From Folioceros fuciformis (taxonomy: Eukaryota), in assembly GCA_049999805.1 (NCBI GenBank), contig JBNGIO010006333.1:114802-154056 (forward strand): a stretch of 39,255 nt of DNA, given 5' to 3'. The notes under the pieces are model-generated. The model was not told where the DNA came from, did not search any database, and saw nothing but the letters and a program-made list of their open reading frames with translations. The position numbers and the translations under genes were made by a program. Of the stretch, positions 1 to 39,255 are shown piece by piece (position 1 is the first letter of the stretch; the number at the start of each line of letters is the position of its first letter).

Positions 1-1590
1 CAATTCAGCTCCCTGGAGTCCTGGACTATGCTAGTACGCGGATCCGCAGGAGTAGTAACATTTTCCAGAGTGCGCTGTCATTTTGGTGGGTTGCTGTTTC
101 CTTCGCGCAATAATCAGACTTGAAACCCTCACTCTTCGTGCAGGACCTTCCTGAGGAACCACCAAAGTATCTGCTGGCAATGGCTGCACCCATCAGAAGC
201 AGAGTGCACGTAGACTACATGATCCGACGGGTAACGGCTACCTCCGATGACCATCTTGAGTGATACACCGGGACATGGAAATGAGTTTTAATGGAACACG
301 GATGTAAATATGCTGCCCTGACAGTGACACACTCTGTGTTGCAGTTTCCTGCAGCAAATTTTACTGTTGTTTTGTTTCATTACGACTCCTCATCCCTCGG
401 CGAATGGGCAGAATTTGAGTGGAGCAACCGAACCATCCACATCCAAGCCCAAGGCCAAGGGAAATGGTACCTTTCTCGGCTTTGACAAAAGTTGAATGGG
501 TGCCTGATACCGTAACACAGTCATTCAAGTGCGGTACTCGTTCTGACTGCTGTGCGCTTAAGTAAATGCGCTGTGTACTTTTCTCTGCTTGCCATTTGGA
601 TGACAGGTGGTTCGCCAAACGCTTTTTACACCCAAGTGTGATTTCCGCCTATGAGTATGTGTTCTTCTGGGATGATGATCTTGGGATGGACAACTTCCAT
701 CCTCTAAGGTTAGACACCGTCCAATTTTGTTCATGCGTTCCGGTAGGGCTTTGTATGTACACTGCGAACCCTGACGTAATCTTTGTTTTGCCAAGGTTTT
801 TAGACATAATGAGACGCAACTCCCTTGAAATAGCTCAACCGGCCCTCTTCCCGTTCACACAAGTGCACCACAGCATTACCAGATTGGTGAATGGTTCAGA
901 GTTTCATAAAATCGACCCGTCCAATCCCCTGGTAGTGGGGGGGAACAAATCCGATTGCGTGGAAGCCATGTGGCCTCCTTGTGCTGGGTGCGTGACTTGC
1001 ATCTTTTTATGCGTCTGAAGCAGGCCCTGCCTTTCTGGCACGAAAGTGACTTACTGGCAGTGATTTGTGGAGTTGGAAACAGATTTGTAGAAGGTATGGC
1101 ACCGGTCTTTTCAAAGAAGGCGTGGGCTTGCGTGTGGCACATGATCCAGGTCTGTAATTCACTTCTTAGAAGCATGACGAACTTGTAGGCTTTGCCTATC
1201 CTGTTTGGTGTGTAGGAGTCAGAAATGGTTGTTGGACTGTTGGTTTTAACTTGCAGCAGCCCCTGTGCAGAATGATCTTGCGCACGGGTGGGGGATTGAT
1301 CTTTCCTTTCACGTATGTGCAAATGGTCCAGGCCACGAGAACATGGGCATCATCGATGCGGAATNNNNNNNNNNNNNNNNNNNNNNNNNNNNNNNNNNNN
1401 NNNNNNNNNNNNNNNNNNNNNNNNNNNNNNNNNNNNNNNNNNNNNNNNNNNNNNNNNNNNNNNNATCCTGACCCTGTGCCCCGTTGCTTCTCTGGAGACA
1501 GCACTTCACTGCCATAAGAAATGGTTTTTTCTGTCACAGATTTTCCAGGATACAGGAAAAACTTTCAAGAGCGTGGTACGTAGTGACTGA
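1..1590 (+). CDS. DUF707 family protein (lysine ketoglutarate reductase trans-splicing related 1-like), multi-exon, 5' end outside window, interrupted by an N gap at 1365-1464
   Basis: GT-AG spliced exons give KYLLAMAA...FTVVLFHYD...EFEWS..IHI.AQGQGKW|WFAKRFLHPSVISAYEYVFFWDDDLG...LEIAQPAL...HHSIT...PPCAG|FVEGMAPVFSKKAWACVWHMIQ|NDLAHGWGID, characteristic DUF707 motifs. The last exon and stop (~1583-1590) are uncertain because of the gap. Confidence 0.9.
1365..1464. other. Assembly gap (100 N)
   Basis: Run of exactly 100 N. Confidence 1.
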
Positions 1591-2046
1591 ACTTCTTTTC
1601 AATCTAGATCTAGCGCACGATGGTAGTAGGCTTATGCATGCTACAGCTGTTGTCGTACTTCACAACGCAGGCTCTGTGTCTGGTAATGGCGGCAGGTTGA
1701 GGAGAGAAGTGCAGTGGAGGACGAGCTTTTCCGCAGTCGTTGGCACGCAGGTCTGGCGTACGATTGGAGTCATCCTTGCCCGTAGGCGGACGAACTCGGT
1801 TCACATAGTGCCGTGTTCGATCTCAGTAAAAGTATTTTCTGGTATCGCTGTCGGGACGGCCATCCAAGAATACCCGGGGTGACATCTGTACCCTCGGTTC
1901 CATGGGAGCTCCACAGTCCAGTCTAGCCCCATCGAGTCCAATCGCCTGACTACGGTGTTACGGTGTCCCGAAGGAAAGCCCTACCGGCCCCCGCGAAAAC
2001 GTCCGTCTCGTTTCGTCCCAAAATCCGAACTTAGAATGGAGCTTAA

Positions 2047-2120
2047 CACGCGGCCTGCTGATTGGCCGCTGGTTGTTGACGGAAGCAAGTGATTGGCCGA
2101 CCTTTGTAAGCGTGACATGG
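2047..2120 (-). promoter_or_regulatory. Two CCAAT boxes and a UPRE-like octamer upstream of the PDI gene
   Basis: TGATTGGCCG occurs twice (ATTGG at 2061-2065 and 2092-2096); TGACATGG at 2113-2120 is one mismatch from UPRE TGACGTGG. Function is inferred only. Confidence 0.35.
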
Positions 2121-2523
2121 CACGCCCAGTCAGCATCGAGATGGATGTGTTCGGTGGTCGGGAATAATAAGAAACTGGCTGGGAGGCACTTTCTGTAGTG
2201 GTGAAATTTCCCGCTGTTCCGATTTACCTGCAGAGGAGAGGGAGCGGATTATCACGTAACTGCAGTCTCCGAATGCGAATTCCCAGCTGGAAGAAGGCTC
2301 ATGTATGCGTCGCATTGGTTTGCCGGTGTGTCGGAATTCCTGCACCTGCCTGTTTCTTGGTACATGCGAGGTGCTTTCTAGCTCGATCTGTTTGCATGTT
2401 ATGTGGTCTTTGCTAAACAGTTGTCTCTAAAGCTGCTTTTTGTTGTGTGCTCAGGAGTCCGGTAGTGCCTTGTTGACGGCAAGGGAAAGAATCGGGGGAG
2501 GACGCGGCTTTTCACATTAGCCG

Positions 2524-4766
2524 ATGGCGTGTCAAACGGGTCTCATCTGCCTCAATGCTGTGGTGCTGCTGCTCGCGATCTTGCATGGAAGTAGTATAGC
2601 GGCGGCGCTCTACGGACCGTCCTCTGATGTTGTCACTCTTAGCCCATCCAACTTTAAATCTAAGGTTTGATCTTTCGACCGTGAACGCCTCTCTGGCCAA
2701 TTGTTCTGCAAATCTCACCTGTGGGGAAGGAAAGAATGATTTCCGTGTGACTGGAGTGGTGCGTTTCTCGCCTTTGATCTTCAGGTGGTTCAAGCGGACG
2801 GGATCACGTTCGTGGAGTTTTTTGCCCCCTGGTGCGGGCACTGTAAAGCTTTGGCACCCGCTTGGGAGAAAGCTGCTACAGCTTTGAAAGGTTTGGTGAC
2901 TGTTGCTGCTCTCGACGCAGATGCACATCATTCGCTGGCTAAGGCAATGTCTCACGTCCACCTCGGTGCTTCTTACCTGAAAAGCTTCTTCTGGACCTTG
3001 AAGAGTCGTTGGCGTCGGGTTCTGTCGTCTGAGCTTTGAGACTCATGCAGGAATATGGTATCGAAGGGTTCCCCACCATTAAGATTTTTGGCGTGGGAAA
3101 ATCCCCAATTGACTATCAAGGGGCCCGAGATGAAAGGAGCATCGTGGACTTCGCTATCCAGCAGGTAACTGGTGTTGTAGCTCGTACGACTTTCTGCCTT
3201 GTTGCGAAAGACGGAACATCATGTGTTCTCTCGGTAGCTTGCCTGGCTCTGAAGACTCTCCTGGCTGGACAGGTGAAGGTCTTGGCACAGAGCAGACTTG
3301 GTGGCAAGTCGTCCAAAAAGGGGGGAGGCAGCAGTGCCTCTGTTGTCTTGACGGAGAGCAATTTCGATGAGCTAGTACTGGAGAGTAATGACCTGTGGCT
3401 TGTGGAGTTCTATGCCCCGTGGTACGCCGACCTGCTTGCCTCCTCCCCAGTCTTGCTCGTATACTCCAGGGTTCCCTCACACACCAATCTCTGACTGTGT
3501 TGACCAGGTGCGGCCACTGCAAGAAACTGGCACCTGAATGGAAGGCTGCTGCCAAGAATTTGAAGGGCAAGGTCAAGTTAGGAGAGGTCGACGGTGATGC
3601 CGAGAAGGTAGGTGCCCCACAGTATCTCTTGCTCGTGCCTGGTGTGGGTACTCCTGTTGTCGATGGTGAGTTCCCGTGGACGGAAAGCTTACCGTTTCCG
3701 TCTGATTATGCTGATGGTTTCATGCCTATTGCAGGGACTTCTGAGTAGGTATAGTATTACCGGGTTTCCCACAATTTTGGTTTTTGGGGCTGACAAGCAA
3801 AACCCAACAACTTACGAGGGTGGGAGAGTGGCGTCTGCCATTGAGTCATATGCACTTGAGCTGCTTCAAAATGTAGCAGTGGCCCCTGAGCTGGCGGAGC
3901 TTACTACTCCGGTGAGTATTTCGGTCCCTTATCCACAAGGGGCATGCTTCTTGCGCATATTGATTGTTGCTGTGCTGCTAGGCTGTGTTACGTCTTTGTT
4001 ACGTTTATACAATAGCAAACGTTGCACAAATCAACACCTGGCTATTTAATTTGAGGCAGCATTTCTGGAGGCTTTGAATGTTCTGCCACTCAGCATCCAA
4101 TTCTCCCTGCAGGACGTGTTGGTCAAGAGCTGTGGCTCCGCAGCCATCTGTTTTGTGACGTTCGTGCCTGACATATTGGACACAAAGGCAGAGGGCCGCA
4201 ACAAGTATCTTGACGTCCTTCGAACTGTTGCTGAAAAGTTCAAGAAAAATGCCTATGGGTGAGAAAAAAGCATGGCACTGCTTGGATGAATTTTGATGGA
4301 AGATGTGCGTGTGCTGTACTCTCACTTCGCGCCTTTGTTTTGAAACTGCAGTTATTTATGGGCAGCAGCTGGAAAGCAACCTGCACTCGAAAAGGCGTTA
4401 GGTGTTGGAGGCTATGGCTATCCCGCCTTGGTGGCTTACAACGTAAAGAAACGTGTCTATGCTCCTCTGCGGAGTGCCTTCGAGCTGGACGCTGTTGTGT
4501 AAGTTGAATGCCCTTCAGTTTTGCTGTGCGCGAGAAGCAACGATCACGTCCCGTGATCGGCTAATGCTTCTAAATGGTTTTCCAGGAAATTTATCTTCGA
4601 AGCTGGGCGAGGAGGCAAGAGCATTGTGCCAGTGGAAGGTGACCCGGAAGTTGTGACAACCGAGGCTTGGGACGGTCTGGACGGGGAATTGTTGGAAGAG
4701 GACGAGTTCTCGCTTGATGAGTTGATGGGAGACGACAGCTTCCCCGCCGGCAAGGATGAGTTATGA
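2524..4766 (+). CDS. PDIL2: Protein disulfide isomerase PDIA6/PDIL2-2/2-3 type (a-a'-b, ER lumen), multi-exon
   Basis: ATG 2524 with signal peptide [30 protein letters not shown]; two thioredoxin sites ([10 protein letters not shown], and [10 protein letters not shown] split by an intron); GFPTI motifs; acidic tail ending KDEL-TGA at 4764-4766. Confidence 0.96.
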
Positions 4767-5200
4767 AAAGGTTCGATCCATAGTGAGGAACGCCCAACTT
4801 ATGGACGGCATATGATATTTTTGCAGCATCTGGATGCGGAACCCAGGTGTCGAGATTGGTTGTCGTTTGATGAGGCGCAGGACAGACGTAGGTGGGTTGT
4901 TAGGAATGGATACATTGCCCGATTTTCGAAGTCGAAATTTCGCTAAAAATTAGACACATTGCCCCCCTCCTACGAATCGTAGGAGCTGTGAAAGACTTGC
5001 AGATTGTGAAACCATCCATTTATAGTTAAGGTGCGCATCGCGACTCTAAACCTTGTCAGGAGATGTGGAGGAGCGATAGTCCGAAACCTGGGTGGCCTCG
5101 GGGCTTGAAACCCTTGACAGGTGCATGTCATCAAAGCTCGTTGCTGTGGTGACCAGGAATTGTGGTGCACGCTGCGCCTTGTGCCCGTCTTCTACCAGCC

Positions 5201-5764
5201 ATGTCTTGGCGAGCGCAAGTTTCCCGCACGGTCCGAGAGCTTCGCATCCACCTCTGCCAAACATCCGACTCCAGCAATGCCACCCGGTATTCCATCGTCC
5301 CAGATTCACTTCCGTCTTTCGTCACAGGTTGTGCATGCGTGGTCTTTGCCTGCCCTCACCGGACGCCGTGAGAAAGCCATGATCCTCATCCTCACCAAGA
5401 CCGGTACCGCACCTTCTTGCAGAGACTTCATACTTCGGAACTACCAAGACTTGAAGCTTCTTAATCCAAGGCTGCCGATACTCATTCGGGAATGCTCTGG
5501 TATCGAGCCACGCCTGTGGGCCCGATTTGGTGCGTTTCCTCTTCCTCATTGCCTTCTTTGGGAATCTGTGGCTTGATATTAGCGTTTCAGGGGATAAATT
5601 GGCTGTGCCATATGGGTGCAGATCGTGGAGTTGAGCTGAGTGTCCCTCTCCAAGGTTTGGATGTCCATCAAATCGAAGGCAAGCTAGAAGCGCTATCTAA
5701 AGGTGGAAGTGATCAGGTTGATGTGGAATTACCGGCTCAAGAACAGCAAGCCCTGGCTGCCTAG
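5201..5764 (+). CDS. NDUFA2: NADH:ubiquinone oxidoreductase subunit B8 (NDUFA2 / CI-B8), 3 exons
   Basis: MSWRAQVSRTVRELRIHLCQTSDSSNATR|DFILRNYQDLKLLNPRLPILIRECSGIEPRLWARF|DRGVELSVPLQGL...; matches the known B8 pattern with both conserved Cys. Confidence 0.95.
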
Positions 5765-7145
5765 ATTGCAGGTACACCCCTGAGCAGCAGGAGCTGAAAG
5801 TCCCTTCCCGTGGAGGAAAATTTGAGATGACGTTCCTGAAGGCAGCCAAATGATGTGATTGACTCTTTGCAGCTCACGAAGCCTGGCAGAGTTGAAGATG
5901 ATCTTCACGGCTTAACCCAGGAACCCTGGAGGCCTTTAATGGTGGGAGTGTAGGCTTGTCAGGCGGGCCTGTGTTTAGCGGCTGCCGTGTCTGGCGTCTG
6001 AATACACACTCTGTACTTGTCATGTTTGCCATAGGGAGTGTTCCAAAGCACGAGCGCAATTGTTTTGGCATCCGGAAGAACGGACTGGGAACATTCTTCC
6101 CAGGTCGAGCGTTTTGAAGATTTTGGTGCGTTTCCGCTCGCTTGTGGTGCGGTTGATCTTCAAGAGTCACTTCGAAAACACTTTTCTTTCCGAACCACTC
6201 GCTCTGTGGTAGTACTCGTGGAGGGATAGTAGTCGTTGGGAAGCGTGAAATACACAAGTGGAAGCAGCAATGCCGTGGAAGTAGCAATGCCGTGTGATGG
6301 CAGTACCTCCGAGGACAGCGTGAAGTTAATCGCAGGCAATCCCGGGGCAAGGTCGTGGGGAGGCAAATCCTTGGAAACTGCAGAAATCATGTGAACGAAG
6401 CAGTATGGCAGTCCAGTTCACGGGGGACGACTCGGGATCACGCGTCCTGGCCGGTAAAATGTAGAGCTGCAGTTCTTGGAACGGTCCGAGCATTTTGGCC
6501 GGCAAGAAAGATCCAGGTTATCGCGGCGAAGCACGGAAAGCATGGCCCCATCGTTTCTTTGGCCAGGTTTAGCCGGCCCTCGTACACGCAAACATGTAGC
6601 GCGCAGGAGGCAGGCTGTGTAGAGTGTAGACAGTTGATGCGGAATCGCATCATGTAGCAGCAGCAGGAGCAGCTGTGAGGGATCATCGACCCCTGCACAC
6701 GCAAGAGCGGCAGTAGCGGCATTAGCAGTGTACGTCCTCGGGACGACGATCCTTTCTCCAATCTCACTGTCACGGCACTGTGCCACACACCAACTCTCTT
6801 GATCGGCTCGCCTGGCCTGATCTGACCGATTCCGGCTAGGGCGGGGCCGCGCAGTTACCGAGGTGAAGCATGCGTAGTACGCGGGTAGAAAACCAGGCGG
6901 AGATGGAGGTGCGGTGCGGTGCGTCGAGGAAGCCAATAGCACGCCAGCTAGTAGCCGCGAAGGAAGGCCCGATCAGGGCAGGCGGCAAAAGGGCGGCAGG
7001 CAGGCCGAGTTGCAAAAAGGGGAGAACAGGGTAGGGGGGAGACTGATGATGCAAGACACTACTGGATGCATTTCAGGCAGGCTCTCCGAATGTCACGGTA
7101 AAAAACCAGAAGCACGGAGGAGGATCGGAGGCCAAGGAAATGGAG

Positions 7146-7159
7146 TCTCTCTCTCTCTC
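7146..7159. repeat. (TC)n microsatellite
   Basis: tctctctctctctc. Confidence 0.8.
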
Positions 7160-7569
7160 ATGAGCTAGCGGATGCAGCGTGGAGCAGAGTAAAGGCGCTC
7201 CTGATCAGTCCTGACTAGCATTGCGCGTGCGGACCGCGGTGTGGAGGCATCAAGGCTCCCAGGACGCTCCAGCCGTCAATCGTGGCAGGGCACGATAGAC
7301 GCCGTGATAAAGCGTAGCACGGTGGCGGGGGCTGTTGTGTGATGTAACGGGGACACATGCAGGGTGGTGTCCGGGGGCCGGGAGTAGGCCCATCGCTGAC
7401 ACCTCCCCCTTCCCACCTTCCCCACCCTTCCTGTAGACGCGCGCAGGCAGCCACAGAGCCTGCGGCCGCTGCCAACAGGCCAAGAGGTGAATGTGGGGGG
7501 GATGATGCAACGCAGGGGTGGGGTCCCCATGCCATGCTTCCCGTTGGTCCCTTGGGCGGTGCGGCATTC

Positions 7570-7602
7570 TCGCGCGCGCGCCCACACACACACACACACA
7601 CA
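7570..7602. repeat. (CG)n followed by (CA)n microsatellite
   Basis: cgcgcgcgcg ccc acacacacacacacacaca. Confidence 0.85.
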
Positions 7603-7851
7603 TAACAGAGAGCACGCCAGATCGGCAAAGCGGAAAATGGAATCCTTGTGCAAAGCTCCTACAGGCGAACCGGGAATCCGGATCAATTTCTACACACGAG
7701 AAGACGAAGCCGAAGACGGGATAGGAAGAAGGGAGGTGGAAACGGGAATGTTTCTGTTGTAAGCACGGATTGCAATTTGACCGACCGATAAGACGGTGGT
7801 GTTTCCTAATCGGGGGCTCCATTGACAGCCATTAACAGAAGTGCTTGCAGT

Positions 7852-7948
7852 GGGCCAAGCCAAAGCCGAAGCCAGAGCCAAAGCCACAGCCGAAGCCAGA
7901 GCCAAAGCCAGAGCCGAAGCCAGAGCCAAAGCCAGAGCCGAAGCCAAA
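7852..7948. repeat. Degenerate hexamer minisatellite AGCC(AA/GA/AG/AC), about 15 units
   Basis: gccaagccaaagccgaagccagagccaaagccacagccgaagccagagccaaagccagagccgaagccagagccaaagccagagccgaagccaaag. Confidence 0.9.
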
Positions 7949-8667
7949 GTGAGAAAAATGAAAAAGAAAGAGGAAAAAGTCGGTAAAGGAAAGAAAAGGT
8001 GAACGAACGTAGGAGGACATTGGTTGAGAGGAAACTGGTAGGTACCAGGATTTGTGAGTCGGCGGGCAACGGGGACCGCGACCAGATTACACACATACTA
8101 CATAGACCACTTCCACACTGGGCTCGACTCCCCTCACTCAAGCACCCTGAATCTCGATTCCCGCTTGCGATACTCGGACGCCATGGCATTAGAAATAGAA
8201 ATAGAAATTACAGTGGCTATAGGTGCTTGCGGCGTGAGCATCAATCTGAGTTTGAGTTTGGTTGTTCTGAGTTGTTTGTTGGATTGTAATTTGCATAGGC
8301 CGGGCGAGAGCGGGTGCGTGAGGGTGTGGGTGTGGGTATGCAGTGAAGTCTGCAGTCTGCTCTTCTGGGCCATGACCTGCACTTCCGCTTCTTCTTTGTC
8401 AATTTCATGCCAGCATATCGGCCCCCCCGGTCCTGTGCTGTCCCGTCCCAGCTCTGCCACCCTGCCTCGGTATCCTAGGCCCCAGCTGCTGCTACTGCTA
8501 TATGTACCCATCGCTGATGTAGCAATTTCATGCCAGCCCATCGTCCCTGTGCCCATCCCCTTGCTGCTCCTGCTCCGCTCCCAAGGGGTCCTGGGAGCAG
8601 GACTGCCTTTTCACCTGCCTCTGCTGCTCCCCCTGCTCGGCCTAAGCTGGTGGTGCTGCCCATCGCC

Positions 8668-8700
8668 TGCTGCTGTTGCTGTTGCTGTTGCTGCTGCTGC
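8668..8700. repeat. (GCT/GTT)n simple repeat upstream of the RLT start codon
   Basis: tgctgctgttgctgttgctgttgctgctgctgc. Confidence 0.8.
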
Positions 8701-8837
8701 CCCTGCCCTTGCCCCGGCCCCGGCCTGCCGTGCTGCGGGGTGGGAGGGAGCCCAGATCCCTCAGCCTTCTCGTCCTGATCGCGCGCGACCCTTGCTGTTG
8801 GTGGCTCTCCGATTACTTACTGGTCTTGGAGAGTAGG

Positions 8838-11800
8838 ATGGAGTCGGAAGATGCGGGAGGCGATGGGGGAGGGCGCATGTCCCCCGACGACAGAAAGGAC
8901 GTGAAGCGCAGGATGAAGTCCAAGGAGCAATTGCAAGCCCTGGAGAAAGCCTACAATGGTTTGTTCTAATTCCGTCTCGTTCGGCTCCGGGAATATGATG
9001 CTGTGCCTAGATGGATGTTGCCACGATGTGGTGGTTACGCCTCTAACCTGCTATATATGTGTGCAGAGCATAAGTATCCGCTAGAATCAACACGGGCGGA
9101 GCTGTCAGCTACGCTCAAACTGACGGATAAGCAGCTGCAGGTCTGGTTCTCGCACCGCAGATTGAAAGACAGGAAGGTCGAAGACAACCCTTCTGCTACC
9201 TCCAAGAAGGCAAAGAATAAGGAAAAGCCTGCGACCGATAGGGGCAGGGTTGCGTCGGCCGACCACGTACAGGAGGACCAAGGGCCTCAGCAGCAGCAGC
9301 CGTCCCAGCCCGACCCGCACCCGCAACAGCAGGAGCAAGAGCAGGAGGAGGAGCGCCTTGTTATGAGCTTGCAGCCGTCGCGGCCGCAGTCGCAGCCTGT
9401 GCAGCAGCAGCAGCAGCAGCCAGCGCTTGTCAGCCCTCCGCCGGACCAATCCGGGGCTGAAGCTGGGCATGCCATGGAGGATTCGGAGTGGGAAGCTGCA
9501 CCGCCCGCTTCCAAGGCCAGGAGGAAGAACACCGACTCTCCTGCTGTTCCCAAGAGGAAGCCTCCTGCCAAGGGCAGACGGACAGCTGCAGAGTTGGCTG
9601 CCTTGAAGGCCTTCGAGGCTCAGATGGCGGAGGGCATGCGAGAGGATGGACCCCCTGTGGGTTTCGAGTTCGATCCTATCCCGCCCATTGGCTTTGCAGG
9701 TCACCCCACAGGTGTGTCGGTCTGCCCTCCCTACCTCCGCCCCTTCTCAATTATGATTCTCCGCAGTGCTCGCTCTGCCATGGATGCTAGGTTTGTTTTG
9801 CTCACAATTCTTTGCATCTCTCTCACCAGAGCGCGATCTTCCTCTTGACCCTCCTGAGGAACAGGAGGATGTGCCCAGAGTAGCAGTGCGCCGTGGGCTA
9901 AATGCGAGAAAAGTAAAGGTTCCTCCTCGCCATCCCGATGTCTGTGCTTGCACATCTCTCGCTCTCGCGCTCTCTCTCTCTCTCTCTCTCTGTGCCCCTC
10001 AGTCTGCCTTGTGTATCAATCTGCCTTGCTCGTGTTCAACTAACTGTCCGTGTTTTTAGCACTCAACCCTCTGTGTTGTCATCTTTCTCCCTGGCCCAGG
10101 CTGCTGCGCGAAATCGCCCACCATTGCCCACAACCAATGGAGTCAAGCGCAAAGCTGCTGGCAAGGCTGCCTCAACTTCCACTGCGCTGCCACATACAAT
10201 GCGACCCGTTCGTGAATATCAGTTCATCCCTGAGCAGCCAACTGGAAGACCCGAAGAGCAGAACTTATATGATAAGGCAACAGAGTTGAATCTGTACCCA
10301 AATGCTGAGAGGCCGTTTGATGTGGTTTCAGCTTCTAGGGTTCGTTCTCTTACTCAACCAGCACCACCTATATTCCCTTCCAATGAAGCGTACACAGCAG
10401 GGGAGGGGTATTACCAGGCCAGAGTTGTATCAGTCGGGGCTAGTATGTTCCCTACAGCTGAAGCCGGGGCTGGTGGGTTGATTGCTCCAAATGACATAAA
10501 CTTTGAGGGAGGTCAGCGTGTGGAAGGTCTTCCTAGTTATGATGTCGATCCATCCAAAGCTCTATTCCACCTGGCTTCCAGACATGATAATCATGCCAGA
10601 CATGAAAGTCTTAATCTCTACCAAGAACAGGATCGGGCTCGACTGGAGAAAAAGCGAAAGGTATGTATTGTGACTGTGGGACATTCTTGGGTTGCGAGTG
10701 TGATCGGTATCAGGATTGGGACTCCTGTGTAGTAAGTAGCCTCGTACTCTGTTTTCTCACACCCCCTCTCCCTTGCACCAAGACCCTGGTGTGCTCGGAT
10801 GTGTGGTGACAGCATCCATAAGTGGATAGCGTACTGTCACCTGTACTATGGCCTCTCTTTTTCTTCTGTCAAGTTTACACAACTGTTTGCCCCGTTTTGC
10901 AGATGGAAGAGGCTAAGCTTCACAAGGAGATGGAAGCTCAAGAGAAAAGAATGAAGAAGGAGCTTGACAAGCAAGAGATTGCAAGGCGCAGGGTGAGTAC
11001 AAGATTCTTTGAACACTATCATGCCTGTAGCCAACACTGCTACCTTTTGACCCTAAACCCTTGGAATGAAGGAAGAGGAGCAGCGAAAGAAAGATGCTGA
11101 GAAGCAGATGAGGGAGAAGAAGAAAGAGCAGGAAAAGATACAGAAGGAACAGGAGCGTAAAATGCGAGAAGCACAGCGTGAGGAAGAACGGAATAAAAAG
11201 CAGCAAGAGAAGGAGTCCAAAAGGGTAATTGTACTGATACATTTCTTGGAGTTGAAGGGACAGTGTAGTTTAATTTTTCAGTAGTTACTCGGATGTGCAT
11301 CCCCCCTTTGCTCAGTTGGAGAAGGAGTCCAAGAGGGTACGTGTACTGGTAGATTTCTTTGGAGTTGAAGTGTCAGTTTGGTTGAGTTTGATCAGTAGTT
11401 ACTCACATGTGGTTCCCCTTTGTTCAGTTGGAGAAGCTGCGGCAAAAGGAGGAGTTGCGCCAGCAGAAAGAAGCTGCAAAAGTGAAGGCTGCGAATGAGA
11501 AGGCAACAGCCAAGAAACTGGCCAAGGAAAACGCTGAAACTGTGGATGATGAGCGCCTGGAGCTGATGGAGCTGGCTATTGCTGCACTAGGCTTGTCATC
11601 CGTTGCTGAACTGCCTCCAGACGATGGGGTGGATATTCTGGAGGAATACAGACGTACGTATTTGGTTCTTGAGATATTTGTTGTGCGGTCTTGGAAGTAT
11701 TATATGTGGTTGTTGATGTTGGCTGTCTGGTGCAGCTATGTTGAAGCCATTCCCACCTCCGTCTGTGAAGATGAAACAAGCTGTGTTGATTCGTCCCTGG

Positions 11801-14800
11801 ACGGATAATGAGGAAAACTTCAGCAACGCTCTAATGGTGGGCATTGCGCAGTCCTTCTGAGTGTGTGGCCTGTTTGTTGCGTAGCAGAATGACTGAACCT
11901 ATGCCCTTGTTCTGGCCAGGTTTTCAGGTTTTTAATATCTTTTGCGGACGTCCTTGGCCTCTGGTCCTTCACGTTTGACGAACTCCTTCAGGCCTTCCAT
12001 GACTATGTGGGTCACTTTTCTAAACGGTTTCTTTTTGTTTCTACATGGTTTGTTTTTGTTTCTCTCGTTTAGAGTTCTTTCTTGTTGCGATGGACATCTC
12101 TTTCAGTTTTGCGATGCTGTGTACTTAATTATTCTATTTGTGTTTTTTAGGATCCACGACTGCTTGGTGACATTCATGTTGCCCTCTTGAGAACACTGGT
12201 TAAGGATGTTGAAGAAGCATCACAAGCAGCTGTCTCTGTTCCTGGGGGAAGTCAATATGCTTCCTTTGTCATATCAGGAGGTCATCCGGAAATTGTGGAG
12301 TCGGTGAGGATCCAACATACATGCTTTAGAGAGTAGTTTTGCGTNNNNNNNNNNNNNNNNNNNNNNNNNNNNNNNNNNNNNNNNNNNNNNNNNNNNNNNN
12401 NNNNNNNNNNNNNNNNNNNNNNNNNNNNNNNNNNNNNNNNNNNNACGTTAAGGTGAATGTTCCCTCGTTGCCACTTGTGCGTTCCTTTTACCTTTTGCTG
12501 CCTCTGCTTGTTCTCAGACTTGAATGTGTGCAACAGGTGACTGAAGGTGAAGATGTGGTCTCAACACTGCGGTCTGGTGCAGCGGCAGCAAATGCTGTTG
12601 CTTTAATGCAAGGAAAAGGGGTGGGCCAAGTACGTAGAAACCAGTACCGGATGACCCCTGGTACTGTGAAATTTGCTGCATTCCACATTTTGTCTCTCGA
12701 AGGAGACAAAGGTCTCAGTATTCCTCAGGTTGCTGATCTAATGCAGGTAATCGGTTGTTGTCAATAGGCTAGTAGCTGGGTTGAACTCTGTGTGCTACAA
12801 ATCGAGTGGCCATGGAGACTTAACTCCAGTCTCGTGCGTGGCTAACCTGTAGTTGCAGAGGCAGGTCGACTGAGGAGTGGATGGTGAGACTCAAATTTTC
12901 TGTGTGTGTGACATCGGGTGATGTGTTTTGCAGAAAACCGGCCTCCGAGATTTAAGCCTCAGCAGGACTCCAGAAGCATCCATAGCAGCAGCCTTATCAA
13001 GGGATGCGAATTTGTTTGAAAGAGTTGCCCCTTCTACGTACTGTGTGCGTCCTGCCTTTAGGAAAGATCCTGCAGATAGAGAACAGGTGCTCGATGCTGC
13101 AAGAGAAAAAATTGCCCTTTTCAAGAGTGGACAGCTAGAGGGAGAAGAAGCCGATAAGGAGGTCGAGGATCCAGAGGAAGGGGAGGAGGCTCTCAGAGAC
13201 GAGGAGTATGGCTTGGAAGAACATGAGGTTGATGATAAAGCCACCTACGCTGAACTCACTCCTGGAAAAGCCGAGTCTCCTTCGAAATCTGATAAGCCTA
13301 TGACTTTGGGTGACGGTGAGAAGAAGCTGCCAGTTCTTGTTGCCAGTGCCTTTGCTTTCTCTCCATCAAAAAATGACCATGTTGATTTCCTCATTCTGTG
13401 TGCAGATAATGATGCAGGAGAGAGAGATTTTCAGTCCCCAGAACACTTGGCCGCAGACAGAAACGTTTCATGTCCTTTGACAGGGGGAGTGAACAATGCC
13501 AAGCATGGAGGAGATATCAAGGACGGTGGCACTCGACCAGAGTGCACAAAACCTGAATTACCTTATGCTGAGACAGAGATAGATGAAAGCCAAGCTGGCG
13601 AGGCGTGGGTCCTGGGGTTGGCAGAAGGAGAGTATGGTGACCTTAGTGTTGAAGAACGTTTGAATGCGCTGGTGGCTCTTGTCAATGTTGTGAATGAGGG
13701 CACGACTATTCGTGTGGCTCTTGAGGTACGGCTCGTCCTGGTGTAACTTTACTGATGCGCATGTGTTAGTTGTATCCAAGGGTTTGCATTTAGTATGTCC
13801 AAATCGTGACAAATGTTTTGTCCTTGTGGCTAAACAGGATCGACTGGAATCAGCACAAGCTTTGAAGAGGCAGATGTGGGTTGAAGCCCAGCTGGACAGG
13901 CGGCGCTCAAAGGATGAGCCAACGAGGTTGCAAGTCCCTGGCACTGCTGGGGGCAAGGTAGAAGGAGCCAGTCCTAGTGGTGTGCTTGATGGTAGACACA
14001 GCAGCCCATTGTTGAGCTCGGACAGCAAACAGGATATTGCTCAACACGGGCTGCAAAATGCTGAAACCGGTGGGTTGAATGCTGGCGAGGGAAATGTTGT
14101 GATATCTGCAAAAAAACCTTCAGCAGGACAGGATTTGATAGCTGCTCAGGATGTTTCTGTGCCAGCGTTTGCACATCCATCTGAGAAGTCTCGGGCACAG
14201 TTGAAAGCAGACATAGGTCTTCGTGCAGAGGAGTTGTTTGTGTGCAGATCCGTGCCATTGGGTTTTGATCGCAGACGCAACAGATACTGGCAGTTTGTAA
14301 CTTCCAATGGTGGAGAGGATCCAGGATGTGCTAGGATCTATTTTGAGTCGGTTGATGGTCGCTGGGAAGTACTTAATACTGAGGAGGTAAGTTTGGTTCC
14401 TTTGGGTTGACATGGTTTTACTTCTGTTTTGTTTTTTCTCTACATACCTGGCAGGATGTTAAAATGTGGATTTGCATTTGGACAGTCACTGGATGCATTG
14501 ATGACATCACTGGACATAAGGGGATGCCGGGAATCCGGTTTACATCAAAGCCTTCTGAGGCTGGAGGGCTCAATACGTTCGGCGATGCGCAAGCAACAGA
14601 ATTTGCAAGGAGATGTCAAGGTGGAGACTCGAGTGGGTTGCCATGGTGAAGCTGAGACTGGTTCTAGGCATGAGCCCTCTGGAATTATTGCGTGCACAGC
14701 TGTTGATGGGAGTCCAGCAAGCGGTGTCTATGGACAAGATACTGATTTCTTGGACAGGAAGGCAGCCCTTTCTCTGGACCTGGGGAAGAATGAACACCAA

Positions 14801-16757
14801 AGGCGAAAGGCCCTGGAGCGGTACAGAGACCTTGTGGAGTTGGTCTGGGGAGCTTCCCCCTTGCGAGCAAAGTCATTCAAAAAGAGGGATCAGGAGCTGC
14901 TTTCCAATTGCAGTGTTTGCCATGATTTCTACTGGTTGAGAGATAAGCACTGTCCACATTGTCATGGCACATTTGACCAGTCATCTAAGATATACACTAG
15001 GTTTCTTGAGCATACAAGAGAGTGTGAAGACCGAATGAGAAATGGCGATCCCTCGTGGAAGTCGACAGAGCCATTGCCCTGCAGGTTCCAGCATCTCAAG
15101 TCACAGTTACTTGCAATTGAGGTGATCGATCGATTTTTTGTTTTTGCAATTGTGCTCTCCATGGGGTCTTTCTTTTGGTTTTTCGTATTTCAGGGTATTT
15201 TTAACATTGTTGTTACAGGGTGCCATACCTACTGCGGCTTTGAAGGTGCCGTGGAAGGATCAGCAACGGAAGACCTGGATATCCAACCTGAAGCAAGCAA
15301 CAGCATCTGGAGAAGTTTTGCAGGTTGGTCTGGTTTGGAGTTAGAATTCGCAGGCTTGGAACCTGGAAAGCATGTTCCATTGCAGCTTTTCTTGCTCCTT
15401 TTGAAGCAAGTTCGAAGGTGAAAGGGTGTGTTTTTTTGTGCAGGCTCTTGCAGATCTTGAGGACATCGTAAGTCGAGATTGGCTCTTGTCATCCTACGAT
15501 ACAACTGAAGAAATGCTGAAGAATGTGCCAGAGTCAGTTGAGAACCATAGTATTGATAAATCCAACTCTCGAGTCCTGCCCTGGATTCCACAAACCACAG
15601 CTGCTGTTGCACTGCAAGTTTCTCTTTTTGATGCTGCCATTGCTTACACCCATGAGGAGAAACTGCACAGGGAGAAGCAAAAGGAGGAAGACGCCAAAAT
15701 GGTAAGTTGGTCAATCCTTTCGCCTGTTATAAACTATTTTTGTGTTTCTGCGGACTCTTTTTCACCCTTTCCTGTTGAAATCGTTACACAGGCGAAGGCT
15801 GGTGTATCAGCAGTAAAGACTTCACCGGAGTTGGTACCAGCAGACCGGAATGGTGCTAATGGTGCAGAAGATGGCACTGGAGATGGACCTGTCGATGGCA
15901 AGGGCCGCTCTCGCAAAAAGCGAGCCGATGGGCAACCCAAAAACAAAAGCAAAGCCAGAACTAGCGGCGGTGGTGGTGGGGGCATAGGTGGACGAGATGG
16001 AGGTGGCAGTGGCAATGGAAAACTGGTGGGCGGTGCTAAGTCCTCTGTGGGTGCTGGAAAGAATGTAGGTGGAAGTGGCAAACGAGGCTTGAAGCGTAAG
16101 CTCCATTTCTCGGAAGATGGAGCAGGGGTGACTGCAGATGCAGTTGACAACCAATTGCATGCCAAGGATCAAAGGCGTCCAAGAAGTGGAACAGGAAAAG
16201 CAGGAGGGCGACCACGTGGCCGGCCACCAGGTCGGCCCCGGAACAAAGTAGCTGGTAGTGTGTCCCGTGGTGGTCGGAAGAGTAAAGTTGCGAAGCAGAA
16301 GGAAAGGGATCCGAATGAGCTTATGGCTTCAGCGGCCGAGAGGCAGCGGAAGGTTAGTCAAGCAAGAGCGCCTCATCATGATGAAGATACGGATGAAGAC
16401 GATGAAGGATATCAGTACGTGGATGACCAAGGTGATTGGGGGCCTCCAGATGATACGGATGAAGGGGAGCAATACGAGGAGGAGCAGCTAGACGAGGATA
16501 ATGGGGAATATATGGAGGAAGATGGAAGTGGGGATGGAATGGATGAAGATGTAAGCGGGGATCCTGGTCATGGCCATCTCATGAGTGACCGCGATGAGGA
16601 GGATGAACCAGTGGATGAGGATGACGCGAGGTGTGAAGATGACGATGGATATACTGGGCTCCAGGACAGTGATGACGAAGCAACAGGTTATGCAGAAGAT
16701 GCATCCGAGGATGATGCAGGGGAGCGGATGCCATCATACTCGTCTTCGGATGAGTGA
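8838..16757 (+). CDS. RLT: Homeobox-DDT domain protein, RINGLET (RLT1/RLT2) family ISWI partner; multi-exon, with an N gap at 12345-12444 probably hiding coding sequence
   Basis: Homeodomain KRRMKSKEQLQALEKAY..KYP..TRAELSATLKLTDKQLQVWFSHRRLKDRK; REDGPPVGFEFDP; EYQFIPEQPT; DDT domain (FRFLISFADVLGLWSFTFDELLQAFHDY|DPRLLGDIHVALL); HARE-HTH (TPGTVKFAAFHILSLEG..TPEASIAAALSRD..LFERVAPSTYCVR); WHIM1 (EIDESQAGEAWVLGLAEGEYGDLSVEERLNALVAL); WSD (PLGFDRRRNRYWQF..LDIRGCRESGL); LPWIPQTTAAVAL; acidic tail with stop at 16755-16757. Confidence 0.95.
9970..9991. repeat. (CT)n microsatellite in an RLT intron
   Basis: ctctctctctctctctctctct. Confidence 0.85.
11204..11436 (+). repeat. 112-bp tandem duplication of an exon-intron unit in the RLT gene
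   Basis: Introns 11225-11315 and 11337-11427 are both 91 nt and align to each other; they flank a 21-nt exon 11316-11336 (LEKESKR). Confidence 0.9.
12345..12444. other. Assembly gap (100 N)
   Basis: Run of exactly 100 N. Confidence 1.
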
Positions 16758-17765
16758 GTTGTAGCTAGCTCGGCCACAACGTGTGGGAGCTGCCTCCTTT
16801 TTTGCGGCAGCTACACAGTCGGAATCCTTCCACTGCGGTAGGAAGTGTAAATATCCTTGGCCCTCTCTTCTCATTGTCGAGGTACTTCGACAAGAATCGT
16901 TTCTTACGCTCCACTGCAGAGAGAAATTCCGTCGTAATCCTCGGTCAGGTTCTCAGATTTTTCCGACATCTTTGCCGAATCGTAATTTAACTGTTGACAA
17001 TTGTTGCATGGTTGCTGACGTTGTATGAAACTGAGTTTAGAACGAAGTTTAATGTTCAAGATTATCTTGTACAGTGGATGGGGACATTTCCGCTGCTGTG
17101 CGAAGTAGGTGGGTCCAGAAAGTTCGCCATTCGTTTCCTCCAACATCGTTGGGGGATAATACTCAGCTTGTGATAACTGGCAAATTGGATGCCCGTTCTG
17201 TTAGATTGAGTTGGGCGCAAGTCTCAATGTTAATTGGCAAAACAAAATTATCCTATACTTCTTCAGTCATTGAGTTAAACTTACGCCGTCCAGCACAGGC
17301 TTGGAGCTGACATCCGGAAGGCCAAAACTGTCCCGTGTATCCCGGTGCCGATATGTGAATCGTGTCAGTCCCACGGTACCAACTGTGGCAATCACATCTG
17401 ATGAACAAACCAGCACCTTTACCCAGAAGCCATCCAGAATACGTAGAAGCATTCAATTCCTCAAGTGTTGCTAATCTTGTCACAATCAAACAAATAAGCA
17501 GGTGGTGTACCGCTTTACCTGCACAATGTGGCGTTCACTGTACCAAGGGCCCTTGGGCAAACATAGAGGAAGGTCTTGCTGATGGCAACTCCTCCCACCA
17601 CCACAACACCTCAGTCACTATCAAGTGAATACCAGGCTCCATTTGACAACCGTTGACTGCTTTTCAACAACTCAAGCTCACGTTCCATTCCAGCAGGAAA
17701 ATGCCAAACTCAAGATCGCAGTGCTTAGCTTTGACGGTTTTCGAAAGATTTGTAGGCTGACCTCA

Positions 17766-20700
17766 TCACAAGAATGTTAACAGAATCCAAGAATGGATGA
17801 ACAGCCAGTAGATGATTAGCCCCAGCCGGACTGACGGCTGCTTCATCAGTAGTCTGCCCCCAGCAACACTGCAAACCAACACTCTTAATACTCGGAGAGA
17901 GAACAAGAAAAAGTAAGATTACACACAAGCAGCACGTAATCTCACCATAGTCCGTCGAGACGCTCTGCTATTGACCTCATCGCTCTTGGCGTGTATCTTG
18001 CCTTCGCAAGAGACTTATAGTCGTGCCCTGAGCAATCGTGAAACAGGGTTTATTTCAAAGCATGCTTTACAACAGAAACAAGCTAATATCTAACAGCAAA
18101 TTTCTCACACACAAGGAAACAAGACCTTTATCATCAAAGTTGTCCAACAGTTGTTCCTCCAAGTCCACCTCGACAATGACATCACTTGGGGGCACCTTCC
18201 GTGGGCCCCGCACGTGAGCAGCAGCTGCATTTCCAGCTGGAACTCGTTTGTTTCTTTGTCCCTGCAACAAGCAGTTCAAGGAACGATTAGGGACTTCAAG
18301 CACTTAGTTTTCTTGGATGCATGAAGTAAAGTATTACCAGGTCATCCATCTCAAGGGACTGCAAATCATCCATGGTTAAGGATGGACTCTGTTGAGGCTC
18401 CTTCGTCTGTAGTACTCCCTCCAAGGCAGCTTTTTCTGCTGCCAGGACTTGCAGCTCAGTTCTCAAATCTTGAAGCTGGCCATCTTTCTTTGTCATCTGC
18501 ACTCGCCATCCCTCCATTTGTGCACTGACTGTCTCCAGGAAGCTCTGGAGTTCACTTAAATCAGGTTGGATGTCTTGTTCATCACTTTTCATGCTGTGCA
18601 TTGACGGGCTTGTCAGATTAACTTGAGCTCCAGAAACACCCAACCTTTCTTGTGCTTTTGAGAGCATGCCCACCAATTCACCTTGGAGCTGCTCCAACCT
18701 TAAATTTTGCCCTGCCCGTAATGCCTGAACTTGGCTTTGATGCTTGTCCAACTCTCCCACAAGCCTGGCTATTTCAGCATCCCGCTTTTCCAGATCCGTC
18801 TGGAGACTTCCCAACAGCGCAACGAGCTCTTCTGACTGATGCAGCAGAACATTGAGATTCTTGTAGTTTGTATTAAGCTTAGATATAGCCTTTGAACGTG
18901 ATGCTTCAAGACTCTGCAAAGAGGCCTGCTTCTCACGCAAAACAGCTTCTAGTTCCTTAACACGTTGTGAAAGTGTGTCATTTTGTGATTCGGCCTCGCT
19001 CAGAGCTAGAATGTGTGCTTCCAGATCTGCACAAGAGGTATCACACATTAGATCTTCATAAACCACAAGGACTAGCAACCGTGCAGTTCTGAGCCGCATC
19101 TAGAGAAAGCAAGTCATACCTTCATCCTTGGAGGACAAGAGTTCGTGCAGAGCAGCCAGGTCCTCCTGAGCATTTCTAAGAGATTTGGCATCTTCAGTTG
19201 CTTTTCCCTCTGCAATTTGCAGCGTTGAACGCAGTGTCTGAAGCTCCTTGTCAAGTTCAACATTCCGTGACTCCAGGGCAAGCATTTTAACCTCATCCAT
19301 TTCCTTCTTGCTCAGCAAACTTTTCAGTGCGTCTTCAGATTGTGCCAGTCGCTGTCTAATGTTCCCACATTCCCTCTCTTTTTCTCCCAGAGCTTTCTTT
19401 GACAGAATTTGCACATCTTGCAACACTTGCTGCAACTGATCCCTCTCCTCTCCGAGGTCAGCAGTTACCCTTTTGTTGTCTGAAAGCTGTCGCTCCAGAG
19501 CAGATAGCTGACTTTGAAGGCCGACTATCTCAGAGTGCCGTTTTTTGAGGTCCTCTTGATGTATAGTCAGCTCTCTCTCCCTGACAGTCTTTGCCTGCTG
19601 CGCTGATCTACTGATGGCGTGCACCACCTCCACAAGCTCTTGACACTTTTTAGTCAGAGAGTTATCAACAAGAGGGACATTCCCAGATGGGAGAGGCTGA
19701 GCTTGAGAAGCACTCTGATCATTAATGGTTCCTTTTTCTGCCTGCAGAAGATTCAATTCCGCAACAGAGGAATTCAAGACGTCCAGCACCATGCTTAGAG
19801 AAGCCCTCAGAAACTGAACCTCATCATTGGTCTGATGTTTGAGCAATGTCTCTGTCTTCAGTCTGGCAAGCTCATTATGTTGAATTTCACTGAGAGCTCT
19901 TAATTCAATAATCTCAGAGCTGTAGTTATCTGCTTCAGACCGTGCTACATCTAGCTCTGCTATTCGAGCTGCCAAAGATGTACTCAGCTTCTCTACGTCC
20001 TGTTCAGATTCTCCCTTTGAGACCCTCAAAACAGTGTTCTCCTCCAACAGAGCTTGCGCAGCAGCTGTCTGCTCACTTAGCTGCAAAGCTATAGCTCTGT
20101 TTTCTAAAAGCAACGCCTGTTTCTCCTCCGACAGCACCTTAATCTTAAGGTTCAACTCTCTTAATGATACATCCTTCGACTGCAACTCCACAACATGGCG
20201 GGTAACAAGATTGTCCATCTGTGCATCTTTTGCAGCGACAGTGCGCTGCAGATTATCGTATTCTAGTTTCAATGCTTTGCCCTTCCTCACAGCCATGCTA
20301 AGTTTTTCCCTTGTTCCTGAGATCTTGTGCTCCATTTCAGTGACTTGTGCCCGTAACGAGCTTCTCTCACTCTCGGCTTCATCTAAGCTGTTCCTCATTT
20401 TCTGTGACTGTTGCGAAAAACCACTTATCTCCTCTTCCTGATGGGCCATGGTGGTGGCCGCTTCCTCAAGCCTAGCCGTCAAGTCACTTATCTCATTGTC
20501 CTTGTCATCAATAGCTTTCTGCAGGCTCTTTACGAACTGGTCACAAGCCTGTTGTCTCGATTCAAATTCAGTTAATTGCTGGATTTGCACCAGAACTTTC
20601 CTCTTCAGCTCCTCGTGTTGTTCCATCATATCTTCGTATACTCTGATAATTAAATTCGAGAGAGTGTCAAAGGTGGTGGGAAATGACACGATAGAGCCCA

Positions 20701-23700
20701 GTACTTCAGTGGACGAGGATCTTGGGAGAACTACTACAGTATTGGCGAAAAATGCTTCCAAGTCGGAACACATCTTGTCCCGACGAGCGATCTCAGCATC
20801 CAACTTTTCAGCAGCCAAGACCAGCTGATCCCGCAAACCAACTTCAGTAAATGCAGCTTGAGAAGCTTCTTCTGCCAAAACTGCCATTGCTCGCTTACTG
20901 TCTTGTAACTCGTTTCTCATGGAACCTCTTTCGACTTCAAACTCAGTAGTGAGAACCTTTTCTCTTTCATGAGCATTCTCCAACTGAAGTGTCACCAAAT
21001 TGGCAATCTCCTTAGCATTTTCAAGCTCTCTTGACATTGCCTCTGATCCCTCTTGGACAACTTCTAAAAAGCTGGTAACCCACTCAGCTTGAGACAGCAG
21101 GTTCTTTCCCGTCAGATCATCAGGCAATTTTGCCCTTTGAAAATGGACCATAACGCTTGCAAGTGAAGTAGCTTTCTGTAACTGCTGTTCGATAGTAGAA
21201 AGAGATGTGGTCGCCGCTTCAAGCTCCACTTCTAATGATTGTACTTGCTCTACTGCAGCGGCAAATTTTCTCTGCAGGTTCTCCACCTCTGCCTGCAAGT
21301 TGACAGTATGTTTGACCTGTTGAGCAGCGAATTCAGACCTGCTCTTTATCTGGATCAACAGCCCTTTAATCTCATCACTCTTCCCTGGGAACTCTGCAGT
21401 GCACCCAGTATCAAGTTGTGTGCCATCTTGCACAGGGAGGTTGTGAAAGTGCAGCATATCAAGGATATGCAGAAGCTCTTGTCTGAAAGCAACTTGCATC
21501 TCAACAAAAGCCATATCAAGAGCCCCCTTTGCTGTCATGCTCAATTCCAGGCCATGGATTTGACCCTTCAGGTCCACAAGCTCAGCCTGCAAACGTTCCC
21601 TTGATGTCACAATCTCATCCTTTTCAAGCCGCAGTGTCCTAGTCTGTTCCCCGGAAAGTCTTGCCATGCTTTGCAGCTCCTCATTTCTCAAGGTAGCCTG
21701 TGTGAGCTGTTCCTCCAAACTGCCATTCCATTCGCAAATTTGCTTGACGACCGCATGCAAAGCATCAATTCCGTATTCAGCTACAGATGATCCATTTGTC
21801 AAAAATTTTGGAGCCTCACGTAACTGAGCAACCAGTTCTTGACACACAGCTGAAACACGCGCCTCCATATTTTCAAGTGTTTTCAAGGAAGATTTGAGCC
21901 TGTCATCCTGCTCTTGACGTTTCAGCTGGACATCTTCCAGCTCCTCCTGGATTGCTTTCTTATCAGATAATAGCTGACTTATTTGTGTGGCAGATTGGAC
22001 TTGGAAAGCTTTGTATTCCTCAGCCACTGTCCTGACTTTCCTTTCCAAATTCGAGTTCTCCACCGTCAAACCTTGAATTTGACCTCTACAGTCAACAAGC
22101 TCAGATTGCAGGTGTTCATTCGATGTCACCAAGGCGTTGTTTTCAAGCTGCCATGTTCTAGACTGATCGTCCGCCGCTCTTACCAATCGTTGCGGGTCTT
22201 CATTTCTTGAGGCGAGATTACTATCACACATCTGCTTGATAATACCAAGCAATGCATGGAGTCTGCATTCAGCTCCTGATGATCCACCATTGAAAACCTC
22301 TGGAGCCGTATCTACTTTGCCAACCAGCTGTTGACACCACAACAAAACAGTTCCTTCAACAGTTTCAAGGGTTTTTACAAACGACTTGATCTTTTCATCC
22401 TGCTCTTGACATGTCAGCTGCATGGCATCCAACCTCTCCTGAATGGAGTCTTTTTCAGATTGTACACGACCCCTTTCCCTGACAGATTGTTCAAGAAGAG
22501 CTTTGTAATCCTCCGATATGGCACTGTGCTGGTTCTCCACATTTAAGTTCTCTGCTAACTGAGACCTTTCTTGATCTACCTCCTGTAATCTTCTAAGAGC
22601 TGCTTCCAGTTCCAAACGACAGTTCTGCTCTGCATTTATACTAGCATCTCGTTCACGTTTGAGTGAATCCACACTCTCTCTGAGGGCTGTAACCTGGCAA
22701 AATAGCTCAGATAACTGGACAGATCCAGCACGGACTGGTGGATCACTTTCAAGGTCCACATGATCAAACTGAAGAGCCTTGGTTTCAAATTCTTGTATCA
22801 GCTTCCCAACACATGATGCAAGTCTTACACTGGCATCAGCAGACTTTGCAGAAGGGCTTGCATCCAGACTTTCTGAAGGAAGCACCTGTCGTACGGCCTG
22901 CTCCAACTCCAGCGAGTTGGACTCTGTCCGTTGAATATGATCCTTTAGGCGTGTTGTGCACGCAGCTTCCCTAGCATTTTGATCCTGAATTTGGCCTTCC
23001 AGATATTGTATCTTTGCTCTGAATTCATCCCGTTCTTCATGTTGCTTTGATATCAGCTCCAGCATATGTTGCCGTAAATCCTGAAAAGCCTTATTCTCAT
23101 TATCTAATGACTCACGTGCCTGCACACGCACCGTGTTACTCTGGTTGTCGTCCCCATAATTCAGCTCCCGAAATTCATTGCACAGAGAATCTAATTCCGC
23201 TATCCAATGAGCTCTGTTTTGTCCCATTGCCTCTGTTTGTCTCTGAAGACCATCTCTGGCCTCTATGGTAGCCAACAACTGCCGGTGCAATCCTGCTAAC
23301 TCCTCTTCCAGCTCGGCCTTAGTTTGCACCACACCGTCACATGCACTTCTTGCTGCCGCAAACTGGCCTCTGAGATTGGAATTTTCATCCTTTAGTTCTT
23401 CTATGACCCGTTCAACCTTCAATAGTTCGCACATAAGCCGGTCCCTCTCATCTGAGAGATCCTTGAGCTGCAGGGTGAGCAACTGTAGATTAGAGCCCCT
23501 GCAACCGGTTTCTTCTTCCAGTTTGCTCAAAGCAACATCCCTGACCTCTAATTCGGACAGCAGCCTAGACACTTCGGCTGTCAACAACTTCTTCGCTTCT
23601 TGCAAGTCAAAAATTTGAGCCTGTGCGGCTTGTAGCTGACCCGCCAGCAGTGTTTTCTCTGATAGCAAGCTTTGGTTCTCTCCTGACAGAGTTTCCATCC

Positions 23701-25263
23701 GAGCCCCCTCGGAGACACTTTCTTGCATTCGATGTTCTAGTTCTTTCTCCATAAGCGATTTACTGTCAGTAACTTCTGCCAATGACTGTTTGCAAGCAAT
23801 AACCTCCTGGACAATAGCTGCTCTCTGAACTCGTAGATCCTCAACTTCGGTGACAAGCTCCTTGTTCTTGTCGGTTTGGTCCTTCAATGACACCTGCGCT
23901 CTTTCGAGTTCAGCTGATAGTTGCGCTTTGTCCTGCAGTTCATTGCTCAGGTTCCCCCTAACGGAGGCAAGTTCATACGTTATAAGAGACTTGATGCCCT
24001 CAGTTTCGCTAAGTTGTTGCTTCAGTAAATGGAGTTGTGTTTCCATAGCTGCTTTCTCTCTGGTCATTTCAGTGTGTTCCTGCTGCAAATGCTCAAACTG
24101 ATAGGAAGCTGCTTCGAGTTCGTCTGAGAGACGACTGTTTGCCTGCTCAAGACTAGTGACATGAACGTGAGATTTAGCAAGGTCATCTGCTTGAATGGAC
24201 GCAGCTTCCTGGAATTTTAGAAGCTCCTGCTTCATGTTCTCTAAACTCGAACACAGAAGCGACTTTGAATGCTCCATTTCGAGAAACCTTTCCTTTGTCA
24301 CAGCAAGCTCTCTGCCCAGGAGCTGATTCTCTTCCACGGAATTGTGGAGTTCAGCTTCAAGCTTGCTAGCCTTTGTGCAAGCTTCGGCTTTCTCCTCGTA
24401 GGAGCTTTCCAGCTGCTGCTTGCAGACACAGAGATCAAGCCGCAGCTGCTCAGCTTCATCATTTGATGCTTGAACCATAATCCTAAGCTTTGCACCTTCT
24501 TCGTGGGACATGTCCAGCTTCCGAGTCAAGTCATCCAGCTGAGCCTTATCCTCTGCTGTCCTTTGGGCAGCTGCTACCGCATTAGCTGAAATAACTGCCT
24601 GCCGTTCATCGCATTCAGTAACCTTGTCCTGTAGTGATCCTTGTGTAGATGACAATTGGGATCTCAACTCCTGTATCTCCTTCACCAGGCTGTCTTTAAG
24701 ATGGATGGACTCATCCAGGTGCAGCTTCAGACTATTGCAGTCTTTGTCATGCTCTTCGCTGTGCGCCTCTACCTGTTCGTCCCTCGAAAGCCCCTGCAGG
24801 TTCAGAGCACAGCCCCCAGTTACGCTTGCAAAAGTGGTGGCATGTAATCGGCAGCATCAATCAAGCTTTCAGTTAGGGAGTATCACCTGAAAAAATCTTA
24901 CCTCCGTCATGCCTTCATGGCCACTCTGGGTGGGCACATCCCGTGGCTCACACCTAAACATCTCAGTGTCCATAGGCGGCAGAGACACGTCACTGGTTGC
25001 AACAGGAGCTGGGTCTCCCACATCCTGTTGCTCTTGCGCCTCGCTGTTATTGCCCTTGCCCGTGCCAGTTTCCGCGGCCTTGCCTGTGCTTGACTTCTGT
25101 TGGCGCGTCTTGCGGAACTGCTCCAGCTGGTGCACATAGAAACCACCGGCATGAACAAGGACGAAGCACGCTCCAGCAAAAGGTATCGAATGACTGAACA
25201 TGTTGCCCATACCCGCTTCTTTCCAGCTGCTCGCATCTCGTCCTTCGAGTTCGTCTTGTCCAT
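17766..25263 (-). CDS. Very long coiled-coil, C-terminally tail-anchored protein (~2,300 aa), golgin-like, TNO1 (TGN SYP41-interacting)/At4g31570-like family; 7 coding exons including a 5,674-nt exon (19120-24793)
   Basis: ATG at 25263: MDKTNSKDEMRAAGKKR|LEQFRKTRQQK; continuous heptad-rich E/Q/L/K sequence; TREKLSMAVRKGK motif; C-terminus DDK|GHDYKSL..RYTPR..ERLDGL|CVAGGRLLMKQPSVRLGLIIYWLFIHSWILLTFL* (terminal TM helix); consistent GT-AG phases. Family assignment is from recall of motifs. Confidence 0.85.
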
Positions 25264-25334
25264 AGTGTTGAAACCAGCGACACACGTGGCTTCCAAACCA
25301 GCGCGACCTCAGCCTTGGAAGGCGTCTGAGCAGC

Positions 25335-25458
25335 CACTGGCAAAAAGAGAGCAAAGCATGGCCTCTACAGCTATGCGTGAGAATTGGCAGCGTATCCACT
25401 GGCAAAAAGAGAGCAAAGCATGGCCTCTACAGCTATGCGTGAGAATTGGCAGCGTATC
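25335..25458. repeat. Perfect 62-bp tandem duplication upstream of the golgin-like start codon
   Basis: cactggcaaaaagagagcaaagcatggcctctacagctatgcgtgagaattggcagcgtatc x2 (25335-25396, 25397-25458). Confidence 0.95.
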
Positions 25459-26060
25459 TATCAGGAAAACGAGACGTCGTGGTAAGACGGAGTCTGCCCT
25501 GTTCTTGACAAAAATTCCCCACTCAGATCGACTGGAGTAGGAGACGGGATCGACCAATCTCGATCTTCTTCCTCCATCTGAGCGATACAGCACAGAGTGA
25601 ATCCGGGCCGGTGTCTCTAGCAGCAATAATGTCTCTCAACCACCATCCCACCCTTCTAAGCTGCGCACTCTTCAGACACTGACGATCTCTCCAGTAAAAT
25701 CCCACCTATTCTCACAAACAAGAAACAGCGCGGAGCAGGGCAGAGCATACCTGCGATCCGGCATGGAGCTGGTAGAGACCCCAAGGACGAGGAGCTCGGT
25801 GGAGTCCGATCTCGTGGAATTACGTTTTGTTCCTGCTACTTGAAGGCAGAGTGACGAGGCTGGCCCCACACGCAACCGAATGACAGCTGATGAGAATACA
25901 GCATTGTCGGTTTGACAAGTCGAGAACCCCGGGTGGGTGCTCTCAATCTGGGAACGCTGTCCTAGTATTCAAAATCAAACACCTCAAATCACTTGTATCT
26001 CTCGCTATGCTCCATCAGACGAGCTTGGCTTGAGCTGGAGGAAGCTGTTGGTCGAGGGGC

Positions 26061-27632
26061 ATGGAGGTGGGCACCTTAAACTGGTGTCCCAGTGCCGATG
26101 GGCGAGCGCGGGTGGTGGCGGCGGGCAGTAGGAATGTGGCATGCGTGCATGCCGAATCGGTCCCATTTGGAGCTGCAGATTTGGGCAGGCCGGGTCGTGG
26201 GAGCAGGGCACCCGTCAGGCAAGGGCTTGTGCCCCTGGCTGGTGGTGGTAGCGTCGCTCAGGTCTGAGCTGCTGAATGTTGGGAGCACCTGCTTTCTGCA
26301 GCTCGCTTCTGCTGAGCAAGGGACTGTGTTTGCCCACGCAGAGAGCGAACATTAGGAGTGGGAGGGTCGGGACCGCAGCACCTTTCCTTTCCCCGAGAGC
26401 GTCTTTTGCTTTGAAGCCGCCTCCTTACAAGATGGTAAGGTCGCTGTACTGTGGTGTGCTCTCCCTGGTCTCTGGGGACTTTGGCGAGGCCGACCTTGGT
26501 GAATTCGATTCCAATCTGGTGCAGGATGCTCTGGAGCCGCTGATGAGCAAACGCACTTTGGAGTACCACTGGGGTAAGCACCATAAGGGGTACTATGATA
26601 ATCTGAACAAGCAGATTGAGGGGACTGACCTGAGAGGGAACACTTTGGAGGAGATTATCAAGCTCTCCTACAACAATGGCAACCCTCTTCCTGTCTTCAA
26701 CAACGCGGGCCAGGTACCTGCATGTGCGTTTTTTTTGCTTTGCTTCGTACAGGTGCCCGAGTGTGTTCACGTCGTCTGACGGCGCTGAGGTAGGCAGGCT
26801 GTTGATGGTGCAGGCATGGAACCATGACTTCTTCTGGCAGTCCATGAGACCTGGCGGTGGTGGCAAACCAAGTGGAGAAATCTTGAACCTCATAGAGCGG
26901 GATTTTGGTTCGTTTGAGCAGTTTGTCAGTGAGTTCAAGCAAGCGGGTGCTACCCAATTCGGCTCTGGTTGGACCTGGCTCGCATGTCAGTTCATCTATT
27001 TCCTTCTCTTGTCATGCTCAATTCTCTTTCAATGCTGTGGTGAGGTAGAAGAAACGTGGCCGTGTTGACTGTGTTTTCAGTGAAGAAGGAGAAACTGGTT
27101 GTCGAGAAGACGGCGAATGCTTTCAATCCGCTGATATGGGGCCACATTGTAAGTAACTTGCCTGGACCTTCTCCAGATCCTGTAAGCCGTGGCTACCATC
27201 TTCACACAGTCAGCTAATCTTGCGCTCCTCTCTTGTTGCAGCCTCTGCTGACCATGGATGTTTGGGAGGTAAGGGCCTGTCGGGCACCGTGATATCATGC
27301 TCCGCTCCTTTTCCACCCGGATTCGTTTCTTTCTTTTTCCTTGTTGCCCGATTAACATGCTGCATGTCACATTCACCGACAGCATGCTTACTACCTGGAC
27401 TACCAGGTATGCAAGCTCGTCTCCCTTCCCTTCCGTCTTCTTCATGTCGTATCTTGGCTGTGGACAAGATGGCCTGAAACTTTTGGCCCTTCCTTTCCTT
27501 GTGTAGAACCGACGGGCAGACTACATCAACACTTTTGTCGACAAGCTAATCTCATGGGAGGAAGTGACTTCTCGCCTTCAACGGGCAAAGGCATTCGTAA
27601 ACCTTGGAGAACCGGAAATCCCCCCGGAATGA
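26061..27632 (+). CDS. FSD3: Plastid iron superoxide dismutase, FSD3-like; multi-exon; start codon tentative
   Basis: [77 protein letters not shown]..|[53 protein letters not shown]; all four metal ligands present; the AFVNLGEP tail is typical of the FSD3 clade; the N-terminus resembles a transit peptide. Confidence 0.92.
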
Positions 27633-27850
27633 GGAGGAGTAAGAGCCTCAAGAGATTTTGGACACAACTGAGCTACATACTCAACACAGCATAGCACAGC
27701 ATTTAGCATGGGCGTTATGTTGATATGCCCTTGGCAAGGAGGCTTGTGGCTAATAGAGGAGAGCGTTGCACGGGGTCCAGCACCCCGTCCCGTTGCACTA
27801 AACGGGGACCGCGACCAATAATGCACTGTGAGTTGGCGACCATGCCGTGG

Positions 27851-27878
27851 GCCACGTGGGAACAGAAGAGCACGTGGC
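27851..27878 (+). promoter_or_regulatory. Paired G-box/ABRE elements ~180-200 bp upstream of the DUF2945 gene
   Basis: GCCACGTGG at 27851-27859 and CACGTGGC at 27871-27878; both contain the ABRE consensus ACGTGGC on one strand or the other. Confidence 0.6.
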
Positions 27879-28056
27879 GGAAACCGGCTTCCTGTCCACT
27901 TGTCTATCTATCTGCGCGCTGGCATCCTCCCTGCTAGCTGTCGCTTCAAAGATTTGGCACTGAGGCGGATGAGTATGTCGTGAGCTCGGCCTCCTAGCGC
28001 AGCCGCGAGTCCAATTTCTGCAAGTCATGTGACCCTTTCCTGATGCCTGAAGAAAA

Positions 28057-28842
28057 ATGGCAGAGGCGAAGAGCAACAAGTCGGACGAGTTCCAGCAAGG
28101 TGATCATGTGTCTTGGAAATATGGCATGGGCAAGGCCACGGGGCGTATCGTGTCCAAGGTGACGGAGGACACTAAGCTCGGGGGACGCACCTTTCGTGCC
28201 ACGCCTGATGACCCCAAGTATCGGTTGCTGGCTGACAAGACGGGCAGGGAAGTGGTGAGGCGGGGCCAGGTGTTGTCGCGGGTGGAGGAGGCATCGTCTG
28301 AGGCTACAGAGGAGGAAGCAGACCAGTCAGAGGAGTCGGAGGAGGGTCATGAGATGGAGGCGGACAAAGCACCCGAGGCGGAGGCGCAGGAGGAAGAGCC
28401 GGCTCCTTCTCACCAGCGAAATGGCAATATGGAGGGCAGCCAGGAGGAAGCCTCCGGGACCGCTGCAGCAGGTAATTGAAAGAAAGGTAAACGAAAGCAA
28501 AATCCAGGTAGCTGTAGGGTTTGCTGAACATCACTGCCCTGAATGTGTCCGTCTAATTAATCACTCCCAATGACGGTTTCCTGTTCCTCCTTCGCAGGTG
28601 CGAGATGTGAAGCACTGTGCCAACCGAAGAAAACAATGAAGTCTGCGCTGTTAACAGGGACTGGGGGGGATAGTGCTTTTCCCAGTGAGGTGGACGATAT
28701 CGACTTGAGCAAGCACAGTATTAGCCAAGGTCTAGAGGGTAAGGAAGACGAGAAGCTGAGGCAAGCTGCCATACATGAGAGCACCGTGGATGCCGTTGGC
28801 ATGGAACACGAGTCTGCATGGCAATTGGGGAATCAGCCATAA
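28057..28842 (+). CDS. DUF2945 / Hva1-type Tudor-like domain protein with acidic disordered C-terminus; 2 exons (28057-28471, 28598-28842)
   Basis: EFQQGDHVSWKYGMGKATGRIVSKVTEDTKLGGRTFRATPDDPKYRLLADKTGREVVRRGQVLSRV fits the DUF2945 pattern (F..GD.V.W....G...G.I....T......G....A....P.Y....DKTG......L), followed by an E-rich linker; GT-AG intron (gcag|gtaatt ... ttcgcag|gt) keeps the frame. The 3' end is less certain. Confidence 0.75.
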
Positions 28843-30353
28843 AATGCGACGGGAGATCATCACGGAATCGGAGCCGGTGAAGGAGGAGGAGGGACGTGGT
28901 CCCTGCTCGCCCAAGGATGAGGCAAGTGTTACACCTCCCCACACGTTGCCGCATCAAGAAGTAACGCAACCGGGTTCGTATTTGTAGAATTCCAACATTT
29001 TGAGAAATAGCACCACTTTATGGCTTTACCCACCTGTACGGCAGTATGTGAATAATTTAATATGGACTTTGTTTTATGGAAATCAATACCTTCCAGTGAC
29101 GGGAATGCGTCAAATACAAAAACCAAAACTATATATGTTTTGACGCATTTTAATTTACGTACACCAAACCGATTTAAGGCGGGAAATTCGTCCTTAGGGC
29201 TTTCAATCTAACCCCGGTCCAGACCTTTAAAATATTAATGGGTGGTGCTAGCCATTTCAATGACCACACATTTCAGTCATGTTTAGAAAATGGGGCTGGT
29301 CAGCTTTAGATATTAATGGATGATGCCAATCAAATAAGATATTTTATCCAACTTGTAACATATCCAACTCTTATCTATTTTCAAGTTTTGATTCAACTTA
29401 ACCCAACTTGCTATTTGCTATGTATAGCATTGGCTATTCTCTTTCATAGTTGTTAATTCATGGTTGCTTGCAACTATTATCAAGAGAGATCATGTTTTTG
29501 TTGTAGATGTTGTGAGCTTGTGTGAACACATACAGATAAGCTGACGAGGAATTAGGACTTAGACAGTCGTGCTCATTCATGAACAGTGGTGTCTCTTAGA
29601 GACTTGATCTCTCATATATGCTCTCAGAGCATTACCCTGTATTGTTTGTGATACAATCAACACACAGAATACAATTTCCAGTCTCGCCATTCTCAGTTTA
29701 ACACATGGTATCAAAGCATGGAATGGATCCATGACTCCGGTAGCCTACGATGGCTACTCTTCCTTCCACACAAGGAAGACATTATCAGATAGAAAAATTA
29801 ACTCATTAGAACTATGGGACATGGTCCATATGGGTGGAATCTCTCCTCAAAAAGTTGATGCTATGGCCCATGGTCGACGGGTATGAGCCTAGACTAGCCA
29901 AGAATCATGCAAACGAACCTGCTTGGATCATCAAGGATGCCTCTGCCCATGCTAAGCTCATCCTATAGATATGAGACAAAATCCTACCTACTATGAGACG
30001 ACAACTTGATGCTAAATCCTTATGAGACAAGCTGGCGGCATCGTTGCAGGAGGTAAGTTTACCATCACAACTCCTTGCTGCTCAAAAGCTTGCCTCCATC
30101 AAACTCAAGGACGAAGGATCAGTCTCGGATTTCGTAGTTATTTGGGATAAGTCGTTAGACAAGGCCATCTCCACAGGACTTGACTTGAAGGAGGAACAGC
30201 AGGTCACACAATTACTGATGGCCCTCCCAAAATCTTGGAGGTCATTTATCTCTAGAGAAGCCAATCAGGCTACCAAACAAAGATCACTAACCTTAGCAAG
30301 TCTCTTAATGAAAATCCGCAACGAAGATGTCTTGATTGTAGGAGACAACTCTC

Positions 30354-30395
30354 CTCCTTCAACTCTCTTTGCAGCTCCTTCAACTCTCTTTGCAG
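30354..30395 (+). repeat. 21-bp in-frame tandem duplication in element A gag
   Basis: ctccttcaactctctttgcag x2 (PSTLFA-A-PSTLFA). Confidence 0.85.
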
Positions 30396-32212
30396 GTGGA
30401 CGGGGCAAGAACCCTAGATTCAAAGCTAGATCTAGAAATTTTGGCTTTGCTTCCGGTCCTGGTAGACCACCACCTTCCAACAATCCTAATCACGAAGACA
30501 AAACATGTCACTATTGCGGTAAGAGAGGGCATATAGCCCCAAACTGTAGAAAGAAACAAAGGGATAAAGCAAGAAGTACTTCTAGCACATTTGTTACCAC
30601 CACTTCCACAAATGCTTACCTCTTCACTGCTATCTCCACCTTGGCTACAAGTTCCATCCTTCCAGATCACTGGCTGCTTGACTCAGGAGTGACGAAACAC
30701 ATGACCTCGCAAGAAGAATGGTTCACGGACTACTCACTACTTGAGGTATCCCTACTCGTCCTCATGGGAGACGACTCTCCTCACATGGCTGTGGGCAAGG
30801 TCACCATTCAACTCCAGGTGCATGACTTTACAGCTTGTGTGAGGGATGTCCTACACGTCCCCGAGCTGTCCAAGAATTTGCTCTCTATGAATTAGACAAT
30901 CCGAAATCCTAGGTGTAGCATCATCTTCAACCAACATGGGTGCGTTAACCACACTACCACCTCTGCAGGCTAGAACATGTCGATCCATTGCCCTCGTACA
31001 CGGGGACTCTTGCCCGTGGGGATTGGAGTTTCTCTCCTGCCCAACCCACAAGTGTAAGCCTTGCTACTCACCTCCATCACAGTTCCCTAACAACACTTTG
31101 GCACTTGAGGCTAGCTAGCCCACTTACTCTTCCAAGGCATAAAACGCATGCAATCCAAACGAATGGTTTACGGATTACCTCATCGGTTTCATGCTGACCT
31201 GTCTTTATGTGAAGGTTGCTTGATGGGCAAGCAGAACACACAGCCATATCCTAGATCAACAAGTACCACAAAAAGCGTTTTAGCATTAGTGCATGCTGAC
31301 CTTTGTGGCCCCCATGTAGACAGAATCTCTTAATGGAAAGCTGCACATGTTTGTCCTTGTGGATGATTATAGACACTACACCCACCTTTATGTCCTCAAG
31401 CATAAATCTGAAGCATTTACTTCCTTTCAACTCTATAAAGCCCTGGTGGAAAATCAAATTGGTAAGCGCATCCAAATACTTAGGACAGACAATGCAGGTA
31501 AACTTACCTCACCTGCCTTTGAGAACTTCTTGTCTACACACGGCATAGCCTATCAAAAAATTATGCCTTATGCACATCAACAATTAGGGAAAGCGAAGCA
31601 TAGGAATTGCTCCCTCATGGATGCAACCAGAAGCTCCCTAGTCACGGCAAGTCTACCCAATACCTTGTGGGCTAATTCTGCTGCTGCGGTTTGTTACATT
31701 CAAAATCGATGCGGCACCACTACTATCCTCGACAAGACACCCTTCGAAATCTAGACAAGCCACAAACCATAGGTCAGCCACTTAAGAATTTTTGGTTGTC
31801 CTACCTGCAAACATGTTCCAATAGAAGGACGCCGCAAATTGGACTCCATATTTGTCAAACTCACTTTTATCGGTTATGGGGAAAGCATAGGAATTAAAGG
31901 CTATAGACTTATGGATCGAGCCACACGCCGAATTTCCGTAAGTCGAAATGTCGTGTTTAATGAGAATTCCCTCATCTAGACTTCAGGGGGTGTACAACTT
32001 CCTAACCAAGATACAGAGAGAATATCGGCTCCGGATTTCCTCCCTGACACCTCCAAGGCAGGCTTGCTTCAGAACCCTATAGCCCCTGCTCAACAAGCTC
32101 TAGATTCTCCTCCTATAGTGCCGCCAACACCTGTTTTATAGACTCCGGAAGATCCTACTATATCTGACTATGGTGAATTTGACCTAGATTGGCAGGCCAG
32201 CCTTGTGGTAGG

Positions 32213-32386
32213 TGTTGAATAGATAACTATCTTGGGTTAAATATACCTAGTTAATTAGGTTAAATACATTATACTATAAATACTCTTGGTACTTCATGTT
32301 TCATTTAATTATTCATGTTTTTCATATTCCTCCTATGCACAAGCATACGTTACTATCAAACTATCGATGCTCTATGGATCGGATCA
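32213..32386 (+). repeat. 5' LTR of copia element B
   Basis: TG...CA ends, TATAAA inside, followed directly by the PBS; 12 mismatches to the 3' LTR by manual alignment. Confidence 0.95.
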
Positions 32387-32432
32387 TGGTATCAGAGCTT
32401 GATGCCATGTACTGATTTTTGTTTCTTGTGCA

Positions 32433-33053
32433 ATGCCTCGCAGGAAGGAATCACGTGCACCACCTCCATTGCGTGATGTTTTTCCACGCAACTGAATAGG
32501 ATTGCGGTGGATTCCACCAATGTGTGACGGGCCATGGGATCAATACTTTGATGAGTATCGCACCCAGATCCGTGCACATTGGTATAGGCAAGCACAAGAA
32601 TGAAGATAGTACCACAATCAATTGAGAGACAATCATTATGATAGAAATTTGCAGAGAAATCCAAGAACCCGAAGGGATCCATCAATTGATGATAATCTGC
32701 AGAATTCTAAGTTGAAGGAAAAGTTTCTAAACTTGGATGAAGCGATTTCAGATGAGGAGAATAATGATGATGTTCCAGATTCAGACAAACCACTGTCGAA
32801 ATTGATTCATTACCATTACGGTAGAATTGACAATCACATCTCACAGTTGATTGCAAGACAAGACCTGTTTCTCACAGCTTTACACAACATGGAGAAGAGA
32901 ATGCAGCATGGAATGGATCAGTGCAACAAGGACATCAACACTGGTGTGTCAGCTACTCAAAATCTGATCCAGTTATTTCTACAGTATTCTGATGTAAAGT
33001 TGATACAAAAATTGGGTAAATCAGGGCAGAGCCCTGCAGATCCTGTTCTTTGA
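32433..33053 (+). pseudogene. Extra ORF ('ORF0') upstream of gag in element B, ~206 codons, three in-frame stops
   Basis: ATG 32433: MPRRKESRAPPPLRDVFPRN*IGLRWIPPMCDGPWDQYFDEYRTQIRAHWYRQAQE*R*YHNQLRDNHYDRN... continues in frame into the 32622-33053 ORF; the stops are TGA, TGA and TAG, each one C>T change from CGA or CAG. Confidence 0.7.
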
Positions 33054-33460
33054 AATCCGGAACCTGTGGAGGGGGCCATTGGAGAGACGCGCAGCAATTT
33101 GGTGTCCACTTCTATCACACTGGAGCAGTAAATTGTGTGATTGTGTCATCAGATCAGATACGTTCTATGTACAACTCATCCAATTTCATCTTTGCTCCCA
33201 CTTGACAGTTGAGCGGTTATTTCCCCTGCCACCTGAGCATCACAAGAACACCCTCATTAGATTTTAGGGCACGTTTCAAAATTTAGGTCAGTTTTTCTTG
33301 ATTAGTTTTTTAGGGCATTTTTCACAATAGTTTTCGACAATTACTCTAGATATGAACCAACAAACATAGTCCTATGCACCTCCTTCGTAGCTGTCTGTAA
33401 ACACTCTTCCTTGTAGCATTCTTACAGCCCCTTTGCGCACTTGATATCCTGCATTTCACC

Positions 33461-36400
33461 ATGTCAACTCCCTCATTTACGTCTAACATAAAGGATAAAG
33501 ACTGCATTAATGGAACGAGATTTGACATTTGGAAGGTTCGCATGAAAACTACCTTGGTAGCTCGTGGCATCTGGACTGTTGTTGATGGTTCCTACAAGGA
33601 TCCTGGTGTACCTGGTGCAACAGGAGTTCCTACAACTGTCACTCAAGCTGACAAGGACAAATGGCATGGCTTTAATAGCATTGTCATTGCTCTCTTGGTT
33701 AACGGCTTGGATGTTGACCGCATTCCTGAAACTGAATACTTGGTTAATGCCAAGGATATATGGGACCAATTGTCAAACACTTACAAGGTTCAGAATATGA
33801 TGACTCTTTGCGCAGTTCGCCTTGAACTCTACAGCCTGCGCATGAGAGATGGTGAATCTGAGTCACATCATATTAGCCAGTTTCGACGTTTGCGATCCCA
33901 ACTAAACGCACTTAGAAGTCCTATGACTGAGGCTAACGCAGCGGCACAGTTTCTGGTCAGCCTCCCCACAAGCTATCAAACTTTTGTTACCACTCAAAAT
34001 ATGCCTACTACTCTTCCTGGACAATCCCTACCAGCTGGTGCTCCAACTCCTTCGCTGGAGGCTGTGGTGGGAGCACTATACTAAGAAGAACAAACACGAT
34101 TTATGAGAGGGCAGCAAAAGCAACATAAAACTGACAAAGTTTTCTCTGCAACTCGATGCAGAGGCAGAGGAAGGGGAAGACATCCGAATCAACGTGCTGG
34201 CTTTGGTTCTTACATACCTAGCAACACTGGTTCATCTTCCTCTGCTCTGAAACGACAAGGTACATGCAATTGGTGTGGTACTCCAGGGCATTGGGCACGG
34301 GAATGCCGGGAAAAGAAAGCTGGCGAGCCTCAATGGGTTTCTTCTCGACCCTCTGCACATACAATCACACAACAATGTAGTCAGGACAGACAGTCCTCAA
34401 CAACATCCACAAATTTAGGCAAGCCAGTAGTTAAAATCCTTATTGTTTGTCTTAACACTTTAACGAGTGAGGGGGATTGTTGGTTTTTGGACTCAGGGGC
34501 AACATCCCATATCTGTTGGGCTGAATCTCTCTTTACCAGTTTGACCCTATGAGCTGTTGCTGAAAATGTATACTTGGGTGATGAGAGTTTAGGGCGTAGT
34601 ATTCAGATCCTTGGTAGAGGAATCTGCAAGTTTCCCTTACACAATGATAGCGTGTTAGTCCTCCCAGACGCCTTGTATGTACCTAAGATGGCTAAGAATT
34701 TAATGTCACTTAGCAGGTTGATGAAAATGAAGGATTTAGTCCTTACTGTCTCTGGAGACGCTTGTTGTTTCTCTAGACATAGTGCCCCAGCCATATGCAT
34801 CTTCAAAGCTTTTGTAGATTCAAAATTGTATCGTCTTGACATTTCTTGCCTCCGACGACAACAAGCATGTTCCACCACAGTTGGTAACCTAACAGCTATC
34901 CTCAAGCTAGGCTTTGGCACGCACGCTTGGGCCATGCTAACAAAACTAAATTGATTCATGCATCTAAGCAAGACTGTTATCGTGAACTTCTCCCTCACTG
35001 TTTCAAGGAGCTGCCCATTTGTGAAGTGTGCACCCTTGCAAAGCAACGAGAGACTCCTTTTCCACGGGCACCTGCACATAGGTCAACATCAATCCTCGAC
35101 CTTGTGCACTCAGACATATCAAGCAGGCTACAGATTCAGTCACTTGGAGGTGCAGCCTACTTTCTTACTTTAAGAGATGACTATAGCTGGTATACGTGGA
35201 CATACCCGATGCACCATAAGAATGATACATTCCCCATCTTCAAGGATTGGTTGATCATGGTGCAGCGCCAAATTGGTCGTTTGTTAAAGCTCTTCAGGAG
35301 TGACAATGGCGGTGAATTTGTCAACCATGCCTTCATAGAGTTCCTGACCAGCCAAGGCATTATTCATCAACTCATCGTCCCATATACCCTGCAGCAAAAC
35401 GGGGTGGCTGAACGAAAGAATCAAACATTGATGAGAATGACGAGGTCAATGCTCTTGTGGTCAGGATTACCTTCTCCATACTGGGCAGAAGTAGTAGTGA
35501 CAGCTACATATATACTCAACACGCTCATATCACAGTCGGTTCCTAGAAACACGCCTTTCGAGATATTATGGAAGAGAAAACCAATCATCATGCATCTTCG
35601 CGTATTTGGTTCGAGAGCTTTTGCATATATACCTGTTGAGAAGAGGCGTAAACTTGACAACCGTTCAAAGGGGTTAATATTTGTTGGTTACAGCGAGATT
35701 GCTAAGGCTTACAAACTTATTGATGCAGACAATCTACAACCTAGTATAGCGAGGAGTGTGACTTTCCTGGAGACACTCGAGCCACTAGTCACAGGTGGTG
35801 GCATATTATTCGAACAACATGATGGTCATTTGGCATTTACAGACAAACATGATGATTACCCTGATGACATTGATGGAGATGTTGCCCCAGCTATTCAGTC
35901 AGAAGATGATGAATCCACTGTAGATCCTACTCCAGCTCCAGACAATCACTTAGATTCAGCATATGAACCTGACAGTTCTTCCCAAGACCTGATTCTGCAG
36001 GTGACAATGAGCCATTACCTGTTCCAGTAGTGAATGCACCTGAGCATGTTCGTCGGTCTACACGTGTGCATCGTCCTGCCTCTGAGTGGACAGAACCTCG
36101 TTACACATCCATCGATTTTCGCAAGTTAGTGGGAGTCTGCACTCCCACTATCCACCATGTTTCCCCACCAGTTATTCCTCATGAGCCTGTCACACTCAAG
36201 GAAGCCATCTCAAGCCCAAATAGGGATAAGTGGAAATATGTTGTGGAAGATGAGTACAATAGCTTAATTCAAAATGGTACCTGGAAGTTGGTTCCCCGTC
36301 CTGAAGGCTGCAGACCCATTACATGCAAATGGGTTTTCAAACACAAACTTAACTCTAAGGGGGAGATTGCCAAGTATAAGGCTTGTTTGTGTGCCCGAGG

Positions 36401-37781
36401 GTTTACCCAAATTCCAAGCCTAGACTTCCAGGAGACATTCTCCCCTGTAGTCAGATCCCACTTTATCCGCCTCATTCTTGCTCTAGCAGCTGAACATGAC
36501 CTGGAGCTTGAGCAAATGGACGTCAAGACTGCTTTCTTACATGGTGTTTTAGAGGAAGAGTTGTATATGGAGCAGACCGAGGGCTACGAGGACCCTACAC
36601 ATCCAGATTGGGTTTGCCAATTAATCAAGTGTATTTATGGCTTGAGACAATCTGCGGAACGATGGAATGCTAGACTAGACACTTGCTTGCGTGCACTTGG
36701 TTTTCGACAGAGTCTTGCTGATCCATCAGTTTATATCTATGATGAAGGCTCCTCCTATGTGTTTGTTGGCAATATATGTAGACGATGCCATATTTGCAGC
36801 CAACAACAAACAACTATTAGCAAAAGTTCAAGCTTTGTTACGTAATGAATTTGAAATGACTAATGTTGGTGAGTTGAAGTTCTGCCTGGGCATTCAAGTG
36901 CTGCGAGTGAGAGAGCAGTGAATGATTATTATTCATCAACACGAATACATTGCTGAAATTCTGCAACAATTCAACGTGGATGCAACTCACCCTGCTCCCA
37001 CACCTGGAGCAACTGGTGTGCGACTCACAAAACTGGATAGTCCCACCTCATCTATGGATATCGAAGATATGAAGGATGTCCCGTATAGACATGCTATGGG
37101 AAGCCTCCTATTTGTGAGCAATTGGACATGTCTTGATATCACGTTTGCAGTGAACACTGCTTCTCAATTCTTGGAATGTCATGGGGAAATCATTGGATAG
37201 CAGTTACACGGGTATTCTGTTACTTCAAGGGTACACATTACTTGGGCCTATGTTACAAGCGAGGAGGTTCACACCCTACCTTACATGGTTTCGCTGATGC
37301 TGACTGGGCATCTGATGGCAATTCATGTCAAAGCCTTTCGACCTATGCATTCCTTCTATCCTCCGCTACTATTGGTTGGAGCTGTAAAAAACAAACAAGT
37401 ATAGCTCATTCAAGCACAGAGGCAGAATACAAATGCTTAACTGATGCTACTAAAGAGGTGGAGTGGGAGAGGGCCTTTCTAGCTTCAGTCCATGTAACGC
37501 AGCCAGAACCTACCATCCTCTTTTGCGACAATCAGTCTACTCTTGCCCTTGTTGAGCGTCCCCGCTTCCACGCCCGTACCGAACACATCGAGATCCAGCA
37601 CCATTACGTTCGAGATGTAAAATCGAGAGGTATTGTTCTGCCCACTTACATACATAGAGATTCTAACGTTGCTGACATTCTCACAAAATCCTTGCCTAAG
37701 CACAAGCATCAGACACATGTAGATGGCTTGGGTCTTGTAGATTTCTCATCACACTTTACTGCAACACTGAAGCTTACATGA
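33461..37781 (+). pseudogene. gag-pol polyprotein of copia element B, with stops and frameshifts
   Basis: NGTRFDIWKVRM gag start; CNWCGTPGHWAREC; WFLDSGATSH protease; WHARLGH...CEVC; integrase LVHSD, FRSDNGGEF, QQNGVAERKN; RT QMDVKTAFLHG, YGLRQS, YVDD; RNase H FADADWA, TEAEY, CDNQS, ADILTK. Stops at 34082, 34550 and 36919 plus several frameshifts. Confidence 0.95.
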
Positions 37782-38067
37782 TTAGCAGACCTAGAGTATC
37801 TCAAACAATTCTAGCTTCTACTCTGTGGTTTTCTCCCTCATGTCTCCTCCTACCTGCATACGTGTACATTACATTCAGGCACGTGTCTATTTCAGTCACC
37901 TATCCAACTTTGTTTGCTTTCCCCATGCACACTCTGTCCCCTTTCAGTGGGAGTCAGCATAGGCCAAACAAGCTATTAATTTCCATGCATTCAGAGGATG
38001 AAGCCAAACACCGATCTAACCCTGGAACATGGAATCACTTGAATCACAGACAGTGTTACCTCTAGAG

Positions 38068-38541
38068 TCACGCGCCTCTTTCTTTCTTTGGCATGTACAA
38101 TCCTAGAGCAGACAGTTCCCTTAGCAGGTCTTTGTATTCGTCCACTGTCAGCTGCTTGTCGTCCTCCCTCATCTCTACTCCTGCCCCGGCCTGTTCCTTG
38201 AGTTGGGCTATGCGAGCCTGGGCTTCCTCCAGCAGCCCCTCCAACCTACTGCACTCAACATCTGCCCAAGCTAGGTTCAACAACGTGCGCCTGCAGGCCG
38301 TGGTTGGCCATATCTTCTGTGAAGTTGTGAGACTGCTTGAACCCTGGAATTCTTCTTTCAGGCTTTGGCTTCTGTTCTCCAGTTGCTTCTGGCTTGATAG
38401 CCTATAGCTCACAGATTTGATCATGCTGAGCATGAGCCTTACAATTGATGGCGCTGCAAGGAAGGTAATGGCTGTAATTTCCAGCAATAAGAGGGATAGG
38501 GCGAACCACGCAATAGGATTGTCACTTATGTCTCTACCCAT
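38068..38541 (-). CDS. Antisense extra ORF of element B: N-terminal transmembrane helix + coiled coil (157 aa from ATG 38541), function unknown
   Basis: MGRDISDNPIAWFALSLLLLEITAITFLAAPSIVRLMLSMI... ...ECSRLEGLLEEAQARIAQLKEQ...DEYKDLLRELSALG; uninterrupted; lies between the pol stop and the PPT. Confidence 0.6.
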   Translation of the reverse strand: MGRDISDNPIAWFALSLLLLEITAITFLAAPSIVRLMLSMIKSVSYRLSSQKQLENRSQSLKEEFQGSSSLTTSQKIWPTTACRRTLLNLAWADVECSRLEGLLEEAQARIAQLKEQAGAGVEMREDDKQLTVDEYKDLLRELSALGLYMPKKERGA

Positions 38542-38638
38542 TGCGAGGAATGGGAATTTGAAGCGCCGTGGCAACCTAGGGTTTACTGCATAAGATTTAA
38601 ATAGCTTTTCACTTTAACCCGTTGAGGTTAAGTAGGAG

Positions 38639-38812
38639 TATTGAATAGATAACCGTCTCGGGTTAAATATACGTAGTTAATTAGGTTAAATACGTTATAC
38701 TATAAATACTCTTGGTACTTCATGTTTCATTTAATTATTTATGTTTTTCATATTCCTCCTGTTCACAAGCATACGTCACTATCAAACTACCCATGCTCTA
38801 TGGATCGGATCA
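38639..38812 (+). repeat. 3' LTR of copia element B
   Basis: Begins TATTGAAT (TG mutated to TA), ends GGATCA; colinear with the 5' LTR with no indels. Confidence 0.95.
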
Positions 38813-38865
38813 GCAGGACCTGCTACAATCGTAACTCCTGCGAATTAGCCCATTGCTAGAGGTGC

Positions 38866-38967
38866 GATGCCCCTCACAGCTTCACCTCCACAGCCCGGCT
38901 TTATTGCACCTCTACAGATGCCCCTCACAGCTTCACCTCCACAGCCCGGCTTTATTGCACCTCTACA
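38866..38967 (+). repeat. Perfect 51-bp (17-codon) tandem duplication in the IN-RT linker of element A
   Basis: gatgcccctcacagcttcacctccacagcccggctttattgcacctctaca x2 (MPLTASPPQPGFIAPLQ x2). Confidence 0.92.
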
Positions 38968-39255
38968 AACCAGCAGCTCTCCAACGAATCCTCAATTCCC
39001 TTTCATCACAACCACCACCTTGGCCCCCTAGGGATCATGTGTCTTGCCCTCCTCGGTCCCGCCTTTCATTCCATGAGGCTTTGGAAAATTCCATCACACC
39101 AATTAGGGCTCCTTCACATTTAGGTATCCCGGGAATTCCAGCCCTCACTTCTCCTCAGTCTGCTGTCCTTGCAGGATTGCTTCCTTCCTTGCAGCTCACA
39201 AGGGGAGAGGGTAGGGAAGACCACAACAATGACCTGCAATTCCACTCGCAAGGTT

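Follow-up and report, generated by a model that had tools for sequence, protein, structure and literature searches.

The stretch of DNA analysed here (the window, 39,255 nt) carries at 32213-38812 an LTR retrotransposon of the Ty1/copia type, an old and inactive member of a low-copy family in the nuclear genome of a plant-like host (Table 1). Using a repeat scan, we found direct repeats at 32212-32386 and 38638-38812 that, trimmed to TG..CA, leave LTRs of 174 nt with 12 mismatches in 174 positions (93.1% identity, K2P 0.073). The direct LTRs and 5-bp target duplication of Ty1/copia elements are both present; the 3′ LTR begins TA, and the duplication agrees in 4 of 5 letters. The empty site was also observed: contigs of the same organism (2 in each of 2 runs, from one sample) connect 32207 straight to 38813 and lack 6,605 nt, the element plus one 5-mer, which fits a 5-bp target duplication. 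We take the primer binding site to be complementary to the 3′ end of initiator tRNA-Met, and no tRNA gene was found within the window.

Table 1. Features of the copia element and its flanks, in window coordinates.
Feature	Position	Strand	Basis
Left target-site duplication, GTAGG	32208..32212	.	4 of 5 letters equal to right 5-mer
5′ LTR, 174 nt, TG...CA, TATAAATA box near 32277	32213..32386	+	Direct repeat
Primer binding site, TGGTATCAGAGC	32387..32398	+	Abuts 5′ LTR
Candidate upstream part of ORF0, same frame, ATG at 32433, stops at 32493, 32601 and 32607	32433..32609	+	Translation
ORF0 stop-free frame, 147 codons; N-terminal part basic then acidic, then a long predicted helix	32610..33053	+	ORF list, codon score, structure model
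Remaining leader, no coding signal	33054..33460	+	Codon score
gag and start of protease; Retrotran_gag_2 33542-34003, zinc knuckle 34262-34309; in-frame stops at 34082 and 34550	33461..34552	+	Pfam, translation
Protease-type domain, Pol_BBD; DSG motif in translation	34481..34726	+	Pfam, translation
Integrase (gag_pre-integrs, rve, SH3_retrovirus), frame change at entry and exit	34888..36030	+	Pfam
Reverse transcriptase, RVT_2 over two frames; 1 frame change, in-frame stop at 36919	35973..36921	+	Pfam
C-terminal pol, presumed RNase H; frame change near 37137-37200	36922..37781	+	Position only
3′ spacer part without ORF signal	37782..38067	.	Codon score
Antisense ORF, 157 aa, MGRDIS start, hydrophobic helix at about residues 10-40, then helices; stop-free frame to 38613	38068..38541	-	ORF list
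Polypurine-tract-like run, 12 of 15 purines, directly before 3′ LTR	38624..38638	+	Composition
3′ LTR, 174 nt, first letters TA, not TG	38639..38812	+	Direct repeat
Right target-site duplication, GCAGG	38813..38817	.	4 of 5 letters equal to left 5-mer

The insertion lies in the integrase-reverse transcriptase linker of an older, conventional copia (39.6% amino-acid identity, 187 residues), which has a PBS-like site at 29706 and a gag start within about 100 nt. In the younger element the leader from the PBS to the gag ATG (33461) measures 1,062 nt and the 3′ spacer from the pol stop (37779-37781) to the 3′ LTR measures 857 nt. The leader of ~1.06 kb and the 3′ spacer of ~0.86 kb set this family apart from ordinary short-LTR copia.

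Pfam matches were obtained in 6 of the 13 scanned frames, every one of them a piece of gag-pol, in the order Retrotran_gag_2, zf-CCHC, Pol_BBD, gag_pre-integrs, rve, SH3_retrovirus and RVT_2. This is the copia order, with integrase encoded ahead of reverse transcriptase as expected for Ty1/copia; neither Pfam nor a PDB sequence search gave a family match for RNase H in 36922..37781. The gag-pol of this copy holds three in-frame stops and four frame changes, and contigs of other copies differ from it at 4 of these 7 places. The coding capacity of the copy was lost after insertion, and the copy is dead. A sequence-only reading had described a complete copia element in the order PR-IN-RT-RH, with gag about 1.07 kb after the PBS and pol ending about 0.86 kb before the 3′ LTR. 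Both distances agree with ours, and the structural parts (LTRs, target duplication at 4 of 5 letters, PBS site, polypurine-tract-like run) are there; the coding part, however, is not complete, and the domain order was recovered through RVT_2 but not as far as RNase H.

The leader contains 23 ATG triplets upstream of the gag start and a stop-free frame, ORF0, that probably once coded for protein. ORF0 has no usable ATG in this copy, the first in-frame ATG being at 32889, and the codon score of the 59 codons upstream (32433..32609) is not coding-like. A stop-free run as long as ORF0 has a chance probability of 0.038, estimated, as were all spacer ORF lengths, by simulating 2,000 first-order Markov sequences for each spacer. 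In codon usage, GC by codon position (0.48/0.27/0.40) resembles that of gag-pol, the in-frame score (0.26 under the host model, 0.18 under the element model) exceeds those of 400 of 400 null stop-free frames in both models, and the five other frames all score negative. In 4-5 other contigs, the stop at 32607-32609 reads as a sense codon. Six differences between copies were listed in ORF0, namely this stop and five third-position synonymous changes, with a nominal chance of about 0.005 in what is a tiny sample drawn from the best 40 of 1,938 difference rows. Four of the five synonymous differences are C>T or G>A, a type also seen in the bisulfite-like run X3, and the high ranking of these rows may reflect the same type of change in that run. 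AlphaFold, run without an alignment, put residues 60-126 in a helix and gave 42 residues a pLDDT of at least 90. One other copy lacks 28 letters within 32498-33054, a total that is not a multiple of three. On the codon usage, the private stop, the synonymous differences and the confident helix, we think it fairly probable that active members of the family had, in their leader, a gene for a small orphan protein whose basic/acidic N-terminal part is accompanied by one long helix.

In the 3′ spacer the sense frames after the pol stop reach at most 113-121 codons, with negative codon scores, and the long ORF is antisense. This ORF is intact and starts with an ATG that has G at -3 and G at +4; at the lesion density of this copy, 7 per 4.3 kb, a frame of 474 nt would stay intact in about 46% of cases. 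Under the Markov null, the chance probability is 0.0055 for the stop-free frame of 181 codons and 0.005 for the ATG-started ORF of 157 aa. It has the best codon score among the six frames, and its host-model score of 0.128 lies above 99.3% of null frames, although one coiled-coil gene dominates the host model, so that helix-rich frames score well in it. The element-model score of 0.003 is better than only 57% of null frames. GC3 is 0.58, against 0.40-0.42 in gag-pol, and the G+C content is above that of the rest. The hydrophobic segment has a 19-residue Kyte-Doolittle mean of 2.1 and is followed by 3 basic residues in 11, read from the translation; the R after G in MGRDIS presumably does not fit the PROSITE myristoylation pattern. 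AlphaFold gave a model of low quality (mean pLDDT 53), and a simple pattern search found no promoter or poly(A) motif for the ORF. That the antisense ORF is a gene is possible, though we lean against it.

Both spacers are present in other copies. Contigs from the same organism, at ~84-90% identity, span 32498-33054 and 37918-38638, and the divergence between copies is about equal in the spacers and in gag-pol (84-90% identity). The antisense ORF region is at ~86% identity between copies and the adjoining RNase H region at ~87%. The listed rows covered 12 of the 76 indel rows and 15 of the 24 joints; all four structural differences among them for the 3′ spacer fall in 37749-38048, in or beside the ORF-less part of the spacer and outside the antisense ORF. 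Another copy has 6 gap letters somewhere in 37918-38638, and none of the listed difference rows was informative on conservation of the antisense ORF as a protein. Since other diverged copies hold both spacers, these are features of the family and not private to this copy. An additional ORF (aORF) in the sense of PMC7264820 would be found, itself or as derivatives, in all or most copies, and would be conserved as a protein. We found no tandem repeats in either spacer and no spacer-like protein elsewhere in the window. No relatives of ORF0 or of the antisense ORF appeared in the protein and DNA libraries searched, which are mostly microbial and whose word-based searches have low sensitivity, and among 1.84 billion representatives there was no similar protein except one spurious repeat protein. 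The proposal of the sequence-only reading that both spacers hold protein-like ORFs in a three-gene layout thus stands in part. The antisense ORF of 157 aa is real and has an ATG, ORF0 is likely coding, and other copies carry both spacers; ORF0, however, has no usable start, with three stops crossed by its upstream frame, and the codon usage of the antisense ORF is not that of the element.

Extra ORFs in LTR retrotransposons are an already known phenomenon, and this copia family has at least one probable extra gene. The account we prefer, with somewhat better than even confidence, is an old dead copia copy from a family with a likely coding ORF0, the antisense gene being less sure. It is rather unlikely that neither ORF is a gene, the spacers being a long untranslated leader and 3′ UTR (for packaging, dimerisation or regulatory RNA, or junk) and the frames arising by chance and composition. 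The absence of relatives in the libraries searched would be expected then, as would an ORF0 that has no start and a length at only p = 0.038, a 28-letter gap total outside the multiples of three, and spacers diverging between copies about as much as gag-pol; plant eORFs are, moreover, described as heterogeneous and of doubted function in the portion of PMC6317226 consulted. Set against this are an ORF0 codon score above every null frame in two models, five of five listed ORF0 differences that are synonymous beside a stop private to this copy, and the length of the antisense ORF (p = 0.005).

The evidence for ORF0 counts equally for a full three-gene layout, in which active members would carry a sense ORF0 and an antisense membrane-protein gene with its own promoter, and which we consider unlikely. 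Here the antisense ORF contributes its intact frame, an ATG in good context, its length and the best score of six frames, and in other copies its region shows an identity near that of the RNase H region; several plant gypsy families are also known to have antisense ORFs in the interval from pol to the 3′ LTR (PMC7264820). Its codon usage nevertheless differs from that of the element, the fold model is of low confidence, no relatives were found, and the simple pattern search returned no promoter or poly(A) motif. The host-like rather than element-like score of the antisense ORF (top 0.7% of the null) and its higher G+C content could instead reflect transduction, with one or both spacers being pieces of host genes captured before the family spread, which resemble coding sequence but serve no function in the element. 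Plant LTR retrotransposons are documented to capture genes, but these are usually in sense and in one or few copies (PMC7264820), while the region here is common to other copies; the host model would favour any helix-rich frame, and no similar protein turned up among the representatives (the spurious repeat protein aside) or elsewhere in the window. We regard transduction as improbable.

Under the preferred account of a likely coding ORF0, ORF0 would be the first cistron read on the genomic RNA. With 23 ATGs in the leader and ORF0 as first cistron, plain scanning could not reach gag, so gag-pol output would be set by translation of ORF0, or else by splicing or internal entry. Alternatively, the ORF0 protein may act on the RNA or particles of the element itself. 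The antisense ORF, if real, would encode a small single-pass membrane protein, with an antisense transcript beginning between 38542 and the 3′ LTR; if it is not a gene, the conserved 3′ spacer may work as RNA or as a cis element. Plant LTR retrotransposons often carry extra ORFs, for which a role is known in almost no case; within copia, descriptions come mainly from SIRE. A short-LTR copia whose 1-kb leader holds a likely coding ORF raises the question of how gag is translated behind so many upstream ATGs, and with ORFs of ~150 codons and few copies it offers a small, tractable case for the role of an accessory protein. Since this copy is dead and we draw on one sequence and paralog fragments, we present the finding as a lead and not as a result.

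The half-tRNA-Met groups Bryco and Osser are disfavoured, as the presumed match of the PBS to the full tRNA 3′ end argues against them. For plant LTR retrotransposons including copia, extra ORFs have been catalogued in each of the four combinations of position and orientation, with 582 copia elements carrying eORFs of at least 250 codons (PMC6317226, in the portion consulted), and the lineage table there (supplement 3) gives copia eORFs for Bianca, Ikeros and SIRE only. Ale, Alesia, Ivana, Tork and Lyco (REXdb; PMC6317226 supplement 3) are like the present element in their 5-bp target duplication, tRNA-Met-type PBS, GAG-PROT-INT-RT-RH order and short LTRs. In that table, however, they average 4.75-5.4 kb, the polyprotein fills the interior and no eORFs are entered, whereas our element measures 6.6 kb and its interior is 1.9 kb longer. 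SIRE (Sirevirus) elements share with it an additional ORF after pol, but in the same table this is a sense ORF (74% 3'F, 1% 3'R) in elements averaging 9.9 kb, and the frame here is antisense. With no coding-like sense frame after pol and the long ORF there in antisense, the element does not match SIRE in this feature.

Outside copia, the rice gypsy element Retrosat2 offers a likeness by description only. It, too, carries an orphan ORF0, which follows the 5′ LTR and precedes the retrotransposase (PMC3485330, PMC4093653, in the portions consulted), but its LTRs exceed 3.2 kb (PMC3485330, likewise), against 174 nt here. The gypsy Tat/Ogre/Retand, Grande, RIRE2 and PvRetro13 elements show an analogous layout with proteins that have no known relatives (PMC7264820, PMC4093653); in the table of PMC6317226 supplement 3, Ogre is listed with a pre-gag ORF (21% 5'F), and both Ogre (60%) and Retand (86%) with one in antisense after pol, before the 3′ LTR. 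Those elements are of 9-15 kb, with RT-RH-INT order, an extra RNase H and ORFs of several hundred codons. The present element has the copia order, ORFs of ~150 codons and no sequence similarity to them, and with integrase ahead of reverse transcriptase it is not a member of gypsy Tat, Ogre or Retand.

FAST/sORF2-like membrane proteins let envelope-less insect retrotransposons pass between cells. By analogy, the two ORFs might be orphan accessory genes, a coiled-coil ORF0 that comes first in translation of the genomic RNA and an antisense, N-terminally anchored small membrane protein (MGxxxS start, one transmembrane helix, helical tail) in a FAST/sORF2-like layout. We hold this to be highly improbable; if true, no earlier case of the kind would exist in copia or in a plant lineage. 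The MDG1-group gypsy elements of Drosophila (412, mdg1, Stalker) resemble ours in carrying small ORFs (sORF1 and sORF2) in a long leader before gag, and their short membrane protein has an MGxxxS/T start and one hydrophobic helix (PMC11952523, in the portion consulted), as the antisense ORF has MGRDIS and one hydrophobic helix. In contrast, the MDG1-group ORFs are in sense, in insect gypsy elements, with an sORF2 of ~70 aa (PMC11952523, same portion), whereas ours is antisense, 157 aa long and in a plant-like host. The sORF2/FAST-like proteins combine an MGxxxS/T start and one transmembrane helix with a polybasic stretch behind the helix and sense orientation. The antisense ORF does not fit this type: all candidates in the consulted portion of PMC11952523 are forward, and its own basic stretch is weak.

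The studied copia retrotransposon spans 6.6 kb and has 174-nt LTRs, which the repeat finder returned as one direct-repeat pair at 32212-32386 and 38638-38812. The LTRs differ at 12 of 174 positions (9 transitions and 3 transversions), giving 93.1% identity and a K2P distance of 0.073. The plant substitution rate often quoted is 1.3e-8 per site per year, which is possibly wrong for this host; at that rate the distance corresponds to an insertion age of roughly 3 million years. The 5-mers on either side of the element are GTAGG on the left and GCAGG on the right. Directly 3′ of the 5′ LTR, at the PBS position, lies TGGTATCAGAGC, which we take to base-pair with the 3′ terminus of initiator tRNA-Met (no tRNA gene was found in the window), and a purine run (12 of 15 letters) lies directly 5′ of the 3′ LTR. 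Additionally, the 5′ LTR contains a TATAAATA box near 32277. Pfam matches were obtained in 6 of 13 scanned frames, every one a gag-pol piece, in the order Retrotran_gag_2, zf-CCHC, Pol_BBD, gag_pre-integrs, rve, SH3_retrovirus and RVT_2; integrase thus lies ahead of RT, as in copia elements. The sequence-only reading had claimed the order PR-IN-RT-RH, and the gag, Pol_BBD, integrase and RT part of it is borne out by Pfam, but in the last 214 pol residues, where RNase H is expected, neither Pfam (with E relaxed to 1) nor PDB sequences gave a match. The long spacers that it described, ~1.07 kb from PBS to gag and ~0.86 kb from pol to the 3′ LTR, are confirmed by measurement: the gag ATG at 33461 is 1,062 nt 3′ of the PBS and the pol stop at 37779-37781 is 857 nt 5′ of the 3′ LTR. 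No Rfam family matched in 32000-39255.

Positions of the features of the studied element and of the older copia that hosts it
Feature	Position	Strand	Details
5′ LTR	32213-32386		174 nt; trimmed to TG...CA
3′ LTR	38639-38812		174 nt; direct-repeat partner of 5′ LTR
ORF0 (stop-free frame between PBS and gag)	32610-33053	+	147 codons
Antisense ORF (between pol and 3′ LTR)	38068-38541	-	157 aa from ATG; G at -3, G at +4; stop-free frame 181 codons
gag-pol in-frame stops	34082, 34550, 36919	+	translated frames
gag-pol frame changes	near 34888-34954, 35973-36030, 36679-36845, 37137-37200	+	translated frames
Structural differences listed in 3′ spacer	37749-38048		300-nt skip; 84-nt block replaced by 74 letters; 4-nt and 2-nt deletions
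Older copia	29706-32207, resuming after 38813		PBS-like TGGTATCAAAGC at 29706, one mismatch; gag within ~100 nt

The element had been called complete, which is true of its structure but not of its coding capacity, since three in-frame stops and four frame changes interrupt gag-pol and the polyprotein is split into eight pieces. This copy is dead, and any biology therefore rests with its paralogs. Other copies were found in public sequencing runs: two DNA runs of one sample, X1 and X2, containing 0.81 and 0.75 of the words of the stretch, a third DNA run of that sample, X3, and a possible RNA run under the same species label, X4. Run contigs were placed on 32000-39000 at 80% likeness, and the differences listed comprise 40 of 1,938 letters, 12 of 76 indels and 15 of 24 joints. 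On this interval C>T (316) and G>A (523) differences are strongly over-represented in X3, which looks like a bisulfite-converted library, so rows backed by X3 alone were left out. X4, whose RNA nature is a guess, yielded 2 contigs, both confined to RT and RNase H and <90% alike, and has no bearing on expression.

In two contigs each of X1 and X2, position 32207 is joined to 38813, skipping 6,605 nt that equal the element plus one 5-mer. We read this joint as an empty site, belonging either to an allele or to paralogs of the older copia; it confirms the element borders. Of the seven gag-pol lesions, four are private to this copy, since other copies' contigs differ from it there: the stops at 34550 and 36919, and two frame changes, near 35988 and near 37185. 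Both spacers are features of the family, because diverged contigs of other copies cover them: one of 534 nt spans 32498-33054 and differs in 73 letters, plus 28 gap letters; one of 1,240 nt spans 37394-37833 (55 letters different) and 37918-38638 (98 different) and stops at the start of the 3′ LTR. Identity between copies is ~86% in the spacers, compared with ~83-90% where contigs cover gag, integrase or RNase H, and no part is conspicuously better kept. At 33418-33549, one contig each of X1 and X2 has 130 nt around the gag start codon replaced by 14 other letters, so at least one other copy is without the gag start region.

We lean toward ORF0 having been a real gene of the active family. Among 2,000 Markov sequences modelled on the spacer, 3.8% contain a stop-free run of its length, and its GC content by codon position (0.48/0.27/0.40) is near the gag-pol values. 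Codon usage was scored as log-odds under two models, trained on host ORFs or on copia ORFs in the window; real pieces held out of training scored 0.04-0.17 with the element model and -0.01 to 0.34 with the host model. In frame, ORF0 scored 0.26 (host) and 0.18 (element), with the other five frames negative, and it exceeded 400 of 400 null stop-free frames (≥100 codons, from 936 second-order Markov simulations) in both. Other copies point the same way: the stop at 32607 reads as a sense codon in 4-5 of their contigs, and the other ORF0 differences with X1 or X2 support among the rows listed (32615, 32669, 32702, 32711 and 32732) are all third-position and synonymous. The nominal chance of five out of five is ~0.005, with 35% of ORF0's G and C letters at third positions, for a tiny, tool-ranked sample in which four of the five are of a change type also produced by X3. 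By comparison, 16 of 17 listed gag-pol rows, read against this copy, are non-synonymous, and mostly represent its private damage, as nearly all contigs disagree with it there. In an AlphaFold model made without an alignment, residues 60-126 form a helix; 42 residues reach pLDDT ≥90, and the mean is 68.

Several observations count against ORF0 coding. It has no start in this copy: the first in-frame ATG is at 32889, and one at 32433 (or 32520) is reachable only across stops at 32493, 32601 and 32607. Additionally, the upstream 59 codons are not coding-like by codon score, and one paralog lacks 28 letters, a number not divisible by three. No relatives of ORF0 were found in Pfam or PDB sequences, and Foldseek against PDB gave 0 matches. 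A word-indexed protein search produced 7 candidates at near lengths and 316 at longer lengths, none of which was scored; 90 pattern matches in metagenome contigs and 8 in viral contigs yielded 0 confirmed, and the best score in the Atlas, 0.77, is at chance level.

The antisense ORF we would sooner doubt than accept as a gene. Lengths like its own arise in ~0.5% of simulations, and it is the best of six frames by codon score. Against coding, it rises above nulls under the host model alone (0.128, reached by 0.7% of nulls), where a single coiled-coil gene of 1,918 codons dominates and helix-rich frames are favoured; its element-model score of 0.003 is reached by 57%. GC3, at 0.58 compared with 0.40-0.42 in gag-pol, also counts against it. 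The predicted protein begins with MGRDIS, and about residues 10-40 form a hydrophobic stretch whose 19-residue Kyte-Doolittle mean rises to 2.14; the remainder is predicted to be helical at low confidence (AlphaFold mean pLDDT 53). The four structural differences listed in the 3′ spacer all lie outside the ORF, which is weak evidence in its favor. A 474-nt frame is expected to stay intact ~46% of the time at this copy's lesion density, so that the open frame is no evidence of selection, and a paralog with 6 gap letters somewhere within 37918-38638 may count against coding. Relatives were absent from Pfam and PDB sequences, and the Atlas gave no usable match. The word-indexed protein search gave 121 candidates, none scored, and neither the 221 pattern matches in metagenome contigs nor the 3 in viral contigs had any confirmed. 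A simple search for TATA and AATAAA near the ORF on the antisense strand found nothing useful.

Artefactual origins of the two ORFs were also considered. A tandem-repeat artefact is ruled out by there being no array within the studied element. Were the ORFs diverged copies of gag or pieces of neighboring genes, tblastn in the window should reveal it; both match only themselves (next E = 0.42 and 1.1). For the antisense ORF, HMMER against 1.84 billion representatives did return 1 match, a 653-aa tandem-repeat protein aligned in 7 stretches over query residues 49-93, which we dismiss as an artefact of composition or repeats.

Plant elements with additional ORFs ahead of gag or behind pol, in either orientation, have already been catalogued: a survey (PMC6317226) counts eORFs of ≥250 codons in 582 copia and 3,372 gypsy elements, the copia eORFs falling into 45 groups. 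The ORFs of the studied element are shorter than that threshold. In the lineage table of the survey (supplement 3), the only copia lineages with eORFs are Bianca, Ikeros and SIRE, and short-LTR copia lineages with a tRNA-Met primer average 4.75-5.4 kb. Antisense ORFs after pol occur in the gypsy families Grande, RIRE2, Retand and PvRetro13 (PMC7264820; PMC4093653), and of the 65 copia families in common bean, 63 have no extra ORF, the two exceptions being sense, env-like ORFs (PMC4093653). In Drosophila, PMC11952523 describes small ORFs in the long leaders of MDG1-group gypsy elements that are shown to be translated, one being a membrane protein with an MGxxxS/T start. The studied element combines the copia order with an extra-ORF layout like that of gypsy elements. 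Our literature search found no described copia with this layout; the per-element files of PMC6317226 (Additional files 1 and 3), outside that search, may contain such elements. The sequence-only reading had proposed a three-gene layout of ORF0, gag-pol and an antisense membrane ORF, perhaps marking an undescribed lineage; the observation is largely right and the interpretation in part supported, the layout being at best a variant within a known phenomenon.

How such a layout might work can be outlined. Genomic RNA would start in the 5′ LTR, and because 23 ATG triplets in the leader precede the gag ATG, gag is out of reach for plain scanning. ORF0, if translated, would be the first cistron, with gag-pol produced through reinitiation, internal entry or a spliced leader; its role could then be a gate on gag-pol output, a helper acting on element RNA or particles, or both. 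The antisense ORF would need its own promoter, located either in the 97-nt interval that separates the ORF's ATG from the 3′ LTR or within that LTR; maize Grande gene23 is shown to have such an arrangement (PMC7264820). Alternatively, the antisense RNA itself may dampen the element, a possibility discussed in the same paper.

The insertion lies in an older copia that is a distant relative of the studied element, the two sharing 39.6% amino-acid identity over 187 integrase residues. Gag, protease and integrase frames of this older copia reach ~32132; the studied element interrupts it, and it is itself broken into several frames; the short distance from the PBS-like site to gag gives it an ordinary copia layout. 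Inside it, just past the 3′ LTR (38866-38967), a 51-nt unit is perfectly duplicated in tandem (2.0 copies, 100% identical), and its copy number may vary, because one X1 contig and one X2 contig jump over 47 nt (38913 to 38961). The window is otherwise plant-like, with split genes encoding DUF707, thioredoxin, Fe-superoxide dismutase, homeodomain and HARE-HTH, WHIM1 and WSD domains. Two assembly gaps of exactly 100 N are present (1365-1464 and 12345-12444), one of them within the homeodomain/HARE-HTH/WHIM1 gene region. On the minus strand at 18296-24856, 1,918 uninterrupted codons are followed by one stop and 267 more codons, encoding a coiled-coil-rich protein with no Pfam match above threshold; presumably this frame is the giant exon of a host gene.
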